This document shows, piece by piece, positions 1 to 60,401 of a stretch of 60,401 nucleotides of DNA. The position numbers and the translations under genes were made by a program. Within the stretch, counting starts at the first letter, position 1, and every line of letters begins with the position of its first letter. Where the stretch lies: positions 1-60,401 of the forward strand of contig CAILNN010000247.1 of NCBI GenBank assembly GCA_903835555.1, in the 5' to 3' direction. Source of the stretch: an uncultured Verrucomicrobiota bacterium. GTDB taxonomy: Bacteria; Verrucomicrobiota; Verrucomicrobiia; Limisphaerales; UBA9464. Under the pieces are notes generated by a model, which did no database searches, was not told where the DNA came from, and saw only the letters and a list, made by a program, of their open reading frames with translations.

Positions 1-88
1 CCTGGACCACAACCTGTTCGTTTTTGAATGCAATCTTGCGCCGTTTGATTGCGAACCCCAATCTTTGCACCTGTATCCAGCAAATTAG
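1..88 (+). CDS. possible 3' end of an upstream gene (partial)
   Basis: Frame starting at nt 2 is open (LDHNLFVFECNLAPFDCEPQSLHLYPAN) and ends in TAG at 86-88, 30 nt before the next gene. No recognisable motif. Confidence 0.25.
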   Translation, partial: LDHNLFVFECNLAPFDCEPQSLHLYPAN

Positions 89-118
89 AAACGAACACAG
101 TGCGCCAATAGGAGCCGT

Positions 119-925
119 ATGACCGCCCCTCCAATAGTTCCCGTTTCCCCCCAAACCCTCTCGGCGATCCAGGCCGCGCTAATAGAGCCCAGCGAGATTT
201 TGGGACTGCGGACACGTCAGCGCGAAGAAATCCATGGGCAGATTGTCCACGACACCATTCATCGGCGGGACGGCTGGAATCGTACCTATCGAATTGAGTT
301 GTTGGGCCGGGTGATTGGATTTGGCTCTATCGCCATCGGTGGGCCATGGACGGATAAGCCGACCATTTACGAATTTTATCTGCTTCCAGAACATCGCACC
401 GAAGCATTCAAATCCTTTGAATCGTTTCTATCGGCAAGTGGGGCGACCCATTTCGAGGTTCAGACCAACGACGTTTTGCTTACGGTGATGTTGCACGCGT
501 ACGGACGGAACTTCGAAAGTGAGCGCATCATTTTCTCGGATCAGGCCACCACCTTCCATTCGGTGCCCGGGGCCAATTTGAGGCAAGTCACTGAAGACCC
601 CTCCATCCACGCAGCCATCGAACGCCGTCAAGGAGGGGGTGAATGGCAATTAGAGTTGGAGGGTTCTGTCGTCGGTTCCGGCGGCATCCTTTTCCACTAC
701 AACCGCCCTTACGGCGATGTTTATATGGATGTGGCCGAGCCTTATCGCGGATGCGGCTTGGGCCGTTACCTGGTTCAGGAGCTCAAACGGGAATGTTACC
801 GATTCGGTGCCATACCCTGTGCCCGCTGTTCGACCCAAAACCTGGCCTCACGCGCCACCCTGCAGGCCGCCGGATTTGTGCCGTTTGCCCACATTGTCTT
901 GGCGGAGGTCGCGGTCACGCCCTGA
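119..925 (+). CDS. GNAT family N-acetyltransferase (tandem GNAT-like)
   Basis: 268 aa; acetyl-CoA motif VAEPYRGCGLGRYL and NLASRATLQAAGF; AGGAG RBS just before the ATG. Confidence 0.85.
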   Translation: MTAPPIVPVSPQTLSAIQAALIEPSEILGLRTRQREEIHGQIVHDTIHRRDGWNRTYRIELLGRVIGFGSIAIGGPWTDKPTIYEFYLLPEHRTEAFKSFESFLSASGATHFEVQTNDVLLTVMLHAYGRNFESERIIFSDQATTFHSVPGANLRQVTEDPSIHAAIERRQGGGEWQLELEGSVVGSGGILFHYNRPYGDVYMDVAEPYRGCGLGRYLVQELKRECYRFGAIPCARCSTQNLASRATLQAAGFVPFAHIVLAEVAVTP

Positions 926-1203
926 ACTCGACCATGAAAAGACAGTAAAGCTAACATTTTACACGATCGCCTCTCCAAGATTGTGCACAATCAATGCGTA
1001 ACCTATTGAAGTAAAGCAACATCGGGCGAGACTCCGTCGAGCCAGAGGCGGTCCGAACCACGCTCCGCTTGGAACGCAGACGTCTTTTTGGCATGACGGG
1101 TAAAAATCGGACGGTGTTCCCGATTGGGAACAGGACTAGAACGACGAATTTCCTGTGCAACTCGAGATTGCAATTTCTCGATGTACGATTTCGCTAAAGG
1201 ACA

Positions 1204-1956
1204 TCAACTGCAATTATGCCAGAAATGGTAAACCGTGATGGCATTGGCCATCCCTTTTCCGTCAGGCCACTGGAAATCCCGTTCGTGTTCACTGAAGTGG
1301 ACAGCTTCTGCTTCAAGACAGGCGGAGGCACCTCGAACACCGCAAATTTTGGGGCTAAATACAGTTCTGAGTGATGCTTTGCGCTGGTTCTCTTCCATCG
1401 CCGGAATCAAATGTCCAGCTATGCTTCTACCGTCGCGGACGTACGCAAGCATTATAGCTTCTTGCATAGCCCATGCGTAGTCGCCGCGCACGAAACGGAT
1501 GAGTCCGCCGTCACAGTATTTACTACCGACCGGGTGAGTTGAGTCGACGGGTTTGGCTTCAATGAACAGCCCATCGAACTCCGAGATCACATGGCGCGGT
1601 TCTGATTCGTCATTGCGGAGTTTGAAGAAGATGTCGGGAGTCTTGTTTGGGTGCTTGCCGTCATAGTTGGCCCACTGGCCCTGACGGATGACGGTCTCAA
1701 ATGTTCGTTTATTGAAGCCGGGAATCTCGCCGCTCTGCCGCAGACTGTTCTCAATGGTGCTACGAATGGCGGCGGTGACTTTGTCTTCGGTGGCAGAAGC
1801 GAGGTTGAATCCCTGCTCGCGTAATAGCTCGAAGGCGCGCAGGAGCACGCGCCGTATGAGCAGGATGACAGGGAGACCGAGGCGCGGATGTGGGAGATGG
1901 TAACGCTCCGCCGAAATGCCGAGCGTGAAGAAGCCCGCTGTGTCCGCTGAACTCAT
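1204..1956 (-). CDS. hypothetical protein with PD-(D/E)XK nuclease-like motif
   Basis: Start reassigned to ATG at 1956, which overlaps the MTase stop (ATGA); 250 aa; motifs TEDKVT, KTPDIFF, GLFIEAKPV, GLIRFVRGDY. Confidence 0.7.
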   Translation of the reverse strand: MSSADTAGFFTLGISAERYHLPHPRLGLPVILLIRRVLLRAFELLREQGFNLASATEDKVTAAIRSTIENSLRQSGEIPGFNKRTFETVIRQGQWANYDGKHPNKTPDIFFKLRNDESEPRHVISEFDGLFIEAKPVDSTHPVGSKYCDGGLIRFVRGDYAWAMQEAIMLAYVRDGRSIAGHLIPAMEENQRKASLRTVFSPKICGVRGASACLEAEAVHFSEHERDFQWPDGKGMANAITVYHFWHNCS

Positions 1957-4900
1957 GCCTGCTCGGGTAGCCCGCACGCGCCGAGTCGTTCGCGGATGAT
2001 ATGTTGCGCGCAGAGTCGGGCGCGGGTGACCGTCCACCAACGACGTTGATTGAGCAACCCGATGAGCAATCCGCGCTTGCCAGGTGCGTGGACGACGATG
2101 CGGCTGCACCCGCGTTGGTTGGCCGCCTCCATTGCTTTCCGCATCAGACTGGAATTTATCGTCAATGAGTCGGATTCGCGTGAGACTGTAAGAAAAAACC
2201 ACGGTTCACGCCACGTGTCCGGCTGGAATTCCGCCTCTCGCACCGCGGCGTGTTCGCCGCAGACATCGAAATACGGCTCTAGTTCGTCGCGTAGCTTCTT
2301 CACGAAATCGGCGCGCGTGTCGCAAGTGGTACGGTCTAGCGAGGCTTTGCCCGCCTTACGATACGATACGGCGGCGAAGAGCGTGTCCTCGGCGACCTGT
2401 ACCGCGTCGGGATCCAGGCCGTAGAGGCCGAAGATGAAATCGTTGATCTCCCGCCAAGGCTTGCTTGCGTCATGCTGAAGTCGCGGCGCGAGGCTTCGTA
2501 TGGTGGCTTTGGTTGCAGCCGTAAGCGTGGCGAGGTCGGGGAATGGCAACGCATCGAACTCCTCCTTGTTAAACGTTTGCCGGTCGAAGCCGCTCCGGCG
2601 GCTGGTCATTAGGCAGAAATAGGCAAACAGCTTCGAATGCGGCAGCAGGTAGATCAGCGCGGCGAGCGATTCAGCATCGGGATGGTCGGCGCACGAGTAG
2701 CCGTAGAAGCTTTGAGAAAAGGCAACAGGTCGATCAGACAGGTAGGCCCGAGGGGCTTCCTCATCATAACCGGGAGCCTGCGGTATGATGACGAGTGGCG
2801 GTTGATAGAGTTCTTTGCGTCGCGGCTTGTGAGCGCTGCTTTGTCCTTGGTCGTTCTTCCCGTAAAGTTCCGCGTATGTTTTAGTTCTCGGGTTATCCAG
2901 CAAGAGCACCTCGCTGGGAGGCTCGAAAACCGAGAGGTCCGCTAGAAAATCCACGTACTTCTGAGTCGAATCCGGAGAGCGATTGTAACCTTGACCTGAC
3001 TTGTCTCCGGTCTTGTCCCACTCGGCCCAACGGTCCTCAAGGGTCTTGTTGTCGGTCCTCAACAGTACCTCCATAATTTCCACATCCAGCCAAGTCCCGA
3101 GCGAGAGTGTCTTGAGCAGCCACGGCTGCTTTTCCAAACGGGCGACGCTGATGGGTTGGGCGGATTCGTAGTCGATTCGGAACCGTCCCTCGGCATTGAC
3201 TTCCGGCTCATAGCGTGGGGCGGAGTATTGAAGGCGATGATCCGATGCGGGCTTTGCATTAAGCGCGAAAAGGAGGCAGAAGGGTATATCCATACCGTCC
3301 CATACCGCAGTCTTACGCAGGTCCGCTCCGTTGATTAGTCCCGTCACCTCGACGCTACGGAGCACGGCTCGCCAAGCCTCGAAACCATTGCCGCTGGTGC
3401 GTCCAAACAGCCGGGCAGGCATGGCAAGGGCGATGACGCCGCCGTCTTTTGCCCACTCCGTCGCACGCCATAGGAAAGGCAGGTCAGGATTTTTGTCGGG
3501 GTTTTGGAAACATTTGGCCATGTCGTCCAATCCACGAGCGGCAAGCACCCGACGGCCGATGGCTGTGAATTCTTTGTTCAACTCATCTGTCGCGGACTTG
3601 CTTGCCATTTCTTCCGATTTATCCTCGACTTCGCCTTTATCGTCACGCAGCCGTGTCCATGGCGGATTGCCGATGACGATGTCGAAATTCTTGTCGAAAT
3701 CCGGTGAGACTTCCGGGCCGAGACTGCCCAACGGGAATGCCTTCTTCCCTTCGACTTCGTCGCCACCAAAACGGTAGAGCACTTCGCCACGCAGGTTGCG
3801 GGGAAACTTGAGCGCCTGCGGTGGACGCGGACTGGCGTTGAGTTCGATGGCGGTGATGTAGAGCGCAAGTGCGGCGAGGCGGAGTGCCGATTCGCTAATG
3901 TCGAAACCGCGCACCTGATTGTATAGTATCTTTTGAATGACCGAGGTCCTGGGGCGTTCGCCGCCATTCCATTGCTCACGGACCAGGCGGCGGAATGCGA
4001 GCACGAGGAAAATACCTGCCCCGCAGGAACTATCGAGCACTTTAGCATTCGCCTTGTTTTTCGTGGCGGCGAATGCCTCGTTCACCATGAGCGAGGCGAT
4101 GGTTCGTGGTGTGTAGTGGACGCTTGTATCACGGGCCGTGAGCGGATCGGCACGGTGACTGAAGCTCTCGTACACCTGGCTGAGTACCCCAACCGGGATG
4201 TGAGCAAAATCGAGGTCGCCCCAGTCGAGTTCCATTTGAATGGCCTCGCCAGTGGCCCGCCAACCACGGAGAATCGCGTGGAGATGGGTGAAGATTCGTT
4301 TCCCAACTAGATTTTCGGTGCGCTTGAAGAAACGAAGATATTCCGCTTCGCGGGCATTGCGGTTTTCGGCAGGAATGGTTTCGTCAATGAGGGTGAGGAA
4401 ATCCCCGTTGAAGGTTGCATCAAGCCAAGCGGAGGTTTGAGCCGCTTTTTCGGCGGTAGAAAACGCATCCTTGAGTCCGATCGCTGCTGCGCAGATTTCG
4501 TCACATTCGTTTTCGAGTACGATGCGCCGGTCGATGAGAAAGCGAAAGAAAAGCGCGCGCCCTGCCATCGAAAGAACCTCAAGCGCGTCCAATCGCCCGT
4601 TGCCTTCTTCTGGGACGAACTCGTTCGTCGTGCGCGTCAGAAGGTCGAAGATTTTATGGAAGACGTAATCTGTTCCGGGCAGCCGATGGTTTTCCTCGAA
4701 TGTGCGGTGGACGAGGCTCTGGAAAAATAAGGGTGCCGTTTCGCTTCCCTCCTGAATTATCTTAACCGGTTGAGCATCGGCAGCCGCGTGGAAGCCGATT
4801 GGAAAAATTTCCAGCGAACCTGGGTGGATGACACCAAGCCAGGCGGGATCACTGCGATTAGCGAGCTGTCGACGCACGCTAGCAAGTGAGCTCGTATCGC

Positions 4901-5126
4901 TCTTTAGACCGCCTGCGTCCATGAGGTAAAGCAGTGCTGTCCCTTGATGTTCGGCGACCGCCGTTAGGACTGGGGTATGGTTGTTTTGTTTGGGCAGCAG
5001 GTCGAGATAGTCAAGTTGCGCGGACGTCGAGAGTTTTTCATCTAGGCGAATAACGCTGGTGCATCCGTACGCAGCCAAGCGCTCGACCAGCGTGCGCGAA
5101 TCAGGATGTGATACTCCGGAGCGCAT
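1953..5126 (-). CDS. large N6-adenine DNA methyltransferase (Type IIG/Eco57I/HsdM-like, gamma motif order) with C-terminal target-recognition region
   Basis: About 1057 aa; GDLDFAHIPVGVLSQVYE, HYTPRTIA, motif I VLDSSCGAGIFL, motif IV IVIGNPPW. ATG at 5126 (or GTG at 5129) overlaps the lexA stop and follows GGAGGAAGG. Confidence 0.9.
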   Translation of the reverse strand: MRSGVSHPDSRTLVERLAAYGCTSVIRLDEKLSTSAQLDYLDLLPKQNNHTPVLTAVAEHQGTALLYLMDAGGLKSDTSSLASVRRQLANRSDPAWLGVIHPGSLEIFPIGFHAAADAQPVKIIQEGSETAPLFFQSLVHRTFEENHRLPGTDYVFHKIFDLLTRTTNEFVPEEGNGRLDALEVLSMAGRALFFRFLIDRRIVLENECDEICAAAIGLKDAFSTAEKAAQTSAWLDATFNGDFLTLIDETIPAENRNAREAEYLRFFKRTENLVGKRIFTHLHAILRGWRATGEAIQMELDWGDLDFAHIPVGVLSQVYESFSHRADPLTARDTSVHYTPRTIASLMVNEAFAATKNKANAKVLDSSCGAGIFLVLAFRRLVREQWNGGERPRTSVIQKILYNQVRGFDISESALRLAALALYITAIELNASPRPPQALKFPRNLRGEVLYRFGGDEVEGKKAFPLGSLGPEVSPDFDKNFDIVIGNPPWTRLRDDKGEVEDKSEEMASKSATDELNKEFTAIGRRVLAARGLDDMAKCFQNPDKNPDLPFLWRATEWAKDGGVIALAMPARLFGRTSGNGFEAWRAVLRSVEVTGLINGADLRKTAVWDGMDIPFCLLFALNAKPASDHRLQYSAPRYEPEVNAEGRFRIDYESAQPISVARLEKQPWLLKTLSLGTWLDVEIMEVLLRTDNKTLEDRWAEWDKTGDKSGQGYNRSPDSTQKYVDFLADLSVFEPPSEVLLLDNPRTKTYAELYGKNDQGQSSAHKPRRKELYQPPLVIIPQAPGYDEEAPRAYLSDRPVAFSQSFYGYSCADHPDAESLAALIYLLPHSKLFAYFCLMTSRRSGFDRQTFNKEEFDALPFPDLATLTAATKATIRSLAPRLQHDASKPWREINDFIFGLYGLDPDAVQVAEDTLFAAVSYRKAGKASLDRTTCDTRADFVKKLRDELEPYFDVCGEHAAVREAEFQPDTWREPWFFLTVSRESDSLTINSSLMRKAMEAANQRGCSRIVVHAPGKRGLLIGLLNQRRWWTVTRARLCAQHIIRERLGACGLPEQA

Positions 5127-5743
5127 CACCTTCCTCCCCCCTGTTGGCGAATCAGACCTACGTATTTGCCGAGAATCTGAATGGAGCGCGGAGAATCACT
5201 GTTTAAGACGACATCCGGAAAATCAGGATTAGCCCCACGAAGGAGCACGGCACCGGGGCGACGGTGCAAAAACTTAAGAGTTGCATCGTCATCCAGCAGG
5301 ACCGCAGCGATTTCGCCCTCCTCCACGTCGGATTGGCGATTCAGGACTGCAATATCGCCGGAGAGAATGCCTGCATTCTTCATGCTATCCCCGCGCACAC
5401 GGAGTGCGAACAAGTCAGTACCATGGAAAAGATGGGGGGACACTGGCACCATTTCATTGACCTCCTGGATCGCATTCCCAGGATTGCCCGCAGCGATTTG
5501 CCCAACCAAGGGAATGCCCTGGGAATGGTTGGGGCTCAGCCTCAGTCCCCGTGCTTTTCCGGGAAGCCGCGCGAGCATTCCCTTTTTTTCCATCAGTTTC
5601 AGATGAGATCGCACCGAATTTTGGCTGGCAAAGCCGAATCGCTCTGCGATTTCCCGGTGGGTGGGCATGATGCCGCTTTCGCGAACCTCAGATTCAAGGA
5701 ATGCGGCAATATCCAACTGACGTGCAGTAGGCTGCAATGGCAT
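5126..5743 (-). CDS. lexA: LexA transcriptional repressor
   Basis: Start at ATG 5743 (MPLQPTARQ); wHTH PTHREIAERFGFASQNSVRSHL; Ala-Gly cleavage site IAAG; catalytic Ser in VRGDSM and Lys in ATLK. Confidence 0.93.
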   Translation of the reverse strand: MPLQPTARQLDIAAFLESEVRESGIMPTHREIAERFGFASQNSVRSHLKLMEKKGMLARLPGKARGLRLSPNHSQGIPLVGQIAAGNPGNAIQEVNEMVPVSPHLFHGTDLFALRVRGDSMKNAGILSGDIAVLNRQSDVEEGEIAAVLLDDDATLKFLHRRPGAVLLRGANPDFPDVVLNSDSPRSIQILGKYVGLIRQQGGGR

Positions 5744-5754
5744 CCAGGTGATCG

Positions 5755-5774
5755 TACTGCCCGAAAAGGCAGTA
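5755..5774. promoter_or_regulatory. candidate LexA operator palindrome TACTGCC-N6-GGCAGTA (= TACTG-N10-CAGTA)
   Basis: Perfect 7-bp arms 12-31 nt upstream of the lexA ATG; same geometry as the CTG-N10-CAG SOS box. Confidence 0.55.
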
Positions 5775-5859
5775 TCAAGACGTTTGTTGGAAAACAAGAG
5801 ACAACAATCCCGCAAAGCAGGGAGCGCAGGACAAATGGATCAATGGATTACCCAAAACG

Positions 5860-8800
5860 TCACCGGGTCGGCAATATCTCTTCATCCAGGGGGGCATTCG
5901 CCGCATCGCCGAATTCCAATCGCAATTGGTGAAGCTCCGACTTTAGTCGCGCAACCGTCGCTGCCGCCGACGGTTCGTAGTAAATGCTGTGCATTTCTTC
6001 CGGATCCAAGGCGCGGTCGAACAGTTCCCATTCGCCGGTCTGGAAATACCGGGCCATCGTATAACGTCCGGTCCGGATGCCAAAGTGCGGTGCCACATTG
6101 TGGACCGGATCATAATAGCGATAGAAGATGCTGGTACGCCAATCCGACGGGATATCTCCCCGCAGGATGGGGACAAAAGAACGCCCATGCAGTCCAGCCG
6201 GTGCCTGTCCACCGGCGATCTCGGCCAGGGTTGGGCCGTAGTCCATGTTTTGCACCATCGACTCAAATCGGCTCCCGGGCTTTACCACTCCCGGCCATTG
6301 AACAATCAAAGGCATGTGGATCGATTCTTCGTAAATCCACCGTTTGTCGAACCACCCGTGTTCCCCATTGTAAAAGCCCTGGTCCGAGGAATAAATGACC
6401 ACGGTGTTTTCTTCCAAGCCCTGAGCTTTGAGTTCCGCCATTAGACTGCCGACACTGTCGTCGACCGCTTTGATGCAGCGGAGGTAGTCTTTCATATACT
6501 CCTGGTACTTCCAGCGGGTGAGTTCGCGACCAGCTAGATTGGCCTTGGTAAAGGCTTCGTTTCGGGGTCCGAAAGTGGCACTCCATTCTGCTTTTTGATC
6601 GGTTGTCATTCGGTCCATCTCGGTGGGCCATATTCCCGCCGGATTCACCTTCAGATCAATCGGGAGATTCATATCCCGGGCAATCTCCATTCGCTGATTG
6701 TGAGCGGGTGAGGCTCGACCAGCGTAGTCGTCGAACAGCGTCTCGGGCTCGGGAATCTGAACATCTCCCAGCCACCGATAGTAGCGGGCCGGTGGCATCC
6801 AGTTTCGGTGCGGAGCCTTGTGGTACACCATCAGGAGGAAGGGACGATTGGTATCGCGCTGTCGCAACCAATCGAGGCTCATCCCGGTAATGATATCGGT
6901 CGCGTAGCCGGTGTGAGATTCTTTCCCGTCGGGCCCAATAAAGTCCGGCTGCCAATAGTCGCCCTGTCCCGGCAGGATGCGCCAGTACTCCGTGATCGGA
7001 CGGGTATCGCTGAGGTGCCACTTCCCGATCATCGCCGTTTGATAGCCCTGGGCACGAAACGTCTCGGGAAAGGTCCAGAGGCCGGGGCGGAGCGGCATGT
7101 CCAGGTTGGTCACGCCATGGGCATGACTATGGAGGCCGGTCAGGATGGATGCGCGACTTGGTGAACAAAGGGAATTCCCACAGAATCCATTGACGAAAAG
7201 CCCGCCCCTTGCGGCCAATCGATCCAGATTGGGCGTGACGTTTTGTTGCCGACAGAAATCCGCCAACCGACCTCCGTAGGCTCCAATGGTTTGGAGGGAA
7301 TGGTCGTCGCTCAGCACAAAGACCACATTGGGTCGCCGTGCTGCGGACTCGGTGGAATGGGAGGCTCCAGGGAGTGATTGAGCCGGTACCGGAATGTTCA
7401 GGGGAGCCATCTGGAGCGGGTCTTGATATCGGACCATCGATTCGCGGAGCTCACGGTCCAGTTCGGTGAGCCTGGCTGCGTGTGCTGGTTCTCCCGCCAG
7501 ATTGCGAATCTCGTACGGATCGGCCTTCAGATCGAAGAGTTGAACCTGCTGAAATTTTGGGGTCCGGATCAGCTTCCAATCGGCAGTCTGGATGGCTCGT
7601 TGCGCATCAATATAGGCGGAATAGATCGCGTCATATAGCTTGGATTTCTCGTGTTTCAACAGCGGCACCAAGCTTGGAAATTGAACCGAGGTCGGAATGG
7701 GAATTCCCGCCATGTCACAGGTGGTGGCAAAAAGGCCTTGAAGGTAGACCAAAGCATCCAGGCGTTGACCGGCCGCGATTCCCGGTCCCGCCAGGATGAA
7801 CGGTACCCGAAGCGAGTGGTCATACAGGTTTTGTTTACCCATCAGTCCGTGCTGCCCGACCGCGAGACCTTGGTCGGAGGTGAATATCACCACGGTATTG
7901 TCGGCCTTGCCACTGGCGTCCAGGGCATCGAGGATGCGCCCAATCTCGGCATCCATGTGGCTGATGATGGCGTAATACTCCTGGAGGTGAGTTAAAACCA
8001 CCGATGGCGTCCGAGGATAAGGTGCAAGGACTTCATCCCGAATATCCCACGTATCGATGGGAAAGTAATGGCGGGGGAGGAAATTGGGCGGCAGAGCAAT
8101 CCGGTTGGTCGGATAGCGTTTCAGAAATTCGGCTGGAGCCTGCCGAGGGTCATGTGGCGCATTGAAAGCCACATACATGAAGAACGGTTGCGTGCTTTTG
8201 GACTTTTCCCGCAGGTAGCCGATGGCGGCGTCCGCGATCTGTTCGCTGCTGTGTACCGGGCCGTGCCCTGTTTCGAGCCAGTGTCCCTTCCATCGGGGAT
8301 CGTCGGGCGACCAGGTATTGCCCGGGGCTGGACGAGAATAGGCTGCACCCGTTTCCGGTGTGGATGGAAGAAATCCACCGGTAAGCGGTCCAAGGGTTTG
8401 GAAGCTACGTTTCAAGGCATCGTCGGCCAGATGCCATTTGCCGACCATGTAGGTGGAATAGCCGGCCTGGCCAAGCGTTTCCCCCCAAAGAGCGGCACCT
8501 TCAGGCAAGGTACCGCTATTGGTTCCCCGGCATTGCCACAGGGTCCGACCGGTATTGAGCATGGTCCGACTGGGAACGCAGACTGCACCGCTCCATCCTC
8601 CTTGGTTGAAAGCGTGAGTGAACAAAGTTCCCCTGCGCGCCAACCGGTCGAGATTGGGCGTATGGATGTCGAGTTCGCCGAGGGCACCCAGAGCCCGAAA
8701 GGTTTGGTCGTCGGAAAGCAGCAAGAGAAAATTGGGGCGATCATGCCCGGGCGCGGCAAACGGAGTGGCACCGTGGGCCGGAACAAGGATGCCAATAAGC

Positions 8801-8907
8801 ACCAGATACCTGATGATGAGCCGTGCCATGCGTCGAAAATGAAGCCATGCCGTCATGGCGAAGACTAAACGTCGTTCGCGTTGGAATGGCGAGTCTGAAC
8901 GGTCCAT
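5860..8907 (-). CDS. exported tandem two-domain sulfatase
   Basis: Two complete formylglycine-sulfatase signatures: PNFLLLLSDDQ...CVPSRTMLNTG...GKWHL and PNVVFVLSDDH...CSPSRASILTG...GKWHL. Signal peptide after Met at 8829, so the true start may be 8856 or 8829. Confidence 0.92.
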   Translation of the reverse strand: MDRSDSPFQRERRLVFAMTAWLHFRRMARLIIRYLVLIGILVPAHGATPFAAPGHDRPNFLLLLSDDQTFRALGALGELDIHTPNLDRLARRGTLFTHAFNQGGWSGAVCVPSRTMLNTGRTLWQCRGTNSGTLPEGAALWGETLGQAGYSTYMVGKWHLADDALKRSFQTLGPLTGGFLPSTPETGAAYSRPAPGNTWSPDDPRWKGHWLETGHGPVHSSEQIADAAIGYLREKSKSTQPFFMYVAFNAPHDPRQAPAEFLKRYPTNRIALPPNFLPRHYFPIDTWDIRDEVLAPYPRTPSVVLTHLQEYYAIISHMDAEIGRILDALDASGKADNTVVIFTSDQGLAVGQHGLMGKQNLYDHSLRVPFILAGPGIAAGQRLDALVYLQGLFATTCDMAGIPIPTSVQFPSLVPLLKHEKSKLYDAIYSAYIDAQRAIQTADWKLIRTPKFQQVQLFDLKADPYEIRNLAGEPAHAARLTELDRELRESMVRYQDPLQMAPLNIPVPAQSLPGASHSTESAARRPNVVFVLSDDHSLQTIGAYGGRLADFCRQQNVTPNLDRLAARGGLFVNGFCGNSLCSPSRASILTGLHSHAHGVTNLDMPLRPGLWTFPETFRAQGYQTAMIGKWHLSDTRPITEYWRILPGQGDYWQPDFIGPDGKESHTGYATDIITGMSLDWLRQRDTNRPFLLMVYHKAPHRNWMPPARYYRWLGDVQIPEPETLFDDYAGRASPAHNQRMEIARDMNLPIDLKVNPAGIWPTEMDRMTTDQKAEWSATFGPRNEAFTKANLAGRELTRWKYQEYMKDYLRCIKAVDDSVGSLMAELKAQGLEENTVVIYSSDQGFYNGEHGWFDKRWIYEESIHMPLIVQWPGVVKPGSRFESMVQNMDYGPTLAEIAGGQAPAGLHGRSFVPILRGDIPSDWRTSIFYRYYDPVHNVAPHFGIRTGRYTMARYFQTGEWELFDRALDPEEMHSIYYEPSAAATVARLKSELHQLRLEFGDAANAPLDEEILPTR

Positions 8908-9040
8908 TGCCCAGTCAGATTCATGGTGTCGGAAGGAGAACTAAGGACGGAACTACCCCCCTCGCACGTTTCCCACAGGTCGGCTGCGGCGGGATTTCGG
9001 GCTTTCGGTAATAGGTGGCTCTCCGCTAGGTTGCAGCGGC

Positions 9041-9823
9041 ATGGCTGAATTCATCCCACCCCCCCGAGTAAACGTCCTCGGCGTCGGCATTTCCGTGCTC
9101 AATTTGGACCAGACGGTGAAGCTGTTGGAACAGGCGGTTGCTTCCCATATCCAGGGCTTTGTCACGCTGACCGGAGTCCATGGAGTGATTGATTCCCAGG
9201 ATTCAGAGGAACTTCGTCTCATTCATAATCGGGCGCTGCTTTGCACTCCAGACGGCATGCCCATGGTTTGGTTGGGAAGACTGGCTGGTTATCGGCAAAT
9301 GGATCGGGTGTATGGGCCGGATTTGATGGACCGTATCCTGTCGCGCGGACCCACGACCGGACAAACACATTTTTTTTACGGAGGCAAAGAGGGCGTTGCT
9401 GACAAGCTCAAAGTAGTGTTTGAAGCCCGCTATCCGGGTGTCCGGATTGTCGGTTCCTATTGTCCGCCCTTTCGACCGCTGACCGATGAGGAACAGGCGC
9501 AACTGGAGGCGCAGGTGGCATTGGCTAAACCCGACTATTTTTGGGTAGGCGTCGGGCATCCGCGCCAAGTGCATTTCATGGCAACCCAATCAGGGCGATT
9601 GCAGACCAAAATCATGCTCGGGGTGGGTGCCGCGTTTGATTTCCATACGGGAACCGTGCGTCAGGCACCGCGGTGGATTCAACGGAGTGGATTTGAATGG
9701 TTATACCGGACCTTTTGTGAGCCGCGTCGATTGGGTCCGCGGTATTTCCGGAACAATCCCCGTTTCGTGTGGCTCATTCTTGGGCAACTCACCGGCCTTC
9801 GCAGGGTTCCAAGCCTCGAATAA
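9041..9823 (+). CDS. WecB/TagA/CpsF (GT26) glycosyltransferase
   Basis: TPDGMPMVW, RVYGPDLM, PPFRPL, GVGAAFDF, APRWIQRSGFEWLYR, EPRRL. Confidence 0.93.
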   Translation: MAEFIPPPRVNVLGVGISVLNLDQTVKLLEQAVASHIQGFVTLTGVHGVIDSQDSEELRLIHNRALLCTPDGMPMVWLGRLAGYRQMDRVYGPDLMDRILSRGPTTGQTHFFYGGKEGVADKLKVVFEARYPGVRIVGSYCPPFRPLTDEEQAQLEAQVALAKPDYFWVGVGHPRQVHFMATQSGRLQTKIMLGVGAAFDFHTGTVRQAPRWIQRSGFEWLYRTFCEPRRLGPRYFRNNPRFVWLILGQLTGLRRVPSLE

Positions 9824-9893
9824 GGGGTTTTGACCGTTTATAATTGTAACCCAGACGACGGCAATTGATCATTCGATCGGAATTGCCGCACCG

Positions 9894-11699
9894 ATGGGAC
9901 GGAAAAAGAAAATCGCATTTCGAACCGTACGCCGACCCGATCGGAGGGGCTACTTGTTCTTGGTGCCTCTGGTGCTGGTTGGGCTTGCCTGGAAGCTGCT
10001 CAATTGGAAACCGGACCAACAATCACCACCAAAGACGGTCGATATTTCCGGGGCGTCCTATGTTGCCCACCCTCGTGGGACGGTCGTTTTCAGCCACGAG
10101 ATTGCGCCAATCGTTTTCACACATTGTTCCCCGTGCCATCGCCCGAATCAAGCGGCACCGTTCCCGCTGTTGAGTTATCGCGACGCGCAACGGCATGCCC
10201 GGGAACTGGTTGAAGTCACTCAATCGGGATACATGCCCCCCTGGCTTCCAGCCGCAGGGTTCGGTCATTTCGTCGATGAGCGCCGCCTTACTGGCGAGGA
10301 AAAGGGATTGATTCAGCAATGGGTTGTCGAGGGAGCCAAAGAGGGCAATCCGGGAGAAACCCCGCCTCCCCCCAACTGGCCGGACGGATGGTACCTGGGC
10401 AAACCAGACTTGGTGGTACAAATGCCGTCCGAATACCACCTGGCTCCGGATGGGGAGGACGTTTACCGAAATTTTGTTGTGCCCGTCGACCTCCCTCGCG
10501 ATCGATATGTTCGCGCTTTCGAGTTTCTTCCCCAAAACCAGCGCATCGTTCATCACGCGTTTATCAAGATATCCCCCAACCAAACCGCCCGCAGGAGGGA
10601 AAAGGACGCCGAAATCCCGGGCTTCGACGGGATGGATGTCCCGGCGGAAACGCCGCCAGGCCAGTTTTTGGCATGGCAACCGGGTAAGATACCGGCTCCT
10701 GGGCCCAGTGGACTTCCTTGGAAGCTGCCGGCTGGAGGTGACTTGGTGTTGCAGGTGCACATGAATAAGACGGGCAAGCCGGAAACGCTTCGTTCTTCGG
10801 TGGGACTCTACTTCACCGACGCCCCGCCCACCAACGCGTGCTTCAAGGTGGAGTTGTGCTCGCTGGCCATCGATTTGCCAGCAGGGGCGTCTAATATTGT
10901 CGTCAGCGATACGTTCACCCTCCCGTGTGAGGTGGATGTTCTGTCGGTGCTGCCCCACGCGCATTTCCTGGCGAAGAAAATGAAGGGATGGGCCACTCGA
11001 CCGGATGGAACGCAGGAGTGGTTGCTGTGGATTCCGAAATGGGACTTCAAATGGCAGGGAGATTATCGCTATTCAACCCCGGTCCATTTACCGGTCGGGA
11101 CGGTCCTTCACATGGAGTTTACCTACGACAACTCCGAGCAAAATTCACAGAATCCGCATCATCCGCCGAGAAGGGTCACCTATGGAGCGCAGACGTCCGA
11201 TGAGATGGCTGAGCTTTGGTTTCAATTCCTTCCGCGAGCTGAAAAGGATATTGCTGCCCTTGAGGAGGCGAACCAAGGGCACTTGTGGAGGATCATTCGG
11301 GACCGTGCCACGCACCTATTGGCAGTCGAACCCAATAACCCACTGGCGCACGTCGAAATGGGAAAGTATCTCGTTACCCAAAGAAACCTACCCGCGGCCG
11401 TGCGTGAATTCCGGCGGTCCATTGAACTTCGATCGGATACCGACGAAGCTCACTTTCAATTGGGTATGCTGCTGCGATTCGAGGGCAAGACGGTCGAAGC
11501 GAGGCGGGAGCTCCAAACAGCAGTCCGACTGAACCCAGAGAATTCGATGGCCTTTGGGCATTTGGGGTTCGTGATGGCGGAAATGGGGGAGTTGGCGGAA
11601 GCTGAGCGTTGCTTTCGCAAGACGTTGGAACTTGATCCGGGCGACGCGCTTGCGGCCAAGGCTTTGGCGCAACTCCTACAATCCTCCAAACGTCATTGA
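9894..11699 (+). CDS. membrane-anchored heme c / copper type II monooxygenase-like protein with C-terminal TPRs
   Basis: N-terminal TM; CSPCH; MPPW; IVHH; LQVH; PHAH; DEM; TPR repeats at the C-terminus. Confidence 0.8.
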   Translation: MGRKKKIAFRTVRRPDRRGYLFLVPLVLVGLAWKLLNWKPDQQSPPKTVDISGASYVAHPRGTVVFSHEIAPIVFTHCSPCHRPNQAAPFPLLSYRDAQRHARELVEVTQSGYMPPWLPAAGFGHFVDERRLTGEEKGLIQQWVVEGAKEGNPGETPPPPNWPDGWYLGKPDLVVQMPSEYHLAPDGEDVYRNFVVPVDLPRDRYVRAFEFLPQNQRIVHHAFIKISPNQTARRREKDAEIPGFDGMDVPAETPPGQFLAWQPGKIPAPGPSGLPWKLPAGGDLVLQVHMNKTGKPETLRSSVGLYFTDAPPTNACFKVELCSLAIDLPAGASNIVVSDTFTLPCEVDVLSVLPHAHFLAKKMKGWATRPDGTQEWLLWIPKWDFKWQGDYRYSTPVHLPVGTVLHMEFTYDNSEQNSQNPHHPPRRVTYGAQTSDEMAELWFQFLPRAEKDIAALEEANQGHLWRIIRDRATHLLAVEPNNPLAHVEMGKYLVTQRNLPAAVREFRRSIELRSDTDEAHFQLGMLLRFEGKTVEARRELQTAVRLNPENSMAFGHLGFVMAEMGELAEAERCFRKTLELDPGDALAAKALAQLLQSSKRH

Positions 11700-11700
11700 C

Positions 11701-11764
11701 CTAGTGTCGGGTTTCCGAAATAGCTTACAGTTTGCCCCAAGCTATTTCGGAAACACGACACTAG
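11701..11764. mobile_element. 64-bp MITE-like inverted repeat bounded by CTAG
   Basis: 26-bp arms CTAGTGTCGGGTTTCCGAAATAGCTT / AAGCTATTTCGGAAACACGACACTAG (1 mismatch) around a 12-nt core; a related end recurs at 32589. Confidence 0.7.
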
Positions 11765-11866
11765 GTGGAGAAGAAACTCGTTGGATGACCGTGGGTAAGT
11801 TATTGACGGTATCGATTCAACGGTTAGGGTTTGCGGCTCTGCTTCTCCCGGGAAGCGGTCGATGAC

Positions 11867-12004
11867 ATGAAACGCCAGTACCAGCCTTCCAAGATTCGTC
11901 GGGTCCGGCAACACGGATTCCGCGCCCGCTTGGCCACCAAGAGTGGCCGTGGGATTTTGCGCAACCGCCGTCGCGTGGGCCGTAAGCGGCTTACACCCGT
12001 TTGA
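11867..12004 (+). CDS. rpmH: 50S ribosomal protein L34 (not in the ORF track)
   Basis: Translated by hand: [45 protein letters not shown]; precedes rnpA. Confidence 0.97.
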
Positions 12005-12079
12005 GCAAACCGTCACGCGAACTGACAACCATCGTCAAACAGTGGTTGAGTCTCGGTCTAGCGTCCCCATCATCCTACC

Positions 12080-12517
12080 ATGCCCACGACTGGTCGTCCC
12101 CGGGAGACACTCTCCCGCGCACAACGGTTGCGGTCTAGTGGAGATTTTTTGCGCCTCAAGGACCAAGGCAAGCGGCAGGTACACGGCTGCCTCATTCTGA
12201 ATTGGCAGTCGGCACCTTCCGGGGTCGCCGGACTCTCGTTCAAAACCCGCTTGGGGGTGGTCACCAGTAAACGTGTGGGAGGGGCAGTGGTTCGAAACCG
12301 AGCTCGACGCCTGCTGCGCGAGGTTTTTCGACGGAACCGTTATCTCCTGCAGCCGATCACTTCTGTTGTGCTGGTGGCTCGCCCGTCCATTGCAGGCATG
12401 GGGTACGCTCAAGTCGAACGCGATTTTGTCGAAACTCTCCGCCGTGCCCGTTTGTTGCAGGTCGGCATATCGCCAACAAATCCGTTCCAACTGCCTGGCT
12501 CCAAGCTGAATCCGTGA
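12080..12517 (+). CDS. rnpA: ribonuclease P protein component
   Basis: RLGVVTSKRVGGAVVRNRARRLLRE (RNR motif); synteny. Confidence 0.95.
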   Translation: MPTTGRPRETLSRAQRLRSSGDFLRLKDQGKRQVHGCLILNWQSAPSGVAGLSFKTRLGVVTSKRVGGAVVRNRARRLLREVFRRNRYLLQPITSVVLVARPSIAGMGYAQVERDFVETLRRARLLQVGISPTNPFQLPGSKLNP

Positions 12518-12756
12518 ACCCCGCTCGCTTTGTTCTGATTGCTTTGGTCCGAGGGTATCAATGGCTGGTGTCGCCCGTGCTACCGGTGCTGACCGGAAGT
12601 TCGTCATCGTGTCGATTCCAGCCAACCTGTTCGCAATATGCCGTTGAAGCATTGCGGGCCCACGGAGCGCGGAAAGGAACATGCTTGGCCGTTAGTCGTC
12701 TTTGTCGTTGTCACCCATGGGGAGGTTCCGGCATCGATTTGGTACCGGGACGTTAA
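12514..12756 (+). CDS. yidD: membrane protein insertion efficiency factor
   Basis: CRFQPTCSQYAVEAL...RCHPWGGSGID; synteny. Confidence 0.95.
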   Translation: MNPARFVLIALVRGYQWLVSPVLPVLTGSSSSCRFQPTCSQYAVEALRAHGARKGTCLAVSRLCRCHPWGGSGIDLVPGR

Positions 12757-12777
12757 CCCAACGCAGAATCATTTTTC

Positions 12778-14568
12778 ATGGACCGTAAAGGCATCGGCAT
12801 TCTTGGCGTATCGGTCGTTCTTCTGATCGCGTGGTGGTGGGGAGTGGGGCGGATGTTTCCTTCCCATCCACAGCCGTTGGGTGCCTCCAATCAATTGGTT
12901 TCTTCGGTTTCGCAGCCGGAGGTAGGACCGAATCGTCCGCCGCTGGCTCCGCCGGGCCTTGGAGCATCCGTGCCGGTTAAACCGCAACCGGCACCCGGAC
13001 TTAGCGCTGGAACCACCGAGCAATTAGTGACCCTGGAAAACGACAAACTCAAAGCAACTTTTACCTCCATTGGTGGGGGGCTGAAGTTTGTCGAACTTAA
13101 AAAATATCCTGCCCAGGTCGCCCGATCGAAGGAACCGGCAAGGGAATTGGCCACCCTGAATCAATCGGCTTACCTGCCGGCATTTGCTTTTGCCTACAAC
13201 CCTGAATTAAACGGTGATGGAGCTTTTTCGATCGAGCAAGAATCGGGTCGGGTGATATCGCAGAAGCGTTTCACCAACGGGCTGGTGGTCACCCGGGAAT
13301 TCACACTGCTGACCAATTACCAATTGTCAGTCACGGTCAAACTTGCGAATTCCGGAACGGCACCTATTCGGTTACCACCGCAAGAGATGGTGGTCGGTTC
13401 AGCAGCTCCGATGGAGCCCCATGAAACATCGGATACGCAGGGAGTTTATTGGTTCGACGGCGACAAGGCCCAACATGTGGACCCTCGCTGGTTCGCCAAC
13501 AAGACGTTGGGTTGTATCCCGGGAACTCCCCGAACAGAATATAACGCTGGATTGACAAATGTGGTTTGGGCGGCGGTACACAATCGATTTTTTGCCCTGA
13601 TCACCATTCCAGACCAGCCGGCGTATGCCATGGTGGCCCGGAATTTTCTTCTGCCTCCACCTGGACCTTCGTCGCTTGAAAGTGATTCCCGATTGAATCG
13701 CAATCCTCAATTGCAGCAAGCGGCCTTACTCTATCCAGAAACCATCCTGGCCCCGGCTCAGGTTCAGGAACATCGGTTTCAAGTCTATGCCGGTCCCAAG
13801 GAGTACTTCTCACTGTCGCGTTTGGAACCACAATTGGATTTGGTCATGGACCTAACCGGAGTCACCGGTTTTTTTGCCAAAGGTCTGCTATTGGGGCTCA
13901 ATGGACTCCACACCTTCATTCCATCCTATGGCTGGTGCATCGTCACCATTACTATTCTGATCAAGGCCCTCTTTTGGCCTTTGACCGCCATCAGTGCTCG
14001 TTCGATGAAGAAGATGCAGGCCATGCAGCCGGAACTGGCGGCGATGAAGGAGAAGTACAAGGACGACCCGAGGAAATTTCAGGAAAAGAACCTGGAACTG
14101 ATGAAAAAGCACGGGGTGAATCCGGCAGCCGGATGCCTTCCGATGTTGATTCAGTTTCCAGTCTTCATCGGATTTGTATTCATGGTTCGGACCGCGATTG
14201 AACTGCGCGGACAGAGCTTCTTGTGGGCTACCGATTTGTCTCAGCCAGACACGCTGTTCATGATTCCGTTTTTCGGTGTTCCATTTAACCTCTTTCCGTT
14301 GTTGATGATGGGAACATCTCTATGGGTATCGAGTTTGACACCGCCTTCGCCGCAAATGGACCCGGCACAGCAGCGGATGATTCGCTTTATGCCGATCATG
14401 TTCGTGGTTTTCTTTTACAACAACAGCTCGGGATTGACGTTGTACTGGACTGTGCAGAACCTGATCAGCGTTCTCCAGACGACCCTCACCCAACGCAGCC
14501 GCACGAAGGCCGACGGCTCATCGAAACCGTCGGTGGTAACCGCCCAGGTGGTTCGCCGAAAAAAATAA
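12778..14568 (+). CDS. yidC: membrane protein insertase YidC
   Basis: N-terminal TM, periplasmic domain, YAGPKEY, VNPAAGCLPMLIQFPVF, GLTLYWTVQN. Confidence 0.96.
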   Translation: MDRKGIGILGVSVVLLIAWWWGVGRMFPSHPQPLGASNQLVSSVSQPEVGPNRPPLAPPGLGASVPVKPQPAPGLSAGTTEQLVTLENDKLKATFTSIGGGLKFVELKKYPAQVARSKEPARELATLNQSAYLPAFAFAYNPELNGDGAFSIEQESGRVISQKRFTNGLVVTREFTLLTNYQLSVTVKLANSGTAPIRLPPQEMVVGSAAPMEPHETSDTQGVYWFDGDKAQHVDPRWFANKTLGCIPGTPRTEYNAGLTNVVWAAVHNRFFALITIPDQPAYAMVARNFLLPPPGPSSLESDSRLNRNPQLQQAALLYPETILAPAQVQEHRFQVYAGPKEYFSLSRLEPQLDLVMDLTGVTGFFAKGLLLGLNGLHTFIPSYGWCIVTITILIKALFWPLTAISARSMKKMQAMQPELAAMKEKYKDDPRKFQEKNLELMKKHGVNPAAGCLPMLIQFPVFIGFVFMVRTAIELRGQSFLWATDLSQPDTLFMIPFFGVPFNLFPLLMMGTSLWVSSLTPPSPQMDPAQQRMIRFMPIMFVVFFYNNSSGLTLYWTVQNLISVLQTTLTQRSRTKADGSSKPSVVTAQVVRRKK

Positions 14569-14586
14569 CAATTTACCCGCTCGTAC

Positions 14587-15036
14587 ATGGACCCCAAGGC
14601 GACCCTCGAGGAACTCCTCAAACATCTCGGAATTCCCGCCACCGTAACTGAACAACCGTCGGATGACCAGGTGATGCTGGATATCGAGACGGACGCGCCC
14701 GCGCGCCTGATTGGGCGATCGGGCCAAACCCTGTCGGAGTTACAGTTCTTGCTCAACCGCCTGGTGTTCAAAAACGACTCCAAGGTACCGCGAATCATCC
14801 TGGATGTGGGGGGGTATCGCCGACAAATCCGCGATTTGCTCAGCAAGAGAGCGGTGGAAGCGGCGGAAAAGGTCCGGCGATGGGGAGACATCGTCGAATT
14901 GGAACCGATGAACGCCTACGATCGTCGGATCATTCACCAGTCGCTCAAAGACGACCCGGACGTAGAAACCCACAGCGTTGAGGTGGACGGCAGCGAGAAA
15001 AAGGTGGTGCTGATTCGTCCGAGAAGGCATGCCTAG
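14587..15036 (+). CDS. jag: Jag/KhpB-like KH + R3H RNA-binding protein (short form)
   Basis: LIGRSGQTLSELQ (KH) and LEPMNAYDRRIIHQSL (R3H); follows yidC. Confidence 0.88.
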   Translation: MDPKATLEELLKHLGIPATVTEQPSDDQVMLDIETDAPARLIGRSGQTLSELQFLLNRLVFKNDSKVPRIILDVGGYRRQIRDLLSKRAVEAAEKVRRWGDIVELEPMNAYDRRIIHQSLKDDPDVETHSVEVDGSEKKVVLIRPRRHA

Positions 15037-15054
15037 AGTCATGGATCCACAATC

Positions 15055-15120
15055 GGTTTAGCGAACAAAGCCCTAGGCTGGCCCATCTGCGGGCCTACCC
15101 CGGGCTTTGTTCGCTAAACC
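15055..15120. repeat. perfect 19-bp inverted repeat with nested hairpin between convergent genes
   Basis: GGTTTAGCGAACAAAGCCC (15055-15073) / GGGCTTTGTTCGCTAAACC (15102-15120); inner GGCCC...GGGCC stem. Confidence 0.8.
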
Positions 15121-15172
15121 CATTACCCCGTTTGTATTGGCTGTTGCATCCATCCAGGAAATAGGCCACCGC

Positions 15173-15883
15173 TCATCCAGCCGTCCGAAGTCGAGACAAA
15201 CGGCGAACCATTCCAAAACCGACCAGCGTGGATCCGATCGTTAGCGCATAGGAAGACGGTTCTGGTACCGCCGTGTTTCCTTGGGGTCCTTTGTGATAGT
15301 TGTAGGTTACGGAGCCAGTTGCACCTGCCGTCGTGTCCAGACCGGTACTATTATTGCCGCCGTAAGCGGTGATCGAAAAATCGGATTCAGTCTCAATGGG
15401 CACTACGAAATTGCCCGGCCCAACCCATTGGGCGAGGAGTGACGGAGAATCGAAGGTCAATGTGGTTGTTTGAGTGGTCGAGCTTGCTGCCGAGCTGCTA
15501 CTCCCTTTGGGAGTAATTGGTGTGGCCACATGCAACGAAGTGCTTGGCAGCGACCCCGGGACGATGAAACTTGAATCGTCGGTGGTCAGTTGGGAGGTCA
15601 CATCGGCGACCGCAAATGCCCGGTCGCCATTAGCATAATTATTGAAGTTCAATGTCGTTGATAGAGTCTCTGAAAAACTAAATGTGACGCTATCCAGCGT
15701 CGCTCCTCTCACATCAAACTTTGGGAACGCCAACGACCCCGACCAATCCGTCTTGGTGTCGTTCGCTATTGGCGTAGTTGTCAGGACGGTGGTTGAAAAC
15801 GATTGGCCCAAGAGTGGTGCCGCAGCAAGGCAGCAGGCGACAAGACTAGGTCCGGTTCCGCGATAGATCTGGATTCGATTCAT
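15173..15883 (-). CDS. PEP-CTERM sorting domain protein (choice-of-anchor E-like)
   Basis: Signal peptide after ATG 15883; Ser/Thr-rich body with TDWSGSLAFPKFD; C-terminal VPEPSS + TM + RRLSRLR. Confidence 0.88.
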   Translation of the reverse strand: MNRIQIYRGTGPSLVACCLAAAPLLGQSFSTTVLTTTPIANDTKTDWSGSLAFPKFDVRGATLDSVTFSFSETLSTTLNFNNYANGDRAFAVADVTSQLTTDDSSFIVPGSLPSTSLHVATPITPKGSSSSAASSTTQTTTLTFDSPSLLAQWVGPGNFVVPIETESDFSITAYGGNNSTGLDTTAGATGSVTYNYHKGPQGNTAVPEPSSYALTIGSTLVGFGMVRRLSRLRTAG

Positions 15884-16105
15884 AAGATTAGGTTCTTTAG
15901 ATTCCTGCCAGTCACGACTCGCTCGCCAACATGGTCCGCGAGTCAACTGCGGAATATTATTGCTCACAAACGCGGTATTATTGCAATCATCAGTAGATAA
16001 GGAGAGAGACTCATTCTTTCTCAGGGGTTTTTCAGAGCACTAGGCCATCTTCCTAAGACGATTCGGAATTCCCTGGCTTTTCGTCAGGTAAAGGCTCTGA
16101 CAAAG

Positions 16106-17311
16106 TCATCGCCGCTCGCATCGAATGGTGTCACCTTCGTCCCACCAAATCTCCGCATGCGGATGAGAAAATCGGGTCTCCCACGGCAGGTGATAGGCCC
16201 CTGCATCCAACCAAACGAGGCAATCGCCGGGATGGATGCCCTGCGACATGGGACGAAGCGCCAACTGGTCAAACGCCATGCAGGTGGGTCCATATACGGC
16301 GGTCTTGATCCGTCGCCCGCCCAGTGGAACCAACGGCAACAACGCATGGTCTTCCCACAGCGATACTAAGGCATGCAGGCTACGGCCACCATCGGCAATA
16401 AGTTGTCGCAAGTCCCCTCGACGCTTGGCATCAAGAATCCGGATGCAAAGCGCGCCGGAGCCAGCCAATAAAAAGCGACCGTTTTCCAACCACAATTCTT
16501 GCACTCCGGGAAGTGTATCCCAGGTACGTCGGAGGATGGCGGCCCATGCCGTCAATCGAAACCGGGCGGCTAGGGAGCTGCCATCCTTGGCACGAGTATG
16601 GGGCGGTGGTAGTCCGCCGCCGATATCCAGGTATTTCGGACAAAATCGGGCGGCCTGACACATTTCCACAACCGAGGCCAAGGCGCGAGCGTGGCAATCG
16701 GCATTGACGATATTGGTTCGGAGATGGAAGTGAAGGGTCTCGGGTTCCAATCCCTGCTTCCGGAGCAATCGAATGGCGCTAACCGCTTCAGAAGGTTCAA
16801 AACCAAATTGCGTCGGCAACTCGGGTGCGCCCGGGTCAAACTCCTCCGGTGTTCGAAGTCGAATGCCCAACCGCCAGTGATCCCGGATGGCGACCGGAAG
16901 TAGCTCGCGCAGTTCCGTCGGTGAATCAAAATTGACACGAAGTCTGGATCGACTGATTTCCGGCAGCCATCGGTACTTGGCAGGTCCATTGACGAGGAGT
17001 CGATCGGTATCGAACCCACAGCCAGCGGCCAGATGGAACTCGGCCTCGCTAACCACCTCGGCTCCGCGGCCTGTGCGATTCCACCAGCGCAGCTGAGCCG
17101 CCAGCGGCTGCGTCTTACATGAATACCAATGCCGAACCGGACGGCCAAAATCCAGGGCGTCCAATTGTCCCAATCGGTCGGCTACCGAATTTGGGCAAAA
17201 AAGATAGAATGGTGTCTTGGCTCCGAGGTCAAGCGCCGCCCCGACCGCACGTCTCCAACCTGCGATCACGTCATTCGAATGTCCGAATTCGGATTTCTGG
17301 GTCCGTTGCAT
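16106..17311 (-). CDS. fold-type III PLP-dependent decarboxylase (LysA/ODC-like, substrate uncertain)
   Basis: TPFYLF, YSCKTQ (PLP lysine), NGPAK, QFG, LHFH, LDIGGG, ENGR, GPTC, GAY. Confidence 0.82.
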   Translation of the reverse strand: MQRTQKSEFGHSNDVIAGWRRAVGAALDLGAKTPFYLFCPNSVADRLGQLDALDFGRPVRHWYSCKTQPLAAQLRWWNRTGRGAEVVSEAEFHLAAGCGFDTDRLLVNGPAKYRWLPEISRSRLRVNFDSPTELRELLPVAIRDHWRLGIRLRTPEEFDPGAPELPTQFGFEPSEAVSAIRLLRKQGLEPETLHFHLRTNIVNADCHARALASVVEMCQAARFCPKYLDIGGGLPPPHTRAKDGSSLAARFRLTAWAAILRRTWDTLPGVQELWLENGRFLLAGSGALCIRILDAKRRGDLRQLIADGGRSLHALVSLWEDHALLPLVPLGGRRIKTAVYGPTCMAFDQLALRPMSQGIHPGDCLVWLDAGAYHLPWETRFSHPHAEIWWDEGDTIRCERR

Positions 17312-17378
17312 ATCCCTAGTGCACCGAGCCTCCAGGACGGAGATCAGTTGGCCAAGTAGAACCGAATTATCTAGACTG

Positions 17379-20300
17379 TTAGCGCTTAAACAGGGGCGCT
17401 TCGGCTTTACCGTTGCTTTCCAGGTAGGCCATCAAATCGAGGATTTCGTCCTTCTCCAAGATGTTGAGCAACCCTTCCGGCATGGGGGAAACCTTGGATG
17501 CCACACGACCGGTTACCTCCGACTTGGTAAGCTCCTTCTTGACGCCGTTGATGGGGTCGGTCAAGACGAGGTAATGATCGGTCGCATCTTCCAGAAGGCG
17601 ACCAGTTACTTCATCCCCGTTTTTTAAGGTAAATGACGTGGCCTGATATTGCTCGCTGATGACCGCAGAGGGATGAATCATGCTGTCAAGAATGTCGGTG
17701 CGTTTGTACCGGCTGCTTAAGCCGGTCAAATCAGGTCCAACCGCCCCGCCTTCGCCGTTGAATTGATGGCAAATGACACATTGAGCCTCATGGTAGGCGG
17801 TCTTGCCGCGGGCAAAATCTCGCCCACTTCCCACCTGATCCAAGAGCGGTGCCAGGTCCTCGGACTTCCATTCACTGACCAGATGCCGAATGGGAACCGG
17901 GGCTTTTGCTTGGGCGACCGCATGCTTGAAGACATCTCCCGTGATCCAGGGAGCCAATTCTCCCCGCTCATCATCGGACATATTCGCCACCACCTGTTTG
18001 CGAAGATTGCTTAGAAAGTTGCCGTAGCTGGCCCCATTGCCCGCTTCGAGGCCCACATCCTTAAACCATTGAACAAAATCGGCGGGGTGATTGGCGGAAC
18101 TGATCAGGTAATTTCCACCGGCGGGATAGGTGGCACCGCCGTCTCGCTCGGACGGTCGTTGGTGGAACCATGCGAAGTACCGCTTACGCTCCTCTGTGGT
18201 CCAATGATACCGGACGGTGCGCAACGCAGACTGGTAATGAAGTTGCTCTTCCTGAGTGACGGCTTGGTCGCGAAGAGCCAGAGTCTTGGTGACCACGTCA
18301 GGAGCATCCAAGGCGGCCAGAATTTGGGACAATTCCCGATTGAGGGGCCAACTGGTTGACGGATAGCTTCTGCTAAGGCGCTCTATCGCCATCGCGCGAA
18401 GGTCTTCGGGAATGCCGTGGCGGGAAAAACTGACCTCGATGGTCCTCAACTTTAGCAATTGCAACTCTTCTGGGAGCGACTTCAATGGCCACTGACCCAG
18501 CGCCTTGAGCATGGCTGCTTGGTCCGAATCGGTTCCAACCCGCGCCAATGCCAGGAACGCGGTTATCGCGGGCAACGGATTGGTTTCAGCCAATGCCCGG
18601 TCGCGCCACTCCAAGACTGGCTGGGACTCGATTGCCAGCCTGGCTGCGTAGCGCAAATGTCTATCGGACGACGCAAGGTATTTCCAGGCTTTATTGACCG
18701 CGCCCATCGCCACCCTCCCATGGTAGGTTTCCAATTCGTGCCGGATTTTCCGGGCATCCGCTCCCGCGAATGATTTCTTTGGTGTCAACTCTGTGTCAGC
18801 GGTGCCGGGGTGGCTCACGCGATAAAGGCCAGCTTGGGTTCCCCGACCCCCGGTGGTGAAGTAAAGTGCTCCGTCGGGACCGATCTCCATGTCTGTGACA
18901 TTGAGGGGCTTGCCTTTGACAAATGTTTCGAACGTCCCCGAGTAGCTGGCCCCATCCGGTGTTAAGTGAACGGCGACGATTCGGCCATAACTCCAATCCA
19001 TGGCGAAGAGCGCTTGCTGATACTTTGACGGGAATCTCGCTCCCGTGCCAAATTTCACTCCGGTTGGCGAGCCGATACCGACATTGACCACGGGGGGTAA
19101 TGAATCCTGGTAATAGGTCGGCCATTTACCGCTGCCTTCGCGGAACCCTTGATCTCCGCCATCGACGATGTGGTAAATCCGGATAGGACGATACCAAGGC
19201 GTGCCCCAGTCCCATTCCATATCGCTATCAAAACCAAACAGTTCGCCATCCGGGTTAAAGGCGATGTCGTACGTGTTACGCTGTCCGGCCGCGAGTAAGG
19301 TGGGTTCCTTTCCATCCTTATCCAACCGGAGAACAAAGCCGCCGGGCGGTTTGCGACCGGCACCGAAACCGTTTCCGTCCTCCATCCGTCGTAGTACGTG
19401 ATCATCCGCGTAGTTTTTCATCGGAGAGAGTGGGGAGAGGTTCTCCGGGATGTCCACGAAGTTGCCGCAGACAGTGTAGAGGAGTCCATCCGGCCCCAAA
19501 ACGATTCCATGAGCGCCGTGCTCCCCATCGCCACCATCATTTCCAGAGCTTTTCCAGCGGTGTAGCAATTCCACATGGTCGTATTGGTCGTCACCGTTGG
19601 TATCGGTCACCCGGTAGAGGTGATAGCCTTCAGGTCCGCGCCCATTGACATAAAGCGCATTGTAGGCGCATAGAAGCCCCATGGCACTGGTGATTGGAAC
19701 CTTGATGGGTTCCACGCTGGCGACCTGACCGGATTCGGTGAGGGTGATTCGAAGAATCGGTTCATTTCCCTGAGGGCTGACAATCAAACGCCCTTTAGGA
19801 TCGATGGTCATGCTAACCCAGGAGCCTTCCTCCGGTGCAGCACTGCGAAGCAGTTCCACCTTGAACCCCTCCGCCACTTCGATTTGATTGGCAGGGGTTG
19901 CCTCGGGTGCCTTCAAGACGTTGCCCCAGGGCTGGATGCCATAGGCTCCCAATGATTTGGCGGCTACCCATCCGGTGGTGCCATCGGCAGAGGTTTCCCA
20001 ACTGGTATCACTGACGACCAGAAACGCGGGAGCATCGTCACGAAGAAGCTTGAGCTCCACCAAGAGCCCGGCGGGACCACTGTCATTTTTTGCGGTTACC
20101 TCGAGGGTGTGTCGACCCGGGACCAATTTGCTGCGAACGATGCCGCGACTGGGATGACTGAAATCATCATTTTTGGCGGCCACCTTGCCGTCCATCTTGA
20201 CCTCTGCCTGGTTGTCGGCCGAAACGGTCAGTATGACTCGGGTAACACCATCGGGGGCGTCGAAGACCTTTCGGAAGTAACGAGTTTCCTCGTCGTGGGG

Positions 20301-20393
20301 ACTGGTACCCCAAATCCATTCGGGAATCTGCACCGCACCGCAGCAGTTGAGTAAGAGCGCGAGGCCAAGGACAAACGTTATGCAAGACTTCAC
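17379..20393 (-). CDS. PVC-type heme-binding dehydrogenase-domain protein (lectin-like N-domain, beta-propeller, HEAT-like region, cytochrome c)
   Basis: Signal peptide; EWIWG...YFRKVF domain; EHGAHG, RNTYDIAF, DSDMEWD; C-terminal CVICH...GPDL...SPMPEGL. Confidence 0.85.
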   Translation of the reverse strand: MKSCITFVLGLALLLNCCGAVQIPEWIWGTSPHDEETRYFRKVFDAPDGVTRVILTVSADNQAEVKMDGKVAAKNDDFSHPSRGIVRSKLVPGRHTLEVTAKNDSGPAGLLVELKLLRDDAPAFLVVSDTSWETSADGTTGWVAAKSLGAYGIQPWGNVLKAPEATPANQIEVAEGFKVELLRSAAPEEGSWVSMTIDPKGRLIVSPQGNEPILRITLTESGQVASVEPIKVPITSAMGLLCAYNALYVNGRGPEGYHLYRVTDTNGDDQYDHVELLHRWKSSGNDGGDGEHGAHGIVLGPDGLLYTVCGNFVDIPENLSPLSPMKNYADDHVLRRMEDGNGFGAGRKPPGGFVLRLDKDGKEPTLLAAGQRNTYDIAFNPDGELFGFDSDMEWDWGTPWYRPIRIYHIVDGGDQGFREGSGKWPTYYQDSLPPVVNVGIGSPTGVKFGTGARFPSKYQQALFAMDWSYGRIVAVHLTPDGASYSGTFETFVKGKPLNVTDMEIGPDGALYFTTGGRGTQAGLYRVSHPGTADTELTPKKSFAGADARKIRHELETYHGRVAMGAVNKAWKYLASSDRHLRYAARLAIESQPVLEWRDRALAETNPLPAITAFLALARVGTDSDQAAMLKALGQWPLKSLPEELQLLKLRTIEVSFSRHGIPEDLRAMAIERLSRSYPSTSWPLNRELSQILAALDAPDVVTKTLALRDQAVTQEEQLHYQSALRTVRYHWTTEERKRYFAWFHQRPSERDGGATYPAGGNYLISSANHPADFVQWFKDVGLEAGNGASYGNFLSNLRKQVVANMSDDERGELAPWITGDVFKHAVAQAKAPVPIRHLVSEWKSEDLAPLLDQVGSGRDFARGKTAYHEAQCVICHQFNGEGGAVGPDLTGLSSRYKRTDILDSMIHPSAVISEQYQATSFTLKNGDEVTGRLLEDATDHYLVLTDPINGVKKELTKSEVTGRVASKVSPMPEGLLNILEKDEILDLMAYLESNGKAEAPLFKR

Positions 20394-20481
20394 GAGGGAT
20401 GGGATAGGCTAGAAACCGGTAATTGGCAACGGTCGCTTGGCATGAACATTTCGCAGCCTAGATTGTCCTTCTTTCGTAGTT

Positions 20482-21864
20482 ATGAAGCGACCCGCTTTTT
20501 GGTTCCATTGGTTTGTCTCCGGCCTACTGCTGGGGTCTGGAATTCCGTGCTCAGCCGCTGAGAATGGTCCGGCATTAGCTCCCGCCGAGGAATCGTTGGA
20601 TGTCCGGCGTGACCCGACGGTCATCGCTGTGGAAAAGGTACTGCCCAGCGTCGTCAATGTCGCCACTCGCAGCCGGGTGCACAATGACCCTCAAGAACAG
20701 GCTTTTCGTCAATTCTGGGGCTATCAACCTCGGCCCGACGAACAGTCCAGCCGCGGTTCGGGGGTGGTGATCAGCGACGATGGCTATGTCCTCACCAACG
20801 TTCATGTGGTGGGTGACGCGGACGAAATCTGGGTCACATTTTTCGATAATCCCGAGCCGATTCCAGCCGAGCGAATAGCTATTTCGGTCGACAAGGACGT
20901 CGCTCTCCTGAAACTCAAACCGAAGCAAGAACGCCATTTCCGGGCAGTTCATTTCGCCAAGGACGACGACTTGTTTCTCGGGGAAACCGTTCTAGCCCTG
21001 GGCAACCCGTTTGGGCTTGGAAGTTCGGTCAGTCGGGGAATCCTCAGTTCCAAGACGCGGCGACCGGGCGGCGCGGCCCCGCAGGGGGAGCGACTCGACA
21101 TTGCCGATTGGTTGCAAACAGATGCCTCTGTCAATCCCGGCAACTCCGGTGGGCCTTTGGTCAATCTTCGCGGTGAGTTGATTGGCCTTAACGTCGCTAT
21201 CCTCAATCCTCAGTACGGTGCCCAAGGAATTGGATTTGCCATTCCCATTCGTCGGATCAATCAGGCCCTTGCCGAGGTTCTGAGCGGTGAATCCTTGGGT
21301 AGTGGACCCGATCGATTGTGGTTTGGAGCCCGGTTGGAGCCTGGATTGCGACCCCTGACCGTCCAAGCGGTTCAGCCGGCAAGCCCTGCTGCGAAGGCGG
21401 GGCTCAAGTCGCGCGATGTCATTCTTGAGGTCGATGGCAACCGCTCTGGGAGCATGATCGACTTCAATCGGGCACTGGTATCAGCGAGCAACAAACGGGA
21501 CCTGGATCTGACCGTTCGCCGGAACGGGGAGACCCGCCATGTGACCCTCCGATTGCAACAGGAGAGAGAGGTGTTCAACAACGAACTCGTGCGGAAGCAG
21601 CTCGGCCTGACCCTCAAACCCGTCCAAGGAGGATTCGCGGTCGCCTCGGTCGAACGCGGAGGCCCGGCGGCAAAGGCCAATTTGGAACCAGGTAACTACG
21701 TCATCGCCATTGACGGACAGCAGCCGGACGATTTGGTAACCGTCGCTAAATTGGTGGCGAGCAAAGCGCCGGGCGAACCGGTCGAATTGGGCATCCTCAT
21801 GGTTGAAAAGAATGGCTTTTTTACCCGTCGTTACCAAGGGACCGTGGAGCTAAGAGTGCGGTAG
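20482..21864 (+). CDS. HtrA/DegP-family serine protease with two PDZ domains
   Basis: GSGVVI, LTNVHV, DVALLK, QTDASVNPGNSGGPL; signal peptide. Confidence 0.93.
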   Translation: MKRPAFWFHWFVSGLLLGSGIPCSAAENGPALAPAEESLDVRRDPTVIAVEKVLPSVVNVATRSRVHNDPQEQAFRQFWGYQPRPDEQSSRGSGVVISDDGYVLTNVHVVGDADEIWVTFFDNPEPIPAERIAISVDKDVALLKLKPKQERHFRAVHFAKDDDLFLGETVLALGNPFGLGSSVSRGILSSKTRRPGGAAPQGERLDIADWLQTDASVNPGNSGGPLVNLRGELIGLNVAILNPQYGAQGIGFAIPIRRINQALAEVLSGESLGSGPDRLWFGARLEPGLRPLTVQAVQPASPAAKAGLKSRDVILEVDGNRSGSMIDFNRALVSASNKRDLDLTVRRNGETRHVTLRLQQEREVFNNELVRKQLGLTLKPVQGGFAVASVERGGPAAKANLEPGNYVIAIDGQQPDDLVTVAKLVASKAPGEPVELGILMVEKNGFFTRRYQGTVELRVR

Positions 21865-21986
21865 GGCCATTTCGTTGTATTGCACCCATTTTCTGCGGAG
21901 TCCTGAAACTGGTTCATGCATCTGTTGCGGGCCGGAGAATTTGAGCTTTGGACGCGCGTCTCCTCCGCTTAAGGTAGCATGACGCG

Positions 21987-22946
21987 ATGGACGCCACTCC
22001 AATTATTGAGGTAATCGACCTGGTCAAACAGTACCCGGGGCGCACCGCCTTGGACCGGCTCAATTTTGTGGTGGGGCCAGGCGAAGTGGTGGGATTTCTT
22101 GGACCCAATGGTGCTGGCAAGTCCACGACTATGCGTATCCTGTCTGGATTTCTGCCCGCCACCCGGGGAACCGCACGTGTGGCCGGATACGATGTTTTTC
22201 ATGAGGCTGAGGAGGTTCGGCGACGTATCGGGTATATGCCGGAGAATAACCCGCTTCACCTGGACATGCGGGTGCGGGAGTATCTCAAATTTCGAGCCCG
22301 ACTGAAGGGGCTGGGCTGGCGACGGCGACGGCAGCGTATTGATGCTGTGTTGAACCAATGTGGGCTGACAGAGGTCCAGAATCGCATCATCGGACAACTT
22401 TCCAAAGGATTCCGGCAACGGGTTGGTTTGGCCGATGCCTTTGTGCATGAACCGGACCTGATCATTTTGGACGAGCCGACGATTGGTCTGGACCCCCACC
22501 AAATCCGGGCCGTTCGTGCTTTGATCAAGGAGTTGGGCCGGAAGCACACGGTATTCCTCTCCACTCACATTTTGAGTGAAGTTGAAATGACGTGCTCGCG
22601 AGTGATCATCATTCATCAAGGGCGCATTCTCGCCGCCGATACCACTGACAACCTGGAGCGCCAACTCGCGCTGGACGGCCAAGTGATCGCCGAAGTCGCG
22701 GCGTCGGCTGAATCGGTGGCTGAAGCTTTCCGCGATTTTCCCGACTTGGAAGCACTGGATGTGACCGTGATCGATGATGATTTCGTGCGAGCTGCCTTTA
22801 CCCCACGCAATGGCCATGACCTGCGGGCACTCATTTACGACCAAGTTGTACAACGCGGATGGAAACTTCGGGAATTGACCCGTAGTCGGCACTCGCTCGA
22901 AGATATTTTTGTTCATCTCACCAAGAATCGGAAGGAGGAACGATGA
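21987..22946 (+). CDS. ABC transporter ATP-binding protein (GldA-like)
   Basis: GPNGAGKST, LSKGFRQRVG, ILDEPTIGLD. Confidence 0.93.
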   Translation: MDATPIIEVIDLVKQYPGRTALDRLNFVVGPGEVVGFLGPNGAGKSTTMRILSGFLPATRGTARVAGYDVFHEAEEVRRRIGYMPENNPLHLDMRVREYLKFRARLKGLGWRRRRQRIDAVLNQCGLTEVQNRIIGQLSKGFRQRVGLADAFVHEPDLIILDEPTIGLDPHQIRAVRALIKELGRKHTVFLSTHILSEVEMTCSRVIIIHQGRILAADTTDNLERQLALDGQVIAEVAASAESVAEAFRDFPDLEALDVTVIDDDFVRAAFTPRNGHDLRALIYDQVVQRGWKLRELTRSRHSLEDIFVHLTKNRKEER

Positions 22947-23695
22947 CGGTATTCTTTGCTCTGGTGCGCCGGGAGTTGGGCGGTGTCTTTAAATCATGGG
23001 TTGGCTATGTCGTCATGGCTGTGGTGCTTTGGCAATTGGGTTGGTCGCTCCTCAACCTGATCTCGCGTCTTTCAGGAACTTCCGTCACGGTCCCGTTACC
23101 ACAGCTTTTCTATCAAAGCCTCTATTTTTGGATGATCCTGCTGACGACTGCGCCGCTTATCACCATGAGGTCGTTTGCCTCCGAACGTGCCAGCGGAACC
23201 TATGAAGCCTTGATGACCACGCCCGTGGGAGATGTCCAAGTTGTGCTGGCGAAATTTACCGGTTCCCTACTGTTTTATCTGCTGACCTGGCTCCCATTGC
23301 TCGGCGTCTTGGCGGTCCTTAGAGAAGTCACTCAGGAGCCCGCTTTCCTGGAGCCCAATTCGACTGGTGGTGCATTTCTGGGCATCCTTCTCATCGGCGC
23401 ACTGTATCTCGCCATGGGTTGTTTTGCCTCGGCTTTGACCCGTAGCCAGATGGTCGCGGCCATCCTGAGTTTTATGTTGGGGCTGGGATTATGGGGGCTC
23501 AGCCTCAGTTCGGCCGGAGACCGTCCTGCGCTCGGACCGTGGGGACCCGTCCTCGACCACATTTCTGTTATCCGTCAAATGACCGACTTTGCCGCTGGCG
23601 TCATTGATTCGAGGCACCTTGTCTTCTTGATTGGGGGCACCTTTTTCTTCCTCTTTCTGACCACGCGGGTTGTGGAAAGTCGCCGCTGGAAATGA
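22943..23695 (+). CDS. ABC-2 permease (GldF-like)
   Basis: Six TM segments; PLITMRSFASERASGTYEALMTTPV; ends ESRRWK; ATGA overlap. Confidence 0.9.
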   Translation: MTVFFALVRRELGGVFKSWVGYVVMAVVLWQLGWSLLNLISRLSGTSVTVPLPQLFYQSLYFWMILLTTAPLITMRSFASERASGTYEALMTTPVGDVQVVLAKFTGSLLFYLLTWLPLLGVLAVLREVTQEPAFLEPNSTGGAFLGILLIGALYLAMGCFASALTRSQMVAAILSFMLGLGLWGLSLSSAGDRPALGPWGPVLDHISVIRQMTDFAAGVIDSRHLVFLIGGTFFFLFLTTRVVESRRWK

Positions 23696-25215
23696 GCCTG
23701 ATGCCACCCGTCCGCCCTAGCTTTGAACCCGGTCGTCGGTATAGGTACGCCGCGCAACTCGTCATGAGCGTGGCCGCTCTCGCGGTCATCCTCGTGGTAT
23801 GCAACTATTTGGCTGCGACGCGCCAAGTTTGGCGCTACGACTTGAACTCGGCCAATCGGGTTTCCCTTTCCCGGCTGACTCGCCAAACGCTCAGGTCGTT
23901 GACCAACGACTTGACGGTCACGGTTCTTTTTAAAGAAACCTCCGGACTGTTTCCTCATATCGTCACTCTTCTGCGGGAATACGAAGTCGAATCGCCCCGT
24001 GTGAAAGTCCGGTATATCGATTCCGAAAGAGACCCGGAGCGGGCCGGTGTAATGAAGATCCAATACCAATTGGGTACTCGGGTTGGGGATGTCATCGTCT
24101 TTGAACTTGGGGGACAACGACGCGTTGTCGCCGAGTCCGAACTCTCCATCTTTAATCAGGAGGACCTTCGGGCCTTGATGAGCGGTCATTCGGTCGAGGT
24201 GAGACGTTCGGCGTTTCAAGGGGAATGGCGGTTCACGGCGGCCATCCTGGCATTGTTGGATGGTGCCCAAGGGCGAGCCGCGCTCATTGTCGGTCACGGG
24301 GAGCACGCCTGGGACGGCGAAGACAACGACGAAGGCTACGCCAAGTTCGCCCGGCTATTGGACCGTGAGAAAAACTTGGCCATTAGCCCAATCAATCTGA
24401 CGACGAATGATTTCCCGTCGGACTGTCAATTGGCTGTCATCGCGGGTCCCACGGGCCTGTTTCTGCGATCGGAAATCGCGCGGCTCGAAAGTTTCCTCCA
24501 GCGAGGGGGTCGAATACTCCTGTTGCTGAATCCATACGCACCGAGCAACCAGACCGGCTTGGAGCGCTGGTTAACCCATTGGGGAGTGGACGCCCCACCA
24601 CAGTTTGCCGGGGATGCGCCGGATTTCACCGTGGCCCCTCTGGGTCTATCGACAAAATTCTTTGGCACTCACCCGCTGATGACCCCTTTGCGGAGGGCAG
24701 AAGGCGTGCTTTACTTTCCATTTCCGCGCGTGGTCCGTCCGATTCCTGCCCGTCAAATGCCGGCGGATGCACCCAAGGTGGATGTCATCGCCATGACTAG
24801 CCCGGCAGGCTTCACCAAATCGGACTTGGTCAACTTTGCCACCGACCTCGCCAAAGGCGATGTCCGACAAGTGGAGGTTCCCCTGGCGGTCGCTGTTGAA
24901 AAAGGCGGCGTGGCTGGAGTGGCGGCCGCACGTGGCGGTGCACGTATGATCGTCATCGGAGATTCCCACATGTTTGCCAACAATGCTCTGGAACAGCCGG
25001 AAAATACCGCCGGCAATCACGATTTCGCCGCCCTTTGTATCAGTTGGTTGCTGGACCGTCCCCAGGCCCTTGCCATAGGGCCACGTCCAATCCGGGAATG
25101 GCGATTGAAGTTGACCGATCCGCAGGAGCTAACCTTGACCTGGGTGTTGCTCGGCGCGTTGCCGGGTGCCGTTCTTCTGGCGGGGCTGTTGATGTGGTTT
25201 CGTCGTCGTGCATGA
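23692..25215 (+). CDS. GldG-like ABC transporter auxiliary component
   Basis: N- and C-terminal TM; GHGEH; VIAGP...GGRILLL; VIGDSHM. Confidence 0.87.
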   Translation: MSLMPPVRPSFEPGRRYRYAAQLVMSVAALAVILVVCNYLAATRQVWRYDLNSANRVSLSRLTRQTLRSLTNDLTVTVLFKETSGLFPHIVTLLREYEVESPRVKVRYIDSERDPERAGVMKIQYQLGTRVGDVIVFELGGQRRVVAESELSIFNQEDLRALMSGHSVEVRRSAFQGEWRFTAAILALLDGAQGRAALIVGHGEHAWDGEDNDEGYAKFARLLDREKNLAISPINLTTNDFPSDCQLAVIAGPTGLFLRSEIARLESFLQRGGRILLLLNPYAPSNQTGLERWLTHWGVDAPPQFAGDAPDFTVAPLGLSTKFFGTHPLMTPLRRAEGVLYFPFPRVVRPIPARQMPADAPKVDVIAMTSPAGFTKSDLVNFATDLAKGDVRQVEVPLAVAVEKGGVAGVAAARGGARMIVIGDSHMFANNALEQPENTAGNHDFAALCISWLLDRPQALAIGPRPIREWRLKLTDPQELTLTWVLLGALPGAVLLAGLLMWFRRRA

Positions 25216-26975
25216 AGACCCGCTGGACATGGATTTTAGTCGGATCGGCGCTATTGCTGGTGCTGTTCACCTACCTGACGGAACCAGCCCGTGGTGTTCG
25301 TGTGGCGGGCTCGTCCGGTGCGGCTGAGTATGTACCGGTCCTCGCTTCCCAGGTTTCGGCAGTCGAGTTGATCCGAAGCAATTCCGTCGTTCGCGTTGAG
25401 CGGAGTGCGGATGCCTGGAGAATGCGCGAACCGGTGACCTATCCAGCTCAAGCGACCGCTATTGAAGCGTTACTGGCTTCCTTGGAGCATCTAAAGCCCC
25501 GCCGTTGGATGCCGCTGGAGGAAATAGGTGGTTCCGATGCCCTGAAGGCCTTCGGTCTCGGTAGCTCAGCTACTGTTCTTACGCTGGAAACCGCACAGGG
25601 GCCTTGGACCATCAAGATTGGTAACCCCACACCATTGGGTGACCAGTTCTATTTCCAACGGCTTGGGATCGAAGGAGTGTTCACCGCCGAGGGGCGCGTT
25701 TATGACCTTGTTCCGCTTTCGGCCTCAGCTTGGCGCGACCGAAACCTGATCGATCTCCGTAATGAAGTGGTTGACCATTTTGAACTTCGTCGAAAGACGC
25801 CGATCGAAGCCGTGCGCAATCCCCAAACCCACCAGTGGCAATTAGTGAAGCCGCTAGCGGCAAGGGCCAATTCCGACCGAATCAATGGGCTTATCACGAC
25901 ATTGCAAATGACACCAGTTACCGGCTTTGTCAGCGACTCGCCGTTTGTGGACTTGGAAGGGTTTGGGCTTCAGGCACCCGAGGCGGACGTCATTTTGGGT
26001 TCGGTGGGCCGAACCATCGCCCAGCTTCAATTTGGGCACGCAGCCACCAACGCTCCCGGCCAACTGTTCGTCCGCCGTTTGGCCCACACCAACATTGTCC
26101 TGGTACCGACTCCCATCCTCGTGTTGCTCCAGGCACCGCTGGCTGAGTTCAGGGACCGCCTACTGATTCCTCCAGATTGGAATACGACCGGGCTTCAGCT
26201 TCAGTCTGGAAACCGTCAGTGGGTGGCCGAGCGAACAGGAACCAATTGGGCTCTCGTTCGCCCACAGCCAGCTGAGGTCGATCCACTTGAAATGGCGACG
26301 TTACTCAATGGACTCGCCTCCCTAAGAATTCGGGATTTCCCCAGCGACGTGGTTGCTGACTATGGACGCTACGGACTGAATCCGCCGATGTTCTCGGTTC
26401 GGAGCGCCTCCGGGACAAACCAATCGATCGAAATTCAGTTTAGCGCTCCTACGGGCGGCGATACAGTCTATGCCAGACGCAGCGACGAACCGAGCGTTTA
26501 TGCGCTGGACTGGCCAGAAGTCGAACTATTGCCACGCAGCATCGGCCAACTCCGTTCCGTCACTATTTCGCCCACAAAGCTTCAACGGGTTACCATTCGC
26601 CAGATGGGCAGGAAGAGGGAGCTCGAACGAGCCCCTGACGGTACCTGGAAAGTCCTTTCGGGTGCGCCGGGAAATCTGGCGGCACCGGTTCTTGATGAAA
26701 TCGTCTATCGTCTGGGCCATCTGACCACCCGCCGCTGGCCCGTCCCAAACGAGGCTCAGATGACCAATTTACCTTCGGCGCGGGAACTCGATCACGAGGT
26801 TGTTTTCACCTTTGCGGACGGGGCACCCATCCAAAAGCTACGTTGGCGCATTCTAACCGTAAATGATGCCGCTGCCGTCACCCTGCTAAACTTGGATGAT
26901 GACCCCGACCCGGTTGGACGGGAAATCCCCGGTGGCCTTTACGAGGATTTTCGGCGAGAATTTTCGGCACCGTGA
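25212..26975 (+). CDS. DUF4340 domain protein
   Basis: ATG 25212 overlaps the gldG-like stop; three repeats of W...P...A...FGL/YGL; usual partner of GldAFG-like loci. Confidence 0.8.
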   Translation: MKTRWTWILVGSALLLVLFTYLTEPARGVRVAGSSGAAEYVPVLASQVSAVELIRSNSVVRVERSADAWRMREPVTYPAQATAIEALLASLEHLKPRRWMPLEEIGGSDALKAFGLGSSATVLTLETAQGPWTIKIGNPTPLGDQFYFQRLGIEGVFTAEGRVYDLVPLSASAWRDRNLIDLRNEVVDHFELRRKTPIEAVRNPQTHQWQLVKPLAARANSDRINGLITTLQMTPVTGFVSDSPFVDLEGFGLQAPEADVILGSVGRTIAQLQFGHAATNAPGQLFVRRLAHTNIVLVPTPILVLLQAPLAEFRDRLLIPPDWNTTGLQLQSGNRQWVAERTGTNWALVRPQPAEVDPLEMATLLNGLASLRIRDFPSDVVADYGRYGLNPPMFSVRSASGTNQSIEIQFSAPTGGDTVYARRSDEPSVYALDWPEVELLPRSIGQLRSVTISPTKLQRVTIRQMGRKRELERAPDGTWKVLSGAPGNLAAPVLDEIVYRLGHLTTRRWPVPNEAQMTNLPSARELDHEVVFTFADGAPIQKLRWRILTVNDAAAVTLLNLDDDPDPVGREIPGGLYEDFRREFSAP

Positions 26976-26984
26976 CCGCTTTCG

Positions 26985-29900
26985 ATGGAACCGACGAATC
27001 ATCGGAAAGGCCGCGGACGGCGTCGAGGCTGTCTAAAATGGAGTGGGCGGCTGTTGGCCGTACTGTGCCTCATCGTTGTCATCGCATTTCTTTTCGTCCT
27101 ATACGTTCACGATATCGGGTTCCCCGTTTGGGTGCGCCAACCTCTTATCAGTCAGCTCCGGGCGAATAATCTGGCAGCCGAGTTTGGTCGACTCCGCTGG
27201 CGTTTCCGACGGGGACTGGTGGCCGAAAACCTCCAATTCTTCAGGGTCGGAGAGAGCCACGGGGAAACTCTGACGGTTCAGGAAGCCGAATTGCAACTGG
27301 ATTGGTCCCAAGCCGGGTGGGGCACCGCACCCGGAATTCGGGGACTGGTCTTTCATGGGGGTTCTTTAACGATTCCTCTCCTCTCAACGAATCGTCCATG
27401 TCCACCGCTGATCATCGATCAACTGGATGCCCGCCTGCGCTTCATCTCACCGGAGTGGTGGGAGTTGGATTACCTCCGCGGCAAATGCCTCGATACCGCT
27501 TTTGAGGCAGCTGGTTCACTCACCAATGCTTCCCAGTTGCAAAGTTTCCGCGCTGGCCCGGAATCTGGATATGCTTGGAAGGAAGATCTCCGTCGTTTGG
27601 TTCTATACCGTCCGAACTTGGTTTTTGATGGGGTTCCCAACCTGAAATTGGCTTTTCACTTTGACCTTCGCCATCCCGAGGCAGCGACGGCGGACTTGCG
27701 GCTCGGCGGTGCTGGGTTCCATGCGAAATTTGCCGAAGTGGGGCCTTTTCGGACCGATATCACGGTAAACCAGCCGCCTGGCACCAACGGTCTTATGCAA
27801 CTCTTTGTAGAATTGGCTGTGACCAATCTATCGACTCGATGGGCCGGTGCGCCATCTTTTCGCCTGGAGCTGGACACCGCCCAGTCGCTGACCAGCGCCC
27901 GCCTCGAACCCTTTCGCTGGACTGCCCGGGCCACCGCGCCCAGCAGTGCTCCAGCGTCCGCCCGAGGGCTGGTCGTCCGTGGATCGACGGCCGTAACCAA
28001 CGCCGATGGTTTCACAACGCAATTGACCTGCGAGGTCGATCGTCTGGTCTCCACTTGGGGTACCGCCCGGCAGGCGACCCTCGACTTGACGGTCACTTAT
28101 CCATTCACCTCATCCCCGTCAACCAACATCCCTCCAACCCTGGATGCCCGATTGGTGGCGTCCGACTTGAAGTCGAGTGACGGTTTCATGTCCGGAATCG
28201 TTGCCACTCTTTCGGCAAATCTAGACAGTTCTGTGGCGCAGGCCAACACGACCAATGAATGGTGGTATTCCTGGATGGCACAGACAGCTTTCCGTGGCGA
28301 GGGCGGACAAATCGGTAAGACTGAGCTCCCATCCGTCACCGGTTCCGTCCGATGGCAGGACGGACACTTGTCCATTCTGGAATTGCGCTGCCCCATTTTC
28401 AGTCAACTTTTTTCACTACAGGGAGATATTCAGCCTCGGCAACGCGAACTTCATCTCATCGTGGACGGTCGAGTCCAAGTACCGGAACTGCCCCCAACCT
28501 GGACTTCATTCGCCAGCCCATGGTTGGAGAAATTCGAGTGGGACCCCGGTCATCCGGCGGTCATTCGCGCTACCATTAAGGGCCGATTCCCCGAAATCAA
28601 TCCAGTCTGGACCGCAGACGATTGGCATCGAGAATTGGCTCAATGCCTGTCAGTCGAGGGCGGGATTTGGCTTACAAATCTGACGGTTCGCGGGGTTCTG
28701 CTCCGGTCTGTCAGCCTGCCTTTTGAATGGAATTACCCGAGCGGGACGTTGCCCGCGACACGAATAGAAGGTCCATGGGGTGCTCTTGAAACCTCCGGTC
28801 AGACCGATGGAAATAAGTTTTCGATGAGTATTTATAGCGCCGTGGATCCGGTACCCTTGGCCTCGGCACTAGTCCCGGCGTCGATGCCGGTCTTTGAGCG
28901 ATTTCGATTTGGTGAAACGCCTCTACTCAAGGCAACCATTACCGGAATGCGAAATGACCTTCATCGACTATTGATTTCGGGGAATTTGGAATCCCGTGAC
29001 GTCACCTATCGAGAGGAACGGGTCGACGCCCTCACCGCAGATTTCATTTACCAGGACGGATGGCTGAAGGCGGGTCCGGTGTGGGCTCGGCAAGGGACAA
29101 ATACCGTTCAGGCCGACGGCATTTATTTCAACACCGGCAATGGCTATCTTTATTTCACCAACACCGTCACCACCGTGGACCCCGTGGGAGTGTTTGGTGC
29201 TTTGGGACAACGCACCTTCCAATCCTTTAAGCCGTTTGAGTTTCCGCTCCCGCCTCATGTCGTGATGAATGGAACCATACCGACGGTCGATACCCACACC
29301 GGTGCGGACGTTCGCTTTGATGCCGAGATTCCCAGTTTCCGTTGGCGCTTCCTTGCCGGAACCAATATCAACGCCACGCTCTGGTGGCACGATGGCTCCA
29401 TCATTGTTACCAATCTCGTGGGCGGATTTCATGGGGGCCGAATTTCGGGTAATTTTTCGGCGGACATTCGCGACACCAACGATACCGTATTGCGGTTTGA
29501 TGCGGTGGTCGCCGACAGTCAACTTCGCAGTATATTAAATGATATCACACCACAAACCAATCGCCTGGAGGGCTGGCTGGACGGACGGCTGACGGTGGTG
29601 GAAGCGCATAGTCGAACCAATGGTCCGTGGCAAGGTCAGGGCACGGCCCGACTTCGAGATGGCTTCTTATGGGACCTTCCTCTTTTTGGCGGAGTATCCA
29701 AAGTCCTCGACAAGGCTGTCCCCGGGCTGGGACAGACCCGATTCAATTCCGGTTCCGCGACTTATATCCTCACGAATCGAGCCGTGGTGACTCGCGACTT
29801 GGAGTTGAGGTCACCGACGATGCGGTTGCGATTAAATGGAAGCGTGGATTTCGACACCCAACTGGACGGAAAGCTGGAGGCGACGGTTTTTCGGGACGTG

Positions 29901-30149
29901 CCGCTCCTGGGTCCAATCGTAAATCTTGTATTAAAACCAGTCACCAAATTGCTGGAATACGATATCAAGGGGCGTCTTGATCATCCCGAAATGGAATTGC
30001 GGTATATTCCCAACTTCATGCTCGCGCCGCTGCATCCAGTGGAAACCCTTCGCGAACTGCTCCTCATTGACAGGGGCCGATTGACTAACGCTCCGCCCGT
30101 AGAGGCAAAAGGGACTGTCGATCCATCAACGCCGCCAAGCCCCAAGTAG
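26985..30149 (+). CDS. AsmA-like envelope protein
   Basis: N-terminal TM, long beta-rich periplasmic body, AsmA-like C-terminus (GQGTARLRDGFLWDLPLFG...YDIKGRLDHPE). Confidence 0.78.
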   Translation: MEPTNHRKGRGRRRGCLKWSGRLLAVLCLIVVIAFLFVLYVHDIGFPVWVRQPLISQLRANNLAAEFGRLRWRFRRGLVAENLQFFRVGESHGETLTVQEAELQLDWSQAGWGTAPGIRGLVFHGGSLTIPLLSTNRPCPPLIIDQLDARLRFISPEWWELDYLRGKCLDTAFEAAGSLTNASQLQSFRAGPESGYAWKEDLRRLVLYRPNLVFDGVPNLKLAFHFDLRHPEAATADLRLGGAGFHAKFAEVGPFRTDITVNQPPGTNGLMQLFVELAVTNLSTRWAGAPSFRLELDTAQSLTSARLEPFRWTARATAPSSAPASARGLVVRGSTAVTNADGFTTQLTCEVDRLVSTWGTARQATLDLTVTYPFTSSPSTNIPPTLDARLVASDLKSSDGFMSGIVATLSANLDSSVAQANTTNEWWYSWMAQTAFRGEGGQIGKTELPSVTGSVRWQDGHLSILELRCPIFSQLFSLQGDIQPRQRELHLIVDGRVQVPELPPTWTSFASPWLEKFEWDPGHPAVIRATIKGRFPEINPVWTADDWHRELAQCLSVEGGIWLTNLTVRGVLLRSVSLPFEWNYPSGTLPATRIEGPWGALETSGQTDGNKFSMSIYSAVDPVPLASALVPASMPVFERFRFGETPLLKATITGMRNDLHRLLISGNLESRDVTYREERVDALTADFIYQDGWLKAGPVWARQGTNTVQADGIYFNTGNGYLYFTNTVTTVDPVGVFGALGQRTFQSFKPFEFPLPPHVVMNGTIPTVDTHTGADVRFDAEIPSFRWRFLAGTNINATLWWHDGSIIVTNLVGGFHGGRISGNFSADIRDTNDTVLRFDAVVADSQLRSILNDITPQTNRLEGWLDGRLTVVEAHSRTNGPWQGQGTARLRDGFLWDLPLFGGVSKVLDKAVPGLGQTRFNSGSATYILTNRAVVTRDLELRSPTMRLRLNGSVDFDTQLDGKLEATVFRDVPLLGPIVNLVLKPVTKLLEYDIKGRLDHPEMELRYIPNFMLAPLHPVETLRELLLIDRGRLTNAPPVEAKGTVDPSTPPSPK

Positions 30150-30205
30150 TTGAGTGAATGCCGGTCTCTCGACATTTCATTGTCGGGAGGCCACCTTTCT
30201 GAACA

Positions 30206-30985
30206 ATGTCTACGTTGGTTATTGCAGGCCGTGCTTTTCAATCCCGGTTATTCTTGGGCACCGGCAAGTTTGCATCGCCGGAAGCCATGCGCGACGCATT
30301 GGCGGCCAGCGGTGCAGAAATAGTCACCGTCGCGCTACGGCGCGCTGACCTCAGCGGACAACGGGATCCCTACGCCAACATTCTGGAATTCATCGATCCC
30401 GATCGCTACCTGCTCCTTCCAAACACCAGCGGTGCGATCAACGCCGAGGAAGCCGTGCGTCTCGCGCGACTGGCGGTGGCGGCCGGACTCCCAAAATGGG
30501 TCAAGCTGGAGATTCATCCCGACCCTCGGCACCTGCTACCTGATCCCATTGAGACGCTGAAAGCCGCTGAAATCCTGGTTCGCGAAGGCTTTGTCGTATT
30601 GCCGTATATCAATGCGGACCCGGTCTTGGCGCGACGACTACAGGAAGTCGGCACGGCGACCGTCATGCCGCTCGGATCGCCAATCGGTTCCCATCGGGGA
30701 CTGCAAACTCGCGACCAACTTCGGTTGATCATCGAGCAAGCAACTGTTCCGGTCGTCATTGATGCTGGCATTGGCGCACCGAGCCATGCGGCGGAAGCGA
30801 TGGAGCTGGGTGCCGATGCCGTGCTGATCAACACGGCGATAGCGGTTGCAGCCGACCCCAACCGAATGGCCATCGCCTTCCGCCAGGCCGTGGAGGCAGG
30901 ACGGACGGCGTATGAGGTTGGCTTGGGCACTCCGATAGACGGAGCGGCGGCCACGAGTCCGCTAACGGGGTTTCTGAACGGGTAG
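30206..30985 (+). CDS. thiG: thiazole synthase
   Basis: [41 protein letters not shown]. Confidence 0.97.
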
Positions 30986-31008
30986 TTTTTCGTTCTTGAA
31001 AATACCCG
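30979..31008. terminator. possible bidirectional hairpin between thiG and the DUF1269 gene
   Basis: CGGGTA(G)TTTT...AAAATACCCG imperfect stem at a convergent junction. Confidence 0.3.
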
Positions 31009-31509
31009 CTATTGGGCAGCGGAATTCCCGTGATTCAGGGCTTCCTGGAGTTTGGTTTCGTCGTCGTGACTGAGGGAGGTTTGCAGAATCGTCCCTCCGA
31101 ATTTCTGGATCTCCTCGACAACTTTGTCGGTCGTCATCTTGCGGATTAGGACAAACAACGCCGAGGTTCCTGGTTCCAATTTAGCCGCTAGCGATTTCAT
31201 GAAATCGTCGTTGATGCCGACATCGGTCAAAGCGCCAGAAATAGCACCGGAACCCGCGCCAATGGCTGCGCCCAAAATGGGATTGAGGAACAGACAGCCA
31301 ATGAGGGCACCCCAGAATCCACCGGAAACCGCACCTGCCGCAGTGAGGTTCACGGGTTGATGAAGCTTGATTGTGCCATCTCCCTCTTTGGTGCCAACGA
31401 CGGCATCTTCCAGATCGATCAGGTACTCGCTCTGAAGTTTTAACAGGGTGGAGCGAACTTCCTCGGCTTTGGACAAGTCGGGATAGGCAACGGCGATGAA
31501 TTGGGACAT
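31009..31509 (-). CDS. DUF1269 family membrane protein
   Basis: LIDLEDAVV, GAVSGGFWGALIG, DVGINDDFMK, PGTSALFVL. Confidence 0.9.
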   Translation of the reverse strand: MSQFIAVAYPDLSKAEEVRSTLLKLQSEYLIDLEDAVVGTKEGDGTIKLHQPVNLTAAGAVSGGFWGALIGCLFLNPILGAAIGAGSGAISGALTDVGINDDFMKSLAAKLEPGTSALFVLIRKMTTDKVVEEIQKFGGTILQTSLSHDDETKLQEALNHGNSAAQ

Positions 31510-31589
31510 GGCAGGGGGGCGTGTGGTTTAGAGTATGGTTCTGAGTAATTATTCCTCGCCTGTTCGACCCGTTTTGTCAATTTGTCCCC

Positions 31590-32332
31590 ATGGCGTGTTT
31601 TCGGTGCGTCCTAGTATGGCTTGCGCCCATCGTCCTGTTTGTCCGAGCGCTCGGTGAATCGCACGGTTCTGCGGGGACGGTCCCGCAGTTCCTGCGCTCG
31701 TATGGATATGCCCCCGTTGAACTCACGCTGACTTCGGGGAATTCCCATATCCACGAGGGAAATCATTCCCTGGAAACCCGGTTTATTGCCCAAGGAAGTT
31801 TGGGAGGGCGCTCGATGGGCATGTTTATTGACACCGGTTGCAGCATTTCCCTCATAGAATCCCGTCACGTAGGGAGCCCGGTGGAGCGAACGAAAATGGA
31901 GCTTCAAGGGAATGACCTGCTCGGGGCCAAAGTAACTGCGCGCGAGCGGGTTAAACTGGAGCCAATCGTATTGGGGGATTGCCGGTTTAATGCGCAACCG
32001 GCGGAGGTCGTGGAACATTTTTTGACGAAGACCAAATAACACCCATGGGGCTGAAGATTCACTCGCTACACTCGACCATTGGAGGTGCCAAAGGAACATC
32101 CAGGAGTTTGTCCTGGGCGGCACTTCCGACGTTTCAAATCGGCTCCCATCGAGTGGAAAAATTCGAAGTCGGCATTACTTCTCTCAAAGGATTCAATAAG
32201 CCCCGACTGGATACCGGGGCTTCGCCTCTCCTGGGTGTCTTAGGGATAGATTATCTTTTGCGGGAAGGGGCCTCGATTGATTTTCAGGGTGGCACGATTT
32301 ATTTCCAGCGAACGGGGGTTGCGCGTCAATAG
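31590..32332 (+). pseudogene. split retropepsin-like aspartyl protease (ORFs 31590-32039 and 32045-32332)
   Basis: First ORF has a signal peptide and FIDTGCS; second has LLGVLGIDYL...IDF; frames switch near a T6 run at 32018-32023. Confidence 0.65.
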
Positions 32333-32447
32333 ACGGGAATAAACCCCATATTTCAGGCTCAGGACTGCTGACCGCGTGAAAGAGTGGTGGCCTGAATCGG
32401 GTCAAAACCGAGGATAATAACCGAAGCACGGACAGTCGTGTCCGCTA

Positions 32448-32531
32448 ATCGCAGGTCTCCAGACCTGCTCGATGATTCGGACCGCAATCCGTTTCAAACA
32501 AGCCGCCGAGCAGACTAAAAGTCTGCGATAC
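32448..32531. repeat. inverted doublet of REP-like palindromes (REPIN-like)
   Basis: ATCGCAGGTCTCCAGACCTGCTCG (32448-32471) and CGAGCAGACTAAAAGTCTGCGATAC (32507-32531), each a hairpin and mutually inverted; another hairpin CGGACA...TGTCCG lies just upstream. Confidence 0.6.
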
Positions 32532-32588
32532 GGCACCGTCCTACCCGGGGCGCTCGGGGTCAGGTGCAGGATAACTTGCGCGGCGGGC

Positions 32589-32765
32589 CTAGTGTCGTGT
32601 ATCCCAAATAGCTTACAGTTTGCCGCGAGGGATTTTCGGCTCCCGCGCGGCGACGAGCGACGAGCATACCCGCAGTGGTCTGTGAGGAGCGAGCAACGAA
32701 GCGGGAGCCGAAAAGAACTGCGGCCCTGCGGGTTGCGCCTAAAATGCCCTAAGGCCGCGACAAAC
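32589..32765. mobile_element. longer, apparently truncated copy of the CTAG-ended MITE
   Basis: First 36 nt match 11701-11736 with 3 mismatches; internal 14-bp IR TTTTCGGCTCCCGC (32633-32646) / GCGGGAGCCGAAAA (32701-32714); no right terminal IR seen, so the right boundary is approximate. Confidence 0.6.
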
Positions 32766-32774
32766 AACCTCCCA

Positions 32775-33692
32775 TCACGGACCGGTTACGAGTCGGAAAA
32801 ACGCCGAACCGTTTTTCAAGGGAATGGATACCGACAAATCCCCATTGGTTCTGGCTGTAACAATCCCCGCAGGCATCCAAGTCGCGCCCGGTGCCAGGGT
32901 ACTGGATACCTCGGGCTTCCACGGAGTCGTCAAGGCTGGCCAGGACAGGGTCAGCGAGCCCGTGGAAGTGGAGCCTGCCACGATGGGAGTCGCCACTCCT
33001 TTGGCAACAAAGGTTACGGTCCCTTGGAGGGTGCCAATCTCAGGAGCATTCGCAAGGGCCGGACCGCTAAATCCCAGTTGACCACTCCATTGCACCGAAT
33101 CGTTCGTGAAGGACAGTGTCCCAGCAATCGCGTCAATCGTGGTGGGTAGGTTGCTGGAGAGTGATTGTATGCCGACACAGGGGAGTTCCTGGGCAATTAA
33201 TCCGGAACAGACCAATCCGGTTCCACGATAGTCGATCACTCCGCTCAGTTGATTGGTGATGGAATGAAAGGTGACCTGCCCTAGGCTTAATGGTTCCCAA
33301 GTCGGTGTCGCCGGGGTCGCACTGCTTTGGGAGCCCAATCCGGTGATGTTGACGGTCAAAGAACCGAAAATGCCGTAGTGAAACGAATAAACCTGGCCGT
33401 TGGTGGTTTGAAACTGAAATTCCAAGAGTTTAGCCGAAGTCGGCGGCCACCCGCCCTGGAAGGCAATCAGGGATCGCCCGATCAGTGATTGGGTGTGGGA
33501 ATCAGTCTGACCTTCAAGCGTGGCGGACGAGCTGAGCGTGGAGCTGGCAGAAACCCAGTCCAGCCACACTTGTGATTCACCGCCAAGGCAGGTCATCCAA
33601 TTTCCCAAGAGCAGAAGGCTCAGGAAACAAAGGGCAAAACGGGAAAGACAGCGTGCGAGCGAACGCCATTGGCAAAGAAATGGTTGATGCAT
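32775..33692 (-). CDS. secreted Ser/Thr-rich hypothetical protein with C-terminal LSWP...W...FFRL domain
   Basis: Signal-peptide-like N-terminus; ends LTLSWPALTTPWKPEVSSTLAPGATW...SAFFRLVTGP. Confidence 0.7.
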   Translation of the reverse strand: MHQPFLCQWRSLARCLSRFALCFLSLLLLGNWMTCLGGESQVWLDWVSASSTLSSSATLEGQTDSHTQSLIGRSLIAFQGGWPPTSAKLLEFQFQTTNGQVYSFHYGIFGSLTVNITGLGSQSSATPATPTWEPLSLGQVTFHSITNQLSGVIDYRGTGLVCSGLIAQELPCVGIQSLSSNLPTTIDAIAGTLSFTNDSVQWSGQLGFSGPALANAPEIGTLQGTVTFVAKGVATPIVAGSTSTGSLTLSWPALTTPWKPEVSSTLAPGATWMPAGIVTARTNGDLSVSIPLKNGSAFFRLVTGP

Positions 33693-33830
33693 GTACAACA
33701 GGTGTATCTAGGGCCGAATTTTGCCGGGTTTGCACCAGATTTTGGGTGGAGGTACTCAGTATTTCGCGCCATTTGCCCGTACCAACGGATATTGGTCGCA
33801 TCCGGTTGTCTACAAGGAGGACCGTTGGTT

Positions 33831-34892
33831 ATGGCATTGGCATCGTTTCCGGTTGCGCGAGAGCAGCAGGTCTTGTTGACTGTAGTTAGGTGGCTGAGTC
33901 ATTGGCGGAATCGGTTGCGTTGTGCAACTAGGATAGTTGCAATTTTGGTTGTTGAGACAAACATTGCCCGTCAAACTTCGCTTCCGACTGTCCTCAATTC
34001 TCCGGTTAATGGTGGCCAAAATTCCATTACAAATACCCCTTCAAATCCTTCGACGGCGGTCAGCCTTCCAACTAATTTTCCAAACAACGCGATTTCCATG
34101 GAGGCGCTTGGGGCGATTGTCCAATTCCAGTCCAAACTTGTCGATGCTGAGAGGGTACACGAGAAGGTGGTTGAAGGCCATGAAGAATGGATTCGTTTCT
34201 TGCTCGAAGGGGTAGTGGTATGTTCCGGGGCTATTTTCGCATATTTTGGATATCAAGACCTCAAAGAACAACGGGAACATCGATCTGCGCTCAAATCCGA
34301 GGCAACCGACACGGCGAATCAAATATTCAGGGAGGTATTTGCAAAGAAATTCGATAACATTTAGAACAGATTGGAAACGTTGGCGATTGAGTCGGATTTT
34401 GGAAGTACGGTCAGTCTTTTGATCCCACTCGTCAATCTAGAGGGGAATATTTCGAAATATCCGTTGGCGTGCAATTTGGCTAGGGAAAAAGCGATTAGGT
34501 TTCTCGACCAAAAATGCGACACCCAACAGCTCAGACATATTGCGATCTTACTTGGGCGGCTGACGGAGGAGCAACAAGGTTACAAAGATGCGATCGTCTG
34601 TCTTACAACGTTTATTGAATCTTGGACAATTCATGGACGTCCTAGAGATAAGAACTTGGGCGTCCTATACTTTAACCGTGCTTGCTATCGGAGTAGAATC
34701 GCGGAATCTTTGCCCGGCGAAAAAGACCGGAAGCGTGAGGCATGGGATGACGTCGTCATGGCAGCCCTCTACGATCCTAAGCTTAAAGATGACGCCTTTA
34801 CCGACCCAGACCTCACCTTTACCGTCAAAGACAAAGTAGCGCAAGACCTCACCAAAGCGTTGCTCGAACGCCGCGGAGAGGTAAAAAACTAA
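33831..34892 (+). pseudogene. membrane/TPR-like gene interrupted by one in-frame TAG at 34362-34364
   Basis: AAGGAGG RBS before ATG 33831; the ORFs ending 34364 and starting 34371 share a frame; TM segment then TPR-like LYFNRACYRS; visibly more AT-rich than neighbours. Confidence 0.55.
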
Positions 34893-35097
34893 GCCAACAC
34901 CCCCGATTATCGAATGAGCAACCGACTACCCCTTCACCGAAGTCAGACTCATCTCCTTGATAGATTCTTTGATTTTCATATCTGTACAATAGTTCAACAC
35001 GCTTCGATAGACAAACAAAAAATGCTCAAAGCGTTTTTCCTTTGGCCCGTTTGGAAAGGAGGCTTTCTTCGATTCAATCTTCGCGGTCGAGCGGTCA

Positions 35098-35841
35098 CTA
35101 ATGGGAAAATTGTCGACAACAACGGACATGCCAAGCTGCCACCTCCACAGCCTCCGCGTAATGCAAAAGGGCGGGTGGCATCGACAACTGGATTCCCAAG
35201 CCGTTGGTCATCGTGTTGGTGCGGATTTCAGCGGTTGCCGGCTGGAGGGGCCAGGGATCATGGGCGATTCGTCCGGAGAAGAGACGCCCCCTATTATCGG
35301 CCGAGAACAAGAAATACCGTTCTGTCAGCCAATGTTCCAGGCTACCCGGGCGCGAGCGGAAACATTCGCCAATGGGGCGGTAGCGAGCCGAAAAATCGGC
35401 GCTGGGATAATGACGTTCGGTTCGTCGACTGGAATAATCGATGTTGGCCTGATTCTCGACGCAGGCCATTTCGGCGTGCCGGTACGGCAGGTGATAAAGG
35501 GCCCGAGCTGCAACGACTGCCAACGGACTGGCTGCATCCAGGCTGAAAAACCAGACGCCCGGACGTTCCCGATGGCGGACGTAGGTTCGAACGTTGAGCT
35601 CTGGAAATGCGGATGTTCCAGGAATGGGAGGTAGCCCCCGCAAGCGGACTCCACTCATCCGAAAGGGAACAATTCCCAGCCAAGCCTGGCCGTCAAAGAG
35701 GTCGAGCTCCAAGGCAGGCGGCATTTGGGCCGACAGCAAAGCCGAATCCACCGGCCAGTGGGCAAATAACAGCGTTTCCCAACGCATCCGTATCCAGCCT
35801 CCCGAACCTTGGGGCTGCGAACGGCTTTGAGAGTCGCTCAT
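35098..35841 (-). CDS. YqjF/DUF2071 family protein
   Basis: LLFAHWPV, GIVPFRM, FPELNVRTYV, GVWFFSLDA, LTERY. Confidence 0.92.
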   Translation of the reverse strand: MSDSQSRSQPQGSGGWIRMRWETLLFAHWPVDSALLSAQMPPALELDLFDGQAWLGIVPFRMSGVRLRGLPPIPGTSAFPELNVRTYVRHRERPGVWFFSLDAASPLAVVAARALYHLPYRHAEMACVENQANIDYSSRRTERHYPSADFSARYRPIGECFRSRPGSLEHWLTERYFLFSADNRGRLFSGRIAHDPWPLQPATAEIRTNTMTNGLGIQLSMPPALLHYAEAVEVAAWHVRCCRQFSH

Positions 35842-35978
35842 TTCCTCAGAATAGACCTGCCCCCGACTTTTTCATCCCGAAAACTCCGATCGATGCTAAT
35901 CTCATCGGTGCGGACATCGCATCCGGGGATGCGGCGAAGTGCTAACGGATACTCGACAGGGCTGGAACACAATGTGTT

Positions 35979-36731
35979 ATGGGAAAAGACTTTGACGGGC
36001 AGGGAATCGTTATTTTCGGCGGTGCCGGTGGAATCGGTTCAGCGGTCTGCCGCCGGGTCATGGCTGAAGGTGGTCGTGTGCTAATCGCCGGACGCCAGGC
36101 AGAAAAGTTACAACAACTCGCCGCTGAATCGGGAGCAGAATGGCAAGTGGCCGATGTCACCGATGCAGTTTCGGTCGATGCCTGCTTCCAAAGGGGCACT
36201 GAGCTCTTGGGAAAGGTCGATGGCGTGGTGAATGCCGTCGGCTCGATCCTGCTGAAACCCGCTCACTTGACCTCAGACGCCGAATGGGCGGCAACCATAG
36301 CCATCAATCTGACCTCGTCGTTTTATGTGGTGAGAGCCGCCTGCCGCAGCTTGATGAAAACCGGGGGCGGTTCGATCGTGCTTTGCTCATCGGTGGCGGC
36401 AGGTCGCGGACTAATCAACCATGAAGCGATTGCAGCCGCGAAAGCCGGTGTGGAGGGTCTCGCGCTGGCGTCCGCTGCCAGCTATGCCCGACAGAAAATT
36501 CGGGTGAATTGTGTTGCCCCGGGTCTGACCCGAACGCCGCTGACCCACTCTTTAACCAGCAATGAGGTGGTGGCCAAAGCCTCTGCGGGGATGCATCCGC
36601 TCGGTCGTATTGGCGAAGCGGAAGAGGTGGCGTCGGCCATCACGTGGCTGCTGTCGCCCCGACAGGGATGGATCACCGGTCAGGTCATAGGCGTGGATGG
36701 CGGAATGGGTCGAATCCAGGCGCGGGGGTAA
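35979..36731 (+). CDS. short-chain dehydrogenase/reductase
   Basis: GGAGGIG, NHEAIAAAKAG (catalytic Tyr position occupied by Ile), NCVAPG, GQVIGVDGG. Confidence 0.9.
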   Translation: MGKDFDGQGIVIFGGAGGIGSAVCRRVMAEGGRVLIAGRQAEKLQQLAAESGAEWQVADVTDAVSVDACFQRGTELLGKVDGVVNAVGSILLKPAHLTSDAEWAATIAINLTSSFYVVRAACRSLMKTGGGSIVLCSSVAAGRGLINHEAIAAAKAGVEGLALASAASYARQKIRVNCVAPGLTRTPLTHSLTSNEVVAKASAGMHPLGRIGEAEEVASAITWLLSPRQGWITGQVIGVDGGMGRIQARG

Positions 36732-36820
36732 TATATCGTGCTCTGGTGGCGTCTGGTAATCAGAAGATGGAATACAGGAGGTCCGCACCGGGCTTGCGTC
36801 CCTAGATGGGCGGCATACCT

Positions 36821-36844
36821 TACCGGAGTTATTTTGTCCGCTTT
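36821..36844 (+). promoter_or_regulatory. candidate IscR/Rrf2-type operator
   Basis: TACCGGAGTTATTTTGTCCGCTTT directly upstream of the cysteine desulfurase start; resembles the IscR type 1 motif. Confidence 0.4.
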
Positions 36845-36852
36845 GACGTGTT

Positions 36853-38139
36853 ATGACGATTTCCGCATCCGATAAAGTCGCCGAGAAGGTGTATTATTTT
36901 GACAACAACGCCACCACCCGGATCGCTCCCGAGGTGGTCGATGCGATGTTGCCCTTCCTTCGGGAATGGTGGGGCAACCCCAGCAGCGCCTATCGATTTG
37001 GTGCGACCGTTCATGGCCATGTCGAGGGTGCCCGTGAAAAAGTGGCGGCATTGATCAATGCCGATCCGAAGGAAGTCATTTTCACCAGCTGTGGCACGGA
37101 GTCCAACAACTCGGCCATCCATTCGGCCCTGTACATGAATCCGGGGAAGAAGCACGTCATCACCACCAAGGTGGAGCATTCGGCTAACATCAATTTCGGC
37201 GAGTACCTGCAGAAGCGTGGCTATGATGTCACCTACCTACCGGTCGAGAGCGACGGACTTCTAGATGTCCATTTGCTGGAGAAATCGATTCGTCCAGACA
37301 CGGCGATCGTTTCAGTGATGTACGCCAACAATGAAACGGGCGTCCTGTTCCCGATTGAAGAAATAGCCGCACTTTGCCGAAGCCGGGGTGTCCTGTTTCA
37401 CACCGACGCTGTACAAATGCCGGGAAAGGTCAAGTTGGACGTCAAGGCGCTGGGTGTCGATTTCCTCAGCCTCAGTGCTCATAAGCTTCACGCTCCCAAG
37501 GGGATAGGGATGTTGTACGTGAAACGCCGGACCAAGTATCAGCCCTACATCATCGGTGGGCATCAGGAAAAGGGGCGGCGCGGTGGCACGGAAAGCGTGC
37601 CCAATATCATTGCCTTTGGCCGGGCGGCGGAACTGGCGATGAGCACATTGGACGATGAGAATACCCGGGTGCGAGCGATGCGTGATCGCCTGGAGAATTT
37701 CATTCTCACTCGGATACCCAACACCGTGCGCAACGGGAACCGGGATCAACGATTGCCGAATACCGCCAATATCGCCTTCGATTTTGTCGAAGCAGAAGCC
37801 ATTCTCTTGCTTCTGGATCAATTGGGTATCTGCGCCAGTTCGGGAAGTGCCTGCACCACGGGTTCTTTGGACCCCTCCCACGTCCTGATGGCCATGGGAT
37901 TGCCTCCCATGCGCGCTCGCGGTTCCGTCCGATTCAGCTTGGGCATCTACAATACCGAGGATGAAGTAGATTACCTATGCCTCCACTTGCCGAAGATCAT
38001 CCAGAAGCTTCGGGATATTTCGCCGTTGAATCCGGACCATCCCGACAATGACCAATACGATATCGAGGCGGCACGGGAAAAGCATGAGTCGGATTTGGCC
38101 GAGGCTCTGGCCGAGGAATCGACCGCCGCCACCGCCTAA
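36853..38139 (+). CDS. nifS: group I cysteine desulfurase (NifS/IscS)
   Basis: YFDNNATT, GNPSS, FTSCGTES, HTDAVQ, SAHK, SSGSACT. Confidence 0.93.
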   Translation: MTISASDKVAEKVYYFDNNATTRIAPEVVDAMLPFLREWWGNPSSAYRFGATVHGHVEGAREKVAALINADPKEVIFTSCGTESNNSAIHSALYMNPGKKHVITTKVEHSANINFGEYLQKRGYDVTYLPVESDGLLDVHLLEKSIRPDTAIVSVMYANNETGVLFPIEEIAALCRSRGVLFHTDAVQMPGKVKLDVKALGVDFLSLSAHKLHAPKGIGMLYVKRRTKYQPYIIGGHQEKGRRGGTESVPNIIAFGRAAELAMSTLDDENTRVRAMRDRLENFILTRIPNTVRNGNRDQRLPNTANIAFDFVEAEAILLLLDQLGICASSGSACTTGSLDPSHVLMAMGLPPMRARGSVRFSLGIYNTEDEVDYLCLHLPKIIQKLRDISPLNPDHPDNDQYDIEAAREKHESDLAEALAEESTAATA

Positions 38140-38153
38140 AGGTAGCGCGAACA

Positions 38154-38774
38154 TTGCCACCCAAACTTCAATTCAGGCCTATCTCTGAGCGGACCCTCCC
38201 CGAGTTGGAAGCTCAGGTACGGGCCTGCACCCTCTGCGCAGCCCATCTTCCCCTTGGACCTCGTCCGGTTTTCCAAGTCTCTTCCACGGCACGCATTCTG
38301 ATTGCAGGGCAGGCACCGGGTCGGCGGGTTCACGAAACGGGCATTCCATTTAACGATCCGAGCGGGGACCGTTTGCGAACATGGATGGGAATTGACCGCG
38401 CCACATTTTACAACGCGGCCTGCATCGCCATTATTCCCATGGGATTCTGTTATCCCGGCACGGGAAAATCCGGCGACCTGCCGCCTCGTCCTGAATGTGC
38501 CGAAACTTGGAGAAAAGCACTTCTGGCCCAAATGGAGCAAGTTCAGTTGACCTTGGTCATTGGCCAATACGCGATGGATTGGCATTTGCCCAATCGAACG
38601 CAAGCCACGCTGACGGAGACGGTCCAAGCTTGGCGCACGTACCAGCCCATGATGTGGCCGATGCCTCATCCGAGTCCGCGTAACAACCTCTGGCTGAAAA
38701 AGAATCCGTGGTTTGAACGAGACGTTTTGCCGGAACTCCAGAGTCAGATCGCCAAGCTTTTGGTAACGACCTGA
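38154..38774 (+). CDS. uracil-DNA glycosylase superfamily protein
   Basis: CTLC, GQAPG, PFNDPSGDRLR, MGFCYPG, PHPSPRN. Confidence 0.9.
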   Translation: MPPKLQFRPISERTLPELEAQVRACTLCAAHLPLGPRPVFQVSSTARILIAGQAPGRRVHETGIPFNDPSGDRLRTWMGIDRATFYNAACIAIIPMGFCYPGTGKSGDLPPRPECAETWRKALLAQMEQVQLTLVIGQYAMDWHLPNRTQATLTETVQAWRTYQPMMWPMPHPSPRNNLWLKKNPWFERDVLPELQSQIAKLLVTT

Positions 38775-38938
38775 CCGTCCGCCAAGTCTTGAAATGCTGG
38801 TCCTCTGGCGCTTTGGTAGCGAGGATCGAACGGACGGCGAGTGCGCAAGCTTGCACGCAAGCTTGTCAGAGTTCGGGCAAAAGCGGTCTGCGAAACGTCC
38901 ACGGGACCGGAAGCGATCGCATCCCGCCCATCTATTGC

Positions 38939-41146
38939 CTATTTCCCCGGATTCTCCGAAGGCTTGGAGGCAATCGACTTTGCGCGGGTTACCAAGTCGA
39001 CCAATTCAGCGCGTGTGCCATCCACGTCAGATCCGATGCCGGATCGGGCCATTTCGAGGACCATATCAAAGGTCAATCCATCGTGTTCTTCGGTGTCTCG
39101 AAGGAGCAGGCCGAAGCCGGCCACTGCGGCGGAAAATTTGAAGTCGGCTGAAGCTTCTGAAAATGGCTTTGGTCTATCCGCGACTTCCACCGTGGTCATA
39201 ACCATTGCCTCCGACCGGTTAGTGGATGTCGCCAGGACATGAAGTCTCACAACGTCCCCTGAAGCTCCTACTACGCCGCCAAAGCCGCCCACATCGCCGA
39301 AAGCAAACGGTGGCGGTGAAAGCTCGAATAATGCGACATATTGATTTCCCTGGCGAATGGGGTTGAACTCAGCGGCTTCACTCCGTAGTGCCGGAGCAGC
39401 CGGATTCAGGCTCGCGGACGGCTCATTGGTCGAATCTGAAGAAACGAGGCGTCCAAGCGCTCGCCAACGGCCAAACTGGTTGGTGTTCCAACTCACTTCG
39501 GCAATGACTTTTTCAGCAACAGGCTCCCGCCGCCCTTGAGCCAATATTTCGGCGGCGCGAACGGCGTCGGCTTTGGTATCCGCCGTTGCCATTATCCCGT
39601 TGCCATAGCTGGCCCATTGAGCCAGTCGGGGAGTATCCTCAGGGTTCAACCCCAGCGCAATTATATCGAGTTGAACGCCCGCCTTTGCGCCATCCTGAAT
39701 GATTTTGGGTACGCGATTGGTTTCAGGCAGGCTTGCAAGAGACTCCTGCGTGACCAACATGACGGTGGGCCGTCCACCCGCAGTGCCTTCCAGACTTTCC
39801 GTGCTGACATAGGCTCGAGAGATGGCCGTTTCCACTCCCAGACCGTTGGTCGAGATGAATCGATTCGCATTGCCGTCCAAGGCTAGACCCGTGTCCGGCT
39901 TGGGGGAATTCGAACTTTGGGCGACCTCTTCCAAGAGCCGGGCGGCGGGGCGCTTCGCCGCGGCCATACCCCTGGTCATTGGCCTGGAGGCCTGGAGTAC
40001 CTCCCTTTCCAGAGATTTACCACGGTTGGCAGTCAACCACTGAGAGGTAGTACCACCCAACCATTCCAGTGAAAACCCGCTTGTCCTGTTGGTGGTTCCA
40101 TCAATTGCCAACATCAACCGTTTGTTTTTCGGACCTTCCTTCGATGGGTCACCCACCTGAATGGCCATGCGGAGCAAGGCGTGATGGGCATTCCATGGGC
40201 AGGTCGTCAACTCCAATCGAGCCGGATAAGCATTGGTTCCGCCAGGCGAATCACTCTCCAGGACGTCGTAGCGGAAGTAATTAATCATCTCCTCCAGACG
40301 AACGAATTCCGGCAATGGCCGTAATCCCTCCAGGATTCGCGATCGTATGAGCCGATAGCTGCTGTCGTCGAAGCTCTCTAAAACAGCCGCAGGAGCGAAG
40401 CTTGAATCCTGGTAGTTTAACCCGGACAACAACTGTTCAGGGGCTTGGTAGGCAAGACTGGTGGTCTCGGATGGGGGCGGTTTGGCTATCATGGCCAACG
40501 CTGGCATCGGTGCGCCCGCGCTCGCAGCCAAGACGGATGGGGTATTGGAGATGGCCCCCAACAATTCGACTGCATTTGAAATATCCGCCTTGGCAGCGAC
40601 TTCGGAAAACCTGGCTCCGCCCATAGTTTGGTTCGGCGGTCCGCCCACCCCTGCGGTTTGACCCTCGCGGCCCGGTTCCAACTGAAAACGACGGGCAACA
40701 GTTTTGACTTGGCCGTCGACGTTGCCGCGCGGCTCGGGTCCGGGATTGGAGAGTGACATTTCCCCCAACGGGCGGGTTGGGCCATTCCAATAAAAGAGAC
40801 AGACGAGGGCAACTGCGGCCGCCGAGGACAAGCCGATCGCCCAACCAGTCCAGGGAAACCAACTGGGTTCAGGAGCTGACCACGAGCGAATTCGGTACCC
40901 AAGACGCTGCTTTTTCGGGGTTTTCCGGCTCTCGAGGATGCGGCGTCGACGCTCCGCACTCAGCTCCCAGGCCGGCTCGGACCCCAAGACCAATCCGATA
41001 GTCTTCGTTAACGTCCGGAGGTGTTCCACCTCCGCTTGCAGGTCGGGCCGGGAGGAAACAATGGCTTCGACCTCCCGGCGTTCGGTTTCGGGCAGCTCGC
41101 CCAACACCAATGCCGTCAATTCCGGTGATTCAGGGGTCAAATTCAT
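38939..41146 (-). CDS. anti-sigma-like membrane protein with YfbK/VWA-related extracytoplasmic domain
   Basis: N-terminal LTALVLGEL...EVE, TM, VRLEEMINYF, CPWN, DFKFSAAVAGFG; ATGA-coupled to the ECF sigma gene. Confidence 0.8.
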   Translation of the reverse strand: MNLTPESPELTALVLGELPETERREVEAIVSSRPDLQAEVEHLRTLTKTIGLVLGSEPAWELSAERRRRILESRKTPKKQRLGYRIRSWSAPEPSWFPWTGWAIGLSSAAAVALVCLFYWNGPTRPLGEMSLSNPGPEPRGNVDGQVKTVARRFQLEPGREGQTAGVGGPPNQTMGGARFSEVAAKADISNAVELLGAISNTPSVLAASAGAPMPALAMIAKPPPSETTSLAYQAPEQLLSGLNYQDSSFAPAAVLESFDDSSYRLIRSRILEGLRPLPEFVRLEEMINYFRYDVLESDSPGGTNAYPARLELTTCPWNAHHALLRMAIQVGDPSKEGPKNKRLMLAIDGTTNRTSGFSLEWLGGTTSQWLTANRGKSLEREVLQASRPMTRGMAAAKRPAARLLEEVAQSSNSPKPDTGLALDGNANRFISTNGLGVETAISRAYVSTESLEGTAGGRPTVMLVTQESLASLPETNRVPKIIQDGAKAGVQLDIIALGLNPEDTPRLAQWASYGNGIMATADTKADAVRAAEILAQGRREPVAEKVIAEVSWNTNQFGRWRALGRLVSSDSTNEPSASLNPAAPALRSEAAEFNPIRQGNQYVALFELSPPPFAFGDVGGFGGVVGASGDVVRLHVLATSTNRSEAMVMTTVEVADRPKPFSEASADFKFSAAVAGFGLLLRDTEEHDGLTFDMVLEMARSGIGSDVDGTRAELVDLVTRAKSIASKPSENPGK

Positions 41147-41748
41147 GATACCTTCGAAAGGGAATTCTCCATCTTTGCCGTCTGGGTCCTCCCCGGTCGG
41201 TCCAGTGTTTCCAACCGCTGACGCAACGACTTGAGTGCGGTATGCAGGAGGAAGCCGACATTGGTCGCGGTCAACTGGGTGACATCAGCGATTTCCTGAT
41301 AACTAAGTTGGGATTGAAATTTCAGCCGGATGACCTCCCGTTGATTGGGAGGGAGGTTTTCGAGCAACTGCAACACCCGAGCATATAGGTCACGTTGTTC
41401 AGTCGCTTCCGAAGGAGAGGGAGTGTTGGCAGGCGTCTGGTTCATTTCCTCCTCGGTCAACTCAACCATTCGGTTTGATTTTCGGAGAATGTCCAAAGTG
41501 CGATTACGACAAACGGTGTACAACCATCGGGCGAGGTAGGGTGCGACCGTTTCCCGTTTTTGCTCACACAGCTTGAGGAAGGTGTCTTGCACGATATCCT
41601 GAGCGGTCTCGGCATTTTGGGTTAACGAAAAGGCATAGCGCAGCAGCGGTCCTTCGTGGCACGCAAGAGCATCCCGAATCCAATCGTCGGGGTCACTGGG
41701 TGCACGTTCGGTCATGCTCCGGGAAGGCTGTGGCTCCATTCCGCTCAT
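41143..41748 (-). CDS. ECF RNA polymerase sigma factor
   Basis: AQDIVQDTFLKL, WLYTVCRN, LPPNQREVIRL, SYQEIA. Confidence 0.93.
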   Translation of the reverse strand: MSGMEPQPSRSMTERAPSDPDDWIRDALACHEGPLLRYAFSLTQNAETAQDIVQDTFLKLCEQKRETVAPYLARWLYTVCRNRTLDILRKSNRMVELTEEEMNQTPANTPSPSEATEQRDLYARVLQLLENLPPNQREVIRLKFQSQLSYQEIADVTQLTATNVGFLLHTALKSLRQRLETLDRPGRTQTAKMENSLSKVS

Positions 41749-41915
41749 GATGAATAACGGAGAAAGCTGCGGTTCATTAGGTCGCCGGACAAAAATATCT
41801 CCGGGTCATCTACGGATCCTCAGGATGTCCAACAGAGGACCGCGAACCTAAACGGGAAACAGTCCCGAACACGATTCCAAGGCTTGACCCGTGGCGCTTC
41901 GGGTCCATTATTACC

Positions 41916-42012
41916 ACTGTTGTGGGGAGCCGTTGTTGCACGGCTGAGAGTTCCAGCAAACTGGATGACCCGTTGAACCTGCTCCGGGTAATGCCGGCGA
42001 AGGGAAACCCTC
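41916..42012 (+). ncRNA. TPP riboswitch
   Basis: GGGGAGCC...GGCTGAGAG...ACCCGTTGAACCTG...GGGTAATGCC.GCGAAGGGA upstream of thiC; boundaries approximate. Confidence 0.93.
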
Positions 42013-42182
42013 GGAATCCTGGAGCACCGTATTGTCATATCCTATCACAAATGGTGTGCCCAAAGGGGCTTTTTCGTCGTTGCCGAAATCGTTATTGCCC
42101 AAAATCTAATCTGACCGTTCCGCCAGGATTCGGTCGAACCGTACCATTCAAGTTCGGGCCACTAGGCACGAGGCATCGCTGA

Positions 42183-44174
<1,992 letters not shown>

Positions 44175-44222
44175 TTCGATTGGTGGTCGTGAAAACCGAC
44201 CGTATCCGCTCCAAGCGCTTCC

Positions 44223-45329
44223 ATGATTCGTTGCCAAGCCGCAATTGCCGACGGGTTCGGGCGATTTGAGGTGGATACCATTGAGGTTGGAGACCCAACG
44301 GATGACGAGGTGCTCGTCCAGCTCCAAGCTTCCGGCATTTGCCACACCGACCATGCCTCGCTCCAATGGGGGCGTCCGTTGATCATGGGACATGAAGGCG
44401 CGGGGATTGTGCGAGCTACGGGCCCTTTGGTCAGCGAATTTTCAGCCGGAGACCCAGTGGTTCTTAACTGGGCCATTCCCTGCGGTACCTGCTTCCAATG
44501 CGTACGGGGTGCTCAAGTCTTGTGTGAGACCAGCCGCCCGGCACATGTTTTGCAACGGTCTGCCGGTCACGCTCGACCGGATGGAACGCTTTGGCAATCC
44601 CAGCCTATCGATCGATCGTTCAACTTGGGCACCTTGTCTGAATGGACTCTGGTTCGTTCGGCTGCCTTGACCCGAATTCCTCCCGGAGTTCCTTTTTCAT
44701 CGGCCGCAATCGTGGGCTGCGGTGTCATGACTGGATTTGGGTCCTTGACCAATGTTGCCCGACCCCAGCCCGGGGACCGTATTGTGGTGCTGGGCTGCGG
44801 CGGAGTTGGATTAAATATCATCCAAGCGGCTCGCTTGGCCGAGTGTGGTCGAATCATCGCGCTGGACCAGCGGTCGGCGGGGCTCGAACGTGCCCGCGAT
44901 TTTGGTGCTACGCATGTTATTCAAGTTTCGCCCGATGATAATACCCTCGCGGAGGTTGTGCGTCGGGTAATGGATTGGACGGAAGGGCGCGGCGCTGACT
45001 TTGCTTTCGAGGCCACGAGTGTTCCCCGACTAGCGTTTGCTCCCCTACGATTCGTGCGCGACGGAGGGATGGCTCTGCAAGTCAGTGGAATCAATGAATC
45101 GGTAACTGGCGAAATGCCGGACTTCATGTGGAACAAGACCTACCTCACTCCACTTTATGGCGATTGTGTTCCGTCGCGGGATTTTCCGCGGATTTTTCGC
45201 CATTATTTGCGTGGAGAGTTAAGACTCGACGAGTTGGTAACCCGCACCTATCAGTTGGGGGAGTTGGCGAACGCCTTGAATGATATGATGGAGGGACGCA
45301 ATGCCAAGGGTGTCATCCTTTTTGACTAG
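44223..45329 (+). CDS. Zn-dependent alcohol dehydrogenase (class III-like)
   Basis: GICHTD, GHEGAG, CGTCFQC...C, GCGVMTG, GCGGVG. Confidence 0.9.
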   Translation: MIRCQAAIADGFGRFEVDTIEVGDPTDDEVLVQLQASGICHTDHASLQWGRPLIMGHEGAGIVRATGPLVSEFSAGDPVVLNWAIPCGTCFQCVRGAQVLCETSRPAHVLQRSAGHARPDGTLWQSQPIDRSFNLGTLSEWTLVRSAALTRIPPGVPFSSAAIVGCGVMTGFGSLTNVARPQPGDRIVVLGCGGVGLNIIQAARLAECGRIIALDQRSAGLERARDFGATHVIQVSPDDNTLAEVVRRVMDWTEGRGADFAFEATSVPRLAFAPLRFVRDGGMALQVSGINESVTGEMPDFMWNKTYLTPLYGDCVPSRDFPRIFRHYLRGELRLDELVTRTYQLGELANALNDMMEGRNAKGVILFD

Positions 45330-45347
45330 GACGGGTCGCCAAAATGC

Positions 45348-46181
45348 ATGAACGGTTCGTTTCGTACGGTCGAAATTTCTGACCCCCGCTTTGAACGCGA
45401 TGGTTTCCGGCAGGTAACGGTCAAGAGTCCGGCTCTGAGACATCGGGCTGACATAACCATCTGGAAGCCCAACGCCCCTAAAGGCGACAGACCTCGGGCA
45501 TTGGTTATTCTGCTCCACGGAGTATATGGTTCCCATTGGGGGTGGGCATTGAAAGGAGGAGTCCACCTGAAAGCCGCCTCGCTCATGGACCGCAGGGATA
45601 TTCCACCCATGGTCTTGGCCATGCCCAGTGACGGACTTTGGGGCGATGGCTCGGGATACGTCCCCCATGCGGAAGCTGATTACGAGCGTTGGATCATCGA
45701 TGAGGTCCCTGCTGCAGCCCGTTTGGCCGTCGATGGACTTGACCGATCCACTCCTCTATTTCTTGCCGGTCTCAGCATGGGGGGATTCGGTGCTCTGCGG
45801 ATGGGTGCCAAATATCGGCGTGCGTGCGCCGGAATGTCGGGCCATTCATCGGTGACCCGCATCCGTGATCTGGATGATTTCATCATTGAATCACGAGGGG
45901 GATGGAGCCGGGATGCGGACGATGAATCGGTTATGGCAGCCATGACCAGCGGACGGGGAGCTCTGCCGCCCTTTCGTTTCGACTGCGGGACGGAAGACCC
46001 TCTGCTGACACCCAACCGTAAACTTCATCGCGAATTGGAAACGGCGGGGATACGACATCGATACGAGGAGTTTTCGGGTGGACATAATTGGCCCTACTGG
46101 GAGAAACATGTGGTGGACTCGTTAACGTTTTTCGCAGAAGTACTGACCGGGAAAGAAATAACGTTTGAAAATGGGCTGTGA
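45348..46181 (+). CDS. alpha/beta hydrolase esterase (S-formylglutathione hydrolase-like family)
   Basis: LLHG, GLSMGG, DCGTED, GGHNWPYW. Confidence 0.88.
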   Translation: MNGSFRTVEISDPRFERDGFRQVTVKSPALRHRADITIWKPNAPKGDRPRALVILLHGVYGSHWGWALKGGVHLKAASLMDRRDIPPMVLAMPSDGLWGDGSGYVPHAEADYERWIIDEVPAAARLAVDGLDRSTPLFLAGLSMGGFGALRMGAKYRRACAGMSGHSSVTRIRDLDDFIIESRGGWSRDADDESVMAAMTSGRGALPPFRFDCGTEDPLLTPNRKLHRELETAGIRHRYEEFSGGHNWPYWEKHVVDSLTFFAEVLTGKEITFENGL

Positions 46182-46242
46182 CCGTCCAATTGGGACGAAT
46201 CACAAAATAGCCAACAAAAAGTGTCGGTTTTTAGAAACTCAC

Positions 46243-46290
46243 TTGACTGCTTGTTCTCTTTTCGGACAATAAGTTCAGTTGGAATTGAAC
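46243..46290 (+). promoter_or_regulatory. candidate sigma70 promoter and palindromic operator of the polysaccharide locus
   Basis: TTGACT(46243)-N16-GACAAT followed by the imperfect palindrome GTTCAGTTGGAATTGAAC (46273-46290) in an AT-rich intergenic region. Confidence 0.45.
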
Positions 46291-46498
46291 GTTTTAGTCA
46301 AACAACGTTTTTAGGCCTCCTCCGTTGAATTTCACTTGGATAATGCGATATCCGAAGTGACCGGCACGAAGTGTCAAAATCTGAAATCATCCGATAACAA
46401 TCTCCTCTCACCTGAAAAAGGTGAATTAACGCGCAAAGGTTTGCCGTTACGACACCAACTTTGTCGCCCTTTCCAGTTTTGCATCCAGTGAATGCACC

Positions 46499-47422
46499 AT
46501 GAAGCCTGTTGCTTTTCTCGTTTTCAATCGCCCCGATTGTACCGCCAAGACCTTTGCCGCAATTCGGGAGGCACGACCAAAAAAGTTGTTTGTCGTCGCA
46601 GATGGACCGCGCCCGTCGCGACCTGAGGATCAAGAGAGGTGCCAATTGGTCCGGAAAATCATCGATGAAGGTGTCGACTGGCCATGCGAGGTGCATCGCA
46701 ACTATGCCGAAAAAAACATGGGTTGCGGGCGACGGGTGGCAAGCGGGCTGGACTGGGCCTTTGGTCAAAACGAAAAGTTGATCATCATCGAAGATGATAT
46801 CCTCCCAGATCTTTCGTTCTTTGCCTTTTGTGACGAACTCCTGGATCGCTACGAAAACGACCAACGCGTCGGCCAGATTTCGGCCAGTCCATTTATCTGC
46901 AACCAAATCGATCGTCCTCATAGCTACATTTTCAGTCGGTATGGGTCCATCTGGGGCTGGGCTTCGTGGGCGCGCGCCTGGAAATATTACAGCTTTACCA
47001 TGGATTCGTGGCCTGAAATCAAGAACGACCCTGATTTCAGGACATTTATTCCGCTCGGACTCGAACGTCGTTTCAAGCGTATCACATACCAACAGTTGCG
47101 GGACTTTGAGATCGACACATGGGATTTGCAGTGGGGATATGCCAAGATGTCGAATTCGATGGTTTCCGTCGTGCCAACCCGCAATCTAATCGCCAACATC
47201 GGCTTTTCATCCGACGCAACGCATACTTTTGATTCCTCGCAAAATATCCTTAAGCCCGCACGTATGGAGTTCCCATTAAGGCATCCGCCTCGGGTTCTCT
47301 CCGACGGCCAGTTCGTGGAGGATTTTTCAATCTCCTGCGTGCCCGCAGGCTGGAAAAGATCCTTTGCCCGCCTTCTTTGCCGTTTTGATCGACTGCTCGC
47401 GCGAGACCGCTTCGGCCGATAG
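46499..47422 (+). CDS. GT-A fold glycosyltransferase (GT2-like)
   Basis: VFNRPD, ADGPR, NMGC, IIIEDD, IWGWASW, DTWDLQW, NIGF. Confidence 0.87.
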   Translation: MKPVAFLVFNRPDCTAKTFAAIREARPKKLFVVADGPRPSRPEDQERCQLVRKIIDEGVDWPCEVHRNYAEKNMGCGRRVASGLDWAFGQNEKLIIIEDDILPDLSFFAFCDELLDRYENDQRVGQISASPFICNQIDRPHSYIFSRYGSIWGWASWARAWKYYSFTMDSWPEIKNDPDFRTFIPLGLERRFKRITYQQLRDFEIDTWDLQWGYAKMSNSMVSVVPTRNLIANIGFSSDATHTFDSSQNILKPARMEFPLRHPPRVLSDGQFVEDFSISCVPAGWKRSFARLLCRFDRLLARDRFGR

Positions 47423-47492
47423 ACGGGTTCCGTTCCGAATCAAACGGCAACGACAAACCATACAGGACACTTCCCATTGGAGGTGACGTTGG

Positions 47493-47990
47493 ATGAGCAC
47501 GGAAATAATATTGGGAAAGACAAAACTCGGCTTTATTGAGAGCGCCGGGAACCTCTTCCAAAATGTTGGTATTCCCCGGACGACCGGGCAGATTTACGGT
47601 TTGCTCTACCTCTCGCCCAAAGCGCTCTCACTCGACGACATGGCGGCTCAACTGAGTATCAGCAAGGCGAGTGCGAGCGGGGGAAGCCGCCAACTGCTCG
47701 GGTGGCAGGCCATACGTCAGGTCTGGATACCGGGCGAACGGCGCGACTTCTTTGAGGTAAGAGGGGAGCTGGGCGATGTTCTGAGGTCTGTTTACGAAAA
47801 CGTTTTCCGCGCCAAGATCGAAAAATCAAGCCGTAAGATTAAGGACCTGATGATTACCCTCGAGGCAGAACGAAAGAGTGGAGTGTTGAATGAAGAAGCC
47901 TTTAAACACTGCCAGGGACGACTTCGTGAGTTGGAAACGATTCAAAGTCGCCTGAATCTGGTTCTTCCGCTCTTGGAGAAGCTTATGTGA
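47493..47990 (+). CDS. GbsR/MarR family transcriptional regulator
   Basis: GIPRTTGQIYGLLYLS, LSISKASAS, PGERRDFF. Confidence 0.88.
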   Translation: MSTEIILGKTKLGFIESAGNLFQNVGIPRTTGQIYGLLYLSPKALSLDDMAAQLSISKASASGGSRQLLGWQAIRQVWIPGERRDFFEVRGELGDVLRSVYENVFRAKIEKSSRKIKDLMITLEAERKSGVLNEEAFKHCQGRLRELETIQSRLNLVLPLLEKLM

Positions 47991-48068
47991 CGGTTCACGG
48001 ACTCTGGCGTTAGCGGTGGCCGCGATTTGGCCCTCCAGGGACGTCTACCACTATCAATACATCAGCCC

Positions 48069-49568
48069 ATGCTGTTCAATTCCTGGCAGTTTATTTTTTG
48101 CTTTCTGCCCGTTACATTTTTCGGGTTTCTGCTTCTGGGGCGGCGAAATCCGGGCCGCGCGGCGGCATGGTTGGCCGCAGCTTCTCTCTTTTTCTACGGC
48201 TGGTGGAGTCCTTCAGCACTCCCGCTGCTGGTGCTGTCAGCATGCGTCAATTACCTTTTTGGACGGCGATTGTCATCGTTTCCGCCTTCCGACCCGGGGC
48301 CTGGCCGGTGGACTCTGCTTTTGGGTCTGGCTCTTAACCTATCCGTCCTGGCCTACTTTAAATACGCCAACTTCATCATCGAAAATGCGAGCCTGATCCT
48401 CCCCGGCCAAAATCCGTCAGGCAAGTCTCCGCTGAATATCATTCTTCCCATAGGCATCTCATTCTTCACCTTCACGCAGATTGCCTTTCTGGTTGATTGC
48501 TGGCAAGGCAAGGCCAAGGAGGCAAAGTTTGTCCACTACCTGCTGTTCGTCACCTATTTCCCGCATCTGATCGCCGGACCGGTTTTGCATCATGGTCAAA
48601 TGATGCCTCAGTTTTCCAATCCCCGGGTCTATCGCCTGGATCTCGCCAAAGTTTTTGATGGTCTGACAATCTTTACGCTTGGATTAGCCAAGAAATTGAT
48701 TCTTGCGGATGGATTGGCCGATTTCGTGCGTTTGGGGTTTTCAGCGGCGCGACGGGGCGAAACCATACATTTTTTTGACGGGTGGTTCACCGTTCTATCG
48801 TACACTCTCCAAATTTATTTTGATTTTTCAGGCTACTCAGATATGGCAATCGGATTGTCCCTGTTGTTTGGGATTGAACTTCCGGTGAATTTTAATTCCC
48901 CGTACAAGGCCACCAGCATCATCGATTTTTGGCGGCGATGGCATATCTCCCTCTCCACATTTCTTCGGGACTATCTCTATATACCCTTGGGAGGGAATCG
49001 GTTGGGTGAATTCCGACGCTACCTTAACCTGCTGCTGACCATGGTGTTGGGGGGCCTCTGGCACGGGGCCAGCTGGAACTTTATCCTTTGGGGAGCAGTT
49101 CACGGACTGCTTCTATCCATCAACCACCTATGGAGGGACTTCGTGGGATTGGGGCGCGGCGAAGGGACCCTCGGCAAATGGATTGGCCAAATCCTCACGC
49201 TAATCGCCGTCGCCGCCGCTTGGGTGTTGTTTCGGGCCGACAACCTCTCCGCTTCACTGAATATCTATCGGGGAATGTTAGGAATGAGGGGATTTGTGCT
49301 TCCCGACCAAATTGCAGCCATGATCCCGCACGGAAGGCAGTTATTTGATACCGTGGGCAATCTTCAGGGGCTGGGTGCGGGTACTGTCATGGGCGTCATC
49401 GAACAGACAGCTCTCCTGACGGGCGGCCTACTCATTTGCCTTTTTGCACCCCAGATTAGGCAGCTCAGCACCAGAACCCGCTTGATCTTGATAGGAACCA
49501 GTTCCGGATTCCTGGTCCAGGCTATTTTCTTTACGGTTCCGAAGGAATTTATGTACTTCCAGTTCTAG
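48069..49568 (+). CDS. MBOAT O-acyltransferase (AlgI/PatA-like)
   Basis: Start moved to MLFNS; LPIGISFFTF, IYFDFSGYSDMA, FWRRWHISLS, GLWHGA, FMYFQF. Confidence 0.94.
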   Translation: MLFNSWQFIFCFLPVTFFGFLLLGRRNPGRAAAWLAAASLFFYGWWSPSALPLLVLSACVNYLFGRRLSSFPPSDPGPGRWTLLLGLALNLSVLAYFKYANFIIENASLILPGQNPSGKSPLNIILPIGISFFTFTQIAFLVDCWQGKAKEAKFVHYLLFVTYFPHLIAGPVLHHGQMMPQFSNPRVYRLDLAKVFDGLTIFTLGLAKKLILADGLADFVRLGFSAARRGETIHFFDGWFTVLSYTLQIYFDFSGYSDMAIGLSLLFGIELPVNFNSPYKATSIIDFWRRWHISLSTFLRDYLYIPLGGNRLGEFRRYLNLLLTMVLGGLWHGASWNFILWGAVHGLLLSINHLWRDFVGLGRGEGTLGKWIGQILTLIAVAAAWVLFRADNLSASLNIYRGMLGMRGFVLPDQIAAMIPHGRQLFDTVGNLQGLGAGTVMGVIEQTALLTGGLLICLFAPQIRQLSTRTRLILIGTSSGFLVQAIFFTVPKEFMYFQF

Positions 49569-49569
49569 T

Positions 49570-50544
49570 ATGCGGAACGTTGTTCAATTGGCAGCCTCGA
49601 TCCTGATTGGACTCATCGGCTACGTCGTGCTCTTTACGTCCATCGTTCACCGCCCGATGACGATCGATTCCCTCGGGGTCTATTTGGACCGGAAATCCGA
49701 GCTACTGAAATCAGTCCCCGGACGCCGAATCCTGGTGCTGGCCGGGTCCAACGGACGGTTTTCACATAGCTGCGAAGAGTTGGAACGAGCGACTGGTATT
49801 CCGGCAATCAACCTTTCGATTAACGCGGAGATATCGCTTGCCTACCAATTTAGCCGCTATCTGCCCCTGATGCACCCGGGCGATGTTCTCTACCTTCCCC
49901 TTGAATATAGATCCCGCAGTTTCCCGAAGGTGGATTGGGTAGGGGTGGAATCCAACTACTTGATATACAACCATGGGTGGGAGATTTTCCACCTCTATTC
50001 GCCCGTGGGCGTACTACACAGTCTGTTCAATTTCGACATCCGATATCTTATATCCTCGATTGGAGAGATGACGCTGAACCGTTTGGGGGTCCAGCGAAGA
50101 TTCAACCTTGGGACGTTGAATAAAAATGGTGACGAATTTGGGCACACCGCAAGCAAAGCGGCTCCGTACAAATTCATGGTAGCCAGTATAGGCCATGATG
50201 GGGCCGACCCTCGAGTTTACGAAGATGTCTCCTACTGGCAGGACCTTGGCAAAGGTCTTGATGCGGCGCGTAAAGTCGGGGTTATCTGCGTCGGAGGGCT
50301 TCCAACCACTTTCGATGATTTTCGCAATCCAAGGATTGCCGTCGATTTCCTCAACGCGTTCTATCGGGAGCACAAAGCCTGCTTTGTGGTTCTTCCAAAC
50401 CAGAGTCTATACCCCCGTGACTACTTCTACGACACCAACTATCATTTACAGGAGGAACACCAGCGGGAGCATACTCGACTTCTGGCTCCGATGCTGGGCG
50501 ATATCTTCAGACAAGGGGGATGTCCCGGTGTGAGCGAACGGTGA
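49570..50544 (+). CDS. periplasmic SGNH-like partner of the MBOAT (AlgJ/DltD-like)
   Basis: N-terminal TM, LAGSNG, late FYDTNYHL (DxxH-type); starts 1 nt after the MBOAT stop. Confidence 0.7.
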   Translation: MRNVVQLAASILIGLIGYVVLFTSIVHRPMTIDSLGVYLDRKSELLKSVPGRRILVLAGSNGRFSHSCEELERATGIPAINLSINAEISLAYQFSRYLPLMHPGDVLYLPLEYRSRSFPKVDWVGVESNYLIYNHGWEIFHLYSPVGVLHSLFNFDIRYLISSIGEMTLNRLGVQRRFNLGTLNKNGDEFGHTASKAAPYKFMVASIGHDGADPRVYEDVSYWQDLGKGLDAARKVGVICVGGLPTTFDDFRNPRIAVDFLNAFYREHKACFVVLPNQSLYPRDYFYDTNYHLQEEHQREHTRLLAPMLGDIFRQGGCPGVSER

Positions 50545-50588
50545 AAACGCATCCGAACTTAGACGCCCGCCAACTTCAATTTGACGTT

Positions 50589-51347
50589 ATGCCACTTCCA
50601 ACCCCAACCCCGCGCCGTTTTTTGCAGCTTCTTGCGCTGACAGCCATCTTCCTCACTGCTAGCTTGGGAGCCTGGGCTTGGTTCCATTTCAATCCTCGCT
50701 CCTATCCGGTGTCCTTCCGCTTCGAAATTCGCACCAATTTGGCCGGTTATACCTTTAATCCCGAGCCAATTTCGTCCGAGGCCATCGAGATTCTTTCCAC
50801 CACAAACGTATTCAACGGTGCTTTTCTTCGGGATCACCGCGACCGATTCACTGTGTTTGCCGGTGAGTGGCTTGGGCGGAATGCGAGAGAGATGTCGGTG
50901 GTTCAGCATACGCCGGATATATGCTGGGTAAGCGCGGGTGCCAAACCGGTCGATTTGGGACAGCCTGAAACAACGGAGATAGACTTTGATGGAGAGAAGA
51001 TAACCTTCGAATGCCGGGTTTTTAAGATGGGAGCCGATTCCCCCCCGGAATTGACCATTTGGTGCGCTTTGGCTTCAGGCCAGGTCATCACAGAAGGTGG
51101 CCGTTTCAGCGGGAGCAGTGAAAACGAATGGGAGAGGAAGTCAACGATGATGCACTTTAACCGAATTCGATCGTTAAATGTGTTTCTGCAAGCCGTAAAA
51201 AGGCGCATTCCCAGCGATGGCTCAAAACAGTTCGCCCGCCTCTCGACATCTGTCGATGGAGATTGGCGTATTTCACTGGCGAGACTCAAGGATTTCACCA
51301 GGAACTGGATCAAGGTGGAATTGAAAAAATCGCCCACCGGTTCTTGA
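50589..51347 (+). CDS. exosortase-associated EpsI-like protein
   Basis: N-terminal TM and the HTPDICW (HxPxxC) motif; start could be GTG 50541. Confidence 0.7.
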   Translation: MPLPTPTPRRFLQLLALTAIFLTASLGAWAWFHFNPRSYPVSFRFEIRTNLAGYTFNPEPISSEAIEILSTTNVFNGAFLRDHRDRFTVFAGEWLGRNAREMSVVQHTPDICWVSAGAKPVDLGQPETTEIDFDGEKITFECRVFKMGADSPPELTIWCALASGQVITEGGRFSGSSENEWERKSTMMHFNRIRSLNVFLQAVKRRIPSDGSKQFARLSTSVDGDWRISLARLKDFTRNWIKVELKKSPTGS

Positions 51348-51406
51348 GCTGATTTCGGGAGTTGCCGAAGGGCTCTCTGGCGCAAACAACGGATTCCCAA
51401 CTTACC

Positions 51407-51979
51407 ATGACTACCCTATTATCGTCCCAACTGACTGATTTGATAGCGACTGCCGAACGGTTTCGCAACCTTCTTCCCGAGGTCGAGGCAGCCGGTCTAT
51501 TGATCCGCGATGCTCTCAAGGCAGGTGGAAAGCTCCTGACTGCAGGAAACGGCGGAAGTGCCGCAGACGCCCTCCATTTATCCGAGGAACTCGTTGGGAG
51601 ATTTGACAAGGAAAGGCCCTCCCTCCCAGCCATATGCCTCAGTGCTGATCCGACACTCCTCACCTGCATTGGCAACGATTATGGTTATGATCATCTGTTT
51701 TCCCGCCAGGTGCAGGGGTTAGGCAGGGAGGGCGATGTTCTGGTTGTTTTCACTACCAGCGGCAATTCCCAAAACCTTGTGCTTGCGTTGGAGAGCGCCA
51801 AACAGAAAAAAGTTCGGACCATTGCCGTCCTCGGGAAAAGTGGCGGGCGCGCAAAAGGTTTGGCTGACCTTGAAATCATCGTACCAAGCAACGTAACGGC
51901 CCGTATCCAGGAACTTCACACGTTCGTCCTCCATAGCTGGCTAACGATTATCGAGGCAGAATATCCATCTTCCAAATGA
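51407..51979 (+). CDS. gmhA: D-sedoheptulose 7-phosphate isomerase
   Basis: GNGGSAADA, NDYGY, FSRQV, TSGNS, ARIQELH. Confidence 0.93.
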   Translation: MTTLLSSQLTDLIATAERFRNLLPEVEAAGLLIRDALKAGGKLLTAGNGGSAADALHLSEELVGRFDKERPSLPAICLSADPTLLTCIGNDYGYDHLFSRQVQGLGREGDVLVVFTTSGNSQNLVLALESAKQKKVRTIAVLGKSGGRAKGLADLEIIVPSNVTARIQELHTFVLHSWLTIIEAEYPSSK

Positions 51980-52443
51980 TACAGGGGATTCTCCACCCAC
52001 AGATTCAAGATGGTTGGCCGTGGAAGGCGGACGTCTGGTCCACCGTCTTTAATTGGCTGCTTCGATTGGACCCTAAAGTCGAAAATGGGCGATACGAGCT
52101 CCAATCTTTCAATATGTTCGCCACCATCATGGAATATGACACCATTCCGAGGAATTTGGCCAAGTTTGAAAGTCATCAGGAGTTTGTGGATCTTCATTAC
52201 ACTCTCGCCGGTCAGGAGGAAATCGATTGGCATCCCGTAGCGGGATTAACACCCGCAGGCCCCTTTGAGGAGGATCTTCAATTCTGGCTTAATCCCACTC
52301 ATGGGTGGGGCACTCTCGCCCAGATTCCGGGCCGTTTCGCAGTATTCCTCACGGATGATGCTCACCGGCCAAAGGTTTCTTCAGGTTCGAAATCGGTCAA
52401 GAAGGTGGTCGTCAAAATTCACAGGACCCACTTGTTAGTCTAG
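51976..52443 (+). CDS. YhcH/YjgK/YiaL (NanQ-like) protein
   Basis: FESHQEFVDLHY, GQEEI, FAVF...DAHRP, VKKVVVKI. Confidence 0.88.
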   Translation: MIQGILHPQIQDGWPWKADVWSTVFNWLLRLDPKVENGRYELQSFNMFATIMEYDTIPRNLAKFESHQEFVDLHYTLAGQEEIDWHPVAGLTPAGPFEEDLQFWLNPTHGWGTLAQIPGRFAVFLTDDAHRPKVSSGSKSVKKVVVKIHRTHLLV

Positions 52444-52540
52444 GGATGAAGGGTTGAGGTTCTTTTGCCAAGGCTGGTCCCAGGGATCGAAAAGACTCGG
52501 GTACCATCGCATCCCTGCCAATCCGACGAAAAATGCGATC

Positions 52541-53905
52541 ATGAAATCAGCCAGTAGCATTAGTTTTCCCATGGGAATCGACTTGACGGCCCGGATTCGG
52601 GCACTGCTGCTGGGTAAGCCAGCACTTGGCAACTTTCTCTGGCTGGCATCGGATCGGGGAATACGGATGGTGCTTCAAATGGTTGTCGGGGCGTGGAGTG
52701 CCAGGTACTTGGGGACCGATAATTTCGGATTGCTTAATTTCGCGATGCCGATCATCGCGATTTTCAGTGTCATTTGTCCATTGGGGATGGAGGGCCTAGC
52801 AGTTAGACAAATCATCCTCGAGCCATCGGCAGCGGGTTGTTGGCTGGGAACCGTTATCGGGTTCAGGGCCATAGCCGCCACGCTCTTTGCTATTCTGGCT
52901 GCAATCTCCAGCGTTGTGATCAGGCCGGGGGATGGTGCCTCGTTGATGATTACGATCATCTTTGCCGCAGGCATGGCCTTTCAATCGCTCGAATCAGGTG
53001 AACTCTATTTTCAGGCCAGGACCGAAATGCGCCGACTCATTGTCCCGCGTTTATCCATTTGCTTCCTGATCAACCTCGTCAAGGTGGGATTTATCTTGTC
53101 CGGGATGTCCGTCTTCTGGTTTGCCTTTCTGACGGCTGCTGAACAGGCTTTTAGCGGGTTTGTCACGGTTTATGTGTTGCGGCGTGCATTGGGAACTGAC
53201 CACAAATTGCGCTTCGATTTCTCCCGTGGATTACGCCTCCTTCGAGAATGTTGGCCGCTGATTATTTCTGCACTCACAGTCATCATCTATATGAAATCGG
53301 CCCAGCTCGTGCTGAACAGCCGCATGTCCAATCGCCAACTCGGTATTTATGCGGCGGCAATCCGCATACCGGAAAGTCTCGGTTTCCTTCCTGCCATACT
53401 CGCTTCCTCTCTCCTTCCCGGATTGCTTCGCAGTTACGCACTCGGCAGCGCGGCCTATGAATCGGCACTCTTGCGATACATCCGGGTCAATGCATTGGTT
53501 GCCTATGCCTGCTGTCTTCCCATTTCTTTGTTCGCCTACGCACTCATTCGTGTTCTTTTCGGTTCTGATTATCACGACGCCAGTCCGATTATGATGGTAT
53601 ACATCTGGTATTTACTGTTCGCCTTCCTGGGGGTCGCCCGCGCCCAACATCTTTTGAATCTGCGTCTGACACGAATCTCGTTGCTGTTCAGTGTTGTCGG
53701 TCTCATTTGCAATCTGGGTCTGAATCTATGGTTGATCAATTTGCACGGTGCCCTGGGATCAGCCTACGCCACGGTCCTATCCCAGGCGATCAGCGCTGTC
53801 TTCGTAACCATCCTGCTGCCGATCACACGGCCTGTTGGGCGACTTCAACTACTAGCCATGCTGACTCCGTGGCGTGCATTCAGCAGGCCCAAATCCGCAG
53901 CCTGA
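52541..53905 (+). CDS. Wzx-type flippase
   Basis: NFLWL, ARYLG...FG, LGIYAAA; about 12 TM segments; start uncertain (52541 or 52571). Confidence 0.9.
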   Translation: MKSASSISFPMGIDLTARIRALLLGKPALGNFLWLASDRGIRMVLQMVVGAWSARYLGTDNFGLLNFAMPIIAIFSVICPLGMEGLAVRQIILEPSAAGCWLGTVIGFRAIAATLFAILAAISSVVIRPGDGASLMITIIFAAGMAFQSLESGELYFQARTEMRRLIVPRLSICFLINLVKVGFILSGMSVFWFAFLTAAEQAFSGFVTVYVLRRALGTDHKLRFDFSRGLRLLRECWPLIISALTVIIYMKSAQLVLNSRMSNRQLGIYAAAIRIPESLGFLPAILASSLLPGLLRSYALGSAAYESALLRYIRVNALVAYACCLPISLFAYALIRVLFGSDYHDASPIMMVYIWYLLFAFLGVARAQHLLNLRLTRISLLFSVVGLICNLGLNLWLINLHGALGSAYATVLSQAISAVFVTILLPITRPVGRLQLLAMLTPWRAFSRPKSAA

Positions 53906-53923
53906 AGGCGAATTCCCCCACCC

Positions 53924-55045
53924 ATGAAATGGAATGCTCCAGCAAAGTGGGCGTTTTATCGCTGGCTTTCGCGTCGGCGACGGCCTACGGCGTCCCCGTA
54001 TCGCCCCGTTGGCATCTACAAGGCGGATCGGCTGGGAGATTTTGTTCTGGCGCTGGGGGCCATTCGTCAAATCGTAGACAGAGAGGGGACCGAAAACTGC
54101 GTACTCATTATTGCTCCGTATGCCCGGGAAATCGCCAGACATGAATTCCCGGAGATTGAGCAGGCTGTTGTTGAGCCTTGGCACGCAAACCTTGGGGCTC
54201 TTCTGCGCTATTGCCAGACTCATTCCAATGAGCGCATTTTTGCGGAGGGCGTAGGCAAATTGATCTGCCTTCGGCATAACCGGCTTTTCTCTGAAAATGT
54301 TGTATGTGGCCGAATTCCCGCAGGAGAAAGCTGGGCGGTGGCAAATTCGCATCTCTCACGAGAGCCGGGGCAATGGATTAGTTCGAAGCCTTGGGACCAT
54401 GAATTTCATCGGTTTGAATCCCGGAATGGTGAGACCAAGGATTTCAGCCGCCACCGGGCGGTCCTCGCTGGCTATTTCGGTTGCCCTGCCGACACCCTGG
54501 ACGTCACACCCCGGATGACGGCTCGGGCCATGCCCCTTCAATCTCATGTCGTTGTCTCCCCGTTTGGGAGCGCCGTTGTTCGAGACTTTCCAGTCAACCT
54601 TCTGGCCGCCGCCGGTCGACATGTCTGGAATCGATTTCAATGGCGGCTAAGGCTTCTTTCCCCCCCCGGTGATGAAACTCGTTATCGCGATTTGATCGCC
54701 CAGTTGGGGCAACTGGGTGTACCCGCTGTCGAGTTATCGACTTGTCGCTCCATTTCAAACTTGATTGATTCCATTTTTGAATCGCGTCTTGTTCTATCGG
54801 TGGAAACGGCCACTGCGCACATCGCCGCCGCCCTCGATAAACCAATGGTGGCACTTTTAGGCGGTGGTCATTACGGCTGGTTTGCACCTTGGCGAAGAAC
54901 CCAACGCCAGGAATGGGTCAGCCACAAAGTGGTTTGCTACCATTGCAACTGGGAATGCATTCATCCTGAGCCAATCTGTCTCACCAGAATCCCGGAGGCT
55001 GAGTTAACGGCGAGTATTTCTGCAGTCCTTGCCGCTGCGATTTGA
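53924..55045 (+). CDS. GT9 (heptosyltransferase-like) glycosyltransferase
   Basis: DRLGDFVL, ETATAHIAAALDKPMVALLGGGH, C-terminal CYHC...C...C. Confidence 0.85.
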   Translation: MKWNAPAKWAFYRWLSRRRRPTASPYRPVGIYKADRLGDFVLALGAIRQIVDREGTENCVLIIAPYAREIARHEFPEIEQAVVEPWHANLGALLRYCQTHSNERIFAEGVGKLICLRHNRLFSENVVCGRIPAGESWAVANSHLSREPGQWISSKPWDHEFHRFESRNGETKDFSRHRAVLAGYFGCPADTLDVTPRMTARAMPLQSHVVVSPFGSAVVRDFPVNLLAAAGRHVWNRFQWRLRLLSPPGDETRYRDLIAQLGQLGVPAVELSTCRSISNLIDSIFESRLVLSVETATAHIAAALDKPMVALLGGGHYGWFAPWRRTQRQEWVSHKVVCYHCNWECIHPEPICLTRIPEAELTASISAVLAAAI

Positions 55046-55057
55046 GCTCGAATTTTC

Positions 55058-55843
55058 ATGAGAATTAGTGTTGTCACCCCGGTGCTCAACGGAGCAAAGA
55101 CGATCGCTCGCACCCTCGAATCCCTGGCGATTCAGCGCGCGGATTTCGAACATATCGTCATGGATGCCGGAAGTAAGGATTCAACCCGGGAAATCGTTGA
55201 AAGTTACCAGGGCCGTTATTCGGTCAAGTGGTATCAACAAAAGGATCGATGTCTCCCCGAGGGGGTTTGGAATGGCATGCAACACGCCCAGGGAGACATT
55301 CTTTGCTATCTAAACGCGGACGACCAATACCTCCCCTGGACTCTTGCCACTGTCCAATCCATTTTCGCTACCTACCCGGAAGTGGAATGGATTACCGGAA
55401 TTCCAAACCTCTATTCTGAGAAGTTGGGTATTGCCGAACTCTCGCCTGTCATCCCCATTTTCCCACGTCGTTGGATTCAGCGGGGCTGGTTTTCTCCCGG
55501 TTGCATGGGGGCGATTCAGCAGGAATCCGTATTCTGGCGTAGATCCCTTTGGTCTCGCAGCCGACCGGAGGAAATCCTCTTGAAATACCAGGATGCCGGT
55601 GATTTCAATCTCTGGCGTCGATTCGCCGAATCAGCCAGCCTGAGGACGGTTAACGCAGTCTTGGCCGCCTTCACTGTCTCTGCGGGACAATTGTCATGGG
55701 TTCGGCGCGAGCATTATTTGAAGGAATGCGGACTGGCACCACATCAAACCAACCGCCCTGCATGGGCTCGGGTGGCCTTCCGGATGGCCTGCGTGCTGGG
55801 TCAGGGCCGGGTTCTGAGGGTGCCTGGCATCAGTAACGGGTAG
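55058..55843 (+). CDS. GT2 glycosyltransferase
   Basis: ISVVTPVLN, IVMDAGSKD, YLNADD, IQQESVFWRR. Confidence 0.92.
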   Translation: MRISVVTPVLNGAKTIARTLESLAIQRADFEHIVMDAGSKDSTREIVESYQGRYSVKWYQQKDRCLPEGVWNGMQHAQGDILCYLNADDQYLPWTLATVQSIFATYPEVEWITGIPNLYSEKLGIAELSPVIPIFPRRWIQRGWFSPGCMGAIQQESVFWRRSLWSRSRPEEILLKYQDAGDFNLWRRFAESASLRTVNAVLAAFTVSAGQLSWVRREHYLKECGLAPHQTNRPAWARVAFRMACVLGQGRVLRVPGISNG

Positions 55844-55941
55844 GTGCCTTACGCTTCGAAACTGACGGAGATGGAATAGTGAGAGCGGCCGAGTTGGCGT
55901 GGCGTAGGCAAATTGAGTTCAAACCAAAACCATAGGACAAC

Positions 55942-57237
55942 GTGTCGATATTTATCAGAGTTGGGTTATTGTTCCTTCCATTCGCTTGGTTGATCACCGG
56001 CGGAATCTACGACCGATACATGCTGTTCTTGGGTTCCGCAGGAGTCCTTTTTACGGTGGTGCATATCAAGAAACTACGTTCCCTGACATCGTGCTGGCCT
56101 TCCATTCTGGGAACTATCATCTGGATCGCGGCGTCCGTCATGTTCAGTTGGCAGGAGGAGGATAACATCTACCCGAACAAATCGGCCTTCTTTGGCTGCG
56201 CCTATGGGTTGGGGGCGGGCATTTGTCTGGCCCATTATTACCGGATGAACCGCCCGGATTGGACGTTGTCAGCCTACCTCGCAGTCGGTCTGGGACTTGT
56301 AATTCTGGCGGTTTATGTCCTACGGGTTGGAAATGTCGAGATTGAGGCCAGTGTCGAGAACGGCAACGCTGTTCGAAGCCTGAAGGATACGGATGCGGTT
56401 CAATACCTGCGTTTCTTCACCATCGGCAATCCGATGATCTGGCTGGTCCCTTATATCACCTTTGGTATGGGCTTCCCATTATTGCTCCTTTTTCCAGTCC
56501 GTTGGTTTCATTATCCTTTTATCCTTGTCGCTGCGGCGGGCGGGCTCCTCGTGACGCTCAAGTTGCAAACGCGAATGGGATTTGTCGCCGTCGCCCTCGC
56601 CTCCGCCATAGTCGGGTCGGCCATTTTCATCCACGGTAGCGGGCACATGAGGGGAGCAAGAAAATGGACAATCCTTTCCTTTCTCGGAATCCTCTTTTGC
56701 GTGGGCATCGGAGTTGCCCTTACGATTCCTGAAGTGCAATCGTTCATTGACCGGCTGCAGAGTTCCACCAGGGATTCCCGGCTGGACCTCTGGGCTGAAG
56801 CATGGTCAGCAATCTGTCAGCGACCTTTCGGGGGCGGATTTCAACTGATGGGCCTCATCGTATGGGCTCACAACCTGTTTCTGGATTTTGCCCTCATCAA
56901 TGGAATCGCCGGTTTGGCCTCGGTTCTCCTGATATACGTCCCGGCGTTATGGACGCTGGCATCCATCATCCGGATTCGCCACCTCATGAACAATCCGTTG
57001 GTTGTCATCCTGTGCAATGGCTTTCTATCCACCTTTGTGATTGCCCTGATCAATCCTCCCTTTGTCTCGTTTACCGTCTTCTGTTACATCTTTACCGGCT
57101 TTGGCATTGAATTGCTCTCCAAGAGCTCCAATCTCGTCCCAGGCATCCAATCCGACCCCGGCGCTCGGATACCGTCCGGCCGTCTGTCGCCTGTCGGCGC
57201 ATGGGAAAGAACCACTTTGGGCTCGGAATCCCATTGA
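55942..57237 (+). CDS. O-antigen ligase/polymerase (Wzy_C) family membrane protein
   Basis: Multi-TM; TRMG, SRLDLW, PFGGG, AHNLFLD. Confidence 0.85.
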   Translation: MSIFIRVGLLFLPFAWLITGGIYDRYMLFLGSAGVLFTVVHIKKLRSLTSCWPSILGTIIWIAASVMFSWQEEDNIYPNKSAFFGCAYGLGAGICLAHYYRMNRPDWTLSAYLAVGLGLVILAVYVLRVGNVEIEASVENGNAVRSLKDTDAVQYLRFFTIGNPMIWLVPYITFGMGFPLLLLFPVRWFHYPFILVAAAGGLLVTLKLQTRMGFVAVALASAIVGSAIFIHGSGHMRGARKWTILSFLGILFCVGIGVALTIPEVQSFIDRLQSSTRDSRLDLWAEAWSAICQRPFGGGFQLMGLIVWAHNLFLDFALINGIAGLASVLLIYVPALWTLASIIRIRHLMNNPLVVILCNGFLSTFVIALINPPFVSFTVFCYIFTGFGIELLSKSSNLVPGIQSDPGARIPSGRLSPVGAWERTTLGSESH

Positions 57238-58490
57238 TGCCTCCTGATCTGAACCCCATGTCGCGAAAACCGAACGAATTTATGAGTTCAGGCGAGGTCG
57301 CCAGGATCCCGGGCACGTCCTCTGGGAAGAATGGGCCGATTCGCGTGCTGCATGTGGCGGTCTCCCTGGAAAAGTCCCGCGGAGGAACGGCGCAGGCACC
57401 ATTATCCCTCTGCCGGGCACTCCGCGAGCATGGAGTCGACGCTCAAATCGCCTCAGCACTGTCGGCGGAGACTGCCGAAACGTCCCTCGCCCGAAGCTAT
57501 CCCGATATTCCGGTGCATGAATTTCCGACCAGTTTTCCCCGACGGTTTACTGGATCGGCGGGCCTGCGGAAGTGGTTGGCAAGCGAGGTTGGGAAGTTTG
57601 ATCTCGTGGAGATTCATGAGATTTTTGCGTTTCCCCCGCTCCTGGGGCGGCTCGCCTGTAATCGCGCCAAGGTTCCTTATTTATTAAATATTCACAATGC
57701 CCTCAATCCGAGGGATTTGCAGAAAAGACGATGGCTGAAGTGGATTTTTCGACGCCCATTTCTGATCCCGCTGATCCGTGACGCGAGGGGATTGAAGGCG
57801 ACCAGTCAATATGAGGTCGACACCATGGTCGAGTACGTGCGCCCGCCCGAAATTCATACGTTGCCTCTTCCGGTCGAATGTCCGATGGGAGGTGGCAATC
57901 CGAATGCTTTTCGCCAGCGTTTCAATATTCCTTCCGATGCGATCGTCGTTGGCTGTGTTGGGCGCCTGGATGGGCAGAAGGCACTTGAGGTGTTGATCGA
58001 GTCGTTTGGACGAATTCTAAAGGATTACCCAAAGGCATGGCTGCTCCTGGTCGGGCGCGGCACACCGGAGTACACCGAACGGCTTCAACAGCTCGCGGAC
58101 CAACATCAAGCGCGAGCCCGATGCACATTCACCGGATTCCTCTCGGGAGTTGACAAGAGCAGCGCCTTCCTCGCGATAGATTTGTATGCCCAGGTGTCGT
58201 GGTATGAGAATTTCTGTATTAGTGTTGCCGAAGCCATGGCGATGGGACGTCCCTGCCTGGTTTCCGATCAGGTTGGTCTCGCCTCCGACGTCCTGGCGGC
58301 GGGAGGAGGATTTATCTGCAAGACTTCGGTGACGAATGTTGTCACTGGACTCAGGACCGCCCTGGATACCCGATCGACCTGGGCCGAACTGGGGGACCGG
58401 GCTCGGAACTATTTCCTGAGGAACCTGACCATAGCGGCGACCACTCCGAAATTGATCGAAATCTATAGGAAGATCATCCAAGAGGGTTAA
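57237..58490 (+). CDS. GT4 glycosyltransferase
   Basis: RVLHV, VGRLDGQK, ENFCISVAEAMAMG (EX7E); start uncertain. Confidence 0.9.
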   Translation: MPPDLNPMSRKPNEFMSSGEVARIPGTSSGKNGPIRVLHVAVSLEKSRGGTAQAPLSLCRALREHGVDAQIASALSAETAETSLARSYPDIPVHEFPTSFPRRFTGSAGLRKWLASEVGKFDLVEIHEIFAFPPLLGRLACNRAKVPYLLNIHNALNPRDLQKRRWLKWIFRRPFLIPLIRDARGLKATSQYEVDTMVEYVRPPEIHTLPLPVECPMGGGNPNAFRQRFNIPSDAIVVGCVGRLDGQKALEVLIESFGRILKDYPKAWLLLVGRGTPEYTERLQQLADQHQARARCTFTGFLSGVDKSSAFLAIDLYAQVSWYENFCISVAEAMAMGRPCLVSDQVGLASDVLAAGGGFICKTSVTNVVTGLRTALDTRSTWAELGDRARNYFLRNLTIAATTPKLIEIYRKIIQEG

Positions 58491-58584
58491 CCATTACTCT
58501 CCTGGATCGAGTGGTGGAAACGCAGGGATCTCGCTTTTCCAAATCTATTCAAGATGCCTAACCAAAGGGTTTAAACTGTATCCC

Positions 58585-59805
58585 GTGAGCTCCTCGGCAA
58601 GACAATACTTTGATCGGTTTCTCCTCCGCTTTCGGCGGGTTACCACGGCGGGGAATTATATTCCCGAAGTCGATGGGGTTCGATGCGTCGCGATTTTAAT
58701 GGTGATCGCGCAGCACCTGCACGAACGCGTCATCCGTCGGTACACCGGAGACCATGCCCTGGTCGAATCAACATTCCTCCATCGCTTGTTGAGCAAGGGC
58801 GGGATGGGAGTCATGATCTTTTTCGCCCTCAGCGGATTTATTTTGTATCAGTTGCTCTCCCGGCCCCTGCTGCAGGGAAAACCCCTTAATTTACGAGCGT
58901 ATTTTTGGCGACGGGTTACACGGCTCGAACCGCCCTATATCGTAATCACAACCGCGATCATGTTGTTTGTGACCACTCTGGGATACAATTCCGGTGGCAG
59001 CTTCCTTGGAAAGGGCGGAAATTCCGTTATCGGCAGCTATCTTGCGACGGTCACCTACACCCACACGTTGATTTATGGACGGCCTCCCAGTTTCAATCCA
59101 CCAGGGTGGTCTCTCGAAACCGAAGTTCAGTTCTATATTCTAGCTCCACTTCTGGTCGTGGTACTGCTTCGACTCTCCAGTGCCTGGTTTCGCCTATTCG
59201 TGGCATCACTTGTGACGTTTTCTTGGCCTTTCGCCATGGCGGGACTTTTGAGTCCAGAAATTCTGGATCGCTTTCCCACCAGTGTTCTCCATGCCTTTCC
59301 CTATTTCATGGCGGGTGTCCTGACCTGTGAATGGATGAGGGCCGTTCCATCCGCTCCTCGGTGGGCTTCATGGGCATTCGATGTCCTGGCGGTGGCATCC
59401 TACCTCAAACTCATGAATATCGTGTCCTTCCACCTCCCGTTGCTTCGCGGTATGGAGGAACCGTTGTTGCTCGTTCTCATCCTGCTGGGTGCTTTTCGCG
59501 GCAATATCATCAAATCTGCCCTCAGCATTCCATGGGTGGCAACCATTGGGGGTATGTGTTACACGATCTATCTTGTTCATCTTCCGGTGCTGGAGCTCCT
59601 GTGCGGAGTGACTGTCCGCCGGTTTGTCGGTTGGGATTACTGGTCTCTCCTGGCCGTTGAAGCCATTATCGGGCTGCCCGCAGTCCTGTTGGTGTCAGGA
59701 ATTGCCTTTCTTCTTCTCGAGCAGCCCTGCATGCGCAAGGATTGGCCCATCGAACTTTGGGACTCGATAAAACGACATCGGTCCATTCGTCGGACCGTGA
59801 CCTGA
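58585..59805 (+). CDS. acyltransferase family 3 (OafA-like)
   Basis: VDGVRCVAILMV, GVMIFFALSGF, RRVTRL, WSLETEVQFY, YTIYLVH. Confidence 0.92.
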   Translation: MSSSARQYFDRFLLRFRRVTTAGNYIPEVDGVRCVAILMVIAQHLHERVIRRYTGDHALVESTFLHRLLSKGGMGVMIFFALSGFILYQLLSRPLLQGKPLNLRAYFWRRVTRLEPPYIVITTAIMLFVTTLGYNSGGSFLGKGGNSVIGSYLATVTYTHTLIYGRPPSFNPPGWSLETEVQFYILAPLLVVVLLRLSSAWFRLFVASLVTFSWPFAMAGLLSPEILDRFPTSVLHAFPYFMAGVLTCEWMRAVPSAPRWASWAFDVLAVASYLKLMNIVSFHLPLLRGMEEPLLLVLILLGAFRGNIIKSALSIPWVATIGGMCYTIYLVHLPVLELLCGVTVRRFVGWDYWSLLAVEAIIGLPAVLLVSGIAFLLLEQPCMRKDWPIELWDSIKRHRSIRRTVT

Positions 59806-59889
59806 TGATTTTCCAAGTCCGGTTTCGATTCGAACTTCGAAGGTTCGGTTGCCGACCAGTTCCTAACTTCAGCCCAGATCTCCATCCTC

Positions 59890-60401
59890 ATGTCCACCAA
59901 AACCGCTCTTCTTGGCCACACGGGTTTCGTTGGGTCAAATATCCTGGCGCAACGTCGCTTTGATGCGGTCTATCATTCCAAGAACATTGGCGAGCTCGCC
60001 GGGCAAAACTTCGACGAAATCGTTTGCGCGGCTGTTTCCGCCGTCAAGTGGCAAGCCAATCGTGACCCGGCTGGAGACTGGCGCAGTATCCAACCACTCC
60101 TGGATGCGTTGTCTCAAGTGAAGGCAGATCGCTTTGTCCTTATATCGACAGTGGATGTCTACCCCAATCCAAGAGAGGTTTTCGAAGATTTGGATCTTTC
60201 AACCTTTCAAAACCACGCCTACGGAACCCACCGGCTCCGGGTGGAAGATTTTGTGAGGAAGACATTTAAAACCCATTACATTATTCGATTGCCCGGGCTA
60301 TTCGGCCCGGGTTTAAAAAAGAACGTTATTTTCGATCTTTTGAATAATCGCGAATTGGAGGTCATCAACCCGAAGAGCGCCTTCCAATACTATGATCTGG
60401 C
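59890..60401 (+). CDS. NAD-dependent epimerase/dehydratase family protein (3' truncated by the window end)
   Basis: Translated by hand: MSTKTALLGHTGFVGSN...ISTVDVY...YGTHR...IRLPGLFG; open to the window end. Confidence 0.85.
   Translation, partial: MSTKTALLGHTGFVGSNILAQRRFDAVYHSKNIGELAGQNFDEIVCAAVSAVKWQANRDPAGDWRSIQPLLDALSQVKADRFVLISTVDVYPNPREVFEDLDLSTFQNHAYGTHRLRVEDFVRKTFKTHYIIRLPGLFGPGLKKNVIFDLLNNRELEVINPKSAFQYYDL

Follow-up and report, generated by a model that had tools for sequence, protein, structure and literature searches.

The window, a stretch of 60,401 nucleotides from an uncultured Verrucomicrobiota bacterium (assembly GCA_903835555.1), carries a minus-strand operon for a LexA repressor, a large N6-adenine methyltransferase and a small predicted nuclease, ORF3 (Table 1), hereafter called the cassette. 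The three genes are translationally coupled: GGAGG at 5137-5133 and TGATG at 5128-5124 form the lexA/methyltransferase junction, the methyltransferase/ORF3 junction is ATGA at 1956-1953, and a TRATG or ATGA overlap recurs at 34 of the 41 loci with an adjacent lexA. The first-pass annotation had placed three minus-strand reading frames here, joined by these overlaps and a strong ribosome-binding site, had read them as an intact self-cleaving LexA, a 1057-aa N6-adenine methyltransferase and a 250-aa PD-(D/E)XK-like protein, and had seen no recA or imu gene in the window. All of this agreed with the present analysis, the self-cleavage and both enzymatic activities being predicted. The operator and promoter at 5751-5778 were missing from that annotation. 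No helicase/ATPase or other conserved accessory gene, as looked for with Type I/III, BREX, DISARM and MADS systems in mind, is present in the window operon, and an Rfam search of positions 1-12500 gave 0 matches.

Table 1. Features of the cassette in the window and regions of its methyltransferase (residue ranges, with domain borders drawn from alignments).
Feature	Position	Strand	Remark
-35 hexamer TTGATA (predicted)	5773..5778	-	sole promoter-like minus-strand match
LexA operator TACTGCC-N6-GGCAGTA (predicted, CTG-N10-CAG class)	5755..5774	.	occupies the -35/-10 spacer
-10 hexamer TACGAT (predicted)	5751..5756	-	7 nt ahead of the lexA ATG
lexA, 205 aa	5126..5743	-	winged helix and S24 peptidase; cassette-specific clade
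GGAGG RBS and TGATG stop/start overlap	5124..5137	-	couples lexA to the methyltransferase
Gamma-class N6-adenine methyltransferase, 1057 aa	1953..5126	-	Pfam matches and motifs
ORF3, 250-aa predicted PD-(D/E)XK nuclease, unnamed family	1204..1956	-	fold model and invariant residues
Methyltransferase, Type IIG-like N-terminal and helical region	residues ~1-300		no E-x-K motif
Methyltransferase, catalytic core	residues ~300-640
Methyltransferase, variable predicted target-recognition region	residues ~700-862
Methyltransferase, conserved C-terminal extension	residues ~900-1057

Comparison of upstream regions within clade A, the LexA clade of the window, showed a TACTG-N10-CAGTA palindrome taking up the -35/-10 spacer in 33 of 36 cases. 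Scored with a matrix from whose training it was left out, the window operator reached 24.0 bits, and the next best site of the genome 14.0. Of 34 homologous promoters, 16 have TTGATA as the -35 hexamer; in 32 of 34 loci the -10 hexamer is followed 6-8 nt later by an in-frame start codon, and the lexA mRNA is likely leaderless. The promoter scan by itself was not significant (2 matches in total versus 2.2 expected by chance). The first guess at an operator, TTGTT-N4-AACAA at 5784, was rejected and is not conserved. Other LexA types at cassette loci have other palindromes in the same place, namely GTGAAC-N4-GTTCAC, TACTAG-N8-CTAGTA and CCGTA-N6-TACGG.

The window LexA scored 174.8 bits against TIGR00498 (cut-off 110.95), matched Pfam PF01726 and PF00717, and has the Ala85-Gly86 cleavage site, Ser120 and Lys157, as read off the sequence. 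A motif check found the Ala-Gly pair and the catalytic Ser and Lys in 42 of 42 cassette LexAs, and lexA is under purifying selection (dN/dS 0.10-0.38 in 8 of 8 pairs). Most, not all, of these proteins belong to clade A, a single branch (33 rows, SH-aLRT 99) separate from relatives' lexA genes, which mostly stand in front of IMS polymerase genes; three LexA lineages in all occupy the regulator position of the cassette. LexA identity rises and falls with methylase identity (Mantel rho 0.88 over 26 loci; 0.79 in a subset of 23 core loci), and in a reverse search of two samples of 401 genomes the methylase followed 7 of the 11 other LexA matches at E<=1e-33, these 7 all being among the best 8.

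Within its assembly, which is 92.8% complete, the window lexA is the only one found, a second housekeeping copy having been proposed as something to look for. The recA gene was located on contig C53; of the two IMS genes, one is on C70 and the other, as imuA-imuB, on C132. An SOS master of the host would have operators before recA and the translesion polymerase genes; no strong LexA box was found at recA, dinB or imuAB of this assembly, the operator matrix scoring 0.1 at the recA locus, 1.0 at the dinB-like locus and -8.5 at imuAB. Since the sole strong box is that of its own promoter, the window LexA looks like a private switch rather than the host SOS master, and its control seems confined to the operon it heads. 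It was not found in two same-genus genomes (93% and 76% complete), where the flanking genes have different neighbours, so that no clean empty site emerged; four DNA runs gave no credible empty-site or excision joints.

The methyltransferase matched the Pfam families Eco57I, N6_Mtase and MmeI_Mtase and carries the motifs TSVHYTP, LDSSCGAG and GNPPW. Its best PADLOC match was REase_MTase_IIG (E 3e-23, residues 304-429), it matched the DrdV structure 7lo5 (E 5.8e-6), and its scores for NCBIfam PglX and MAD2 were far under the cut-offs. The motifs, their order and the mosaic region 700-862 agree with a Type IIG enzyme, that is, a gamma-class amino-methyltransferase with a C-terminal recognition region. 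Over 50 loci this mosaic region barely follows the core (rho 0.19). Residues 1-300 resemble the ESM Atlas clusters MmeI_N/MmeI_hel (0.95) and HSDR_N (0.91). A by-eye motif alignment of 53 methyltransferases contained no E-x-K at the expected N-terminal strand, position 55 being Asp in only 14 of the 53 and Thr in the query. Comparison with three single-sequence templates by hhalign yielded probabilities of 0.3-2.3%. The suggestion that the N- or C-terminal region is a copy of ORF3 was rejected (hhalign probability 0.3%). The methylase resembles a Type IIG enzyme whose target-recognition region is shuffled and whose nuclease domain looks dead, the latter as judged from language-model features of part of the protein and the by-eye alignment.

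ORF3 had no Pfam, PADLOC or NCBIfam match and no sequence match in PDB, Pfam or PADLOC beyond noise. Its family forms 494 clusters at 50% identity, again with no match in the Pfam and PADLOC copies searched, and a search of 50,697 phage records gave no ORF3 match. Among 99 family sequences E57, D108, E133 and K135 are invariant. The predicted structure (pLDDT 94.9) most resembled OkrAI (Z 7.1, rmsd 3.7, 146 residues), OkrAI, BglII, BstYI and BamHI being the best fold matches at Z 5.8-7.1, a middling range because a Z below 8 may reflect a common arrangement according to the tool's warning. Most of the top 50 structural matches were PD-(D/E)XK proteins, and the weak top Foldseek matches were NucC (best E 0.025). 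Fold and conserved PD and (D/E)xK residues together place ORF3 in the PD-(D/E)XK superfamily, with predicted activity. In a Type IIB (BcgI/BsaXI-like) system the second subunit would be an HsdS-like specificity protein; ORF3 instead has a restriction-endonuclease-like fold and invariant catalytic residues, and HsdS had no match among the 99 members. Over 50 loci ORF3 identity follows the methylase core (partial 0.45) and not region 700-862 (partial 0.016), so that this indirect test lacked the co-variation with the recognition region looked for in a Type IIP nuclease; in pairs with 90-93% core and 44-46% variable-region identity the nucleases are still 86% identical. Because it tracks the core instead of the recognition region, the nuclease is probably guided by the methylase.

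The cassette is conserved and patchily distributed. In 57 of the 58 loci found through the methylase, and in 101 of 102 overall, the nuclease gene comes next after the methylase gene. The lexA gene stands directly upstream of the methylase in 41 of 107 assessable loci (genomes 6/37, metagenomes 35/67, viral 0/3) and in 27 of 76 clusters at 90% identity, and close relatives divide into 25 clusters with and 25 without it out of 50, counts that, like the correlations, overstate independence because the metagenome loci are related and partly redundant. Adjacency confined to one genome, which the first-pass annotation had named as evidence against its proposal, is thus not what was found. In the host family the methylase occurs in 2 of 81 genomes, and it is also present on 5 plasmids and 3 viral contigs. 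The flanking genes vary over 50 loci, several of which have defence-type neighbours (HsdR_N, MmeI_N, TIR, AbiEii, RhuM, SNF2, TOTE primase, TniQ). At the head of other copies stands a LexA of one of two further lineages or a MerR-like or RHH gene, and in some no regulator was detected: Pseudomonas-type loci hold MerR-like HTH genes in the regulator slot (E 0.005-0.02, below cut-off), locus L007 an RHH gene, and at L030 a lexA of the lexA-IMS/dnaE clade is followed after 94 nt by the methylase-nuclease pair and then by the IMS-dnaE gene. A decayed lexA, suspected by eye before lexA-less methylases (L001, L002, L005, L006, L024, L034), was rejected, pairwise z-scores to lexA being mostly below 3 and the best nhmmer E over 66 regions 0.62. 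Host-LexA boxes before lexA-less copies were likewise rejected (0/66 loci with the clade-A matrix, best 4.0 bits; 0/8 host-lexA promoter comparisons), and a fixed-pattern box scan of 37 upstream regions returned 3 isolated matches. Since 66 of 107 loci are without lexA, and the 8 comparisons with host lexA promoters turned up no shared box before the methylase, LexA control is dispensable. A literature search found no published account of a lexA-methylase-nuclease cassette.

Among known systems, Type IIG/IIL enzymes (MmeI, DrdV, BpuSI, Eco57I) share with the methylase a length of about 1000 aa, the gamma-class order of motifs, X-I-IV, that PMC2582602 describes for MmeI, and the relationships indicated by its PADLOC and DrdV matches and MmeI_N/MmeI_hel-like region; a single variable recognition region would steer both activities. 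Unlike them, the methylase has no detected equivalent of VD-X9-E-x-K at its N-terminus and is followed by a separate nuclease gene. ORF3 is similar to the Type IIP enzymes BamHI, BglII, BstYI and OkrAI in structure (rmsd 3.7-4.0 over 135-146 residues) and in the PD...E-x-K core, but shares only 5-10% identity with them and does not co-vary with its partner's recognition region. As in C-protein Type II operons (PvuII, BamHI, Esp1396I; PMC12707154), an autoregulated factor heads the operon and, by prediction here, binds its own promoter, whereas the cassette regulator is a predicted self-cleaving LexA that would sense RecA-ssDNA, and it lies ahead of the methylase rather than the nuclease. In the main text of that review the word LexA does not occur. 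Dedicated regulators that stand before immune operons and raise their expression upon damage are also described for CapH/CapP, CapK/CapS, CapW/BrxR and DdaA (10.1101/2022.04.27.489752 and PMC13373217), and in Moraxellaceae R-M systems are predicted to have DdaA boxes ahead of them (PMC12392091). Those systems use a separate peptidase, kinase or ssDNA-sensing WYL domain, whereas in the cassette host RecA would be the sensor, working on a single LexA polypeptide. The symmetrised operator consensus TACTGTTCATATGAACAGTA fits the boxes at relatives' lexA, as in verrucomicrobial lexA-headed mutagenesis cassettes; unlike in these, the LexA forms a separate clade and the cargo is a methylase and a nuclease, not translesion polymerases. 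The verrucomicrobial LexA box reportedly given by Erill et al. in 2016 is TGTTC-N4-GAACA.

Taken as sequence comparison, these results make it somewhat probable that the cassette is a two-subunit R-M system derived from Type IIG enzymes, which its own LexA holds low and RecA-ssDNA-triggered self-cleavage de-represses. The first-pass annotation had proposed an SOS-gated R-M-like or abortive module; the LexA linkage is borne out by adjacency, the promoter operator, the kept residues and purifying selection, and the abortive option is not, the anatomy pointing to a split Type IIG-like R-M system. LexA would bind the palindrome between -35 and -10 and repress a single mRNA, on which lexA has no leader and the methylase is strongly coupled, and basal autoregulated expression would keep the host methylated. 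In a new host, before the repressor is made, the methylase gene would be read ahead of the nuclease gene. The large protein would recognise and methylate its site, its own N-terminal nuclease-like domain being inactive, and the small nuclease would be recruited to unmethylated sites. The ssDNA could come from incoming phages or plasmids, from prophage induction or from cuts made by the system itself, upon which all three proteins would rise until new LexA closes the loop. More tentatively, and with confidence just short of even, one LexA lineage may have moved out of the SOS regulon and now serve an undescribed split restriction system as its private, portable RecA-ssDNA switch. In this system a Type IIG enzyme whose nuclease is dead and whose recognition region shuffles would leave cleavage to a new nuclease family, LexA control would have been gained on at least three occasions with three different operators, and immunity would be inducible, raised by damage.

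LexA might instead act mainly as an establishment or dosage controller like a C-protein, with negative autoregulation limiting toxicity and damage induction incidental. This is unlikely: a regulator slot open to three LexA lineages, MerR-like HTH genes, the RHH gene of L007 or nothing detected, and the absence of lexA from about half of the close relatives would suit it, yet the dyad and cleavage site, which should not be needed for repression alone, persist in all 42 LexAs under purifying selection, and LexA, not a simple HTH, occurs three times in this position. If the pair were a conventional Type II system under the same LexA control, the small nuclease would read its own site in the manner of BamHI/BglII and the methylase would only protect. 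Type II systems usually keep M and R in separate genes, and the four best fold matches are self-recognising Type IIP enzymes; with a partial rho of 0.016 against the variable region, and nucleases that stay alike where that region diverges, such an arrangement is quite unlikely.

A damage-triggered abortive or addiction module, in which the methylase mainly restrains the nuclease and induction degrades host DNA (compare LexA-controlled toxins and CapH/CapP-controlled CBASS), is improbable in the face of a methylase whose catalytic motifs are complete and whose target-recognition-like region is shuffled, the signature of sequence-based self/non-self discrimination, although damage-induced cell-killing defences are documented (10.1101/2022.04.27.489752), the nuclease appears to lack a specificity of its own and NucC heads its weak Foldseek matches. 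That an ordinary methylase-nuclease pair was inserted by chance behind a housekeeping lexA would fit L030, and the window lexA is the only one found in its assembly; its membership of the cassette-linked clade, its absence from the two same-genus genomes as assembled and the lack of strong boxes at recA, dinB or imuAB leave this explanation a very slight chance and largely refute it for the window locus.

R-M systems are usually viewed as constitutive or timed by C-proteins, and the cassette makes testable a long-standing question, whether the SOS signal can switch restriction up. It also raises the question of how the cell spares repaired, unmethylated DNA from cutting. For Type I systems, damage usually lowers restriction (restriction alleviation; PMC11109961), and one preprint reported that defence expression in E. 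coli is negatively correlated with recA (10.64898/2025.12.14.694197); both count against damage-raised restriction. A methylase with naturally shuffled recognition segments guiding a separate nuclease would be a new R-M architecture and the segments a source of new specificities. On the more tentative reading above, restriction would be an inducible immunity rising with DNA damage, the opposite of restriction alleviation, that may amplify on its own cuts. Since it carries its own regulator together with an E. coli-like box, the cassette is suited to testing in a laboratory strain. The operator consensus matches boxes ahead of relatives' lexA genes with 23.8 bits (L058) and 28.9 bits (L063), so that cross-talk with host LexA is possible.

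The lexA gene, the gene for a gamma-class N6-adenine methyltransferase (methylase) and ORF3, a predicted PD-(D/E)XK nuclease, form a minus-strand cassette in the window, and the coupled arrangement described in the first-pass annotation is borne out: all three open reading frames are present, lexA and the methyltransferase gene overlap in TGATG, preceded at 6 nt by a GGAGG site, and the methyltransferase-ORF3 junction is ATGA. GC content is unremarkable, and freshwater metagenomes are the DNA records in which the sequence occurs. Judging by its relatives, the host is probably a verrucomicrobium.

Features of the cassette and its surroundings in the window
Feature	Position	Strand	Product
lexA	5743-5126	-	205 aa
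methyltransferase	5126-1953	-	1057 aa
ORF3	1956-1204	-	250 aa
Predicted LexA operator, TACTGCC-TTTTCG-GGCAGTA	5755-5774		
18-bp palindrome, TGTTCCC-N4-GGGAACA	1116-1133		
REP-like repeat copy	997-1063		
Flanking gene	119-925		GNAT acetyltransferase
Flanking gene, reads as tandem sulfatase-like	5860-8907		

The ORF3 family comprises 494 clusters at 50% identity. Of the 50 genome loci fetched by ORF3, 44 showed the methylase upstream of it, and three of the other six stop at or near a contig edge. Methylase-bearing loci were also fetched from metagenomes (the best 80 of 559 confirmed) and viruses (three), and the nuclease came after the methylase in 57 of the 58 methylase-first loci with sufficient downstream DNA (metagenome part from the best 80 of 559). 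Adjacency of lexA was scored in the 107 of 133 loci that included the methylase N-terminus together with 700 nt or more of upstream DNA; the other 26 were dropped. The gene lay immediately upstream of the methylase in 41 of these 107 (genome 6/37, metagenome 35/67 from the best 80 of 559, viral 0/3), so the neighbourhood proposed in the first-pass annotation recurs beyond the window's genome. Clustering the 81 distinct near-full-length methylases at 90% identity gives 76 clusters, 27 of which have lexA adjacent; in the close methylase clade lexA is adjacent in 25 of 50 clusters, with at least eight changes of state (FastTree). A reverse search of two samples of 401 genomes, starting from LexA, gave 11 other LexA matches at E ≤ 1e-33. 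The methylase followed seven of them, including seven of the best eight, and the remaining matches head umuDC-like, imuAB-like or unrelated genes; one match is the same locus as L012. The distribution is patchy. Within the host family, two genomes out of 81 have the methylase, which is also carried by 5 of 72,556 plasmids; Planctomycetota, Acidobacteriota and Pseudomonas records contain it too, and the window's lexA was not found in the two same-genus genomes. The cassette is real, conserved and selected; lexA dN/dS was 0.10–0.38 in all eight chosen pairs, and LexA identities co-vary with methylase identities across loci that are related, not independent.

Upstream of lexA, a promoter scan, by itself not above chance, identified a promoter-like TTGATA-16 nt-TACGAT, whose conservation is above chance and whose spacer is occupied by the palindromic predicted operator. 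The pattern was found in 33 of 36 lexA promoters of clade A, the LexA branch holding the window's protein (near-duplicates included, with 24 distinct sequences among 34 sites). With a matrix trained without its own site, the window operator scored 24.0 bits, and the next-best site in the 5.3-Mb assembly 14.0 bits; recA, dinB-like and imuAB loci scored at most 1.0 with the clade-A matrix, and none of 66 lexA-less loci carried the operator (best 4.0). An in-frame start codon 6–8 nt past the -10 in 32 of 34 loci points to a leaderless lexA mRNA. For each cassette LexA type its own palindrome adjoins the start.

The window's LexA, earlier read as intact and self-cleaving, passes the NCBIfam cut-off. 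All 42 cassette LexAs retain both the cleavage site and the dyad, and autocleavage is predicted. In a quick IQ-TREE phylogeny of 53 LexA rows, rooted at the midpoint and carrying a long-branch warning for L053, three lineages head the cassette, namely clade A (33 rows including the window's, SH-aLRT 99), type B (loci L011, L026 and L041, with L097) and that of locus L030, which nests amid relatives' lexA genes. IMS polymerase genes follow most of those relatives' lexA genes, and at L030 the methylase-nuclease pair lies between lexA and an IMS-dnaE fusion. A further full-length lexA occurs in four of five other cassette-bearing genomes, heading another methylase gene in two of the four; a check for a second housekeeping copy in the window's assembly (G000) returned just the window's lexA. 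There, imuA-imuB (contig C132, L158) and recA (C53, L051) are without a box for the window's LexA, and with no second lexA found the host may be without a LexA-run SOS regulon. Merely 7 of 24 same-family genomes yielded a lexA. Other lexA copies (L195 in genome G877, L201 in G876, L182 and L178) stand ahead of non-repair genes, among them a different N6-methylase and a DUF5131 gene, which suggests that defence operons are headed by LexA more widely.

The methylase matches Eco57I, N6_Mtase and MmeI_Mtase, its best PADLOC match is a Type IIG model over the catalytic part, and its gamma-class motifs stand in the same order as in MmeI, as given in PMC2582602. Language-model features, which are uncalibrated for protein parts, liken residues 1–300 to MmeI_N/MmeI_hel and HSDR_N clusters, and by eye an N-terminal PDGVAE..LLFIVNE-type strand pair fits a PD...ExK hairpin. 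Of 53 aligned sequences, 14 retain the hairpin Asp (the window's has Thr) and none has E-x-K. Because hhalign gave no confirmation of nuclease homology, this domain is termed only a likely dead nuclease. ORF3 of the window has no family match in Pfam, PADLOC or NCBIfam, and 99 homologues gave just one weak match each in PADLOC and Pfam. Its predicted fold is confident (pLDDT 94.9), with E57, D108, E133 and K135 invariant, and best matches OkrAI (Z 7.1, rmsd 3.7, 146 aligned); BglII, BstYI and BamHI are also structurally matched, and Foldseek returned nothing at E ≤ 0.001. Identity among close-homologue methylases falls from 0.80–0.93 over residues 301–450 to 0.46–0.57 over 701–800. In 50 non-redundant loci, the predicted target-recognition region (700–862) is pieced together, mosaic-like, from recurring segments and barely tracks the catalytic core (rho 0.19), and nuclease identity tracks the core (partial 0.45), not 700–862 (partial 0.016). 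Most simply read, the large subunit would hold a single recognition module that directs both methylation and a separate cutting subunit; guidance of the nuclease by the methylase is somewhat favoured.

Judged from sequence, the cassette is predicted to be a restriction-modification (R-M) variant with an unusual regulator, and its function is probably of R-M type. LexA autorepression would hold the operon at a basal level, the methylase would be expressed first on entry into a new host, and cassette expression would surge in a RecA-dependent manner. Autoregulation is highly probable and damage inducibility slightly less so. Against this LexA switch count the majority of loci, which are without lexA, and the other copies preceded by MerR-like or RHH genes or by truncated HsdR_N or MmeI_N genes. 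Raising a nuclease during repair is moreover a risk, the reason for which Type I systems go the other way (PMC11109961).

No description of a LexA-headed methylase-nuclease cassette was found in full-text literature mostly outside subscription journals, nor in the available portions of PMC8565304, PMC9122601 and PMC7739468; supplements could still tabulate predicted systems. Neither a regulator of this kind nor such an R-M layout was found described in the literature searched. PMC12707154, on R-M regulation, mentions LexA 0 times in its main text, PMC3874152 mentions it for TA systems, PMC12392091 predicts DdaA boxes upstream of R-M genes, 10.1101/2022.04.27.489752 and PMC13373217 cover CapH/CapP and CapK/CapS with 0 mentions of LexA, and 10.64898/2025.12.14.694197 places some defence genes within LexA networks, the overall correlation with recA being negative. 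Damage-inducible immunity is thus already known.

Several upstream regions deserve description. In gammaproteobacterial copies, a gene of ~150 aa with a weak MerR-like HTH lies shortly upstream of the methylase (L046:4320-4772, L047:4321-4812, L048:4246-4698). Truncated HsdR_N or MmeI_N genes lie immediately upstream of the pair at L005:939-1586, L024:4069-4692 and L037:4099-4941, as though the pair had taken the place of a different R-M system there. L001, L002, L005, L006, L024 and L034 share a degenerate sequence ~250 nt upstream of the methylase that ends in TGATG and is not demonstrable as lexA, and a second family of this kind is found upstream in L010, L013, L016, L019 and L021. The type-B copies L026 and L041 come after an SNF2 helicase gene, L026 running on into a TOTE primase-helicase gene (L026:8644-11151).

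In the window, both genes flanking the cassette are present in same-genus genomes beside different neighbours. The 18-bp palindrome, ~70 nt beyond the ORF3 stop, is a possible terminator or binding site. The dispersed REP-like repeat, with a GTAG-GGCGAGACTCCGTCGAGCC core and long conserved flanks, was not found adjoining the cassette in other loci; its GTAG is deleted in the window copy, and it gives 116 blast rows in the window's genome and occurs in both same-genus genomes.
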